Assembly: GCA_965287045.1 (NCBI GenBank)
Contig: OZ336883.1
Location: 41,416,001-41,480,000 of the forward strand
Source of the DNA: Carcharhinus amblyrhynchos
Lineage: Eukaryota
Length of the DNA stretch: 64,000 bases
Direction: 5' to 3'
How positions within the stretch are numbered: the stretch's first letter is position 1; the number at the start of each line of letters is the position of its first letter. A model generated the notes under the pieces. That model was not told where the DNA came from, searched no databases, and saw only the letters and a program-made list of their open reading frames with translations. Positions 1 through 64,000 of this stretch are shown one piece after another. Made by a program: the position numbers and the translations under genes.

Positions 1-304
1 GAAGTGGTGTTTCAGGAATAGGTCAGAAAACAAGGGTGAAAGGTAAGGGTACCAAAGTGAGGGCTCCATGGATGCCAAGGGAGATAGAAAATACAATGAA
101 ACAAGAAAGGTAGGGTCTGATGCATGTCAGGTGCATTGTTCCAAGTGAGAAACAAGCCAGACACCATTAGTTGAAAGGGGGAGCGACTAGGAAGATATAA
201 AATGCCAAAGACAGAATATGAAAATGGAGTGGCAATTCACCTAAAAGAAAATCCAAAATCTTCTACCTACCAGCATGTAAATCGTAAACCATTGGGATGC
301 GTGT

Positions 305-597
305 GGTGGCATGATGGCACAATGGTTAACACTACAGCCTCGCCGTCAGGGATCCAGGTGCAATTCCTGGCTTGGGTTACTGTCTATGTGGAGTCTGTAT
401 GTTCTCCCTGTGTCTATGTTGGTTTCTTCCAGGTGCTCCAGTTTCCTCCCACAGTCCAAACAATGTGCTGGTTAAGTGCATTGGCCATGCTAAATTCTCC
501 CTTGGTGTACCTGAACAGTCATTGGAGTGTGGCAACTTGGGATTTTTCACAGTAACTTCATTGCAGTGTTAATGTAAATCTACTTGTAATTAATAAG
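305..597 (+). mobile_element. tRNA-derived V-SINE (HE1-like elasmobranch SINE)
   Basis: A-box-like TGGCACAATGG, B-box-like GGTGCAATTCC and V-domain-like core GGTGCTCCAGTTTCCTCCCACAGTCCAAA. Near-identical reverse-complement copy at 12262-12562. Confidence 0.85.
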
Positions 598-1146
598 TAC
601 ATTTTAAGTAAGAGGCAATGAGGCAGAGCAAAGCTAGAATACTAGTGAGTGCTTGGTATTGGTGCTTACTAAAGAAGAGCATGCTAACAAAACATTGATA
701 GAAACAGAGGCGGTAAAGGTATTGGCTGGAGTGAAAATTGATGGATAGGATGCACTGGAAAAGCTGGCTATGCTTGAAGTGGGTAAGTTTCTTGGCCCTG
801 ATGGCTTACAATCCAGCTTATTTAAGGAAGTGGGATGGAGATAGTCATCTCCATCTTCCGATCTTCCTTACATAGGAGGCAGTGCCAGAGGATTGAGAGT
901 GGCAAATGTAACTCGCTTAATCAAAACAGGGTGTAACGAAGGACATGCCTAATGACCATCGACCAGTCAGTTTAACATCCATACATCCATGATAGGTATG
1001 ATTTTAGAAACAAAATCAGTGAAAATAGTCTGCAGGCATTTGGAGAGATTTGTGTTAAGTGGAGCCAACACAGATTTGTAAAACGCTTATTGTGTTTGAT
1101 TAATCTGACTGAAGTTTAGATGAAGTAGTTGAGAAGGCTGATGAAG

Positions 1147-1337
1147 TGATAGAGAGGTATTAGTAGAGGCAGGTACAATTTTGTCTTTTAAAATGCGTTT
1201 AGACTGTTACATGTGTAAGATGGCTATCAAGGGATATGGACCAAATGTGGACAATTGGGGTTAGCTTAGTCATTAGGGTGGCATCGACAAGTTGGGCCGA
1301 AGGACCTGTTTTCATGCTGTAAACTTCTATGACTCTA
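1147..1337 (+). mobile_element. 5'-truncated CR1 3' tail nested in the older CR1
   Basis: Ends in GGGCCGAAGGACCTGTTTTCATGCTGTAAACTTCTATGACTCTA, the same subfamily tail as ~24030-24206. Flanked by an imperfect duplication, AGGCTGATGAAG (1135-1146) / AAGTTGATGAAG (1337-1348). Confidence 0.75.
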
Positions 1338-1447
1338 AGTTGATGAAGGGAAAACAATGGATGTCGTCTTTTTGGATTTTAAGGAAGTGTTTGACAAAGT
1401 ACCATATAGAAGGTGGTTAACAAAAGTGAGGCTCATTGGAGAGTCAG

Positions 1448-2262
1448 GGGCCGATTTTTACCATCAAGTTGCGCCCGTGTTCAGGCGCAAAAGCTTGGTA
1501 AAGTCGGGCATGAGGCGAGGCGAGGAACTGTACAGGTTCTCCCTTTACCAAGGCCTGAAAATGGCCATGTTTTGCATGCAGTTAAATTGACTTAATAGGC
1601 TGCATGCCCAGTCTTACAGCACTTCCCCCTTGACCACCATGTTCGCCCATCCAGAGTCAGCATGAAACAGACATGTTCCACAAAAGTCCAACTTGGGCAC
1701 TCCAGTTAGTGAGGAGGTAAATGCCGAGAAGCTGACGGCTCTCTGCATGAGATCGGTGAGAGGGAGACAGGGGAAGATGGATCCAACGGCACTCTGCTTG
1801 AGATCAGTGGGGGAAGGGAGGGGTCTGCTGCCATTCTGCTTGAGATCAGTGGGGGGAATTGGGGGGGGTCCACTGCCACTCTGCCTGAGATCAGTGGGGG
1901 AGGAAGAGGGGAGGAGCCTGTGATCGGTCTGGATGGCAGAGGGGGTGGGGGGGGGGATAAGGGGGTCAGCAATGTCTGTGGGGATCGGGGGGAAGTATTA
2001 TCAGGCCCTGCGATATGGCAGGGGAGCCGCATTCTATTATTCTTTTTTGCGCATGCAGTTGGGGGCGTCAATTGGAGCTGCAGGGTTTTGGGTGGGTTAA
2101 ACCCTGCCCATAGACTTGTGCAGCGCAATTTGGAATCGCTGATATTTATGCAGGCAGAGTGCGTATAGGGGCGCCTGAGAACAGGTCTAAAAGTTGGATC
2201 TGAAACACTCCCAGTTTCAAGTCCGCCCAGCACTTAGAATCAAAATGGTGAAATAGGGCCTT
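1448..2262. mobile_element. Non-autonomous TIR DNA element (PIF/Harbinger-like) with internal G-rich degenerate repeats
   Basis: Imperfect TIRs GGGCCGATTTTTACCAT (1448) and ATGGTGAAATAGGGCC (ending 2260), with CAG on both sides (1445-1447, 2263-2265). GC- and CpG-richer than the host CR1. Four copies of C(T/A)CTGCNTGAGATC(A/G)GTG-like motifs at ~1738-1900. Superfamily is inferred from the GGG(C)CC ends and 3-bp TSD. Confidence 0.6.
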
Positions 2263-2689
2263 CAGTGTCCGCTTGTAAAAGGCTCATGGAATAGAATGTT
2301 CAATGTCAACTTGGATAAACAAATTGTCCTAAGGACAGAAAACAGCAAGTCATGGTCAAAATTTGCCAATGTTGCCAAGCTTGGAGATCTGGCAAACATT
2401 GAGGATGATACCAGTCAACTACAATGGGAGATCGCTATGCTAGCAAGTGGCAGATGGAACTCAATACAGAGTAATGTGAGGTGGTACACCTTGGCAATGG
2501 GAATAAGGAGAGGCAAAATAGATTGAAAGGCATAGTTCTAAAGAGTGTAGTGGGGCCTGTGATTCATGTGCATAGGTCTTTGAAGGTGCCAGAGAGTACT
2601 AAACAAAGCATATGGAGGCGTAGGCTTCATGAGTATAGGTATTGAGAACAAAAGCAGAGACGTTGTACTGAACCAGTATGTTTCTAAGT

Positions 2690-3920
2690 GCCAGGCACCA
2701 TTGCTATTATGTTATGGATGGGTGCCACATAGCTACCACTACAAGACGGTATTGCTGTTAACCAACTTGAATATCTATGGAAGATCTACAACAAGATTCA
2801 AGAGGTTTATTGAAGATGTATCTCACCTGAGCTTTGTGCCCACTGCAACACTGTCCCAATTATACCTATCTGGACTGGTTCCACAACAATATTATCAATA
2901 AGTACCACTCTCCCTCAAAAGCATAGGTAGCAGGAGAGAATCCGCTAATCACAAGTCAACTCACCATTTTGGCAGTCTCCAATAACGCCTTCCATTGTGC
3001 TATTTATCCTTAGGTAAGGAGATAGATATCCCTTTGTTAGATTTAAATTGGGTGAGAAAATCAATAACACTCCACTCTTATTGTTGTAATTTGCAAGTGC
3101 TTCTCCATAAGCATCCCAATACACTCATCAACTGCTCACTGGATTTCATGTAGTCACATCCTGATTCAGAAACGTGTGAGTCTAAAGATCCTCAATTCCC
3201 AGTCTTGAACTCCTTCCAGTCAAAACTACTGATTTCTGCATAATTGGTGTACTACTTGAACCTTTCCATTCACACATGGATGATAGATGATTCCTGTTGT
3301 AGGAAGATAGCTCATTCAACCAGAATGGTACCTACAAACGGCTTGTGCCAGATTTACCATGTCCAACTTTCAATGATTCAAAACAGGATTTCACAATAAC
3401 ATAGGGGAGTAGAAAGCCCTGAGGGAGCAGATTTTTTTGAACAAAAATTTAAATATACCAAAACATCCAAAATACATTAACAAGATCCTGACTCGTCTGT
3501 CCTGATCCAAAAATAGTGGCCTTGCTCAAAATCATTTACAAACCAAACTCCGATGTTTTGCTAGGATTTATTGTACTAATTTTCCTCTGGAATATAGCTG
3601 CAGCAATGTAGGAAGATACAGGTGACCAGACTTGGCTTCTCAGATGCACAAATCTGCAAAATACACAATGAATCAGCTGAATAGTAATATAGTATCCCTG
3701 GGACAAATTCTGCTGTATTGGAAATCAACCTCTCAGAATGCCAATCTTAGTGCAAATTTCTAACCACCCAAATACTCAGGTAGGACATTCTCCTAATGGT
3801 CGACGCATGTTGATACACATTATCACCAGACTTGCTGAGCAGTATTTTGTTGACCTACAAGCATTCTAAAACAGGCCTTGATAAGGCTGCTGTTTGTTCC
3901 CTTTTGGGTGAACTGTTGCC
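2690..3920 (-). mobile_element. Highly degenerate Gypsy-type LTR retrotransposon pol remnant
   Basis: The minus strand of 3256-3285 reads YHPCVNGKVQ (cf. integrase YHPQSNGxVER). Weaker RT-like fragments (FGIFKF...SAP) at ~3415-3470. Boundaries approximate. Confidence 0.55.
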
Positions 3921-3931
3921 TCATCACCAAA

Positions 3932-4057
3932 GATGTGGAGATGCCGGCGTTGGACTGGGGTAAACACAGAAGTCTCACAACACCAGGTTAAAGTCCAAAT
4001 AAAGTCAAAATAAACTTGTTGGACTTTAACCTGGTGTTGTGAGACTTTTTACTGTCC
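3932..4057. mobile_element. Short palindromic Penelope-like (inverted pLTR) insertion
   Basis: Perfect 29-bp inverted repeat (3970-3998 / 4019-4047). Flanking direct repeat TCACCAAAGA (3924-3933, 4058-4067). Same family as 61389-61454. Confidence 0.75.
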
Positions 4058-4181
4058 TCACCAAAGACCAGCTTTAAAACCCCACAAATTCCAAATCATC
4101 CCATTGCTTGAGATCCTTACATACATCTAGAGATTCTGCCAAATTACAGACTTTGGGTTCTATTCAACAGTGACTTAAATA

Positions 4182-4515
4182 CAGTAAAATCTTTAATATC
4201 TGTCAAGTGCAGGATGGTGTTGTTAAATAGGCGGTTAAAAATGGCAGTTAATAGTTCTGTTGGTCAATGGAATACAAAGCAATATTTGTAGCATGAACTA
4301 ATATGCATGTACTCAGGAAGTAAAGAACAGTAGTCGTTTTACTTCTTAATCTTCAGGACACTAAAATATAAAATAATACAGTATACTGGTGTAGACGCTG
4401 GATAATATAACTTCTTCCAATTGGTCACATGACATTTTATGTTCAGGGATTATCATAAATTCCAATTAGTAGAGAATTCTGGTTGGTAGACTTCTGGATA
4501 GCACAAGGTTGACTG
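4182..4515. mobile_element. Old Tc1/mariner-pogo (Tigger-like) MITE
   Basis: TA-CAGT ... ACTG-TA ends. The left end CAGTAAAATCTTTAATATCTG matches the reverse complement of the right end, CAGTCAACCTTGTGCTATCCA, at 12/21 positions. Confidence 0.5.
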
Positions 4516-4899
4516 TAGTAGGGTAGGTCACTTTAGCATTGGCAACAATCACGGTTGTCCTGAAGAATTAAGAAAATAAGTCTGCTGTTGGCATTGGTCC
4601 ATCCACCAAAGATGATGGGCACAGAGCAAACAGTTCACTTAGGCAGAGGCATCTTAATTTTGTGCACATTTGCTGATGGCAATGAATCAACCTCTCAATG
4701 ATTGGCCTTCACAGCCATGGTGGTGCAAGCCAGCCCACAGGAGATGTTGTCATTTCCCTTGTTCATCAGCCAATGACTCCCAAGTGTGATAGACAATGCT
4801 TAGGGCCTTCACGCCATACTAGCAAGTATTCTTGAAGTGGAGCCTTGGACGCCCCACTGGTCATCTGGCTCCGACTATCTCACCATACAGAAGGTCTTT

Positions 4900-5830
4900 T
4901 GGTGTGCTTGAGTGCACAGAGTATGAAGCCAGGAGTTTGGTGAATGAGGGGATCTTAAGGTTAATTTCTTTCTAAAATCTAGTTTTTATTTATGTTTAGC
5001 AATTAACAAAATAATACCATTTAAGAGGTAAGTTAAATTTCTTCCAGTCTTAAACAGGCTTATACAAGTTCTCTGAGAGCAGCTGTTTTGAGTTTATTGG
5101 GTAGCTAGCTTAAATTGATTTCTGAGCTTTAGCAGAGCCGACTCATCTATGTTTTTCAGAGAGCATAAATACAGGGGTCCCTGTGTGCTGCTTGGGTGTG
5201 CAGACTGTAATGCCGGGAGTTCGCGGAAGAGGGAGACTAGAAATTAATTCAGAAAAATACATTTAATTAACACAATAAGGTGACAGGACAAGTGATGTGT
5301 CATGGCTGCAGCATGTGGGAGCTGTTGGATGCCACTGCAATCCATGGCAATTGTCTGTAGCTTGAGAAGCTTTGGCTCAAAATTAACAAACTAGTGACCG
5401 AGCTGCAGACATTGCGATGCATCAGGGAGGGAGAAGGTTACCTGGGCACTGACCTAATATGGTCAGTGGTCAGGATAGGTTCCCATTCCTCTACCACGCT
5501 AGTTCAAACCCTCCCCTGTAGCACTAGCAAATCTCTGTGAGGTTTAGTCCCAGTCCAGTTAAGGTGTGCTCATTCATATTTGGACCAGGTCCAATCTGTC
5601 CCAGAAGTGATCCCAATGCTTCTGAAATCTGATACCCTCCCTCTCGCACTAATTCTCCAGACTGCCTGATGGTCACCCAGTTTCCGCTGCCTGAATGCTC
5701 CTAACCAGCAATGTGACCAGCTCCCTTAAACCATGCAATTGACGTAGCTTTTAGCCTTGCGCATGTACAACAGTGACTCCATTTGCCACTTGAGTTCCAA
5801 AACCTGAAGCTCAAGCTTCTGGAGCTGGTG
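4900..5830 (+). mobile_element. CR1 5' region/ORF1 remnant; the part from ~5480 appears to be an opposite-strand CR1 piece
   Basis: VMCHGCSMWEL at 5292-5324 and LRCIRE at ~5412 resemble the CR1 ORF1 zinc-finger/leucine-zipper start. Confidence 0.55.
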
Positions 5831-5844
5831 ATACTTACTGAGTA

Positions 5845-6030
5845 TATTCCTAATTTTATAGAACCAGTTTTGGTCTCCTTACCTAATGAAAGATATACTT
5901 GCCACAGAGGGAATGCGACAATGGTTCACCATGTTAATTCCTGGTATGGAGGGATTGTCCTGTAACGAAAGATTAAGTAGACTGGATGTGTATTCTCTGG
6001 AGTTTAAAAGGATTAGGAACAGTCTGACCT
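5845..6030 (+). mobile_element. CR1 ORF2 C-terminal fragment
   Basis: QWFTMLIPGMEGLSCNERLSRLDVYSLEFKRIR resembles QRRFTRLIPGMxGLSYEERLxRLGLYSLEFRR. Confidence 0.75.
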
Positions 6031-6354
6031 CAAACCTCACTGGATCTCTAAGTCCCTCATTTTTAGGATGCTCCTTGAAACATAGCTTTTTGACCATGCT
6101 GATGATTGCACAATGTTGACTATCTTTCATAATTCTTCAGTTGTATTCAGCAAGATCTGGACACATTCAGATGGGCTGATGTGTGATGCAGATATTAAAT
6201 GTCACTTAAATGCCAGGCAATGACCATCTCAAACAAGAGAGCATTTAACCATCAGCATTTGACATTCATTGGCATTACCAGCATTGAATCCCCTACTATC
6301 AGCACCTGGGAGGTTACTACTGATGAGAAACAACTGAACTGAACATGTATATAT

Positions 6355-6685
6355 GGGTGGCATGGTGGCACAGTGGTTAGCACTGCTGCCTTACAGCATC
6401 AGGGACCCAAGTTCGATTCCAACCTTGGGTGACTGTGCGGAGTCTGCATGTTCTCCTTGTGTTTGCTTGGATGGTTTAGTTTCTTTCCAGTCCAAAGATG
6501 TGCAGGTTAGGTGGATTGGCCATGCAAAATGTCCAGAGATGTGCAGGTTAGGGAATTACCATGAAAAATCTGGGATTATGGGGATAGTATGTGGGGGAGG
6601 ATCTGGACGGGATCCTCCTTCAGAGAGTCAGTGCAGACTCGATGGCCAAATGGCTTGTTCCTACACTGTAGAGATTCTGATTTTA
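6355..6685 (+). mobile_element. HE1-like tRNA-derived SINE with CR1-type tail
   Basis: Head GGTGGCATGGTGGCACAGTGGTTAGCACTGCTGCC, B box GTTCGATTCC, core CAGTCCAAAGATGTGCAGGTTAGGTGGATTGGCC and tail GTGCAGACTCGATGG. A partial second copy lies at ~6985-7170. Confidence 0.8.
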
Positions 6686-6689
6686 AATT

Positions 6690-7813
6690 CTTACAAGACG
6701 AAACAGGGTAGATGCAGGAGGGATATTCCCCCTTGTTGGCAGATCTAGAACCTGCGGATGCAGTCTCAGAGTAAGGGGTAGGCCATTTTGGACTAAGATG
6801 AGGATGAATTTCTTCACTCAGAATGGTAAATCTTTGGAGTTCTCTGCCCAAGGGCTGTAGAGGCTCAGTCACTGAGTGTGCTCAAAACTGAGATCAATAG
6901 ATTTCTACATACTAAAAACATCAAGAGATCCTGGGATAGGGTAGGAAGATAATGTTGAAGTAGAAAATCACCCATGATAATCCAAAAATGCACAGATTAG
7001 GTGGATTGGCCATGCTGAATTGCCCCTTAGCATCTCAAGATGGGTATGTTAGATGGATTAGCCATGGGAAATGTGAGGGGGTATGGGTATAGAATGGGAT
7101 AGAGGTAAGATACTCTGTCAGAGAGTCAGTGCAGACTTGATAGGTGAATGGCCTTCTGCCCTGGAGGGACTATATTTATATAACCTCATTGAATGGTGGA
7201 GTTGGCTTGAAGGGCTGAGCAGCCTACTGCTGCTTTTCTTAAATGTTCTATGGATCATGCCCATTTATTGTAATTAATTCATAGATCTTGCTACATATTC
7301 TGTATGCATTCAGATAAGTAGCCTTTAATTCTGCCTTGTTTACCCCCTGCTCTCACCCTATTTGCTGGTGCATTTAAGTTCTGTCCCTTCCTATCATACT
7401 CTGATTATCTTTCCCTGTAATTCAAATGAGCAGTTTAAGCCTATGAAAGGAGATCTATTGAGGTACATAAGGTGATAAAAGGTATTGACAAAATAGATAT
7501 AGAGCGGATGCTTTTTCTTGTGGGGCAACCTAGCACAAGATGTCATGGTTTTAGGATAAGAGGTAGCAGGTTTAAAATAGAGATGAGGAGACCTTCTTTT
7601 CCCAAATCAGTGGAATTCGCTACCCAGAGTTCAGTGGATGTTAGGATATTTAAGGAGGAGATAAACAGGTTTTTAATTAGTAATGGATTGAAAGGTTATG
7701 GAGAACAGGCAGGAAAGTGGAGTTAAAGCCGAGACAAGATCAGTTATGATCGTATTGAATGGCAGAGCAGGCTTGAGGGGGTGAATTGCCTACTCCTGTT
7801 CCTAGTTCTTATG
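6690..7813 (+). mobile_element. Cluster of CR1 3'-end fragments (~6690-6975, ~7180-7250, ~7445-7813)
   Basis: GDLLRYIR/KGIDKIDIERM-like peptides and the typical tail TTGAATGGCAGAGCAGGCTTGAGGGG...CCTACTCCTGTTCCTA. Confidence 0.75.
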
Positions 7814-10419
7814 CTGCCTTGCCTTATCCTTTCTCATTCTTTCGAAATATCCCCTCACATGAATCCTTCTCCGTCAATTATTACTTTAAAGCTCTCTCTA
7901 CAGCCTGAGTTATATGATTTGCCAGGTCATTGGTCCCAGCATGGTTCAAGTGCAGGCTGTCCCAATGATTTAGCTTCCTCTTTCCCCAATACTAGTGCCA
8001 GTCACTCACGAATTGAAACCCATTTTTCCCCATACCAGTCTTTGAGTCACAAATTTAATTATCTGATTTTATTTACCCTATGCCAATTTGACCATAGCTC
8101 AGGTAGTATTCCAGTGATTATTACTTTTGTGTTTTGCTTTTACATTTAGTTCCAGAACCTCATAGTCTCTTAGAACCTGTTCCTTAGTCCTATCTCTGTC
8201 ACCTGTTTAAAAATGGCAGTTCTCGAACCTGTTTGGCATTGTGGATTTTTTCTGTTGCAGGCAAATAAAGTCAGCAGAGAATGGCTGCCAAAATGTAGTT
8301 CATAGAAGCCATTTTGAAGTGGCAACAATAACTAATAAAATAAAGAAGATGCGATTATCAGAATTATTACTGCCAAAATGGAATTGGTGAGTTTCAGATA
8401 GATTAACGTGGAAGTTTTTTTCTTTAGTCAGCTCATTAGCACAACTTCAGGGCAGACAAATCCCGAAAAGAAGTCTTTTTATGGGAGTGCATGAAAATTA
8501 AAATTAAAGCCAATTAGAAGTAAATACTACAATGCAACAATTCCTCTTTGAACCAATAACTTATAAAAAGACATGTGAATTTCCCAAATACAGACATGAA
8601 GAATCAAATGACAAAACATCACATTTTAAGATTTAGTAGAATCGACATTAATTAAACATTTAGTGGACAAGTAATACACTAAGCAACAGAAAAGGTATTC
8701 CCCATTAATATCTTAATGCAACCAAAAATCTTACACTATGTTGATACTTTACACTGTTCCCTCAACAGAAATGTACTCATGTCTTTGATAGGATCTCTTC
8801 TTCCTGCTTCACAGAGTGAATCTTCCTGTGTCCCTTTTTTGAAAGATCCCTTCACTCAGTCTTTTGAGTATAATCAAATGGACTTCCTGTAATGATGCTT
8901 CCTCTGGAAACTCCTTGGTTCTTTAATTCTCTGCCAGCTTCATTACATTATGCAGGGGATCTGTCCTTACCAGTTAAGAGCACAGCTGATGTTAAACACC
9001 AGGGTATTCCAAATCCCAGAAGGGAAGCTTGAAACACCTGCTTTCAACTGTACTTTTGCAATTTGAGATAATGTGAGGAAAGATATCAGAACCAGAGAAG
9101 AATGTTCCAGATGTCTTTGTAGTGATTTTAAATAAAATAAATGTCTAAACAATAAAATGCACAATAAGAAAGTCAGCTAGAAATGCACTGACCTGACTCA
9201 TTGGCTACATGCAGTATCTTTAAATTTACCCCGTTCTAAATCCCTGCATTTCCCTAACTTCAGAGTTAATCTTTCCCAAACAACATTCTCCAAGATTTTA
9301 AAACTGTAGGAACCTCAACTCCTCCTATGAATCCTAACATTTTTACTCAAACACTTGACATTCTTTTCTCCATTGTTCTCAAGTTATCTTAGGTAAACAT
9401 CTGTTTACATATATTGCTAGACCTATCAACATATCAAAAACATTAGTTCTATCAACCTAGCCAAATTGTCTCTACTATTACACAGCTTTCATTTTTAAAT
9501 AGTTTTTTTTAAACATATGACCACCAGAAGTATATTCCCAATTGCTAGATTCTGTTGATCTATCATGTTATCATGATTCCCTGACACCAGCATTCTGCTT
9601 GGTCTTTTTTCCAAAAACTCTGTTTCTGACTGACTTTGAGGATCCGTGAGTATGTATTCAACAAGACCAGCTGCCTCATCCTTTGTGTCCAGGTGTTCAA
9701 ACTTACACCTTACTTTCAATAAACTTTGATCAGGGCTTCTTTGCCATGCCAACCAGGTCTCGTGGACTTGTCTCTGGGCAGATTGGGGATTATTAAGAGG
9801 GTGAGGGGGCTAAAGGATACTATGGAACTAGGGAGGCGCAAGGCCATGAATAGATTTGATACCAAGGATGACCATTTTAAATCAAGATGTTGCTTAACCT
9901 GGAGCCAGTATAGTTTAGTGAGCTCATGGGTGAAAGGGGAACAAACCTTGTTGTAAACTATGGTGCCCCTCCATGCCCTCCCGATTGGTCCATAGGTTGT
10001 TTGGTGGAGAAAAAGAGCAGAAGTGGAGTCCAAGAACACAGTTAATATTGTTGAAAGGATTAGAGAGGGGATGAATGGCATTGGAGAACTGGTCGGCAGT
10101 GGGTATGGTTGTTAAGCATATATATCAGTAATAAGATAGTTTGACTGGAGGCATAGAGGATGGTGGTGGATGGCATGGGATAGGAAGGATGGAATCGCAT
10201 GAGGTGGGTAATGCATTGGAAGAATAGACTGGAAAGATATCTCCTCGCCACCACACCACATCCAAACCACCCCACCACTACCACCATCCCACCACCACCA
10301 CAGCCATCGCTCTGCTGCCCCAGATTAAGCAGTGAAGCTCAGATCATGTTCCACTTTGTGTGTCAGCACTACTTTTGTGCTTTGGTTGATCATACTGATC
10401 CCAATGATTTTTAATTAGC

Positions 10420-10930
10420 TAAACTTCAAGATGAAGACGATACTGACAAAATGTCAGTAGTGACAGTGATGGGATGAAAATTGATAGGGCAGGTGTATTG
10501 GAGAGGCTAGCTTTACTTAAAGTGGATAAATCACCTGGTCCAAATTGCTACCATCCTAGTTTGCAAAGGGAAGGTGAGAATGGAGATAGCAGAAGGGCTT
10601 ACCATAATCTTCCAGTCATCCCAAAATATGAGGGATGTGCCAGAGGATTGGAGAGTGGCAAACATGATATCTCTCCAGAAAGGGTGTAAGGACCTGCCGA
10701 CTAACTGCAGGCTGGTAAGTTTAACATGAGTGGTGACTAAGGTTTTTGAAACAAAAGTTATTAAATTATCAACAAGCACTAGAAGAGGTTTGAGTTAATT
10801 AAGGGTCATCATGAACTTGTAAAGGTGATGAAAAGGTAGGGGAGTGGCATTCAGTAAATTGTTTTTGTTCGAGACCCAGTACAGACATGATGGGATTATC
10901 AGCTTCCTACTGTGTTGTAATCATCTATGA
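10420..10930 (+). mobile_element. CR1 ORF2 fragment
   Basis: LERLALLKVDKSPGP and VPEDWRVAN motifs, frameshifted. Confidence 0.75.
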
Positions 10931-10994
10931 TGAGTCTGTGTCAACCAAGGGACAGCTATATTGTGCAGTGGTGACTGGGAGCAAGGGTCAGAGT

Positions 10995-11720
10995 AATTAT
11001 GGGATGAGAATGGTGTGAGATAGGAATGGCATAGGATATGTGTCACATGAAGGATGGAATGCCATTGGATGGGTATTGCATGGGAGGGAGGGGTTGGCTT
11101 GAGAGGGATGCAATGGCATAGGAAAGATGGAATATTAAGGAATGACTTGGGAGGAGTGGGAGAGAGGTGATGGCATCAGGTGGTTTGGGAAGGATCGTAT
11201 GGTGAGGGAGGTGATGGACAGGATGGAATAGCATGCATTAAAAAGAGGGATGATATGAGAGGCATGAGAAGTGATGGCATGGCATGGGAAGGTGGCTAGG
11301 AGGGCATGACACTAGATGGTATGGGTAGGATGGCATGTCCTGGGATGGAGATGAAAGGAAAGGAGGTGAGGAAAGATGGCATCAGATAGATGCAATGGGA
11401 GGGATAAACTACATGGCATGAGGGGGAGGAATGGAATGGAAGGGTTGAGATGGCAGTGGCATGGGAAGGATGAAATGGCATAGAATGGGAATGGCATGGA
11501 AGGCAGAGGATGATGTTGGTTTTGCATAACATAGGGAATGTCATGGGAAGAGTAGATAGGTAGCATGTGAAAGATGGAATGGCATGAGGAAGGGAATGGC
11601 ATAGAAGGGTTGGATATGATGATGAAATGGATTAAGAGTAAGAATTTATCCATAAATATGTTGTGGGAGGGATGCAGTGACATAAGTGGGGATGGTATGG
11701 GAGAAATGGATGTAATGATG
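10995..11720 (+). repeat. Purine-rich low-complexity tract of degenerate GGAATGG/GATGGCAT units
   Basis: Dense ATGG/GGCATG/GGATG words with strong strand asymmetry. Generates spurious Pro/His/Ser ORFs on the minus strand. Confidence 0.7.
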
Positions 11721-12261
11721 GAATTGGTTAAGTGGAGCTGGCTGGAAAGTTTTGATGAAGTTGATCGGCCACGATCATATTGAGTGGCAAAACAGGCATG
11801 TTGTGCCATATGGTCTAATCCTGCTCCTACTTATGTTAAGTATATTAAACTGACTGCAAATGTTTTGAATGTCTGCTAGCTTCTTTATAATTTTAAATCT
11901 TCAATGTAAATGCTCAGGATTAAACTGCCTAATATGACAATATATTCCTTTTGACCATTATGTTGGTGGCCTTGCCAACAGCTGCCAAAGCTCTAAGCAT
12001 TGGAAATCATCCCTAAACCTCTCTGTCTCTCTTTCTTCCTTTAGGTCACGCTTTAAAACCAACACTTTAACAATGTTTTTGGTCATCTGCCCCAATATTT
12101 TCTTATGTGTATCAGTGTCAAATTATGCATCATAATGTATTCATTATCAGTGTCATCTGGGAAATGGATGAGCACCTGTATTGCCACAAAACTATACCTA
12201 TTGGGCCATAACTTCCTCAGAGCAGCAGTCAATGGCAAATTATCACTCTGTAATGACGTTA

Positions 12262-12562
12262 GTTTATTTACTAGTGTCACAAGTAAGCTTACATTAACAC
12301 TGCAATGAAGTTACTGTGAAAATCCCCAAGTTGCCACACTCCAGTGCCTGTTTGGGTTCATGAGGGAGAATTTAGCATGATTATTGCACCTAACCAGCAC
12401 ACCTTATGGACTGTGGGAGGAAACCAGAGCACCCAGAGGAAACTCATGAAGACATGGGGAGAACATGCAGACTCCACACAGACTGACCCAAGCCAGGAAT
12501 CAAACCCGGGTCCCTGGTGCTGTGATGCAGCAGTGCTAACCACTGTGCCACCGTGCCGCCCC
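12262..12562 (-). mobile_element. tRNA-derived V-SINE (HE1-like), near full length
   Basis: Reverse complement starts GGGGCGGCACGGTGGCACAGTGGTTAGCACTGCTGC and contains B box GGTTTGATTCC. Matches 305-597 along its length. Confidence 0.85.
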
Positions 12563-13852
12563 TTTCTAAATTCTAAAGTGCCTGTCTCACTGAACTTCCT
12601 GACTTAGGCCAGATGAGACTCGAGCAGCAAACATGACCCTGGCTCCAAAGGCTAAGTGCAAAACCAGCAGAGCAAACGAGGACATGCCCCCTCTTTACAG
12701 CATCAGCTGTCACAAAGCTGATGAGATTAAAGATCCCATTGAAAGGGAGAAGATAAGTTTCCAAGTTAAGTGGATGGGATGTTGGGTTTCAGGTTCAGAA
12801 CAAGGGTGGAGGGGTGGGTGGGTATGGAGTTGGAGCTGGGGAGGGGTTCAGACATCATGGCGGGGGGGGTGGCGCGGTTGGACATCGTAGGCTGGGGAAC
12901 TCCTATGGGGCTGGTCAGATCAGGTCAGGTGTCTGGATGGTATCCTGTTCTTTGGGATCTTTAAAATAGGTACAGTGAAGTTGGAAGTGCTTTTTTTTCC
13001 CTTCTAACTCTTTCAGAGTAACTGAGTGTAAAACTGGCAGAATCATCCTAGGTTAACAATTTAAATCGTTTTGTTGGATAGTTCCCAGCTCAGCACAATT
13101 GTCTGTGAGAAGTTAGCTGTTCTAGACAATTGCCTGGTAATCCGTTATCTGGGAACTTCCGAGAAGGATTCTCCAGTACATCTTTCAGGTACCCCCCTCA
13201 AGTTCGACACAGGAGAGCCAGGATGTTGCAGGCAAATATATTGTATTCCCATTTGGCTTCAGATCTCAGTGTATGATGTAGCTATTTCAAGCTTTACTAA
13301 TACTTAGAAATACAATTTACAGATGTATGTCTTGCATTTGTATATTTAATTTAAACACTTTAAATTGAGTGCACCAATTGCTGCTTTGGATCATTACATA
13401 ATTTACAGTTTTATAACCTTGCATACTTTCCAACCTTGAATCAGGATTATGTATACAAACTCTCAGATTGCCTTCCAAACCCCAGCACACCAGTTCTGAA
13501 TATGTGTGCAGTCAGATTTATTTTTTCTTAATTTATTGTTGTTTTGTGTTTTATTTTTAAACACTAATTCAGAATTTTCAAATTGGAAAGACCAGACCAC
13601 ACAAGGAGCAGTGCTCTAAACAATAGAAAGGGGAGTGTACAATTTTAAAAAAAGGGAAGGCGGTGAAATCATTAAGCATTGTTGCATACTGAAATACACC
13701 TTAAAATTAAAGTGAAATTACACAAGTAAATTTTGACAGCAACATAGTCATGCCACCACTGTGTGGAGCTGTGTAATTCAGAGAGCTATTTATATTGTGC
13801 CTGGAACCAAGATCACTACAGCAGCTGCATATCAGGATTTATGTTACACAAA

Positions 13853-14075
13853 TTAAAACAGAAAACGTTGGAAATGTTCAACAGGTCTGGCAACATCTGT
13901 AAAGTGAATGGAGTTAACATTTCAGTTGCATGACAATCCTGATAAGGCATGTTCTGATGTAAGGTCATGGATCTGAAACGTTAACTCTGTCTCCACAAAT
14001 ACTTCTTAAGCTGCTGAGATTTCCAGCATTTTCTATTTTAATTTAAGATTTCCAATCACTGCAGTATTTTACTTC
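13853..14075. mobile_element. Palindromic Penelope-like repeat with a degenerate hammerhead-like core
   Basis: Inverted arms AAAACAGAAAACGTTGGAAAT...CAGGTCTGGCAACATCTG and ...GCTGAGATTTCCAGCATTTTCTATTTT. Core CTGATGTAAGGTCATGGATCTGAAACGTTA at 13954-13983. Confidence 0.65.
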
Positions 14076-16924
14076 TACTGTTATACAATCCTCATGTAAA
14101 AAGGATTCTCAACACCCACAGTGCAAATAAGAATGTGAAAATTTGAGGTGCTACTTAAAAATGCTGGTGCTGATTTTATTTTGGCTTTATTTTTCTATAT
14201 TGTAAGCAGGCTTACTGAACAAAATTGGAATTTTAATGCAATCAACCTCCTGTGGTGGTGCCCATGGGGAGTTGAGATCAATGACAGTATTCAGGCCAAG
14301 CAATGTTAGAGGTGATAATTGAATAAGACTAAGAAGTGTGATGGTGAAGGAGAGGACAAAGGAAAAACGGCATGGTGTGGGAGGAAGATTGTTCATTTCG
14401 GATGGGCCAGTCGCCAAATTTTCTCTGGGAAATGAGTGCCTTATCTGGATCCTGATCAGTATAGTGTTGGGGTGGGGAGGGAGCAGAGGAGTCCTAGTTG
14501 TCACAAAGTTGCTCAGTTAGGGGATGGGAGTGCCAGTTCTTGAAAAGCTGCTCAGTATGGGAGAAGAAATGATTGTCAAACAGCAGTTCAGTGATGGGGT
14601 CTGGAGGTGTCAGGGCACAGTCGGTGAGATCCTCATTCTTTAGAGAATGGAATTCTGGGCTTTCCTACAGATTGTTTTGTTTGTTTTTCCATCTCGACTT
14701 TTGTCCTTCAGTTCAGTTTCTCCTTGCAACCCAGTCAGATAACAATCGGCAGCATTACGCTGTGCTCATAGTGCCACCTTCAGGTGAAATGCAATTAAAA
14801 TGATGCAAGCCAATGCTGTTTTTAATATATAATTAATTAAACAAAATGTTTGTTGCTATTTTAAAAAGCATTGCAGACTCTTGGTTTACCTGTCTTTTTA
14901 TAAGCATGTTATTTTCCTCAGGTGAAATGGCGTTATTTGGAAGCTAAGCTCATAAGCTGACAGGAGTTCGCTCTGATCAATCAATGAAATCAGTAAGCAC
15001 TCTGTGTATGCTTAACTTTTTGCCAGTGCTGCAGTGTTTAAGAACATGCCTAAAACTATGGGCTATTTGTAATTCTTTTGATAGGTTTGTACTAATTGCA
15101 CTCATATTTAAGGTGTTCTTATACAGCTTTTGCTGAGGTGAATTTTCTTCAGATTGCTGCAGTTGTACTATGTTGTCCTATGTTTTGATTTTCATGCCAA
15201 ATTAATGTGGTCAGTGCTGGTAATTTAAAGAATGGTTTAGGGTTTGTTTCCTTTTCAGGTATCTCAAGTGCCCTGACCTAGATCTGAATGATTAAGCAAT
15301 TAAATTATTTATTTACTTCAGCAAATTGTGCAGGTAACAGGAACTTTATTTTTTTCTCTCACGACAGGAAATAGGAATTTTTTGGAAGAGATTCTAAATA
15401 ATCAGGAAACTCCAGCAAGTGAGATAGATACTGTAGAGAAGACCAGTGTTGCCATGACGACTGCAGGCAGACATCCAGACAGGTCCAGGTAAAAAAAAGA
15501 CTTAGCTGCACTTGCACAGCAGTAGTTTTTTTCCTTAATAGGAATTAACTGAAAATATATCCTCCAGCTGCAAAGCCATTGATGTTGTCTGATTTTAAGC
15601 CTTTTTAACACTATATATAAGTGTTGTGCAAACATGTAATCGTAGTGGACTCAATACTTTTTTTTCTCAAAACCAGAGACAGGAGGCTACATCACAAGGC
15701 CATTCTGATATCCTTCTGTTTCTATGGTTACCGTAACAGCATTTATCAGTTCCTTATGAGAAGAGGCAAAGCAAATCTGTATGCACATGGCAAGGTTCCA
15801 GCATTTCAATTGAAAAAGCACTTTGAACTGCTGCCAAGTTTATAAGAAGCATAGCTGTCAGGACTGCTTAATGCTGGCAGTTTGTATTTGGCAAGCTTTC
15901 ATTTCCCATCATTCTTCAATTGGCTATTTTCCATGTACTTAGCGGAAGCTAAAAATTAACCCATTAAGATGATTGCACAAAGTGAGATTTTAAATTTACA
16001 CTGTTAGTGTGTTTAAAGACGGCTAAAAGTACACTTTTTTTAAAATGAAATACCTGAGTAACCTTTAGTCACTTTCAATGAATTGAATTCTGATCTTTAA
16101 CAACTTATCCATTCTTCTACATGAAAGTGTTCATTTAAAATATCTTACCCAATAATTATTTCTAGAGAGGTGTACAGTGCTCAGTTTCTTATTTACCGAA
16201 TAATTTGAAATTTCAGAATGTCAGTATTGTGATAGATTACTTGAGCATTCTTTCTTTTTATTTTTGAATTTGATGGATTCGAGGTGGTATTTTTGTGGGT
16301 AAGTACACTACAGCTGAAAGGACAATGGCTTCATTATTGGAAAAAAGGGTTACTTGTAGACATTTGCAGGGATTTTCACAAAGATCAAGAGTATCTGCTT
16401 TTTCCCCCTCTCCTATTCACCAGTTTTTAGTACAAATGGATTGAAAATTGTCTGTTACTGAGGCAGCTGGAAGAAGTTCAGGAAAATTATGCCTGGCATG
16501 AATTGTAAAGAGTGGCTTGTATAAAACCAACTCCATTATCTATGCTGGAGTGTTCGCTAGTTTGTGCTCCACAATTAAAGAGTTTTTCATTGCCTTTCCC
16601 TAGTCCAACAAGGCAAAGTTTATTAAGCAATCCTGAATATGTTTGTGACAGCAGTTATTCAATGAACAATGTTTTCATCTGCTGCCTTTTTAATAATGAA
16701 TTGATTGCTTCATCCATTGCCAAATGAGTAAAACAATTTTTTTTAAAAATTCTGGATTGTGCATGTTTAATTAAATGAAATTCAAACATTATGCAAGTTA
16801 AAAGACAAGTTAATATGTAAAGAAATCATCTTTTCACATTTAGCATAATTCTTGTAGCTGGGAAACATAATTTCTGTACCTTAAACACAGAATTATACAT
16901 TTTATTCAGTATTCAATGGAATCA

Positions 16925-18020
16925 GAATAACAGTGTACTGAAGGAGGCTATTCGGTACATCGCGCCTGTGCAGCTCTTTGTAAAAGCTGTCCAATTAGTT
17001 CCACTCTCCAGCTCTGTCCCTGTGGCCCTGTAATTTTTTTCCCTTCAAGTATTGAATTTCCTTTTTGAAAACTACTATTGAATCTACTACTATTTCAGGC
17101 AATGCATCCCAAAACATAACAACTCACTGCATAAAAAATATTTTCCTTATGCTGCCTCTTGTTTTTTTGCTTACACCTTAAATCTGTCCTCTAATTATTG
17201 CACTTTTTGAATGCCTTATCATTGCTCTTTGTTCTAAGGAGAACAATTCTTGTTAATTTCTCCAGTCTCTCCGCATAATTGAAGTCCTACTTTCCTGCTA
17301 TGTACCTGCTCCAAGGCCTTATTATCATTCTTTGTGAAATGTGGTGCCTAGAAATGAAACAATACTCTAGTTGAGGCATAACCAGCATTTATTATAACTT
17401 CCTTGAATGGCATTCTGTACCTCTTTTAATAAATGCAATAATCCTACGTGCTTTGTTAATGATGTTCTCAACCTGTCCTGCCACCAGCAAAGACTTGCTT
17501 TCACACATCCCAGTAATTTCTGTTCTGTAGATACATTTAAAATTTAGTTTATTTTTCTCTTTTTTCTCTAGCAAATAATGTCATTTTGCATTTCCCTTTG
17601 TTAAGTTTCATCAGCTATGTGCCTGCCAGTTCGGTTGTCTGTATTCTTCTGAAGTCTGTCACTATCATCCTAATTATTTACTTACAGATCCAAGTTTTGT
17701 GCGTCAGCTGCAAACTTTTGAAATTATGCCCTGTGTACCCAGTTTAGGTCATTAATATGTGTAAAATAGCAATGATCCTAATACTGAACCTGGAAAACCA
17801 CTGTGTACTCCTCTCTACTCTGAAAAACAGTCATTTATCACTGCTCTCTGCTTTCAATCCCTTTAATCCAACAGGCTTTCATTTTGCTCACAGTCTGTTG
17901 TTTGAAACTTTGTCTGGTCCCTAACTAAATTCTATATACACTATATCAACTTCACCACCCTCATCAACCCTCTCCTTTACTTAAACAAAGTACTCTGTCA
18001 AGTTGGTTAAATACGGCTTG
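16925..18020 (-). mobile_element. Degenerate CR1 LINE 3' portion
   Basis: Reverse-oriented CR1 tail at ~16925-16980. Minus-strand QVENIINKARRIIAFIKRG and FA..DTKL-like motifs. Confidence 0.75.
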
Positions 18021-18029
18021 CCTTTAATA

Positions 18030-18150
18030 AAAGCAAAATATTGTGGATGCTTCAAATCTGAAATGAAAACAGAAAATGCTCTGCAGGTCTGGCAGCGTCT
18101 GTGGAGAGAGATTCAGTTAATATTTCAGATCTGTGTCATTTTATTAGAGC
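18030..18150. mobile_element. Penelope-like repeat fragment (family of 13853-14075)
   Basis: AAAGCAAAATATTGTGGATGC...AAAACAGAAAATGCT...CAGGTCTGGCAGCGTCTGTGGAGAGAG. Confidence 0.65.
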
Positions 18151-18318
18151 TTAACCTTTAACAAATCTATGATATCTTTCATAGCAGCTTAGACTATAAT
18201 TTTCCATGTCCAAAAATATTTTCCAAATATTTTTTGGATTATTTTATGCAGATCTTACTGCACATTTCTTGCATTTTTTTTTCAACTGCAGTGGTTGATG
18301 TACTTTGCATACGTGTCT

Positions 18319-19243
18319 TGTCATGAGATTATTTGAACATTTTTTCAACTTTTTTTTCAAATGTTTTTTCAACTTTCAATTGACTGGAAATTTTGCAATT
18401 TGAACTGAGGTAGTGCTAACCAAGGCTCTAGGTTAAAATGCCAAGCCATGTTTTAAGGTGAAAACAAGAAACAAACAAATCACCTTCAGTGGAGTGTGAA
18501 GAAAGAGATATTTCCTATAATCTAGACATCAAAACTCATAACTGTTTAAGGAAGTGACATTAAAACTACAAAATACTGGATATTGAAAAAATGGCTGCCA
18601 CAGACACACACATAAATCTCATGGAAATACATAGTTAGGTATTTCAAAACAAGATGGCCCCGTCACTTGAGAGAGATTGCAAGCGAAACAGGTGATGTCA
18701 AAAAAAGTCATCAGCAGGGGAAACAGGCTGAAAGTTGCTCTTTCTCCCTCTCTTTTGGAATAAGTGTGTTACCCAGTTGAAAAGCCAACTCTGCCAGAAA
18801 CTTACCAGTGAACTGAGTGCTTGTAATAATTGCAACATCTTCTCAATCTGACCATATCCAAGAAGCTAGCTGACCTAAATTGTTTGCAGCATTTAAAATC
18901 TATGCCTCAAGGACAATCAAAGGACACTTAATAATAAATTAATCATTTGGTTATTTTACCTTTTTTATTGGACTCTGACTCTCCTTATTTCTGATATGTG
19001 TTTGTGTGTGTGGGCCTAATGGTTGCATGAAAGACAAATGCTTGACTTTTTTTTATTTTTCTTCGGTTTAGCAGTTAATAAATTTGCTCTTTGTTCAAGA
19101 CTTTGTTTGATTGGCTCTTTATTGCTTACAGTTTAAATATTACTTTAATTTGGAAAAAGCATATTTTCATGAAAAGGAAACTAGAGTCTTTGTTGTAAAC
19201 AACCAAGGAGGTTGAGTTCACTTCTTTTCACCTGGTCATGACA
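18319..19243 (+). mobile_element. Solo LTR (~925 bp)
   Basis: Perfect 8-bp terminal inverted repeat TGTCATGA (18319-18326) / TCATGACA (19236-19243), giving TG...CA ends. TATAAT at ~18516 and AATAAA at 19077-19082. TSD not clean (GTGTCT vs GTGCT). Confidence 0.6.
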
Positions 19244-19789
19244 GTGCTGATATATGTAGTTTTAACACATAGTTATAAACTATCTATTAGTTTATCTGCT
19301 TTTCAGTTATGAAATTAGGGCCTGTGCATGTCCATTTCCCATATGATTACTGAATTTTCAATCATGTCCTTCCTTGCCTGTTTATTCTTCCTTGTGAATG
19401 TTGTGAAGTTGCAACATAAAGCTTTGGTTGTTTTTCAAATACCATTAATCGCTGATAGAGACCAGAAGCAGGGGTATTGCTTGGCCGCATCTTTGCTAAA
19501 CACTTGTTGAGTCGGGTACAGCTTGTTTGAACTTTATCATATTTTTGGCAGCCTATCAGTTAGAGTTTACAGAGATGGAAAATTATGCCGTATGGCTTTG
19601 GGTGTGGAGGTGGAATGCTATGTCCGTAAGAAGCATGGATAGATGACTTTATGCAGTTACTAAATATTAAGATACAAATAAAGTTACATTATCTTTATAG
19701 AGAAAAGTTTTATTTTTAAGGGTTTTATGTGTGCTTGTGGAGAAACAAAAGCTATTCACAGCAAGAGTAGGTTTCTTCATTAGCTGAAT

Positions 19790-20140
19790 ATTCTGCTATA
19801 TAACAGCAAACAACCCAGTCAGGCTGACTATGTTTCTTTACAATGTTGGCTGTAGATGCTTTATGTGAAGTCAATTTTCGCACACTCAACCTAGTTTAGT
19901 TAAGTGGACTAAGTCAGCATGGGCCCAAATCATAAAACTGCCATAATTTGACATGAAACCCTCATTGGCAATCTCATCTATCTGGCTGTAAAGATGCTTG
20001 CAATTGGGAATAGAAAATTCACACTGGTAGTAGATGCTCCTCTGATGCTGGGGTTAAGTTATGTTGCTAGGGCAGAGTAAGAGCTGTTCTGCTGTGCATT
20101 TGGCCCATGCTATACTACAAAAGTAGACAAAACGCTTCAT
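19790..20140 (+). mobile_element. Ancient SINE resembling LF-SINE
   Basis: Colinear blocks resembling the LF-SINE consensus as I recall it: TGGCTGT..TATGTGAA, AGTGGAC, CCAAATCATAAAACTGCCAT, ACCCTCATTGGCAATCTCA, GGGTTAAG..TTG.TAGGGCA, GCCCATGCTATAC. Confidence 0.55.
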
Positions 20141-20640
20141 TTCTTTCACAATGTACAGCAAATAAATTCAACTCCTTCCTCCCTAACCAAAGTCAGGTTA
20201 CTGATGCATATTAAATTATGCTTTACTTCCTATGTAACTGCAGCTTACTGTCTATTATTGTCTTCTTCAGCCTTTCTGCCACAAGCATGTTTTCCACCCA
20301 CAATGCAGTTTTATACCACCTAGTCCCTGTAGCTGCATACTTATTTGTCCTAACACAGTGTTGCTATAATTCCTCAAACGATTTTTCATTCTGTGCCTGC
20401 ATGGTCACCTGGGGTGTACAACATAATTCCATCCTCTGTCTGCTTTTATCATTCATTGGGATTGGTCAGCTACTACAGTGATCCCTCACCTAACATCACA
20501 GTTGTTTTCTTTAAAAGTGTACCTTAAACAAAACAATGTTGTGAATCAGATTTTCCCATTATACTTCAATATATAAATTGGAGTTGGATTTCACAGCAGG
20601 TTTTTTTCTCCTGAATATGAGTGATTATCTTCTTGATCAG

Positions 20641-21210
20641 CAGCGCGCCTCTCCCTCCGGCCCCCAGCGCGCCTCTCCCTCCGGCCCCCAGCGCGCCTCT
20701 CCCTCCGGCCCCCAGCGCGCCTCTCCCTCCGGCCCCCAGCGCGCCTCTCCCTCCGGCCCCCAGCGCGCCTCTCCCTCCGGCCCCCAGCGCGCCTCTCCCT
20801 CCGGCCCCCAGCGCGCCTCTCCCTCCGGCCCCCAGCGCGCCTCTCCCTCCGGCCCCCAGCGCGCCTCTCCCTCCGGCCCCCAGCGCGCCTCTCCCTCCGG
20901 CCCCCAGCGCGCCTCTCCCTCCGGCCCCCAGCGCGCCTCTCCCTCCGGCCCCCAGCGCGCCTCTCCCTCCGGCCCCCAGCGCGCCTCTCCCTCCGGCCCC
21001 CAGCGCGCCTCTCCCTCCGGCCCCCAGCGCGCCTCTCCCTCCGGCCCCCAGCGCGCCTCTCCCTCCGGCCCCCAGCGCGCCTCTCCCTCCGGCCCCCAGC
21101 GCGCCTCTCCCTCCGGCCCCCAGCGCGCCTCTCCCTCCGGCCCCCAGCGCGCCTCTCCCTCCGGCCCCCAGCGCGCCTCTCCCTCCGGCCCCCAGCGCGC
21201 CTCTCCCTCC
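20641..21210. repeat. Perfect GC-rich minisatellite, 24-bp unit CAGCGCGCCTCTCCCTCCGGCCCC x 23.75
   Basis: 570 bp with no variant units visible. 3 CpG per unit. No stop codon in any frame. Confidence 0.98.
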
Positions 21211-22919
21211 ATTCTTCACACCCCCCTGCCCCCATGATCACCAGCAAGTTGCTGCCCACTCCCAAGTGTGACTTTCCTCAGATTGGGAGGGATCTTGAGC
21301 CTGCATTCTTTGTGTGGGATTGCTGACAGGTGAACTAAACCCTGAGAAAGCGGGAAATTGCAAATCCTGTCAGTGATTTCCGATTTCCCCACTCTTTGCT
21401 GGTGAGGTAATTATGGGTGTGAACCAGATTTTAATAAATTTAACAAAATACAATTATCTAGTTCTCTCTTGCCAAATTTTTCCCCCTCATTAAATATTCA
21501 TACCTCACTGATGTGATGTGAAGTAAGCTTTGTTGTCTGATTGGGTGTCCTTTTAAGATGGCATCGCAATCTCAGTGCAGCTGATTGTGACGGCCCTCAG
21601 AATCCCTGTCCTGCCACAGTGATAGTGTAAACTATGTCCTTTTTTTTCAGACTAAGTGGCTCAAAATGTAGAGAGAAAATTGGTTAGTGGAGCGCCAGTT
21701 TTCTTATCAGAACTGACACTTTGCCATATTCTGATAAGATTGTCCCCATTATGTTGCCTGGATGTGGAAGCAGCATGTCAATAGTACTTTTAGCCATGTG
21801 GAGCAAAATGGCAAGCAAGTTGGTGAATGGGGAAATAAGCAGGGTGGGACTGAGGCAGCAAACAGGGCAGAAACTGGCCTGATCTCAGAAACACCTAAGC
21901 CAACTCTTGAGCTTTCAGCAGCATTGTTTGATTGCTCTATCGATGGCAATGAGATGAACAAATGGAAATCAGGATGTGAATCAGAGAAACAGACCCTAAA
22001 GAATAAACAGCTTTAAAATGAAACATTGTTAAGCAGGGTGACTTAAAGTGAGGACAGTGTATTTATAAGCTGTTGCCTACCTCTTGACTTTAAGCCTATT
22101 GCTGTATTTTTACACTTAATACATACCATCAAGTTCTGAATATGTTAACATATATTATGGACAAAAACCTGCAAACGCAATCTATTCTATTTGGTTATTG
22201 CAAGTATCTATGTGCCTCGGTCTGTGACTGTTAAATTGTCTGACTGCCTTTTGGGCCGAATTCATTGGGGCCAACCATAATATTCTGTACAATGTGGAGC
22301 TTTAACCCTCTTTCAAGGTTTGTCTTCCACTCTGAACACTGTCAGCAACATTTGCAAGTCAGGTTCCCCACACCTGTAAAGAAATTTTGAGCACAGGACT
22401 AAATTATCACCTGGAACTGTCAGTTTACCACAGACGTGAGTTATAATGCTGCTTATATTCAGTAAAATAGAAATATCTTTAAAAAATCCAACAGAGCAAA
22501 ATATATAAATAGCATGCACCATCCTGTTGAGGTTAATGTGTGTTGGTCTGAAATGATGCCAGGCAGTGATATGTACCTCCAGACTGTGATCAGTATCAGT
22601 TCTATGTGACTGTGATAATATTTAATGATAGAAACCTGGAGAATTAATTTTAGATATGCATGCTTTAGAGATTGAAACCTTTTTGTTGATGGTTTGCATT
22701 TCAATTCTGTATTCAACAGTTAAAGGATGGTAATTGTGTGCAATGAACTGGAGTAGGGAATGATTAACAGTAAAACTGAAAACATGGATAATTGTATTTA
22801 ATATTTACTTTATATTAACTCTGGTATATAAGTATGGAAAAGATTGTATTGCCAACAACATTCTGATTCATTGAACCCGTGTTCTGTTTATATTCAGGAG
22901 AGGTCTAAAGAATAACATA

Positions 22920-23330
22920 GGCCTGGATTTTGTGGTAATAATAACAGTGAGGCTATCAACTCTCACTTATTATGGAGTAAATAGTCCACACGTGTACAGT
23001 TAAATGTGAAAACGAGGACATTACTGTCTGATTTTCCCTGGTCTTCCAAAAGAGTTGTTTCAAAGTCCACCACCAAGAGATTTGGCTTTGAAATACGTGC
23101 ATGATGTTGTGGCATCTACACACTGGATGCTCCATAAACATGCCAGAAAATGTTAGGGCTTGTCCATTTTTAAGTGTATGTGAATTTTTAATGGATGGTG
23201 GGCGTAATTATTGCCAAAGCATCTCCGTGGCACTGAAAATCTTGATAAGTGTGGAGTCATATTTTTTCAAATTTTAAATATTGATATAGATTTTTAAAAA
23301 TTTACTTTTTTATAGTTCTATTTTATACCC
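22920..23330 (+). mobile_element. Left part of a dispersed TIR-type element (same family as 43020-45203)
   Basis: Shares CCTGGATTTTGTG, GTGAGGCT, CAGT.AAA..TGAAAA, GTTAGGGCT.GT.CATTT and GGCAC.GAA.AT blocks, in the same order, with 43020-43440. Confidence 0.6.
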
Positions 23331-23679
23331 ATCTTTCTTTTCCTCTTTATTTTTCTTTGTGTACATGATTTTAATTACGGCTTCTGTTCAACACTCACCT
23401 CTGTTCTTACTCATGAATGCTGGTGCCCCATCACCTCCAGTTTAAATTTCTGATTTTCATGTTTGAATTTCTTCATGACCTTGTCTTTTCCTACCTCTTG
23501 TTAACCTCTTCCGGTCTTCAATCCTCTGAAAGTGCACATACTTCTCAGAATCTGACCAGAAAAAAAAGATTGTTGGAGGAAGAAAGAAATACACTTAAAA
23601 AAAGAAACATTATTTATTAACAACTGCATTTCAAATCAACTAATTTGCATGTAATGTGTATTGCTATTCAGACCAGAGT

Positions 23680-24206
23680 GTAAAGTTTTGGTAACCCTAT
23701 TAGCGAAAAGATATTATTAAACTAGAAAGTGTGCAGAAAAGATTTACTAGGATGTTACCAGGACTTGATAGTTCGAGTTATAAGGAGAGGTTGGATAGAC
23801 TGGGACTTTTTTCTCTGGAGTGTAGAAGGCTGAGGGGTGATCTTATAGAGGTCTATAAAATAATGAGGGGCACACATCAGCTGGATAGCCAATATCTTTT
23901 CCCAAAGGTAGGGGAGTCCAAAACTCGAGGACATAGGTTTAAGGTGAGAGGGCAGAGATGCAAAAGGGTCCAGAGAGGCACTTTTTTCACACACAGGGTG
24001 GTGAGTGTCTGGAACAAGCTGCCAGACATAGTAGTAGTAGAAGCGGGTTCAATTTTGTCTTTTAAAAAACATTTACATGGGTTAAGATGGGTATCGAGGG
24101 ATATGGGCCAAATGCAGCAATTAGGATTAGCTTAGGGGTTTAAAAAAAGGGCAGCATGGACAAGTTGGGCCAAAGAACTTGTGTCCACGCTGCAAACCTC
24201 TATGAC
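23680..24206 (+). mobile_element. CR1 LINE 3' end (5'-truncated)
   Basis: ORF 23731-24135 reads QKRFTRMLPGLDSSSYKERLDRLGLFSLECRRLRGDLIEVYKIM, followed by a CR1-type 3' tail. Confidence 0.9.
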
Positions 24207-24400
24207 CTTTTGGACTGCATGGATATATGGTATGCAATGAGAGAATTGATGCTGTTTTGTAGATTTAATTTGCCATAGATTATCATAAAATCATAGATTA
24301 TCATAGAATCTGACGGTGCAGAAGGAGACCATTCGGCCTATCGAATTTGAGCTGACCACAATCTCATTGTGGGATTGTGTCCAAACCTATCCCCAGCGGA

Positions 24401-24950
24401 TCTCTCACCCGTTGATTGCCAGCCATTCTCTCACCCGTTGATCGCCAGCCATTCTCTCACCCGTTGATCGCCAGTCATTCTCTCACCCCTTGATCGCCAG
24501 CCATTCTCTCACCCCTTGATCGCCAGCCATTCTCTCACCCCTTGATCGCCAGCCATTCTCTCACCCCTTGATCGCCAGCCATTCTCTCACCCGTTGATCG
24601 CCAGCCATTCTCTCACCCATTGATCGCCAGCCATTCTCTCACCCGTTGATCGCAGCCATTCTCTCACCCGTTGATCGCCAGCCATTCTCTCACCCGTTGA
24701 TCGCCAGCCATTCTCTCACCCGTTGATCGCCAACCATTCTCTCACCCGTTGATCGCCAGCCATTCTCTCACCCGTTGATCGCCAGCCATTCTCTCACCCG
24801 TTGATCGCCAGCCATTCTCTCACCCGTTGATCGCCAGCCATTCTCTCACCCGTTGATCGCCAGCCATTCTCTCACCCGTTGATCGCCAGCCATTCTCTCA
24901 CCCGTTGATCGCCAGCCATTCTCTCACCCCTTGATCGCCAACCATTCTCT
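24401..24950. repeat. Minisatellite, 26-bp unit ATTCTCTCACCCGTTGATCGCCAGCC x ~21
   Basis: 26-bp period (24425 to 24451) with few variants (CCCG/CCCC/CCCA, one 25-mer). The left side abuts a reverse-oriented SINE/CR1 tail at ~24274-24380. Confidence 0.97.
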
Positions 24951-27900
24951 TCCCATTCCCCATTCTCAGCGATTCTCTCTGATTCCCAGCCATTCTTTCC
25001 CCCACCCCCCACCATGATCTCCAGCGAGTTGCTCCCCAGGTTTCGGTAAAAACGGGGGAGCTCCAGTCTTTTTATCTAGCTTGTGATATCCCTATTACGG
25101 AAAGTGTTTAATGCTAATAAGATGTGTTGTCCAGTACAGACATAAAGATTCAACAAAAGAATGTAAAGGAACCTCAATGTATTTGTAGATTGCCAAGAAA
25201 AGAGATAACACTCAGTGGAAGTAAAATCCTTTACAAGTCAAATGGATTGACTTTAGCATTTCATTTTCCTCCACTGAAAAGTAATGTATGTCTGTACCAA
25301 ATGTGTACATTTTCTGATTACATTATTTATAGCTCTTTACAAAGGTGATCACCTTCTTGAAAACTCCTTATAGAGAATAATGAATATGCAAGTTGTCTAG
25401 ATCCAAAACAAAAGATATTGTAATGTCAAGTTAAAGAGCTAACCAGATGTGTTAACTATAACTTCATAGAAAATTGATATATTTTGGCACATGGAAAAAG
25501 CTATTGTTCTGTGACTTGAGTGATTATTCTAATTGATTTGTGTTCTTCTTTAGTCACTGGGTCAATGAATAATAACTGTTACTTTTAAACAGAGGCTTTT
25601 ATGATGGACACACAAAATGGGACAATAGCCCCATATTCACAGGCAAATAACAGATATTATTGTGTCACTTTAGTGCTAAGTCTACTGCCCATTGCACATT
25701 AAGAATGAGGTTTAGATTAATCTAATTCATTTTAATTTAGGGTCTTGCTCCTCGCATAATGAGGAAACTTCTGTTGCAGCTGACTGAGAATAATTTGAAA
25801 TGAGTTCTTAAAGGTAAAGATGATCTCCTAATGTACTTTGTACCCAATAGCCTAACAATGGAACTAGTATCATAATAAAAGTTAAAAATGGTTTTAAAAT
25901 GCATTTAAATAATTTTTAACTTTAAATTAAGTAACAGAAACATTTCCATATGCTTTACTGTATCATTAGATCAAACTTTCCAATTTGATATGAATTACCT
26001 ATGTTTTAATTTGACCTGTAAGTTTAATTATTTACAGCTGTTAAGGGGATGTTCAACATGTCTGCCAAAACCCTGCTAACTGTATGATTAAAAATAGATT
26101 CTGTATTGGCCACAACTTTAAAAAAAATTGGGGTTAACATGGGTGAACATATGTGTGTATACATATTCATTTTTTTCAAGGCTAGTTGTATTCTTTTTTC
26201 GTTTACTTTCCAAAATGTCTTTATCTGTTGCACCACATAGGACATTTTTAAATGTTTATGTAAAGGATCGATTTTTAGTGCAAATCAACACAAAAGAGGG
26301 GAACAAAGTTTGGTAAATACTTTTAAAGAAACTTTTTTTTAACCACTTGCTAGTAATAAAAATCTCTGTAATGTACATGTCTAAAATTTTATTTTTGGGC
26401 AGGAAGTAAACAAAGCAGAGAATCATTAATTATCCGTCTCGGCACTTACTATGTCTACTAAAGTAGGGATTGTGCAGATTCTACTCTGCTTCTCGTTTCA
26501 CTCGCAGTGTCAGTGTTGGGCAAGGTGACTTAAAAGGGGTCTGTAGTCCAGTAGCAATGATCGTTAAATAGGTATGACACAGAAAACCCAATGTGATACC
26601 TAGATAGCATTCTCTAGATGATCAATCCTTAGGAATTGCGAGTGAATAGCGCAAAATAACATTGTTACTTTAAAAAAAATCTGTTTAAATGAGGTCGCAT
26701 TAGATACTTTTGAAATGCACGTCATTGTCCCATCCCTTGGAGGGGCGGGTAGTGGTCGAATGGTTTTAGATGAATGATATTTCTGAAATATCTCACCTCA
26801 AAAGCTCAGCTACATAATGACTTCTGTGTCATAACTCTGCCCCATTTTCAGTTCTGTATAAATTATAATTCTGCATCGAGAATTGCAAAGTGTGTTTAAA
26901 AATCGTAGGCACATGTTAATGGAAACTGATAATGTGTTGATAAATCACTAAATATTCTGTCGAGACAAGACCCTTTAAGATGGGCTTTCCATTTATGTGA
27001 TATTTAAGATCCGAGAAACATGCTTATGTTTTTTTAAATTCAGAATGGAGAACAAACAATTCTCATTAGTCATTTTGAATTAATGTAGACCTGTATGATT
27101 ATGGCAAATATTTAAATTGTGCTTTTCAGTGAAGGGTCCGAATTCAGTGTCCGAATTTCAATTGTACAACTAAGATGCTCAAATACTGAACCGTTATAAC
27201 ATTTTTAAAAACGTTGTCGATTTGTTAGTTTTAGCAGTAGGTACGTATTATGAAAAAAAATTGAAGTTGTATTTACACTGGTTAAAATAGCGAGCTTTAC
27301 GAGGAGGGGAATGAGTGGGTGCTACACGGATCATTTCTTTTATGTGGAATCGGGTGGAGAAGGGATGTATTGTGATTCAAGCTCGATTAGTGAAGCGCTA
27401 AAGAAATTAATTTTAGTATCGGAATTATTTTAAATGAAAAAGTTGAAAACAATCTATAACATAAGTAGTGAATGTTCGTAAAGTATGGATTTGTTTCCTT
27501 GTTCATTGAATTGAAATGAGGGGAAATCAAATACAAGTTTTAAGATTTTTTTCCCACTTGGCTTTGTTTTTGTTCATTTTTATATTCCTATTTAATAGCC
27601 ATTACAAGTTGAGTTAAATTTTACATTTATTAAACAGTAACCAAACGGTTATGTTTATTTCAAAGTGCTGACGTAGCCTTCGAAGTTGATGGCCCACATC
27701 CATATTAATGATTAAACCATACTGGAAAAACAAGCAGCGCCTCCCTCACCTCGGGGCACGCACCATCGGGCAACTACTTTCATAAAAAGTAAATAGAAGC
27801 ATTTATTGGGAGAGAGCTTATCGTTTTAGATTGCCGTTTTGCACATAGCAAATTGCACAACAGGAAACTGACAGGGGGTTAGATGTGGGTGGATGTTGCA

Positions 27901-28265
27901 TAATTATTTGGCTCGATAGTGACCGAGTTTTTAAACCTCTATGCAATGATTTAATACTTTTCTGACGTTACGATGACTCGTTTTTACCATTTTCACAGAA
28001 AGCCTGGCCAAAAACGCTCGGTTTGAGTTTGTTTAGTTTTGAAATGCTGAGATTGTAGTGCTAAGATACTCACCCCCTTGCATTAGTTTTGGGGCGATCT
28101 TAAAAAAAGTCTTGTAATGAATAGATTGCTATTAAACTGAGAGTGGAGAAAGCAGAGGAGCTGGATGAGTGCAGTATTAGTGCAATGTGCTGGCTCTGTA
28201 AGTGACTTGGTGCAAAAGGGATGGGGAGTTGCGACATTCTGAGGGGACTGAAATAGAACAGGCCC

Positions 28266-28281
28266 TGACGTCATGGGGCGG
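28266..28281. promoter_or_regulatory. Upstream CRE plus GC box
   Basis: TGACGTCA (28266-28273) immediately followed by GGGGCGG (28275-28281). Confidence 0.5.
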
Positions 28282-28779
28282 AACTGGAGCTGCAGCTGGG
28301 GGTGGGGGAGTAGGACCTTGACTGATCTCACATACCCACTATTTAAATATGCATTTTATACAGTAACTACTCTATTGTTATGTGTTCAGTCTTTATGACG
28401 GTCAAAGGAGATCCTTTTATCGCAAGTTTTGTTTCTCGTCATTAATACTTAGCCCGATGTTGCAGTCGGGGAAGCCAGGCCAATTGCTCAGCAAAATGAA
28501 TGTTATTTCTGTGCTGTCTTGGCCCTGCCTGGGATTGCGTCGTTTAGCTGAAGTCTAGGATTTAAAATGTAATTGCTGAGCTGGTGTCTCATTTTGCCTT
28601 TAAGTACAACTTTTACCTTTTGGTTGTAGAAGGGATTAGGAGAATGTTTCAGCAACGCAACTATTTTAATAAGCATTCCCCTAATGTGCTTTGGTAACTG
28701 AAGTATTAAAATGGAAAGTTTCTAGCATTCATTTTGAAAATATTGTTGTTAGAGGACCTCTTCCACTACTACCGCGTGT

Positions 28780-29085
28780 TCAATGACTTGGTGTATCGGA
28801 CTGAGTCACGTTCAGAGTAATTGGGCTGAGAGCCCCATGCTGGCTGGGAAGGCTACGGCTGCGCACTGGCAGCGGGGCTGGGGAAGTCGCGTCTGCGCAC
28901 TGGCGGCGGAGCCGGGGAAGCTGCACTTGCGCACTGGCGGTCTGCAGCGCGGCGCTGACGTCACGCGGCGCTCGGAGAAGCTGGGTGGCGCGAGCGGGAG
29001 GTGAGGAGAAAGCGGAGAGCGGAGCAGGAGAAAGGCGAGCGAGGCAGCCCGGGCCCAGCCACTCAACCCCCAACGCCTTCGCACC
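28780..29085 (+). promoter_or_regulatory. CpG-island promoter and 5' UTR of IRF2BPL
   Basis: Sharp rise in GC and CpG. AP-1 TGAGTCA 28802-28808; TGCGCACTGGC at 28860, 28894 and 28928; full CRE TGACGTCA 28956-28963; Kozak-like GCACCATG. Confidence 0.8.
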
Positions 29086-31068
29086 ATGTCCGCTGCACAG
29101 GTCTCTTCGTCCCGGAGACAGTCGTGTTATCTCTGCGATCTGCCCCGCATGCCGTGGGCCATGATCTGGGATTTTACCGAACCTGTGTGCCGGGGTTGCG
29201 TCAACTACGAAGGGGCCGATCGCATCGAGTTTGTTATCGAGACGGCGCGGCAACTGAAGCGGGCTCATGGCTTCCAGGAGGGCCGCTCTCCGGGGCCGCC
29301 CCCTGTCAAAGTGCAGTCCTTGGGAGGCAGCAAGGAGGCGACTCAGCAGCTCAACCACGTCGACGGCTCGTCCAAGGCGCCACAGCCGCCTCTCGATCGC
29401 TACTCCCTGAGCGAGAGACCGCGCTTCGAGTATCCGAGCCTCGCCCACGCTGGCAGGCTTCCCAATGGCCTGAACGGACCCAATGGATTCCCCAAACCCG
29501 AGGACATACCGCCGGAACTGAACCGGCAGAGTCCCAACTCATCGCGGAGAAATCACGGCATCGTGCCCCCGGGCCCGGTCACTGTGCCGCCCAACCTGCT
29601 GCCTCAGACCACCTTAAACGGTCCGTCCGCAGGAACCTTGGCCCCGCACGGGCTGCTCGGCCGGCCGTCACCTTCCAGCAGCCTGGCTGGCACATCAGTG
29701 ACGGTCAGCAGCCAGGTGCTGAGCGATGTAAACAAGCGGCCGGGCTCGGTGTCCAGCAGCGACCAGGAGCGGGAGCTGAAGGAGAAGCAGCGGAACGCCG
29801 AGACCCTGGCCGAGCTGGGTGAGAGCCTGAGGAACCGCTCGGAGGACTGGGCCAACAAGCCCAAAATCGTGCGGGAGACGCTTCTCACCCTGTCCAACTG
29901 CAACCCCTTCGATGTGCGCTTCAAGAAGGATCACTCTCTGCTGGGCCGGGTCTTCGCTTTCGACGCCGTTTCCAAGCCCGGCATGGACTTCGAGCTGAAG
30001 ATCTTCATCGAGTACCCGAGCGGCTCGGCCAATGTCTTCTCCAGCGCCTCCGGGGTGGCCAAGCAGATGTACCAGGACTGTATGAAGGATTTCAGCAGAG
30101 GCCTATCGTCAGGCTTCAAGTACTTAGAGTACGAGAAGAAACATGGTTCGGGGGACTGGCGCCTCCTGGGTGACCTCCTGCCCGAGTCAGTGCGTTTCTT
30201 CAAGGAGGTGGTGGGGGCCGACATGCTGCCGCAGCCCCACATCGACGCCAATTGCCCCATCTTACCCACTGCCCTGTGCAACATGCCGCGCCCCCCGCCC
30301 AACAGCTCCAGAACTGGGATGCGCAAGCGGAAAGCGTCCCCCGAGCCCGACTCGGACGCGGGCAGCGTGAAGCTGGAAGAGCGGCAGCAGCAATGGCTCT
30401 CTAACCAGAACGAAGCCTTAAAGCTCACTATGGCGGTATCCGGCAGCTTCGGGGCAGGCGGCGTGCCGCACGGTGGTTCCGCTCTACCACCCAACCGGAC
30501 CACCCCCCCCGAGTGCAGCACCCAGAATGGACAGTCCCCCATGGCCGCCCTCATGTCCGTGGCTGACACCCTCGGGAATGCCCACTCGCCAAAGGACAGC
30601 AGCAATTCCGTACATTCGACCACGAGTACCAGCACCAGGAGGAACAGCAACAGTCCGGTGTCCCCGGCCTCAGGGGGCGGCCAGCGCCGCATGGTGTCCA
30701 GGAACGGGGATGCTGCTCTGTCCGTGGCCCCTCCTAACAACCATCCCAATCCCAGCATAGACCCCGTTCATCCCCCAAACATTCCAGACTCACCGATGGC
30801 CAACAACGGGCCCCTGTGCTGCACCATTTGTCATGAACGTTTGGAGGATACTCACTTTGTGCAATGTCCATCAGTGCCCAATCATAAATTCTGTTTCCCA
30901 TGCTCTCGGGAGAGCATCAAGGCTCAGGGGGCGAATGGAGAAGTTTATTGCCCCAGTGGAGAAAAATGCCCTTTAGTAGGTTCAAATGTCCCTTGGGCAT
31001 TCATGCAAGGAGAGATTGCTACAATCTTAGCAGGGGACGTAAAGGTCAAAAAAGAAAGAGACCCATAA
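29086..31068 (+). CDS. IRF2BPL: Interferon regulatory factor 2-binding protein-like (EAP1): intronless, 660 aa, N-terminal C4 zinc finger and C-terminal C3HC4 RING
   Basis: Starts [30 protein letters not shown], the IRF2BPL N-terminus. Contains the central [21 protein letters not shown]...[22 protein letters not shown] domain, [12 protein letters not shown] and [33 protein letters not shown]...[11 protein letters not shown]. Single uninterrupted ORF. Confidence 0.97.
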
Positions 31069-31931
31069 TTTTTAACTTCAGTAATTGAAGTAAAATGTGA
31101 ATAAGAACTAAAAAGTTAGTCTTATGTATAGACATTTTTCATTTCCGTCGTATGTTTCTATATTTTGAAACAAGGTATGTACTCTTCTTCATTTGAAGGA
31201 TGAACCTGGTTTTGTTTAAAGAATATCAGATATTATTGCTTAATACTGTTTTCACTTATTGAGGCAGTGTGTTGGCTAGGTACAAAATCATAGCACTTAG
31301 CAATTAACGCTGCTGGTGTGTTTTTGTAAATGTATGCACTTCGCTGAATTGCCAAGGCCAGTGTTGACGTCTGCAGAAATGCAAACAAATTGTTACAAAG
31401 AATGGTCACAGTTAGTTATGTTACACGCCCTGGAGATAGTCTCCTACAAAGTGACTTTTTTAAAAAGGTGAGGGGTTCTTTTTATTAGTTTCCAAGGGCA
31501 AAATATTTCATTTTATGATTCAGTGATCTGAATTTTTTATAACTTTTTTTGCTTTATGGATGCACGAATGCTTTAAATAGTAGAGCAAAATGCTGTACTG
31601 TATATGACAAAACTGCTCTGTTTGTTCTTTATACATTTCTGTAGTAACAGAAGACTGTAATGTGCCTTGGAGCTGAATAAATTGTAATAAATTCGATGAA
31701 TAAGCTCCCTGACTAGTCAATTTCTTTACAGACTGTAGGAAATGTGAACAAATTGGATGTGAATACCTATGAGAAAATGGCTGCTTTATTGCTTTAAAAG
31801 TTACATTACTGCAATCGCTGTCAGAGATGTCATTCTTATAATTAATTAAATAAATACTATCATTGCAATATTTACTTATTTTGGCAAAGAGCCCACATAT
31901 TTATAAATCACCTGAATGCTTCAAAAATAAA
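31069..31931 (+). terminator. IRF2BPL 3' UTR with multiple AATAAA poly(A) signals
   Basis: AU-rich. AATAAA at 31676-31681, 31686-31691, 31849-31854 and 31926-31931. The actual cleavage site cannot be determined from sequence. Confidence 0.6.
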
Positions 31932-34900
31932 CTGCTGATTCAGGTTTTCCCATTCACTTTTTTGCTGGACTAAAACCTGATGAGTTCCACTGAAACAAAA
32001 TATGAAATAATTGTTCTGAGATTAAAGGCACTTTAAAGTGATCGAATGTTACTGTGTGAAATCAATGGCAGTTAGTTAACTGTAGTGGTCCAGGTAATTG
32101 TAACAAGTTTGAACACAGATGTTAAGACCAAAAAGCAGCTGTATCATTTTGAGCTGATGAAAGCAAGGGCTGTGGTGCTGGTACAGGGAACTGTATCCTG
32201 CATTCTATGCAGCAAATCCCTGGTCTGAGTAAAAATGCTTTTTAAATTCATCTCTTCAAATCATATGCACTTTAAAACCAGCCATTTGATATTTATTGAT
32301 GTTGAAAAACATTCTTCTGATACAAAAAAAACTATTTCCTTGCCTTTTACACATTTGCAATGCTTACACTTCTGATAGTTTGTCCTAATGTATGATCTCA
32401 AGTTATGTTTCCACAGTGTACATGTTAAGCAACTCGATGCAGTAGGTACTGCAACTGGACTGCTGCAGTTAATGTTTTCTTAGTGTGCACAATTGAATTT
32501 AAATATCTGAAAAATGCACTTTCCTTGAACATTGAAATATTTGAAGTACTCATTTCTCACTTTCAAAATATTAATGGTGAAAATAAAAGAGGAATTTGGT
32601 GTGAACATGGACTTAATTAACTGGCGATATAGTGTGATATTTTTGTTTTTATTTGTTTTGAATCAACCTTTTTGCATCTTTATCCCAAAGCTAAATTCTG
32701 TCACTTTTAATTGAAGGAATAGGGAAATGTGATGAGAGCTGAAGTGTGTTTTTGGATTTTTTTAATCAAGCCCATTATAAGCATTTTATCAATATATAAC
32801 AGAACCCCCTGTACTGTAACCTAACAATTTCACTTTGGTATTAATAGTTCATTATTTTTGCTATTGCTGCTGAGCTGCATATAAGTGATTAACAGCACAA
32901 ATTAAGTTCCTTAATGGAAAAGCTGATACTATTTTCAAAGGATAACTGAACCCTATTTGATCTTTAATCGAGGGCTGGTGCATTCAAGATTTATAGCTCC
33001 AGACTTGTTTGTTTATACAGCTGTTCTTCATCTGAAGATTTTGATTCTGAAGGTACAAAGTTGGGAGTTATTTTTATATTTTAATTACAAGGATTTTAAT
33101 AGTTATTGTTGATGTTTGATAAGGCATTTTGCTTATAGCCTTGATCTTGGTCCCTGCCAAATTATATGTTCTCACAATATGGTCTAGGTAATAAATTCCA
33201 GTAATGTTTTAAACAATAGTATAATCTAAATAATTTACTAACGACCATATTTTAAGTTTGTTTTTCAAATTTTCTAATAACTGAATGTAGAGCAGATCCG
33301 GAGAGGGTGTTGCCTATCCGTTTTCTCCACCACCAATACTAAAGCTGAAATCTTCACTTTGATATGCACAAGATCATTTGAAATGGATCTTTCCGCTTTC
33401 TAATGCCTTGGTGCTGCATCATCCTGAACATATTCTTGACTAAATACTCTTTGATAGATTTAAAAATATTATTGGGTTTAAGATTTGGATAGTCTTAAAA
33501 CTTGGGAAATGATGCATTATCTTTGTATTATTATTTGAACCAGGAGTATTTTTGTTCTAATGTATGTTTATCCATTTGCCATTCTATTTCACATTTATCA
33601 TTGTAAACAAAAATTCTGTAGTATTCCAGATGATCCCAGTCCTGCAAGGAGCAAAGCATACATTATACAGCATTAACTGAGTACTGAAGCATCAGAAAAA
33701 TACTGTAGAGGGGTAATAGAATTATTACTTGGTTTAGAATTTTTATATCTAAAAAGATGGGGTTGAGGAGCAAAATACCTGAAGGAACAATGAGTGTAAA
33801 AAGTTGGCCCAATATTTGTGCAATTAAATTTATATATTTAACAAAATATACTCTGTTGGTATGTGCAAGTCTATTACATAAGAGTTAAGTTTTTAAAATG
33901 ACCTATGCTGCAAAAGCAATTAATAAAAGCAATCATCAGGACAGACAATTATAAAGTTTGTGGGGATGGGGGGGGGGGGAATGGTCAATTAGGAAGAGTT
34001 GATGGTACAGAGAGAAGCCAGACAGTATCAGGATATGTTTAAGTATCAAGCTGTAGAAATTAAAAAAGAAAGGTCCTTAGGACATTTAATGAAGTGTTTT
34101 ATGCCAGTCCAATTGACAAGCAGACTTTTAGATCTGAAGTGTTTTGGGTCTGGCCTGATGGTTTTAAGAGTAGAAAATAATAAGATTTTTAGATGTTGCC
34201 AAGGATGGACCAGCTGAATCCACTCCATGACGTGCTGTTTGCCGTAGAGGAATTAATATTGTTCCAATCAATGGAAAGTGAACTTCAAAACTCAAAGTTC
34301 ACTGATACAGAATATTATCTAATACTTGGGTTCATTGCAGCATTTTATGGATCGGTTGATCAGAGTGAGAATTAATTTCTCTTCAAACTAACAAGCAATC
34401 TGTATATAGTATATCTGAAGTACTGAGGCTACTGCATCTGTCTGCAGTTGCTTACTAGAACACCTGATATTCCAAGCTTGGCAGTTAGTGTATCATTTAC
34501 TCTTTGACATGTAGGAAATCCACATATCAAGCTTTGGTACAATTTCAGCCTCCCTCTTAAGAAATTTTATTGTGCTTTTCAGACTGTAACATGCTGTTGC
34601 TTAAGAATTATGAGAGGGTTATTCTGTGTGCTCTCTTGTATGTATCCTCAAATTAATTTAGTGATAATCAACTTTACTGATATTTGATGGCATTACTTAA
34701 CTCCAACTGTATTGACATCTAATATAAGTAATTTTGCTAACTAGAGTAAATGTGCTGGGGTTACACTAGAAGTTGCTTAGTTGTAAATGCCGATTAAAAT
34801 TAATTTTATTCAAATATTACTGTTCAGCAAACAACATAAAACACTTCCAAGAGAAAGGTAAATGGATGTTTCATTTGAGATTTAAACAAATGTTCCTATT

Positions 34901-37609
34901 GTAAGTCCTTTGCTTTTGACTTTGTTGAAGTTAACCCCGTATGATGTGTTTGACGTTGAAAAAATTGCCTTGTCTGAGTAATAGTTGCTATTTGAATACT
35001 GCATGTCATGGCCTGAAATTTTCTGAGTCCAACAAGCTTTAAATATATGATGATTTAAATGTACAGCATAATCCTATTTGGCTATATTTTGCATTGCAAA
35101 GTTACCATCTCCTTTATTCTGTAGTCATTCTGATCTATGTTCCCTTCTCCACTATGGGACTTTTGATTTTTAAAGTAGCTCGACCTATAGCTATTTGTTA
35201 CCTAGTTTAAATATTTGCATCATGTATGCCACTGGTGGAACTGTGGAGTACAAGCAGTATTATAAAACTGCTTAGAAAGCAGATGCAAAAGGGGAAAAAA
35301 AGTACCTAATAGGTGCAGCCCTTTCTATTATAAGATACTTACCATTTTATATCAGCCATACATTTGGGTGGCTTATGAAAAATTTCCTGAGAAGTCCCTT
35401 TGTAAAAGACTATGTGTAGTTCCAAGCTAACTAAGAACACAATGCTGTTGCTGATAAAATAGTGTCTTGGGGCAACGTTTTCAAGCAGAAGGGATATGGG
35501 TGGGTGCACTTAGTGATTCATTTATGTGTTGAACTTGATCAGTTCAGAGTTGTTGAGCAATAGATTTCTGTTTACAACATTGAGCTAATAAATAAAACAC
35601 AACCTGTTGAAAGTATTCTCTTAAAGGCAGCTTTTCCTTTAACCTTGTTACTTCTGCTAATACTTGTATATGATTATAAGTGTAAAGTCCTTGTATCTGT
35701 AATGTTACTTTTTAAAGAAATAAATGTATCACAAAAGTTGTGTTGTGGATTTTATTTTAGTTTGCTCGCTGAGCAGCAGTCTTATTCAGCGACTTCCCTT
35801 GGACTAACACTGACTGTGCACCGTAAATCTGAATGTTTTAATCATTAATTTAAAAACATTGCTGCATTAATTCAAGTCCTTCGATTAACCTTTGCGATGA
35901 TTTAGCCAAAATAGTGTGGGGCTAAAAATTGTGAAATAATGCACAATTTCGACAAGTGAAATAATTTCAGTCAAATTTTTTTAATATACTTTAAACGTGA
36001 CTGAATTCTTCACCCTCAGCATTTTTTCCTTTTGGGTTCTCTTGGTGCCTCCCTACTGCAGGTGGATCTAGTCAGGAGTTCCTGATTCTCTGTTTTACAC
36101 TTTAAAAGATACCTGAAGGTATTAGTCTGCTGATGAAAGTTCACTGCTTTAAAGAAGCCTGCTAGTGCAATTTTGGTGAACCTTTTTCTATGATGTCTGG
36201 TAATCAGCATGACCACGTTTTCTCTGGTTGGATCATATTTCAGTGAAGTTTTGCATGGCTACTTATCTGTTTTTCCAAACACTTAGTAAAAGCATCAATA
36301 AAAAGTGAAACCAGGTAGCTGTAGAACAGTTAGGTAGAGGCCTGGGTGGAAGCCATCCATATAGTTTCTTAACTGGAAATGACAAAAGGGAAGACATTTA
36401 ATAAGAGTACAGATTGGATTTGTGTTACTTAGATTTTGAAGTTCTAATATCCTGCAGAAATAAAATAAATTATAAAAACATTTTCCAAGTGTTGAGTCAA
36501 GAGATCAAATTAGCGTTAATATGCTGCTTGCGCCGCCTTTACATGCTTTGTAGTGTATACGTACAATTGAATACATACCGTATCCTTTTAAACACAAATA
36601 TTCCTTTGGTCATCATGTTTTCAAACATTGCACATTTGATTGGATTTCACTGATGGGAGAAACCATTAAAAACAGTCCTTTAGATTTTGTAGAATTCTGA
36701 AAGGCAATGTTCAAATAGAATGTGCTTTGACAGGAATCATGCATCAAAAATCTTAAATATCAGTATAAACTTTAGAATTATTATATAGTTAGGCTACTTG
36801 TAACATTGAATAGCTTCACCACTGGGGGACATTGTTGTTTCACCTTCATGTAATGCATTCTGGGAAACATAACTTAATTGTAGCCAGTTTGTGTCCTGTA
36901 GCTGTGCAATAAAACTTTCCAGAGACTTTGGCTCATAAACAAAACACATATTTACTTCTTTATGAGCCAGAAATCTCTGGAAAGTTTTATAGCAATGCTA
37001 CAGAACACAAGCAGCTTGGATTGAAACCAACCCAGAATTCATTGCACGAACGAGGAATCAATGATCTCTTCCTGGTGGTGGAAAGAAAAGCAGTGTGTGC
37101 TAAACACTGCAACAAGTGGCTCAGATAACAGATTTGTGTTGAGGGTTGAAATATTAATGCCTAACTCAACTTTTAAATAAATATTCTTTTAAAAAATTAA
37201 ATAAGAGCAGTACAGCTAAATGAATGTTATATTTTAAACAACTAATTGGATTAACAATATTTTGCTTTTCTTGGCCTCATAGCTGCGTAAAGTAAGAATT
37301 CAAGCGATGTATATGAATATATTCGAAAGTATTTTTCGTATGCTGTCTCTTATGCTAATGCCTGTATTGCACAGTACCGTTTAAATATTATTTATTTGTG
37401 ATAATTATTGCAAGAACTGAGAGCTCTTCAGTTTAATTCATTTGACAACTAGATATTTTTCTAACTTCTTTAAAATCTGGCTTTGTGGATCCTTGACCAG
37501 TATATATTAAACTTCAATTAGTTTCAGATGTCGGGATTTAAGAAAAAATCTGTGCTGAAACGTTATAGCTTAAATCTCTGTTGACTACAAGTACATTGTT
37601 TCCTGTTTC

Positions 37610-37765
37610 CATACCAGCTGAGGTTATTCAGTAAGGCCCCGCCTTCTCAACCTTTCCCTTGCCTGAGGTGCGGTGACGCTCAGGTTAAATCATCACCAAT
37701 CAGCTTTCCCCCTCTCAGAAAGGGGAAGAGCAGCGTATGGTCCTCTGAGACATTAGTGACTTTTT
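37610..37765 (+). mobile_element. Short structured interspersed-repeat fragment (SINE/LINE-tail-like), class uncertain
   Basis: GC-rich patch in AT-rich DNA with stems CCTGAG/CTCAGG (37662-37667/37679-37684) and TTCCCC/GGGGAA, ending in a T-run. Confidence 0.45.
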
Positions 37766-40700
37766 TTTCACATTCATAAAATGCAAAGTCTTATCATTAC
37801 TGCCAGTTTACTTTTATCATATTGGGAAAATAAAAGGATAAACAGGTCACAATTTATGTCATGGGTAAAACAAAAGGGTAGAAGAGGGAAGTGGTTAGTT
37901 TCTGGTACCGAAGAGTTTGCTTAGAAGACATTTCAGTAACCACAGGTGTGTTATATTTTTTGAAAATATGGAAGTATTTCTGGTTATTGTCCATAGCTGT
38001 GGTTAAGCAAGGTGTTCGCAAAGAGGGAAAGGGAATGATTTGTAAATGGAATCAATCTTGAGCTCATATACTAATTGCAGTAGCTTCTCAAAAACGACAC
38101 TTGCAGAGAAAATTTAATCTTGTATCCAGAAGCACATGATGTACATCAGATTACTGAAGTTAGCAAACAAATGGCAATGGTACATTTTCTCATTTTTTTT
38201 GCTTTACCTGCAATGAAGTAGATGTAAAAAAAAATTGCTGTACAGCAACAAAAGACACTTTGTATAGAATAAGTTTACGAACTTAGCAAATATGAAGCAA
38301 CAGAATTTTCAAGAAGTGGAATTTAACCTGACCTGAAGGCAGCTGAGAGCTTGTGAAACTAATGTCTGAAAAATTTTCAGGCTACACTTGTGGACAAGCC
38401 AACCAAGCATGTTATTTTTAGTGTGGCTAACACATTGAGTGCCCTCTGAATTTGAAACCATTGCATTTGTTTCAAACAAATGTTTAGTTTAAAACCTGGA
38501 GCATGTTAACAATACTGAACACATTTTAGGATGAAATTAAATGATTTTTAATTTTGAATCTATTCAAATAAAGTTAACTTGGTTTATTTGGAAGGCATTT
38601 TAAAACATGAGTTTTAAATATGAATTGCATGTAATGTAAGAATTGTAGGTTTGCTGATCTTCACAATATTGCTGCCGCGTCATTTAAAATTTGTTAATTA
38701 CCTATTGTTGCCCGATACATTGGTCTCCATTTGCTGAAGGGATTTAAGAAAACATTTTGCAAGATTCAGCAGAAAGATTTTAGTTATTGAGCACACAACT
38801 TTTTATATCATGCAAAATATATAAACGTTTTATTTTTCTGAAAAGCTGAGTTACATGGAGGTGAATATATTTATATGGGTAGCGTTCTGTAAACTTATTA
38901 AGAACCTGTTTTCCTTTTATAAATTATCCAACTTGACTTGAGTCTGGATAGATAAGGAAATAGACTTTAAAAATGAAGCTTGCTATTCAGTTTATATAGA
39001 TTTTGTCTCATCAATCAGGTTTTTTTTGACACTAAACATTTAACTTGATAATGCCATTGCTTATAACAGGATACGTTCTGCAAGAAGAGTTGTCAAATGT
39101 ACAATACTCTTGCCAGAAGCTGAATGACATTTCCGTACAACACCAGTCCTGAATCTGCTAACTGGTTTTATTTTAGTGTATGAATGTTCCAAGAATGCCC
39201 AAATATTTCATGGAAGCAACCCAACAGTGAGCAAAACATTCCATTATATAATTGTTTATATTAAGCAAACACCATAGGATATGTAGGAAATTGATGCCTG
39301 AGTAAATATTGCCTGTTCAAACAAAAGTGCTGCTTAAAAGTGTATCCATTAACTGACATCTCCTGTGCTAAAAATGGCAACTGATGGACCTTGTTTCATG
39401 AATATTTCCCCTTTTGCTTTTTGTATCCATACATCATGTTGTTTCCGGTTAAGGGAGACAATTTTCTGGTAGCCACTGTTACTTCATACCCATCTGTTAT
39501 TAAGTGCAGAAGACAGCATAGGACAACCTATCTACTTATTTTCCTTTTCTAGTTTAGTAATAAAGCGATTCTAGTTTATGAATTATATAATTTTATATCT
39601 ACTGTTCGTTGAGTTGCTTGCAACAGCTGTATGTAACCATTCTGTTGTAATCCCTGCTGTGAATAAGATGCACTTGACTTCCATCTCTATATTATGGATT
39701 ATTTAAGAACAAGGAAACTCTGGGAGCAAGCAGCTTATTTCTGGTTTTGCTAACTGTCTCCACCTGTGTGTAGCTTTATTACAGCCTTTGGCATACTTTA
39801 CAAGGTGTATCTGGCCTAATCGTATGCTCTGCATTAAATCTGTGAAATTTTGATTCATTTGTGATATTTCCATACATACACAATTAGTTTTGTTATGGGT
39901 ATTTTAAATATTTATGATCGCTATACCAATGTTTACAATCCGATAATCTCGAGGATCTAGTTTCAACGTGACTAAAGAGGAGACCAATCATTGTGCAGTT
40001 TGTAGGCCTTTGATTCTTAAGACCTCACACCAATGGATTTTTATTAACTGAATTAAAACTAGGTTGCATTCCACTTCTGATTTGACTTAATTTCAAATTG
40101 TGAGTATTAAGGTGACATTTTCAAAAATGTATTGATAATGATGAAATTGCCTTTCTAATCGCTGGAATATTTTAAACGACAAAACAACTTTCTATTCTGC
40201 CAAGATGATGAAGTGGTGCTCAGACATGAGGCTGCGTTTTAACATGTGCTGTAGTGTTACAGAACAAAGTAGCAGGGATTGAAAAACAGTCGTTCACAAG
40301 TCTTTGTGCTGATTGAAACATTTTTGTTGTAGTTCTTACAATTTGTGCAAAACATTCACCAGTTTCTGCATGTATGTTAGGTTTTTCTCATTAATGACCC
40401 ATGTTTTGTTGCTGAACAAGTATATATTTTTATGTGTATGCAACAGAACTTGTTGCATGTTTTCCATAAGGGCAAAAAGCTCCTGATGTGATTGAAAACT
40501 CTGCGAGACAGTGAATGGAATGTGAAGGCATGTGGACACAGATGGAATTAACTATGCTTGACTGGTTACTGGACTAGACAGTCATGTGATGTAGCCTTCA
40601 TTCCCAGTGGCGTTCCTGAAGGAACAGTTGTTATTGGTGCATGTTACACGTCTGTGCTGCTGTAAGTCAGAGAAACAATCCTTTACTGTCATCAATCTCC

Positions 40701-43019
40701 TTTCACTGAGCAGAGATGAATGACTTCTTACAATTCCTGCATTGTACAGTAATTCACAAACACACATAGTAATCTATTCAGTTTTTTTTATTTCTAGGAG
40801 CTATTGCAATCAAGATTGCCATTAGTATGAGCCTGAGAGAGTTAGGATAACCTCATGCAGTAAAAATGATAGTGTAATAACTACTTCAAATGCTGATTTA
40901 AGTATGTGTGTATTGGAAATGAAAAGATTCATACTGGGGCAAAGCAATGGTCAATGAAAACTAAATATTTTTTCTTGTAGTTGGTTAAATTATAGCTTAC
41001 AATCTCTTACATTTTACTGATATACAACTTTACAGTTACAAAAATCATTTATGAAAATACATCCACATTTGTGAATTTATTTAAATCTTATATATTGGTA
41101 GAAGTTTAAAAACAAAATTACTCAGGAAATCTTGTAGGCATTAATATATTTTGGCTGTTTCTAGGTTGGTTTATTATTTTTTCTTAAGTAAGCACTTAAT
41201 TTATTGAACTGGTACATCTTTACTGAAAAGCTTTCTTTTGACAGAAATGCATTTTTCATGCCACATAAAGTGCAAGTAACTAAATACAAAGAAATAATAC
41301 TTTTAATTGAAAATCTTCAAGAAAGTTTTAGTAATTGGCCACACCCTTCCCTAATGGAATAAGAAGCTTATTCAAAGGTGCTCTTTATGTTCTGTTTATA
41401 GGTTATTTCTAGAAAGAATAAAACCAAATGATATGCCACATCAAAATGTGACAAATCCAGTAATGAGGATACTTACCATACATTTCGGAGCAATGTGGAT
41501 TTGGAAATTTTGATTTTTGTACAAGTAAAACAGAAAAAGGCTGTTTATTTGGATGATACACTATCCAATTGGAAGAATTATTCACAAATCATTTCACTGT
41601 TAATTGATGATTCTGAGGGCCTGTGCGCCTGCATAGTTACAGAGAAGAAACCGAATAGCAGCTCCTTTGTGACTGTAATGCTGCAAAGACTAAGTCTGTC
41701 GTTGCTTTATTTTTAGCTGCTCTATATTCTGGCAGCTGCTCTGCCTCTCATTTAAGTAGGCTTTTATTACTGTGGCATGTGAGTAGAATACCGCACAGTC
41801 TAAAAAAATTGATTATTCTACAGAATGATGCAGAGGAGCTTCGAGTGCAGGATGGTTGAGTGTTGAATTTCAAAGATAGCTTTGCTGAATTGGCACACAC
41901 ATTTAATGGCTGACCCTCCCTTGCTATTTTGTTTCTCTCAACACTAAATATATCATGTGGCAGTTGCAAATGGGTAGCTGGTTGGCAGAATGGTATACTG
42001 TTACGTTTGTTCAAGAGTTGGGCAATGCTGGTAGTTATACAACGCTTTTGAATGCCGTTGTGCATATAAAAAAAATCAGAATATACTTGTATTGCATAAT
42101 GAGGACTGCTCTCGGATTTAAAGAACAACTGCACATAATGGTAAAGAATGTCAGTGCAGTTAACTATAAACTGTACTGGCTGCCTGCACTGGCTACTGTG
42201 TTTGAATATTATCACCCAGAATTAATTCATAAAAATGTTGCTTTTACTTCTGCTACTGGGCAGTTTCTTTAAAAAGAATTACATGGAAATGCATGACCAT
42301 GGTTGTTTTTGCCTGATCTGGACTTGAGAGAGCACCAGCTAAAAATATCAGAGCATTTTTGCTGTATCATATACCAGCTGGGGAATCTAATCTGGGAAAG
42401 TGTGATTTAACTCCCTGGGGCTTATACATGGGAAACAGACTACTTCAGAGCTTTCATTTTAGTTGCCCTGTCCTGAAAACCTTGAAAAATTCAGCAACAG
42501 CCAGTAATGTAGGGCACTATTGCAAAAGTAATTTCTATAAATTTAGTATCTCCTCTGATCCATAATTTTGATGGAAAAGGAAATTTGGGGGAAGCAGTCT
42601 GAATGTCTTCAGTGCGGTTATTTCGGAGAATAGTTAAAGGGTTACTTGTTTCTTGGCATATTGGTTTACGTTGCTACAGTTGTACATGATATGTTGGTGG
42701 ATTTTGCTGAAGCATGCATTGTCTGTTGCCATACTGGGGTTTCATGCCTCAGAATTGTAGTCTTTGTGTTACAAAGAAACAATGAAAGGAATTGGATAAA
42801 AACACATCTGTGGGAACTTGCAGTCCCAGTGTAATTATTATTCTGGGTTGTATGTTCTGTGCTTTAACTCTTACTTTGACAAAAACCTGACTCAGATTTT
42901 GCAAAAGTATTTGCATTTAGTTTCATATTCCATTCTGTATGGTTGAATAGCTTTGATTTTATAGAAGTTATAAATGCAGCGAATTAAAGTTTATTTTTCA
43001 AAATCCTGATTTTCATATT

Positions 43020-45203
43020 GACCTGGATTTTGTGTTGGGAAGTAGGTGAGGCTCACAGCGATCTCTGTTTATTATGGAGTAAATCAGCCAACAGCTTCTG
43101 GATTACGTATCTGCACAGTGAAACATGAAAATCTGGGCACTGCACTCTGTCACCCTGTTGCTCTCCAGGTTGAGCTACGCCAGTGTTGTGCTGATAGACT
43201 CAGCATTGATGTTATATTAGTGTGGAAGTTGTTGTTCTTATCCACTTGTTACCAACTAAACACAGAAAAGTTAGGGCTGGTGCATTTATGTGAAAGTAAT
43301 TTTTTAACGAGCTGATAAGTCATAATTACTCAATTCTGATGGCACAGAATATATTTTCGTAATTGTGGAGTTATTTCTTCGTAATTTAGTGTTGGAGAAT
43401 TTTAATTTTTTAAAAAACTGCTTCCATCCTTTATCCCTCTTTATGCCCACCTTACTTGCACACTCTGTTTTGCTTTCTAAATCAGCATGTGAATTAGGAG
43501 CAAGAGTAGACCATCCAGCCCCTTGAGCCAGCCCCACCTTTCAATCAGATCATGACTGATCTGATTGTAACTTCAATCCCACATTCCTATCTACCCCTGA
43601 TAACCTTTCACCCCCCGCCTTGTTAATCGAGAATCTATCTAGCTCAGCGTTAAAAATATTCAAAGATTGCTTTCGCTGCCTTTTGATGAGGCAAGTTCCA
43701 GAGACTGATGGCCCTCTGAGGTAGAAATGTTTCTCCTCATCTTTGTCTTAAGTGAACAGCCCCTTATTTTAAAACAGTGATCCCTAGTTCTAGATTTTCT
43801 GATGAGTAAAAATCACCTTTCCACATCCACCCTGTAAATGCACCTCAGGCTGTTAAAGGTTTTGATCAAATTGCCTCTGACTCTTCTAAACTCTCGTGGA
43901 TACTTCCCTGCTGTTAGGCTTGTAAACCTTCTCTGAACAGCTAATACACTTACATTTTTCCTTAACTGAAGAGACCAATACTGTACACAATACTCCAGAT
44001 GTGGTTTTACCAATGCCCTATATACCTGGAGCATAACCGCCCTACTTTTGTAATCGATACCTTCGCAACAAATGAGAACATTCTATTGGCTTTCCTAAAT
44101 AGTTGCTGTATATATACACTAGTCTTTAGAGCTTCATGCGCTTATTGTCTAAATGGTAGGTGCAGAGGAATCCTCTGCACCCACCTTTTAGATAATAAGC
44201 TGCTTTTCTTATTCCTGCCAAAATGGACAATTTCACATTTGCCCACATTATACTCCATTTGCCAGAGTTTCACCCACTCACTTTACCTATGTCCTTTTGT
44301 AACTTCCTTACACCTTCACAGTTTACTTTCCTATTTGTCTTTGTGTCGTCAGCAAACATCCATATCTTCAGTTCTGACATCTAGGTCAGAAGGAGATCCA
44401 GTTATGCCAATCTTCTGTCTCCTGTTGGCTAGCCAATCTTCAGTCTAGGAAAATATGTTTCCTCCTATGCCATGAACTTTTATTTTACACAATAATCTAT
44501 GATGTGGCACCTTATCAAATGCCTTCTGGAAATCAAAGTATAATAAAATTTGCTGGTTCCTCTTTGGCATAAGTGGCTCCTTCAAAGAATTCCAATGAAT
44601 TGGTTAAAGATGATTTCTCTTTCACAAAACCATATTGACTACCTGACTATCTTGAATTTTTCCAAGTGCCATGCTATAACGTCTTTAATAATGGCTTCTA
44701 ACATTTTTCCTATGACAAATGTTAGACCAACTGGCCTGTAGTTTTCTTTTTTTCTGTCTCTCTTTGAGTTATATTTGCTGTCTTCCAATCTCATGAAACC
44801 TTGCCTGAGTTTTGGAAAATTAAAACCAATGCGTCAACTATTTTATTAGCTGCTTCTTTCAAAACTTTAAGCTGAAGTCCATGTGGACCCAGGGTATTTG
44901 TCAGCCTGCAGACGTATGGTTTAAATCCAATTAATATTTCTTGTTTTAAAGTCAAATAAAAAGTTTAACTCATTTAAAACCTATTCAGTCACACAGTTAA
45001 AATCCAGCTCCATGTTTCACCCTCAATCTGGTCAAAAAGCCTCTTTTTTTTTAACCTTGTCACATGGAGTGCGCTGTGTTCAAATCAGGTGCCCAATGAC
45101 AGGATGTTTCTGCTCAAAAACATACCAAAGTTTTTGTGGGCAGCTGCCAGTGTCGTGAATGGCGAGCACCATTCATTTGCTGCTGACTACAAAATCTGGC
45201 CAA
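43020..45203. mobile_element. TIR-type non-autonomous element split by a CR1 insertion
   Basis: Left end GACCTGGATTTTG and right end CAAAATCTGGCC (reverse complement GGCCAGATTTTG). The left part matches 22920-23330. Confidence 0.55.
43485..44910 (-). mobile_element. CR1 LINE ORF2 3' half, degenerate
   Basis: Minus-strand DFQKAFDKVP (~44506-44534), FADD (~44347-44357) and YRALVKPHLEYCVQYWS, with a reverse CR1 tail at ~43490-43560. Confidence 0.9.
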
Positions 45204-48200
45204 TGCAAGCATGGGGTTGAAATTTAAACTTCTTGAGTAACAGCCAAGTAGAACCTTACATTAATTATATCACCATATAAACTTAATTTATTACTTAAGT
45301 AGTGAGTGTGGCTAAAAATAGCAATGAGACAACAAAAGTAATTTTCAAGTCAGTGTAGAGCATTTTGCTTCATTCATATTTATGTATTATGTTACTAATA
45401 GAGCACCTCAGATGCAGCTACATAAAAATCAAGTGTGTCCGAAAATCAGACATATTTTCCCACACCCCAGCGAACCTTGGCCTCACCAGACCCAGCTTGG
45501 AAAAGCTTGAGGGAATTGCCTAGCACTGATCAACTTCATGTGCCTGACATTTCCTGCACTCCAGCTTATTTTGATCCAGCCCAGCTCGGAGAAGTTTGAG
45601 GAGTTACTGAGTACTGATCAACTTGTGTCTGATGCTCCAGTGAACCTTGTCCCCACCCAACCCAGTGTAGATGTGGTTGAACACACCCAGGAAGAAAAAA
45701 AGATTCATACAGAATCCAGTGAGATAGAATATTTCATCGTGTGTTGTGCTTGGCATCAGGATATGAGTTGTCTTGTTACAATACAGGGTATCTGTATTGT
45801 GTTTTGATGCCATTAAGGCCACCCAAATAGAAGCCCAAGGGCTTAAATTCAAACATTGCGTTTGAATCCCAAAAGCCTCAAGTTCCATGGGCTCTGATTG
45901 CCTTCTTGCAGCTGGCCCAAGTCAGTTCAAAGAGAGTTATTAAAGATTATGGCACAATCTTGCATGAACAAAAAGCAAATAGTTTTCAGTTATAACTACA
46001 GGGTATTTTTAACATTTTTTTGATTGATCTTTTCTCATTTTAAACAGGTGTACTGATGTAGGGAGGTGGGGGAGGCGTGAAAGAGTTATTAAATCCAATG
46101 CATGAGAAGTGAATTAATGTCAGCAGTGACATGCTTATTAACCCAAACTATCGTGCAATGATGATCAGCTGGTTTTTCTGTGTCCCCTTTTCACTGAATT
46201 AAGGTATTCTGATTTGAATTAATGGATTCTGATTTTTTTTTTAATGTAGGCCAACATGTACCGAAATCTGGCACAGTTTTGGTCCTGAGATTGCCAGATT
46301 TGAAGTGCTCTATCTCATAAAATGTAAGCTGGGAATGAGAATCAGAAGAAAATGAACAACTTGTTTTGCTGTTGACACTTACTCCTAGTTGCAGTGTTAA
46401 GCAGGCAGTGGGTGACCCTTGGTCATTTGACTCTTCGAAGATGTCAATCCTTGGCACGTATTCTGCAGTTATAAGTTGACTTTCCAGGAAAGGCCTGGTG
46501 GTTTGGGCTGTGGAGCTTTGGGCCCAGCCAGATCATCACAAACCTAGTTCAAATTTGACAAATTCTAGCCTTGATTTCTTTGTGAACCTCAGGTCATGTC
46601 AGTAAATCATGGAACAACAGGAATAGGACGCACAAAGATGTTGGCATCTGAGCATATTATTTGCTAGCTCAAGGAGGAAGTGCAGCATTAAACAACAAGA
46701 GTGGGCCAGTGTAGATGTTCAAGCACACACAAAGTAAGTTTGAATTGTTGGATGCATGCATCCAGAGGCCTTTTTTTTTGCATTGTTTTCATAGTTGTCC
46801 TTGTTTGCTGCCAGTGATCCAGCTTGGTAACACATCTCATTATGCACAAGCACAAAACAAAAAAGCTGCCTACAGATAGTTGTATATGTGCTGCCATCTG
46901 GGGTATTTAGTTAGCAGCAATTTTCAGAGAGATAAATACTTTGTTATTTTTGAAGATTGCTCATAGAGGTCAGATTACGCAATTGGTTGACAAATGTTTT
47001 GAGTTTGGATTCAATGTTGATTCAATCAAAAGAGGATGCTTGAAATTTAGTGAACGCCGGAACATGAACATGAGTGAATTCAGCAGTGCAGTTCTGATGC
47101 CAGAAAAATTAGTATTCCAATAGCTTACATAGTGAGAATTCTGCGAGGGAGCTTGGCTTGAGGCCAAGGAAACAGAAGATGGTGAATTTAATTTGCTATT
47201 CCAGTAAGGAAAATCAAAGAGTTTTTGTCATTGGGGAAGGATTTGTCTTTCAAATTTTCTACCTTGCCTTGTTTCTTAAATTCTGATTTCCACATCTCCC
47301 CACCCCACCCACCCAAACAGAATCACCAAAATAGCTGAAGGGACGATGTCAGGTTCTTCATGACAGAAATCTAATTTATCCAACCGTAAAGCAGAGGGGA
47401 AAACAGTGAAATAAAATGAAGGAAAAATTAACAGTTAAATCAACAATTGTGCAACAATATAGGGAAAAATATCTGCTAGGAACTCAAAAATGAAATATAC
47501 CTATCCATTCTCTGAACATTGGACAAATAAAATATGTATTGGCTTCTTATTTTCATTTGAGATTCCTGGTTGCATTAGGTACTTGGGTGGATTGGAATCC
47601 ACCTGGAAGTGACATTGAGCAACTAATCTAGAAGAATGATGTCTTAGGAAGTACGCAAACACACACATGAATACCTGTTTCAAGTTCAAAGATGCATTTT
47701 ATTCCTGATAATTTTACTGCAAAGCCCTAGAATATCAGCATCATCTTTACTGAATCACCATCATCAAATTAAAAGAATGTGTTTATTTTGTCATTCATGT
47801 TCTACCCAGCAGTAAATATTGCTGAAATAGTTTGCATAATTTTTCCCACTTAATAAATAAATGGGTAGAAAATTAAGGTGACAAATTCAAAACCCAAGTC
47901 TTACCCAGAGGGGTAAGCATATTTTGGAACAATCTGAAATATATTTGTCTTTAAATAATCTGTCACTTTTTACTAAAATGCAGGATTAAAGCTTGTGTGA
48001 TTTACCAATTCATTATTTTGCTTTGTCAATTGTATAAATCCTGATCAAAATGCTGCATTTTTTCACATGGGTTATTTATGGTTCAGGCTTCAGCCATGTT
48101 TAAATGGAATCTTAATTAAGAAGGCTGTATTATTGCTAAACCTGTCAATGATGCGACACAAAATTAATGATGGGGCTCAGATTCCCCCACTTCCTCTACT

Positions 48201-49074
48201 CTCTGTCAACCTCCCCACTAACTAATTTCTTACACTATTACTGGTTAGTACTTGAATGTACAAAATAAAACAGCTGTTGTACTAATGGAAAATAGTTTTC
48301 AGGTAAACAAGTAAAGGAAGCTCAATGCCTCACTGAAATAAAATTTGGTTTCCTTGTGAGGCTGAAACTGTTGATACATTAGTTAGATTCATGCATTGGA
48401 GGTATAGAAACATTTTATGGAAAGACCTTGGATTTCTGCTGCTTGTGCTGGCTGTATGATGAGGTTGACCAAAAATACTTTGGTTTTATAGCATTAATAA
48501 AAGCATCACAGACTAAACTGCTGTGGCAATCTTCTATCCGTTGTGGAAAATATTTTCAAAATTACTTCTAATGTAAATATTATTGAACTAAGTTTTGGAC
48601 TTGCCGCAAAGTCTCTTCATCTGTGTGTCTGCTAGCTTAAAAATCCTTGTAGATAAATGTCAAGGGAAATCAGCCTTTATATTTGTATTGAAAAGTGTGT
48701 TTTATACAGCTGTATCCCATTTTAAGTAGTTCCAAGGAAAGTTTTGTTGTAATATAGTTCAAAAGTTGTTACTGATTTAATAATTTTAAATGACTTGCCC
48801 TGTTGTAATGTATTTTACCAAAGTTTCAAGGTAGTCAGGTCATTTAGGAATTCAGAATACCCTGACCAAGTCAAGATAAGAAAGGAAATGAAAAATTCAG
48901 AAGCTTGAAATCTGAAGTAAAAACAAAATCCAGAACAGCCAGCTGTCTTACTAAAATAATCAAAGCAAAAATAAATCTCAACATGGGGAGGAGCACAAGA
49001 CCAATCCAGGGATAGAAATGACTCTTCGGTGGTTAGGCAGAGACCAAATTAAAATATAGTAAACTACTTCCAGC

Positions 49075-49256
49075 AATGCATTCACTGTTGCTGGGTCAAA
49101 TTCCTGGAACTCCCTTCCTTGCTGTATTGTGGGTATATTTACAACACATGGACTGCAGTGTTTCAAGAAGGCAGTTCACCGCCACTTTCTTGAGGTCAAA
49201 AAGAGATGGGCAATAAATGCTGGTCTAGCCAGTGGTCTCATGAATGAACTAAAAAA
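49075..49256 (+). mobile_element. L2-type LINE 3' tail
   Basis: TTCACTGTTGCTGGGTCAAATTCCTGGAACTCCCTTCC...GATGGGCAATAAATGCTGG...ATGAATGAACTAAAAAAA. The tail is shared with the SINE at 57171. Confidence 0.7.
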
Positions 49257-52200
49257 ATACTCTTGAAGATGCTCACTGTTTTGCACTGATGGTTTATCTT
49301 CCCCCTTTCCTGGATGGTTGATGTGGTCTGGCTTAACGTGGTGCGTAGTTTAAACTTGGAGCCAAGCGGGAGTTATGCTCATGTCCTGGAGAGGAGAGTT
49401 AAATGTGTCCTATCTGAGCCAGAGATGAGGTTGGAGATGGAGAGTGGAGCGGAGCCTGTGACTCTGTGCAGACTTACGTGAAGGAGAGAGAGAGCAAGCA
49501 GGTAGCCCTTACATGAGATGGAATGGCTGGATCGGCTGTGATGGGAAAAGGAGCAGTGGTTGCATATCTCCCCAATCCCCCACCTTCCCATTCTTCAATC
49601 CCTCGTTCAGTAACCCCCATGCTCTCTCATAGCTACCCCTCTCAACCCAACCTCTAACGGCTCTGAATCTTCCCCTCCCACTCCTGGGCTCGGAATCTTT
49701 CCCAGTCTCCTGTCCCACACTCTCCAATCTCCCATTTCCCTTCTGGTGATCCTGAAACTCCCACAAGGTTCAGCAAATTCATTCACCCACTCTTTAAAGC
49801 AAAATGTTACTCTTTGGAAGGGAGCCCTCTGTCTCTGACCTCCCAGTAAGTCCTTCCCACCTCATTGATGGTGTTTTAATTGTTTTTCTGAATTGCAAGT
49901 GCCTTCTGTTGTGTCTGTTCTTCGGCCTATAAAATGATGTATTTCATTTACAGGGCCAAAAATCTTGGGTTGGGCACAAATCTTCTGAAATTACATCCAT
50001 TTAAATAGGGAAAGCTGCTTCAATATAAATGGCTTTGCTTTAAATAGTTGTTTCCAGGAATGTGTCGACTTAAAACAAGGTATTTCTGTACTGACCTTTT
50101 GTAACAAATGTCAAACAGATACCCCAAAGGAGGTATACGAGCTTCGGCTTCCAGCCCTCTGCAGTTGCTTTGTGCCATCTCAACTGGGTGTGTTCCAAAC
50201 TTGCATAGACGACAAAGGCAACCACAATTTAAGACTAACTAGAGAGCTGCCAAAACAACAAAACCCTCAGTAATTATGCTACTTTCTGTGAAATTTCCGT
50301 GCCCAGACTGTAACACGGATTTCAAGGGTCACACAATTCCTGAGTGGTTTATGGGTCAGTAAGTCATGACCACCTATTGTTTTCAAAGGAAATTCTCATG
50401 GATACTTGCCTTTGGTGACATCAAGGAATGGTTTTGCAGGAAGAGGAGGTCTGGATTTGTCTGTCTCCCAGTGGTATTGCGATTGATAGTTACAATAAGG
50501 CCTATCAAGACTTTTGTATGACATTTTTCAGTATTAAGTTCGTGTCCTCCTTCATCTTAAATTAAAATTACTTACCACAACCTATCTTCCTAATTAACTT
50601 TAAATTGTGAATTTATCACTTACGAAATTCTAAATTCCTAAATCAGTATTGCTAGTCTCACTGATTTAAGGTTAGGCAGATATAAGTAAGCTATTATTCA
50701 TGTAAAGTTATTTGGATTATTATGGTAAACCAGTGATGATGTGTACATTTAACATGGTTAGAGAGACCTTGATATAAGTTTTTATTTGTTCATGGGATGT
50801 GGACATTTCTATAAAAAGCCTAAAATGATGTATTGAATGATTCTTGCCCATTGAAGGGGTCCTCATGAAATGAATTTGATTAGTCTTCCCCCTTATTCCA
50901 AGGGAATGCGGACCTGCACGATTTAGCTGCCATATATTTGGACTCATAAGTAGCATGAGGAGAATTGATGTAAGAAATAGACAATGCCAATTGGTACACT
51001 GAGGAGTGCTCCTCTGAGTTTGATAAGGTAGTGATAGGAAAGAGTACGTTTACTTGACCATGTTCCGAACGGTGATACATTTAGCCTAGAAGTGCTTTAT
51101 GCTAATTTCACATGTTCAAAATGGAAAAATAAGTTCTATCCCTAAGACAGGCAATCTCTATTTGATGTGGATAAAAAAGTTAGCCATAACTGTTTTTGAT
51201 GTGCATAAACATTGAGTAATTTTGCTCAAAATTTAAGATGCAAGTTTTATTGTGAAATACATTGGTTCATTGTGACACCATTTATTTTCAAAAAACTTGA
51301 AATAGACACTTCTTGTACCAAAATATCCCTTGGGGTGGTCCTTTTTTGAATAATTATAATAGGCCCTGAGATATTCTTTCTTGGCTTTGAAATGTCTGTC
51401 GGATACTACAAGTGTTTGTACACATCTGGTGTCTGGCAGGATGTTACAATTGCCAAATAGCTTAAATTGTTTTCAAAAGAAGCCCAGCCAGGAAATGGTT
51501 AATTGCTACTTGCAGCAAATGGAATGTAACCAGAGATTCACCACTCCATTTGGATCTATCCACAATTGAAAATTGCTGGTGTGTTAAGCGTTAAATGCTG
51601 AGAACAATGTTTTGAGTGTGATAAATGGTGCTGTTGAAAATGATCATAAAGGAGTACGCTGCTCCAGCCTTTGGCACTGAGAAATTAAGAATGACAATTT
51701 ATTTTTAACCGTCTTCAATGTCCTTTTCTTGATGTATCTGCTACTGTCCTCCACCAGTTTTCACATTCTAATAGCTTTAATTTTGTAGCTATCTTTTGTC
51801 TAGATTTCTGTGTTGAAAGCACACAAAAGTAAATGTAACGGAATTGACTCCTGTATCACTGAATGCGTTGTTGCTTCTGGCAACCAGTCTTTCGGACGGG
51901 ATTGATTTTATCCAGGAATGCAAGGGCACTAGATAATTAACTTCTCATGTACCAAAGTTTGTTTTGAACTGTGCTACTGAAAGTACCATTTAACACTACT
52001 GTATTTATTTTCTTATATAACTTACTGTTTCTAATAATTGTACACCATAGAGCATGAAGTAAATAGGAGTATCATTCTCCATTGGAAGGTACAAATACAA
52101 GAGGGAGTTGTTTCCATTTGCATTAGTTGCAGCTTTATGGTACAACATTTACAGACAACGATGTCAGAAATCTCTTTCAATGCCCTGGGCTTCTTGATTA

Positions 52201-52299
52201 AAATGTGTGCAATCTAAAGCATTCCATTAAGGCAGATAAATTGTTCAGGCCTAACGCCATATTCCCTGGCCTCCTTTGTTTGCAGCTTTTCTTTATTTG

Positions 52300-55200
52300 T
52301 TCGTTGGATATGCATGTCACTGACCAGGGCAGCCTTTTTTGCCCACCAATAATGCCACTCAAGGTGGTGTTCATCTTCATGGACCACAACAGTTCGTATC
52401 CTGAGGAGTGCTGTTAGGTAGAGAGTATTAGGATTTTGACCTAGTGACGTTCAAGGGACATCCTATAAATTTCCAAGTAAGAACGTGTGACTTGAACAGG
52501 AGCTTACAGTTGATCATGGTCTCTTGCATCTGCTGTCCTTGTCTTCTCACGTGGTAGATGTATCAACAGTGACGTAATTGGCCATGTCAGGACGATGCTT
52601 CCATGCAGAGGTAGACTTGCACTTTTGGGAGCCCCGTGCTCTGCCTCCATGCCAGAAACCCTGTGACATCATGCTCTGCTTCCCAGTAACATGACTTCTT
52701 TACCCTCCTCAGCCCTGGCCATGGGGTCGTGTGGCCCCCTGCTGCAGCTGGTCCCCTTGATGATCTCAGCTTGTCAGTGTGCTGGTGGCTCACCGGCTAC
52801 TGCTGGCTATCTAGCTTTGGCCTCTGCTCTCACCCATGCCAGTCTCGTTACAGTCCAGCCACCCCACTCTCAGATATGGCTTCTGCTTGAATTGCCCCAC
52901 TGCTTCCTGAAAACCACGCTGGTGCCTATTGGCCTCACACCTCCCAGTCCCAACAGCTCACCTCTTGATTGGATGGCTGAGCCTCTAGTCTCGATGACTG
53001 TGTGGACTTCTGACTGGCTGCAGTATCTGCCTAGCCCAGGCTGCTGCTGGCTATCTGGCCTAGCCTCTGCACTTTTTGTTTCCTCTTCCTTCCCCCAATG
53101 AGTTGCCCTGCTGCTACCCTTGATGGCCATTGGCCAGCACCACCGCCTCAACCCTCACTCTTGGCCTTGCAGGTCTGCACTCTGATGTAAGGTCAGCAAC
53201 CTCACTCTAGCCTCAGGCTGCTTGCCTGACTGTGGTCATAAGGCTGCTGCTTTACTAATGGAAAAAAGTTCTGAAACTTCAGACCAGACAATCAACAAAT
53301 CCATCTGAACTGCTCTCAAGTTACCATCAACTCTCAACTAGGACAGTGTTTTCCTGCGCTAAGTGAACTCCTCCAATCAGATCCATGTTGTTCTCCATTG
53401 CTTGCTGATGAGTGTATCAGCAAATTAAGAACTACAAGGCTCTGATCCTGCCACTGCCACCTCTCAGTTTGGGGCCACCCCATTGGTCAGGGCCCTGTGT
53501 TGATGTGCTGTGTGTTTCATTGCAAGTCCGCCTCTGCTAAAGTTGGATCTCCTACTTTAGGCCCCTGGTTGTGGGACTCAGTCCACAAATTAAGATCCAG
53601 CTTTGCCTTTCCAACCTTAAGATGACGGGTAGGTCATTGACGATGCAACTGAAGATAGGTGTGCCTAGGGTGCTTCCTGAGGAACTCTGCTGAGATGTTG
53701 TGGGTTTGAGATGATTGGTCTCCAACAACCACCACAATCATCTTCCTTTGTGCTAAGTATGATTCCAGCTAGTGAAGAGTTTTCCTCTGATTCCCATTGA
53801 CTTAAATTTTACCACAAATTATTGATGCTATACTGGGTCAAAGACTATCTTAACACATTTGGACTTCAGCTTTTTTGTCCATGTTTGGACCAAGGCTGTA
53901 ATGAGGTCTGGGGCTAAATGGTCTTGGTGGAATGCAAACTGAGCATCAAGGTGTAGGTTATTGGTAAGTGCTGCTTGTTAGCACTACCCATGACACTTTC
54001 CATTATTTTGCTAATTGAGTCGACTGATCAGATTGTAAATGGCTTGATTTGATTTGCCCCTTTTCTGGACAGAATATTTCCTAGTTAATTACCCATCTTG
54101 TTGCTAGATACCAATATTGTCACTGTCCTGGAACAATTTGGCTAACCAAGTGACTAGTTGTGGAGTGCTAGTCTTGAGCGCTGCAGCCAGAATGCTGCTG
54201 GCGCCTGTAGCCTTTGGTGCATTCAGTGCTGTCGGACGTTTCTTGATGTTGAGTGAATCAAATTGGCTGAAGACTGACATCTGTGATGTTGAGGACTTTG
54301 CTCAAATGGCATCCATTCATTTCATCTGCTCAGCACTTCTGTCTGAATACAACAAAATGTTTCAGCCTTTTTTTAACTGAATTGCTGTGCCCACCAACAG
54401 TAAAGATAGGGATGTTTGTAGAGCCTTCTTTTCTTAGTTGTTTAATTGTCCACCACACAACACACCTGATCCATTAATTATGGGATTGCTTAGGTTTGAC
54501 TATAATATGCCCCTGTTGTTTAGCATGCATGTTGTACTGTATTGTAACTTCAACAGGTTGTCAATTTTTAGGTATGCCTGAAGCTGTTCTGCTGCTTTAT
54601 AATTCATAACTTAATGGCAGTGGTAGAGTGTGGGATATTCAAGGCCATGAGGTTCAGATTATGGTGGAGTATAATTCTGCTGAATACTTGCAGCCTTTTA
54701 TCTGTGACCAAGTCCATTATGGAACGAGTAGATTAGTAAAAATGTTTTTTTGTTATTTTTCTAATATCTACCACCTAGTTTGGAAACTGTCGTTCAGGAC
54801 TTGGTAAGTAGTTATGATGCCGAACCAGTTGGAGAGTTCAATGTCCATTATTTAGAGTACGTTCTATGCTAATGCCACGCGGTGCTTCTTCCAAGTGATG
54901 TTCAATGTCGAGGAGCACTGACTCATCAGCTATTGCAGGGCGGTGGACAGTAACAAGCAGAAAATTTCTTGCCCATGTTTAATCAGATGTCTGGAGTCAT
55001 TGTTAAGGACTCCCAACGCCACTCCCTTCAACTGTATACCACTCTACCACATTTATGGCAGATCAATCCTGCTATTGGGCCAAGTTGTGTCAGGAACCAT
55101 GAAGGTGGGGTCTGAGACTTCGATGAAAGGTAGGTTAGGCTGTTACTTGAATAGTCTGTGGGACAGCTCAAGTACAACTTATTGAGGAGTATTTTGCAGG

Positions 55201-55300
55201 GTTGTCTTGGATGCATGTATCTTTGGCATGCCTGGTGCCTCAGTTGATGAAGGCTTTATTATTGTATTTTATGTAGTTTAATATAATTTGTGTGGCTTTT
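52300..55300 (-). mobile_element. Degenerate L2-type LINE, interrupted at ~52590-53560 by an unrelated GC-richer insert
   Basis: The minus strand of ~53618-53688 reads VPQGSTLGTPIFSCIVNDLP (RT motif). Reverse tail-like sequence at ~52300-52460. Confidence 0.7.
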
Positions 55301-55324
55301 TAAGTTGATGCAAAGAGTAGTTAG

Positions 55325-56342
55325 AGTCTGAATCACATAAAGGGCAGTCCAATTATGAAAGGTAGATTTCAATTACTTAAGAACGTGATTGAATAAGATG
55401 GATTTTTACAGCAATCTGATAGTTTCATGGTCACCATTATTGATATTAACTTTTCATTCTAGATTATTTTATTTAATTAACTGAATTTAAATTCCCCAGT
55501 TTCCTCAATAGAATCTGAATTAACCCTGAATCCAGACCTCTGCATTAGTAGTCTTAAGAACATAAGAACATAAGAAATAGGAGCAGGAGTAGGCCATCTA
55601 GCCCTTCGAGCCTGCCCCGCCATTCAATAAGATCATGGTTGATCTGTCGTGTCTCAGTTCCACATTCCCGCCCTCTCCCCACAACCCTTAACCCCCTCGC
55701 TTATCAAAAACTCATCAACCTGCGTCTTAAAAATATTTAGCGAGGCAGCCTCCGCCACCTCAATGGGCAGAGAATTCCAGAGATTCACCACCCTTTGCGT
55801 GAAGAAGTTCCTCCTCAACTCCGTTCTAAACTGCCCCCCCCGCTTTATCTTGAGGCTGTGCCCCCTAGTCCTACTGTCCTTTCTGAGCGGGAGGAGTCTC
55901 TCCACCTCTATCCTATCCATCCCATTCATCATTTTATACGTCTCAATGAGATCTCCCTTCATTCTTCTAAACTCTAACGAGTACAAGCCTAGTTTATTCA
56001 GCCTCTCCTCATAGCTCAACCCCCTCAACTCCGGCATGAGCCTAGTAAACCTCCTCTGCACTCCCTCCAAGGCCAAAATATCCTTGCGTAAGTACGGCGA
56101 TCAAAACTGCACACAGTACTCCAGCTGCGGCCTCACCAATGCCCTATACAGCCGCAGCAAGACCTCCCTACTTTTACATTCAATCCCCCTCGCTATGAAG
56201 GCCAGCATCCCATTAGCCTTCCTGACCACCTGCTGCACCTGCAGGCTGGGTTTTTGCGACTCATGCACAAGGACCCCGAGGTCCCTCTGCACTGTCGCCT
56301 GCTGCAGTAGTCAAGTAACATAACCACTATGCTACCATATCC
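55325..56342 (-). mobile_element. tRNA-derived SINE (family of 57171-57488) split by a young CR1
   Basis: Removing 55554-56312 rejoins a minus-strand head ATGGTAGCATAGTGGTTATGTTACTTGACTACTAATGCAGAG to the body (AATTTAAATTCA, TGTAAAAATCCATCT). Confidence 0.65.
55554..56305 (-). mobile_element. Young 5'-truncated CR1 LINE
   Basis: Near-intact C-terminal ORF2 from 56292 to 55654 with one in-frame TGA at 56101-56103. (TAAGAACA)n tail and 7-bp TSD AGTAGTC (55547-55553, 56306-56312). Confidence 0.92.
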
Positions 56343-57170
56343 TTACTTTATATATTGTACTATTACAATAGTAATTCTTTAAGTATCAAAATAGAACATG
56401 CACTGTGTATGAAATTATATTAGTAAATACATATTACCAGTTGTAAGGAGAACTAAATACTTTCACAAGGCTGTAAGGGAAACATCTGCATGCAACTGCA
56501 GTCAAGTAAATTCTCCTAAATTACAGTTCACTCATTGGTTTAGGATCTGGAGATATCCTTTATTATCTACTTTCTGACAGAATTTCATGCATCTTCTTTT
56601 AAGAGTAACGGTAATGTCCCAAGTAATTTAAACATATATTTTCAAAGCTGACCTAAATGCAAGTACTTGGATCCAGATGGATAGATGAGCAGGAATGTAC
56701 AATACAAGCCTGTTTTCAAGCCCTCTATTTGGCCCCAAGGTGGACAAAAACAGATTCTTGGACATTAATTTGGGTCATTGAATACTGCCAGGACAGCATT
56801 CTTGTTTATTTTGTGAGTCAACTTTACAGAGGAATGACAACTCAGACTAGGACATGGCCAAGTAGTGGCGTTTTTTTTTCAGAATGGAAATATTTGTGCA
56901 ATTTGGAACAGAGGATGTAACCATATCAAGTTTCTCAAGGGTATTTCATCCACTTTGTCTGCATTGTCTTTTCAAATGGAGAGAACCTATTCGTTTTTTT
57001 TCTATCAAAAGTCTTTCAATAATGTTACAGTCTTGGAAAATAGGTTTTCATTTTGTGGTTTGGGAATTTTGTTGGTTAATTGGAAATGCAAAAGAAGGCT
57101 AAAATCTGCGGAACGTAAGTTAGAATAAATGCTTGCCTGTTACATTGCCTTTGTAGACTATTGCCTACTA

Positions 57171-57488
57171 GGGAAGGTGATGGCTCAGTGGTATTGTCGC
57201 TGGATTGGTAATCCAGAGACCCAGGTTCAAATCCCACCACTGCAGGTAGTGAAATTTGAATTCAATAAAAATTTGGAATTAAAAATCTAACCATTCAATT
57301 GTCATAAAATGCCATCTGGTTCGCTAATTAATGAAAGCAATCGACCATCCATCCTTACCTGGTCTGGCCCGCATGTGATTCCAGATCCACAGCAATGCGA
57401 TTGACTCTAAACTTGCCTCCTCATGGACAAATTGGGGATGGGCAATAAATTATAGCCCAGCCACATCCCATGAACGAACAAAAAAAAA
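57171..57488 (+). mobile_element. tRNA-derived SINE with L2-type tail
   Basis: A box TGGCTCAGTGG, B box GGTTCAAATCC and tail GGGATGGGCAATAAA...CACATCCCATGAACGAAC-A(n). Confidence 0.8.
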
Positions 57489-57589
57489 CTCAACATCGTA
57501 CCACGTATACAATATCACGTACTAGTTGGTATTTCCTTTTCAGCATTAATGTGAGCAAATCAATGTACAATATAGGGGCACTCATTTGT

Positions 57590-57940
57590 ATATAATTGGT
57601 AGGAGCATTTCAGAGAAGGTTCATTCCACTGATTCCCAGGATGAAAAGGTTATTTCATGAGGAAAGATTCAACAGGTTGGGCCTGCCAGAGATAGAGATT
57701 TTTTTCTCTAAAAGCTGTTAGCCATTATCCTCTTCCTTGGGTTAGTGGAGGCAGGGCCATCAGATATTTTTTAAGGCTGAGTTAGATAAACTCTTGATTG
57801 ACAGTAGATTTAAAAGGGTATTGGGGGTAGACAGGAAAGAAGAGTTGAGTCCATAATCAGATCTGCCATGATCTTATCAAATGGTGGAGCAGTCTTGAGA
57901 GGTTGAATGGTCGCTCCTACTCCTACTTATGTATGTTCAT
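57590..57940 (+). mobile_element. CR1 3' fragment, internally deleted
   Basis: QRRFIPLIPRMKRLFHEERFNRLGL-like start, then the CR1 tail (ATGGTGGAGCAGTCTTGAGAGGTTGAATGG...CTCCTACT). Confidence 0.7.
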
Positions 57941-59011
57941 GTTGCAATCCGCCCTCACCGTACATTACATTTTGTAGCTATAATTCCTTCAGAATTTGAG
58001 CATCTGTGAAGTAACAGAATGTTATCTCCAAATTCAATGCAAAATTAGCATTTTTCTTGTACTCCTAAGTGAATGACCTCTTGTACATAACATCACAAAC
58101 TATGAAATTCTGTATTAGTCATTAAAGTTATAAAAAAATGACTGGTGTAATGCACTGTTTTGTCGTTTTAGTTAACTGAAGCAGAAAAACTGCCGCATTG
58201 TCTTTAAAACATTCATGATTTAGAGATTGTGATTCTCTTTTAGTGAAAACTGAAGGGAAATGGTGGCCTGCCCATAAACTCAGCAATTAAGTGTGGAGTG
58301 CCAGTAATTATGCAAAGGAAATCTGCACTAGAGGTTAATCATTTATCTTTAACATTCTTTGGTGTAATGTTTGCACAGGATGTCAACTTGTGTTTTTTGT
58401 ACCAGGTCCATAGGACACCACTTCATAAAATTAGTGTACAGTCAACGTTGAGGTCATCTGAAAATTTCTGTAATGTTTCAAAGCAGGCTCTGTTGAAAAG
58501 CAGGCTCTTCCTGAGAACAAAATAAGCAGAGTCAGAATAAGCACTGCCTGCATTCCTTAAGTTAAAAATTTAAACTTGTCTCTTTCAGCTATTAGGTTAA
58601 CTATTTTAATTGAATTTGGACACAAACGTAAGATAACTATTTTGAAACTTTATATTGCCAGTATTAATCTTTCAAAAATCTGTTCTTATTAATATTCCCT
58701 TTGCTGAAAGTAATGTCTCGCTGAAGTATAGGTAGATGGTAGCAAGGTGTCCATCAATGCTGGCACAAAAATGACTTATTTTCATATTTATTTTGAAACC
58801 CAAGAACTGAGGAGAGAGCCTTTTGAACTAGTATCGCAGCTGAGCTCAGTTCTTCACATGTCCAGTAGGGGTCATTGAATAGCAATTAAGATGTGGAACC
58901 CTGTCTAATTTTACCCTTCCACTTGAGGTGTGTTGAGGTCATTTACATCACTACTATTTCCTTCAGAGCTAAGATCGATTGAGATCAGACTGGGAACTCT
59001 CCCTGTCTTAA

Positions 59012-59152
59012 GAGCAAAATGTCTGCTGATTGAGGAAATTGAAATAAAAGCAGAAAATTCTGGAAGAGTCATGGACCTGAAGCATTCATTCAATTTCTCT
59101 CTCCACAGATGCTGCCAGATCTGCTGAGTAATTTCAGCATTTTCTGTTTTTA
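59012..59152. mobile_element. Penelope-like palindromic repeat, apparently inserted in an older SINE-like fragment (~58820-59180)
   Basis: AAAGCAGAAAATTCTGGAA...GTCATGGACCTGAAGC...CTCTCCACAGATGCTGCCAGATCTGCTGAGT...CAGCATTTTCTGTTTT. Confidence 0.6.
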
Positions 59153-59294
59153 GCTCTTCTAGTCTGTATGGCTCGTGCACTGGAATAACTTGTTGCACCA
59201 TTGGGCTAGCACAAAATACTTTAGCACAATGATGAAGAACAGCAGTTCCCTTTGATAATCCTGCCAATGGAGCAAAGAATTATACAGATAATTA

Positions 59295-60100
59295 TTAAAC
59301 GTGTATTTTTATAGCACCTATTTTGTCAAAAATCATCCCAATGCACTTCCCAACGTGGCAAAATGTCTTGATGTTTCACAGGAGCATTATTGAACAAAAT
59401 TTGACAGAGTTACTAATGAAGATGTGAGGACAGATAGCCCAAAAGCTTAATTAAAAGAGATTGGTTTTAAGTAATGCCTTAAAGAAGGAGACAGAGATGG
59501 TGAATTTTTGGGTGGGAATTACCAGTCTTGGGGCCCAGCCAGCAGAAAGGATGGCTGCTAATGGTGGAGGGATTAAAATTGGGGATGCATGAGAGAGCAG
59601 ATTTGGAAGAGTGCAGAGTTCTTAGAGGTTACTGTGGTAGGAGGGGGTCAGAGTCTATGGCAAAATTAGAAGGTGCTTGTCAAAATTTTAACATCAACCC
59701 ATTGTCATAACACAACACAAGCCAGCAAGTAGAGGGGATATGTGAACAGAACTTAGTTTGAATTAGGACATGAGCAGCAGAGTCTTGGACGGTCTGAAGT
59801 TTATGAAGGGTGGAAGATAGAAAAGGCCAACCAAGAAATAATAGGAAGTGTAATTAACCAAAATTGATACCAAGCCAAGAAAGCAATCTCAGGGGAGAGG
59901 GGAGAGGCGAAAGACTTTGTTAAAGTTGAAGTTTTGACTTAAAAAGAAGGAATTTAGGGAGGAAATTCAGGAGTTTTGCTCTTGACAGCTTAAGGGCTCT
60001 ACAATACTGCAAGTGTGGGAGTCTCATGAGGTTTGAGTTGGGCGAAAGAGGTAGTTATAGAGCAATGGAGAGACCATTGGAGGGATTTGAACAGCAGTGA
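59295..60100 (-). mobile_element. Degenerate L2-like LINE 3' fragments
   Basis: Reverse-oriented tail (TTTATAGCACC...CATCCCAATGCACTTC) followed by purine-rich LINE-like sequence similar to ~9720-9950. Confidence 0.5.
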
Positions 60101-61388
60101 TGGGTGAACCGGATTTGGATGTGCTCAGTTTTAAAACCCGGGGTGGGGGAGGGGACATGTAGAACGGCGTGTCACAGACAGAATTTAGTGTTGCTTTTTA
60201 TTGTCAGTGATCCGTATGTTTGTGCATGAAAGTTGTGTTTTTTCCTCATGATTGTCCCAATTTAAATATCCCTGTAGTAAGTCTTTGTGAGTTTTAAAAA
60301 TAAGGTTATTTTATTAGCGCACACTTGCCCTGGATGTTTAAAATGTGACACCTCGGACACAAAGATTAGATGCAAATGAAGGCAGAACAATGGAATTACA
60401 TTTTATGATTGTCTCAGGCTCTTTTGTGGCATGGCCTGTGGCTACTTAGATGAGTTGATGCAAAGGTCTTGTGAAACAGAATTTTCTCAGTAAGCTAATT
60501 TCTAGGAGGTTGGTTCTCAGGCTGGGGCGGGGAGGGTGTCCTCTCACTTTCAAGCTAATTACTGTTTACTACCTTGGTTCCTGAGATGACTAGCAGCTGA
60601 TATTATTGCTTTCTGATGGAATTCTTTCTGCCGAACAGCTTCTTAATATTACTTTAAAATCAAAGTGGCTTTCTCACCTTCGAACCTCTTCCCAAAAAGG
60701 GATGATATGTTGATTACACGTCCTGTGTTGTTGTTTGAAATTCATCCAGTCCACTTTGGATGAGGGACTGCCATAAATACAATGGAAGGTCTCTGGGATC
60801 CATTCATGTTTGTCTAGCATACATTGAATTTCAATGTTTCATTTCTGGAGGCCACATTGAAACATCAGAAAGATGGACTGGCTGGTATATTTGAGTTCTT
60901 TTGTTGATATACATCCCATTGTTTAAGGATGGTCTGAATTCTCCTGATGGCTGTGGATGTTCATGTATTTGTTTGAGATTCAACTGCCTTTAAACTGTCA
61001 AAAGTCACATAATTTGCTGTGGCCATTTTAGTAATCCATGTTCAAAATTTTAATGTATCACCTGAAAGTTTATATATGCTGGAATATAACATGCCTCCAC
61101 TGGCCAGGGAAGAAATAGAATCATTTTTTTTGGCTTGGCTTCCTTGCGAAGAAAAATTACGCATTGACTTCTTCATATAGCAAGACATTCATGCACAATA
61201 ATTTCATACATCTACAGTTGCTCTCTCCCTCATCCCCTGCTCTTAATGTCCCTAGTTACGTGTTATCTGGTGAATGTTCATTCAAATCAGTACACAAGGT
61301 TTTGGGAATATAACTCGCAGACATTTGTTTCTCAATGCAGTTTACAGCTGGGGAAGTTCAAACTTCATGCTGGCTCAGAGGGAGGAGT

Positions 61389-61454
61389 ACAGTAAGAAGT
61401 CTCTCAACCCCGTTCTTACTGTGCTTATCCCAGTCCAACGCTAGCATCTCCACA
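61389..61454. mobile_element. Minimal Penelope-like insertion (family of 3932-4057)
   Basis: ACAGTAAGAA...TTCTTACTGT inverted repeat plus CCCAGTCCAACGCTAGCATCTCCACATC, the reverse complement of the 3932 start. 14-bp flanking direct repeat TCAGAGGGAGGAGT (61375-61388, 61455-61468). Confidence 0.75.
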
Positions 61455-63529
61455 TCAGAGGGAGGAGTCAGGCTTTTATAAGATTGGATTCTGTTTTGAA
61501 GCTTCTGGTATGTAAATTACAGAGTTTGTTGTGTTGCCTGTAAGGCTCAATCCTTTCATGGATATTTCCACATTCCAACAGTTTGATAATTTGTGTTTTG
61601 GCTCATTGATTCTAATTTCTATGGTGATAGTGTGTGTATTATTTTTAAACCTATTTGAAGTGACTGAGTTCTACCCTGTCACTTATCATCAATTGCCCTG
61701 GAAATTGAACTGTTATGTTCAAATAGATTTAAGTTTTGAGCTTGATCCTGTTATGGTTTTATGGTTAATTGTGTGTTAGCTGCCCCATCTTTCCCTTGTG
61801 GCTTTGGCGACTGTGATTCACCTTAAGAGATACTGACTTCCCCTTTTCTGTGAATTGGGAATGGATTGGTCCCCAATCTGCCTCATGTCCTTTAGGACAA
61901 TACTGCCCAAAGGGAGCTGGCTAGCTTCTATGACTCTTAGATGGAGTGAGGTGTCTTCTTCACCTGTGTCTGCCGATCTGGGGACTTCCTATATTTCTAT
62001 TTATGAAATACATTGCTAACTAGACCTCTGGTTTAGCCCCTTCATTCTTTTTATCTTTTATGGGCCTTACCTTGGCCTCATTAAATTCTATTGGCCTACC
62101 TTTGACCTCTTTAGTATTGATGGGTTCCATGTTGACCTTTTCTACCTCAGTAGGTCCTTTGGCCTCCAGAGGGACTCCTATGGCTTCTCTCCTATTTCCC
62201 TAATCTTTACTGGCTCTGTTGTCCCCTGCAGGAGGTTATGGATTTCTTCAGGGATTTGTCTAACCCCATTCCATTTTGAGCCTGGGCTTAGTTCTTTCAA
62301 GGCTATGGATGTGATTCTGACCCTACCTCCCCCTGTTGATTTCTTGGTGAATCAATGGTTTCCTTTTCTGTGCCCAGGCTTGCCACAGGAATCAGACATT
62401 GTGTGTTTACTTTCCAAGCTCGTTCTTTCTGAAATTGGGGATTTATCTATTGTTTTAGATTCACGCAATCAAGTTTGGATGAGGGACTAACATAATATAA
62501 TAGAAGGTCAATGAGATTCATTCACATTTATTGCGCGCACATTGAGTTTCAATACTTTGTGCATAGTAAAACAGAAAGATGGGCTGGCCGGAATGCTATA
62601 GTTATTTATTCTTAAACAAAGAGATGAGTGAATTCCCCAAATGGCAGCGAGTGATCCAGGTTTTAAGTATTTGCTTGAGATTCTGGAGCTCAGAATGTCA
62701 AAGATCACAAGATTAACAGTAGTATTTTAATAGTCTGTTTGCATTCAGAAATCTTTCAAGTCTTCATTGAAATTTTGATGTACTGGACCATGACAGTATT
62801 TGAAACTTAGAAGAAACAAGAGTGAAAACTCCTGAGCAACACTGACCACAGTTGCAATCAAAAGACCAGAAAGATTGTGATCAGAAAGGAAGGTTGTTAA
62901 AGGATTAGATGTATGAGGAGGATTTCATATCAGATGAAAATCTTTTCCTTGTGCACTGTGCAGGAGGAAAAAAGTGGTTGGACTAGAATCTCCATATTAT
63001 TGAATCAGTAATCAAATCTTGTAATATACTGGCACTTCAGAAAGAATTTTAAATTAGTTGTGAGTAAAGCAAGTATTTGGCACCAAATAAGCAGCTTAAC
63101 ATCTTGGTGATAACTTTAACAATTGAAGACACATGGATGGTCCACATGTGAAGTGAAACTCTAAGGGGGCAATAATTTGCAGCTGTTAGCCCCAGCTAGG
63201 AATCCTGATGGCGAAAGGACCAAACTTAGATTCTCACTGGGTGCCCAACCCATTGCAAGTCTCCCGGCCTCCTGTGCTTGCCCCCGTCAGGTTCTTGCTC
63301 AGAGCCGGCTGAGACTGCTAATTTTGATGTATTTAAATGTAAGTACTGGGCTTGAAACTGGATGCTGCTGCCTCTTGGATACCTGGAATCCTTAAAAAAT
63401 CACAGCAGCACTTCATTCTACAGTAGGGATTGCCCTTGGTTGCTTTCGGAAGCCGTGGGCATTGCCATACCTGTTTGAAGTACTTTGATTAACTGGAGAT
63501 ATCAGTTTCGCTAGGCAGATCACCTTGCT

Positions 63530-63950
63530 TTCTCTCATAAGCCCCAGCTGCTCTGAAAGCTCTTTGAAGCACTCTGACAGGACCATTGAATTTCACTAGG
63601 GAGAATCCTCCTTTCTAGCTTGACTGAGCCCCAGCTGCTTTCAAGACTCTTAGAACTGTTTTGATTGACAGTTTCAGAGTAGATCAAAGAGGGGATTAGC
63701 TGAGGTTTGTTTACACAAGGAATTGTTGACCCACCAGTTGCTTTCTCACAGCTCCAGGGCAAATCAAACAGTTCATTGTTGATACAATCAGTTCATGTTC
63801 AATTAAACATGAAGTGCTTCCTCTTTTGAGCTGTTGCTGGTTCTAATTGCAGTTTTTTAAAAATAGACTTTCTCTTTGATCAGAGCTGCCTACTCGTGAG
63901 CAGCTGCTGGTTCTAACCACAGCTTTTAAAAATGGGCTTTCTCTTTCTCG
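63530..63950. repeat. Short diverged direct repeats, possibly part of an LTR
   Basis: GCCCCAGCTGCT occurs twice (~63541, ~63628). A ~47-bp duplicate GAGC.G.TGCTGGTTCTAA...CAG.TTTTAAAAAT.G.CTTTCTCTTT occurs at ~63828 and ~63898. Confidence 0.45.
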
Positions 63951-64000
63951 GAAGATCTCTTTCTCAGATCTTTCTAGAAAGACCAGGTGCACAGTCTGAC

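Follow-up and report, generated by a model that had tools for sequence, protein, structure and literature searches.

Our analysis points to a single source for the two minisatellites of the window (the whole stretch of 64,000 nucleotides analysed, positions 41,416,001 to 41,480,000 of contig OZ336883.1 of Carcharhinus amblyrhynchos). Array 1 is likely the expanded unit of an internal module of a Tigger/pogo-type MITE, and array 2 likely arose from a piece of this module that was copied 3.8 kb downstream in double-strand-break repair (probability of this reading roughly 0.7). The arrays and the sequences that close them are located as follows.

20641 to 21210, forward strand: array 1, 24 bp × 23.8, matches 100%
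21211 to 21281, forward strand: tail 1 and last module unit, with a C-rich spacer and the terminal unit at 21232-21258
24389 to 24950, forward strand: array 2, 26 bp × 21.2, 97%, the repeat running over 24401-24950; no host ends
24951 to 25038, forward strand: worn units and tail 2, with the terminal unit at 25012-25038

The 23 full units of array 1 are identical, with a GC content of 83% and a CpG observed/expected ratio of 0.96. The units of array 1 and array 2 are each confined to a single locus, no other occurrence being found in the genome. The first-pass annotation had noticed that both arrays run into a common flanking motif, and this was confirmed: the terminal units are identical at 24 of 27 positions and lie 3780 bp apart, and a longer alignment of 50-51 columns retains about 80% identity (E about 1e-5 against the window). 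No third stretch of the window matched the tails without five edits. In the 2.9-Gb genome the tail was found at these two sites only, both at 0 and at up to 2 mismatches, and its reversed control gave no site; the search mode allowing two mismatches was validated by the recovery of a known 2-mismatch site. A 17-mer tail query returned one extra site, beside a SINE tail and with no adjoining minisatellite, which was dismissed as a chance match. The tail is thus not the dispersed family motif it had been proposed to be, and occurrence at these two sites only is the very outcome that the proposal had named against itself.

The elements surrounding array 1, together with a further element to which the arrays had been related, are listed below.

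20476 to 22059: host MITE of array 1, old, non-autonomous, Tigger/pogo-type, TA-flanked
20476 to 20495, forward strand: host left TIR, matching the 3' end of a transposase-bearing element on C23
20586 to 21281, forward strand: internal module of 22-23-bp proto-units, expanded here, at the same position as worn units in other copies
22040 to 22059, reverse strand: host right TIR, worn, placed by comparison with other copies
21285 to 21747: nested Harbinger-like MITE, bounded by an ATT duplication (21282-21284 and 21748-21750) and without relation to the arrays
1447 to 2261: separate high-copy Harbinger-like MITE, with TCA on both sides and a distinct internal repeat of 42-45 bp; the arrays do not stem from it

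As judged from sequence comparison, the host of array 1 is classified as a Tigger/pogo-type element with a TA duplication, not a Harbinger. TA is present at both host ends (20474-20475 and 22060-22061), and host profiles built from other copies matched 20475-20655 (E 6.6e-27), 21740-21889 (E 6.6e-18) and 21873-22057 (E 1.2e-27). Furthermore, one copy (L029) aligns with both host parts while the insert is absent. The TIRs of the family are about 20 bp long and begin with CAG; they are clear in the C23 element and in copy L118 and worn at the right end in the window, worn TIRs being recognised solely through the comparison of copies. The C23 element, also flanked by TA, is 3.3 kb long with ends matching the host, and its ORF of 534 aa contains CENP-B_N, HTH_Tnp_Tc5 and DDE_1 domains, with Ala at the position that we take to be the third Asp of the catalytic triad. 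At this locus the left-end profile gave E 7.4e-28 (the locus was in the training set of that profile) and the right-end profile E 5e-4. Of 111 DDE_1 matches, 30 loci were examined, and one of these had both host-type ends. TA begins 17 of the 27 aligned left ends. The family is a low-copy one, inactive for a long time, with left ends 74-88% identical to their own majority. In its interior the 22-23-bp module is accompanied by a degenerate G-rich repeat, no V-SINE interior being seen in the printed copies, and its left end may resemble MER6. A scan of 19500-26000 for inverted repeats that could serve as enclosing TIRs listed 263 pairs, of which the 25 longest included no usable one.

The first-pass annotation had assigned both arrays, as independent insertions, to one Harbinger-like family that includes the element at 1447-2261, with the host of array 1 closed by a TIR-like end at about 21747. 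That end exists, but as part of the 3-bp-flanked MITE, which begins only at 21285, to the right of the tail; it is therefore not the closing end of the array's host. Copies of the nested MITE elsewhere have both ends in common, and none extends to the tail. Both Harbinger-like MITEs in the window have a 3-bp duplication and GGG...CCC-type ends, and a clean 3-bp duplication was seen by eye in one of six other two-ended copies. The degenerate repeat reported for the element at 1447-2261 is real (2.6 copies by TRF at 1790-1901, and a fourth worn copy near 1741) and does expand, reaching 25-38 copies of 92-93% at three of 30 loci, and the tails resemble its 43-bp unit at a low local score. Its kinship with the arrays did not hold up: a similarity between the 43-bp and 22-bp units as high or higher was obtained with 116 of 1000 shuffles, so a common origin of the units is not supported. 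With a TA-flanked Tigger-type element around array 1, the 21747 end closing a nested MITE and a tail that is not dispersed, a Harbinger host for array 1 is refuted, and a Harbinger-like origin of both arrays retains next to no probability.

What stood of the proposal is its core, a non-autonomous transposon whose internal proto-repeat expands into copy-specific minisatellites. Most module copies contain about 1-8 worn 22-23-bp units at the position of array 1. The end of the module in copy L102 is one unit near-identical to the unit of array 1, and the tail 1 region (21211-21281) gives a 54-nt alignment with two module units of copy L034. The skeleton common to the units of both arrays is likewise real and derives from this module: both units are 3-5 mismatches from the module consensus, the array 2 unit being 4 from the 22-nt consensus. 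C-rich low-complexity sequence does inflate short matches, and two independent arrays grown from such sequence could share a tail by chance; this is highly improbable in view of the closeness of both units to the module, the E value of the tails in the window, and the lack of a third site in the genome or of any in the reversed control.

Expanded module copies number at least three (array 1, C17 and C14), with different units and 23.8, 17.5 and 92.5 copies, respectively. At C17:44.47 Mb the host left end (E 3.6e-25) is directly followed by 23 bp × 17.5 (99%), and at C14:39.94 Mb a split host left end is followed by 22 bp × 92.5 (84%); both lack the part right of the module. The exact left-TIR pattern and one DNA query, which retrieved two copies each, were too strict because the family is so old. 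Counts given here are those of the copies found, the catalogue being incomplete and compiled without a whole-genome profile search. Listed matches without loci (2, 6, 4 and 10 rows across four listings) were left out. Four candidate copies (L130, L131, L133 and L135) were rejected and excluded from all counts, and a 30-bp satellite on C33, which made up 11 of the 20 matches of one search, was set aside as unrelated, its flanks having no host ends.

Whether the module seeds arrays more often than expected was addressed with small counts throughout. Among 71 left ends sampled regardless of arrays, an array stood at the module in two of the 13 module-bearing copies (the window and C17) and in none of the 58 copies without a module. 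When the window was excluded, the comparison became 1/12 vs 0/58 (Fisher P = 0.17), which counts against seeding. By a hand tally, two of 29 non-window module copies were expanded, one of them, C14:39.94 Mb, having been found via the unit pattern, which favours arrays. Against a background of 3 arrays in 400 kb this gives P = 0.0005-0.002, or 0.016 using the upper bound of the background rate; if 60 copies are assumed together with that upper bound, P rises to 0.06, again counting against seeding.

The origin of array 2 has to be sought in its junctions, whose features are as follows.

23678 to 24206, forward strand: high-copy fragment, putatively LINE-like
24274 to 24394, reverse strand: SINE-like repeat, a 3' piece with a short-repeat tail, the rest of the SINE missing
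24354 to 24381: fold-back inserted in the SINE piece, formed by 12-13 nt copied in inverse orientation and lying 8 nt short of the junction
24389 to 24395, forward strand: microhomology at the left junction, 6-7 nt common to the SINE and the module unit
25031 to 25061: imperfect hairpin across the right junction, -10.4 kcal/mol

Since the tail is present at only two genome sites, a local copy explains array 2 better than the second family insertion that had been suggested. The tails match each other at 24/27 (score 49), whereas 26 other module regions reach at best 20-21/27 (score 29-30); a TG at unit positions 16-17 is common to both tails and missing from all 43 other units. The module profile alone matched array 2 weakly (E 0.11), and short local scores fail to separate the 22-bp from the 43-bp family (20-27 vs 21-25), both of which count against this reading. 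A second orphan piece of the host family exists on C13, 99 bp long and 4.0 kb from its parent copy; the pair is 86% identical, vs about 75% among the left ends of ordinary copies. The absence of host ends, together with a microhomology junction in a SINE beside a fold-back, makes a repair-mediated local copy with its own later expansion the most likely origin of array 2.

The fold-back (-6.5 kcal/mol, a value reached by 1.4% of 1564 windows) is absent from 32 other printed SINE copies. Only one of 1564 windows is as low as the hairpin at the right junction, which shows three differences in organism G; the hairpin windows at both junctions were picked after being seen. The repair signature is less clear at the right junction than at the left.

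A local hop of the whole Tigger MITE, with both ends deleted later, would equally account for the common derived tail and the short distance, and the truncated C17 and C14 copies demonstrate that ends around arrays do get lost. However, left, middle and right host profiles detected neither end in the surroundings of array 2, two deletions would have had to halt exactly at the module, and the left junction carries the microhomology and the fold-back; we regard such a hop as unlikely. Slightly less plausible still is capture of the module piece during SINE integration, in which a 5'-truncated cDNA switched template to nearby DNA. The module copy does directly adjoin the SINE piece where that piece is truncated at 5', and to the right nothing more of the SINE was found (25039-27000 gave no repeat match against 1.17 Mb of fetched loci). 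Against capture, no target duplication was seen, and the contig of organism D has the SINE 3' piece up to 24356 followed by other sequence, which suggests that the SINE was present without the capture. The departure of this contig from the window sequence at 24356, after which 4466 nt are unlike, fits either a deletion in the window lineage or a loss in organism D. Alignments of organisms B, D and E are nearly empty over 24951-25880; such holes prove nothing.

Under the repair reading, the course of events would be the following. After insertion, the module units of each copy would have diverged, and in a small number of copies slippage or unequal exchange would have multiplied one unit and held its repeats uniform; this combination of drift and private amplification would give each copy its own unit. 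A break in or beside the SINE may have been mended by strand invasion into the module close by, the 6-7 nt of microhomology serving as primer and the remainder of the SINE being lost; the copied units would then have expanded independently as array 2. More tentatively, and at somewhat less than even odds, the module may be a portable minisatellite seed, of which about one in ten copies amplified a private unit long after the transposon died, a property kept after repair copying; dead modules and repair duplication would then form a steady source of orphan GC-rich VNTRs, each specific to its locus, in this genome, and the 43-bp family may behave alike.

Both MITE-born tandem repeats and repair-mediated duplications are already published processes. 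According to the portions of the reviews available, a Tc1/mariner MITE of Xenopus tropicalis, miDNA4, carries a satellite monomer in its interior (PMC9659126, PMC12628747). It is similar in being non-autonomous, in having an internal unit that is single or present in varying numbers, and in forming long homogeneous arrays that may lose the element ends; the shark unit is instead a 22-26-bp minisatellite in a low-copy, long-dead family, with a different unit, at one locus only, in each expanded copy. Tandem repeats from internal MITE sequence are likewise described, in the accessible parts, for Xstir from the Xmix MITE (Xenopus) and for the tandem-repeat MITE DTC84 of the clam Donax (PMC12628747, PMC9659126, PMC3879986), which spread one repeat family genome-wide, whereas the shark arrays are locus-specific and appear to have expanded after transposition ceased. 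One feature of MITE-borne repeats, a unit carried within the element from once to many times, is present here, and another, one monomer family forming many arrays or a free satellite, is not, the units of arrays 1 and 2 having one locus each. MER6, as far as the available text describes it, is a Tc1/Mariner MITE with 24-bp TIRs and a TA duplication (PMC6887750); the shark host shares the TA duplication, TIRs of similar kind (about 20 bp) and a variable captured interior, and differs in what that interior contains, the module and the G-rich repeat in place of a V-SINE in the printed copies.

Repair-mediated duplications, in the part of the report available, have donors within 5 kb, microhomology of 2-9 nt and filler at the junction, with deletions of merely 1-15 nt that leave both halves of the interrupted element (PMC2671141). 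The seed of array 2 agrees in its short copied tract, in its donor 3.8 kb away at one place only, and in the microhomology and filler at the left junction. It differs in that the other half of the SINE is gone, that no empty site was seen, and that the copied tract later grew into an array of its own. In the literature covered, which was limited in scope and comprised few subscription papers, no shark case was found.

Minisatellites seldom preserve the state from which they started, so their birth is hard to observe. In this family some 30 paralogous copies still show the unexpanded module in a variety of forms; three copies bear expansions, each of a different unit, and outside the element a fourth array apparently arose from a repair copy. 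Together they form a natural experiment for comparing the unit sequences and contexts that set off expansion. The case also illustrates how two unlike arrays with a common edge can have a single origin.

Downstream of both arrays lies one gene.

29086 to 31068, forward strand: IRF2BP-family gene, 660 aa, with IRF-2BP zinc-finger, middle and RING domains

This ORF, a candidate for the IRF2BPL named in the first-pass annotation, places the arrays 4.0-8.4 kb upstream, in agreement with the 4-8 kb first reported. The gene is a neighbour only, no function of the arrays toward it or effect on it being shown here. The repeat-spanning ORFs over array 1 are by-products of the 24-bp unit.

The two minisatellites upstream of the IRF2BP-family ORF (29086-31068, plus strand) were delimited with TRF in the window (C14:41416001-41480000) as array 1 (20641-21210, 24 bp x 23.8, 100%) and array 2 (24401-24950, 26 bp x 21.2, 97%). 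Neither unit occurs elsewhere in the genome, and the first-pass annotation was therefore correct in calling the arrays copy-specific. Each array is followed by a tail (tail 1, 21232-21258; tail 2, 25012-25038); the tails are identical at 24/27 positions and can be aligned over ~50 nt with 80% identity (E about 1e-5). The same annotation had expected the tail to be a dispersed genome-wide motif, but the search it proposed, covering 2.92 Gb, returned the two window sites and no others, whether 0 or 2 mismatches were allowed, and 0 sites in the reversed control. The mismatch mode was validated by its recovery of a 2-mismatch site previously known from BLAST. The tail is therefore a local pair, rather than a motif dispersed through the genome.

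The end at 21747, previously read as the terminus of a Harbinger-like host of array 1, belongs to a different element, nested in the true host. With 21205-21760 as query, 42 matches were obtained from scoring 40 of 135 candidates, and among the matches listed the first 171 bases of the query, tail included, were covered by the window's own match alone. Homology in the loci examined begins near 21283 and stops near 21748, and other copies show like ends. The left flank of array 1 comes from another family, copies of which start with TA and a CAG-starting TIR; 21745-22055 was also matched by three of the seven copies first examined, and profiles from other copies match the window at 20475-20655, 21740-21889 and 21873-22057. 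The two elements are:

20476-22059, host MITE of array 1, TA on each side
21285-21747, nested Harbinger-like MITE, ATT on each side

Both host-family ends were present in one of 30 DDE_1 loci examined (of 111 matches), on contig C23. This element is 3.3 kb long, flanked by TA and bounded by TIRs of about 20 bp; its 534-aa ORF encodes CENP-B_N, HTH_Tnp_Tc5 and DDE_1 domains. Since the host shares the ends of this element, it is a Tigger/pogo derivative, and the Harbinger identity given to it does not hold. Left ends of the host family match their majority at 74-88%, so the family is old. The C23 element (L208:2721-6019; C23 about 38868220-38871519) retains both TIRs, and its ORF is unbroken despite a family divergence of about 15%. 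At the residue taken for the third catalytic Asp the ORF has Ala; it is a candidate domesticated TIGD-like gene. A 30 bp x 24.6 array (94%) lies at L017:2380-3117, about 760 bp past a copy of the nested-MITE family.

One host subfamily carries worn 22-23-bp units (the module) about 110 bp from its left end, for which TRF reports 4.0 copies at 77% in copy L076, 2.8 copies at 73% in L070 and 2.5-8 copies at 65-83% in five further copies. Array 1 begins at the module's position in the host. Tail 1 and the next unit form a 54-nt alignment to the two units of copy L034, in whose post-module part the window sequence resumes beyond the nested MITE, and the module of L102 terminates in a unit nearly identical to that of array 1. 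The unit skeleton that the annotation saw in both arrays is real and was traced to this module, with 3-5 mismatches to its 22-nt consensus (array 2 unit, 4; tail 2, 3; tail 1, 5). These comparisons are direct evidence that the array units derive from the module, and we put the probability that array 1 arose from this host and its module at about 0.92. A second, G-rich degenerate repeat, also of variable length, lies right of the module in L076 and L104 (11-39-bp periods, 59-76% matches). A 5-kb 30-bp satellite at about 1.788-1.793 Mb of C33 (L107-L117), with a unit like the pre-module sequence, was rejected as it is without element flanks.

The element at 1447-2261, placed by the annotation in the family of the arrays' host, belongs to a different, very abundant Harbinger-like family (7454 candidates, 40 of them scored), with a TCA duplication and a 42-45-bp module. 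The likeness of its 43-bp unit to the 22-bp unit was not significant (116/1000 shuffles scored as high). The tails give overlapping short local scores with the two families and were therefore assigned by position in the host, not by score. The Harbinger-like family of 1447-2261 is a second one seeding minisatellites: its 42-44-bp internal unit reaches 25-38 copies at 92-93% in 3/30 loci (L052, L059, L061), a biased sample, as the query contained the unit.

Array 2 lies outside any recognizable host. No host ends were found near it by profile search (best match, the module itself, E 0.11); its right flank is single-copy and, over 2 kb, had no repeat match against 1.17 Mb of loci. On its left is a 3' piece of a SINE-like repeat (minus strand). 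Relative to 32 other copies, this piece has gained an insert, a 12-13-nt inverted copy, after which it runs into the module across 6-7 letters common to both. A second hairpin straddles the right junction. Both structures are unusual, the left fold-back being equalled by 1.4% of 1564 windows and the right hairpin by 1/1564, though both were picked after being seen. Tail matches tail at 24/27 (score 49), against a best of 20-21/27 (score 29-30) for 26 other module regions of 24 copies, and the TG common to both tails occurs in 0/43 other distinct units. At 21239-21240 the window has CA and organisms G and D have TG; CG may be ancestral there, which would bring tail 1 nearer to the array 2 unit. 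Array 2 is thus very likely a local copy, and its seed was probably copied by break repair specifically.

Repair-mediated duplication is established in vertebrates. As described in PMC2671141, it involves a donor under 5 kb away, a short tract, 2-9 nt of microhomology and filler, all of which the anatomy of array 2 matches; it departs from that description in that the remainder of the interrupted SINE is gone. PMC2943611 describes templated inserts at end-joining junctions. On C13 a 99-bp TIR-less piece of the Tigger MITE (L214:1501-1595, about 36.858 Mb) matches a full copy at a distance of 4.0 kb with 86% identity, and is likely a second repair-mediated local duplication.

Unit-pattern searches of the genome yielded two extra arrays. 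One, on C17, is 23 bp x 17.5 (99%) and comes directly after the host left end (E 3.6e-25); an array-free left-end query also recovered this copy. The other, at 39.94 Mb of C14, is 22 bp x 92.5 (84%) and comes after a left end that an insert has split. A fixed rule applied to 71 distinct left ends, a few of which may be right ends, gave 13 module-bearing ones. Arrays located at the module, with at least 10 copies at at least 80%, were present in 2/13 (window, C17) versus 0/58 others, or 1/12 versus 0/58 with the window excluded (P = 0.17). By hand tally, 2/29 module copies without the window are expanded. The background, taken from forty 10-kb stretches chosen evenly, is 3 arrays of this kind in 400 kb. 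Against it, P = 0.0005-0.002 for the tally, rising to 0.016 when the background is set to its upper Poisson bound and to 0.06 when 60 copies are assumed as well. Expansion is probably enriched in module copies, with few events behind it, and in all likelihood has occurred repeatedly above background.

PMC9659126 and PMC12628747 review MITEs from which tandem repeats arise, a Tc1/mariner MITE of Xenopus tropicalis among them. The literature searched, with most subscription papers outside its scope, held no shark or Tigger-minisatellite case. Both processes, MITE-derived tandem repeats and repair-mediated duplication, are already known; the case here adds a two-step history.

Contigs of the related organisms F, A, G and D (about 1-5% other letters) end 10-31 nt left of 21205, which would be expected with a tandem array at the array 1 site in these organisms too. 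In organism G a single contig holds the array 2 unit, tail 2 and flank (23 differences in 964), with three differences in the right-junction hairpin; short contigs of the unit were found in B and E. The contig of D departs from the window at 24356, exactly at the fold-back start, and the 4466 nt that follow did not match 24915-25880; D therefore either is without the event or has lost the region. The arrays' CpG o/e is about 1 versus 0.33. That the arrays are common to several species yet 97-100% homogeneous and CpG-rich suggests continuing turnover. A degenerate 34-bp GC-rich repeat lies at 28842-28940, immediately upstream of the IRF2BP-family ORF.
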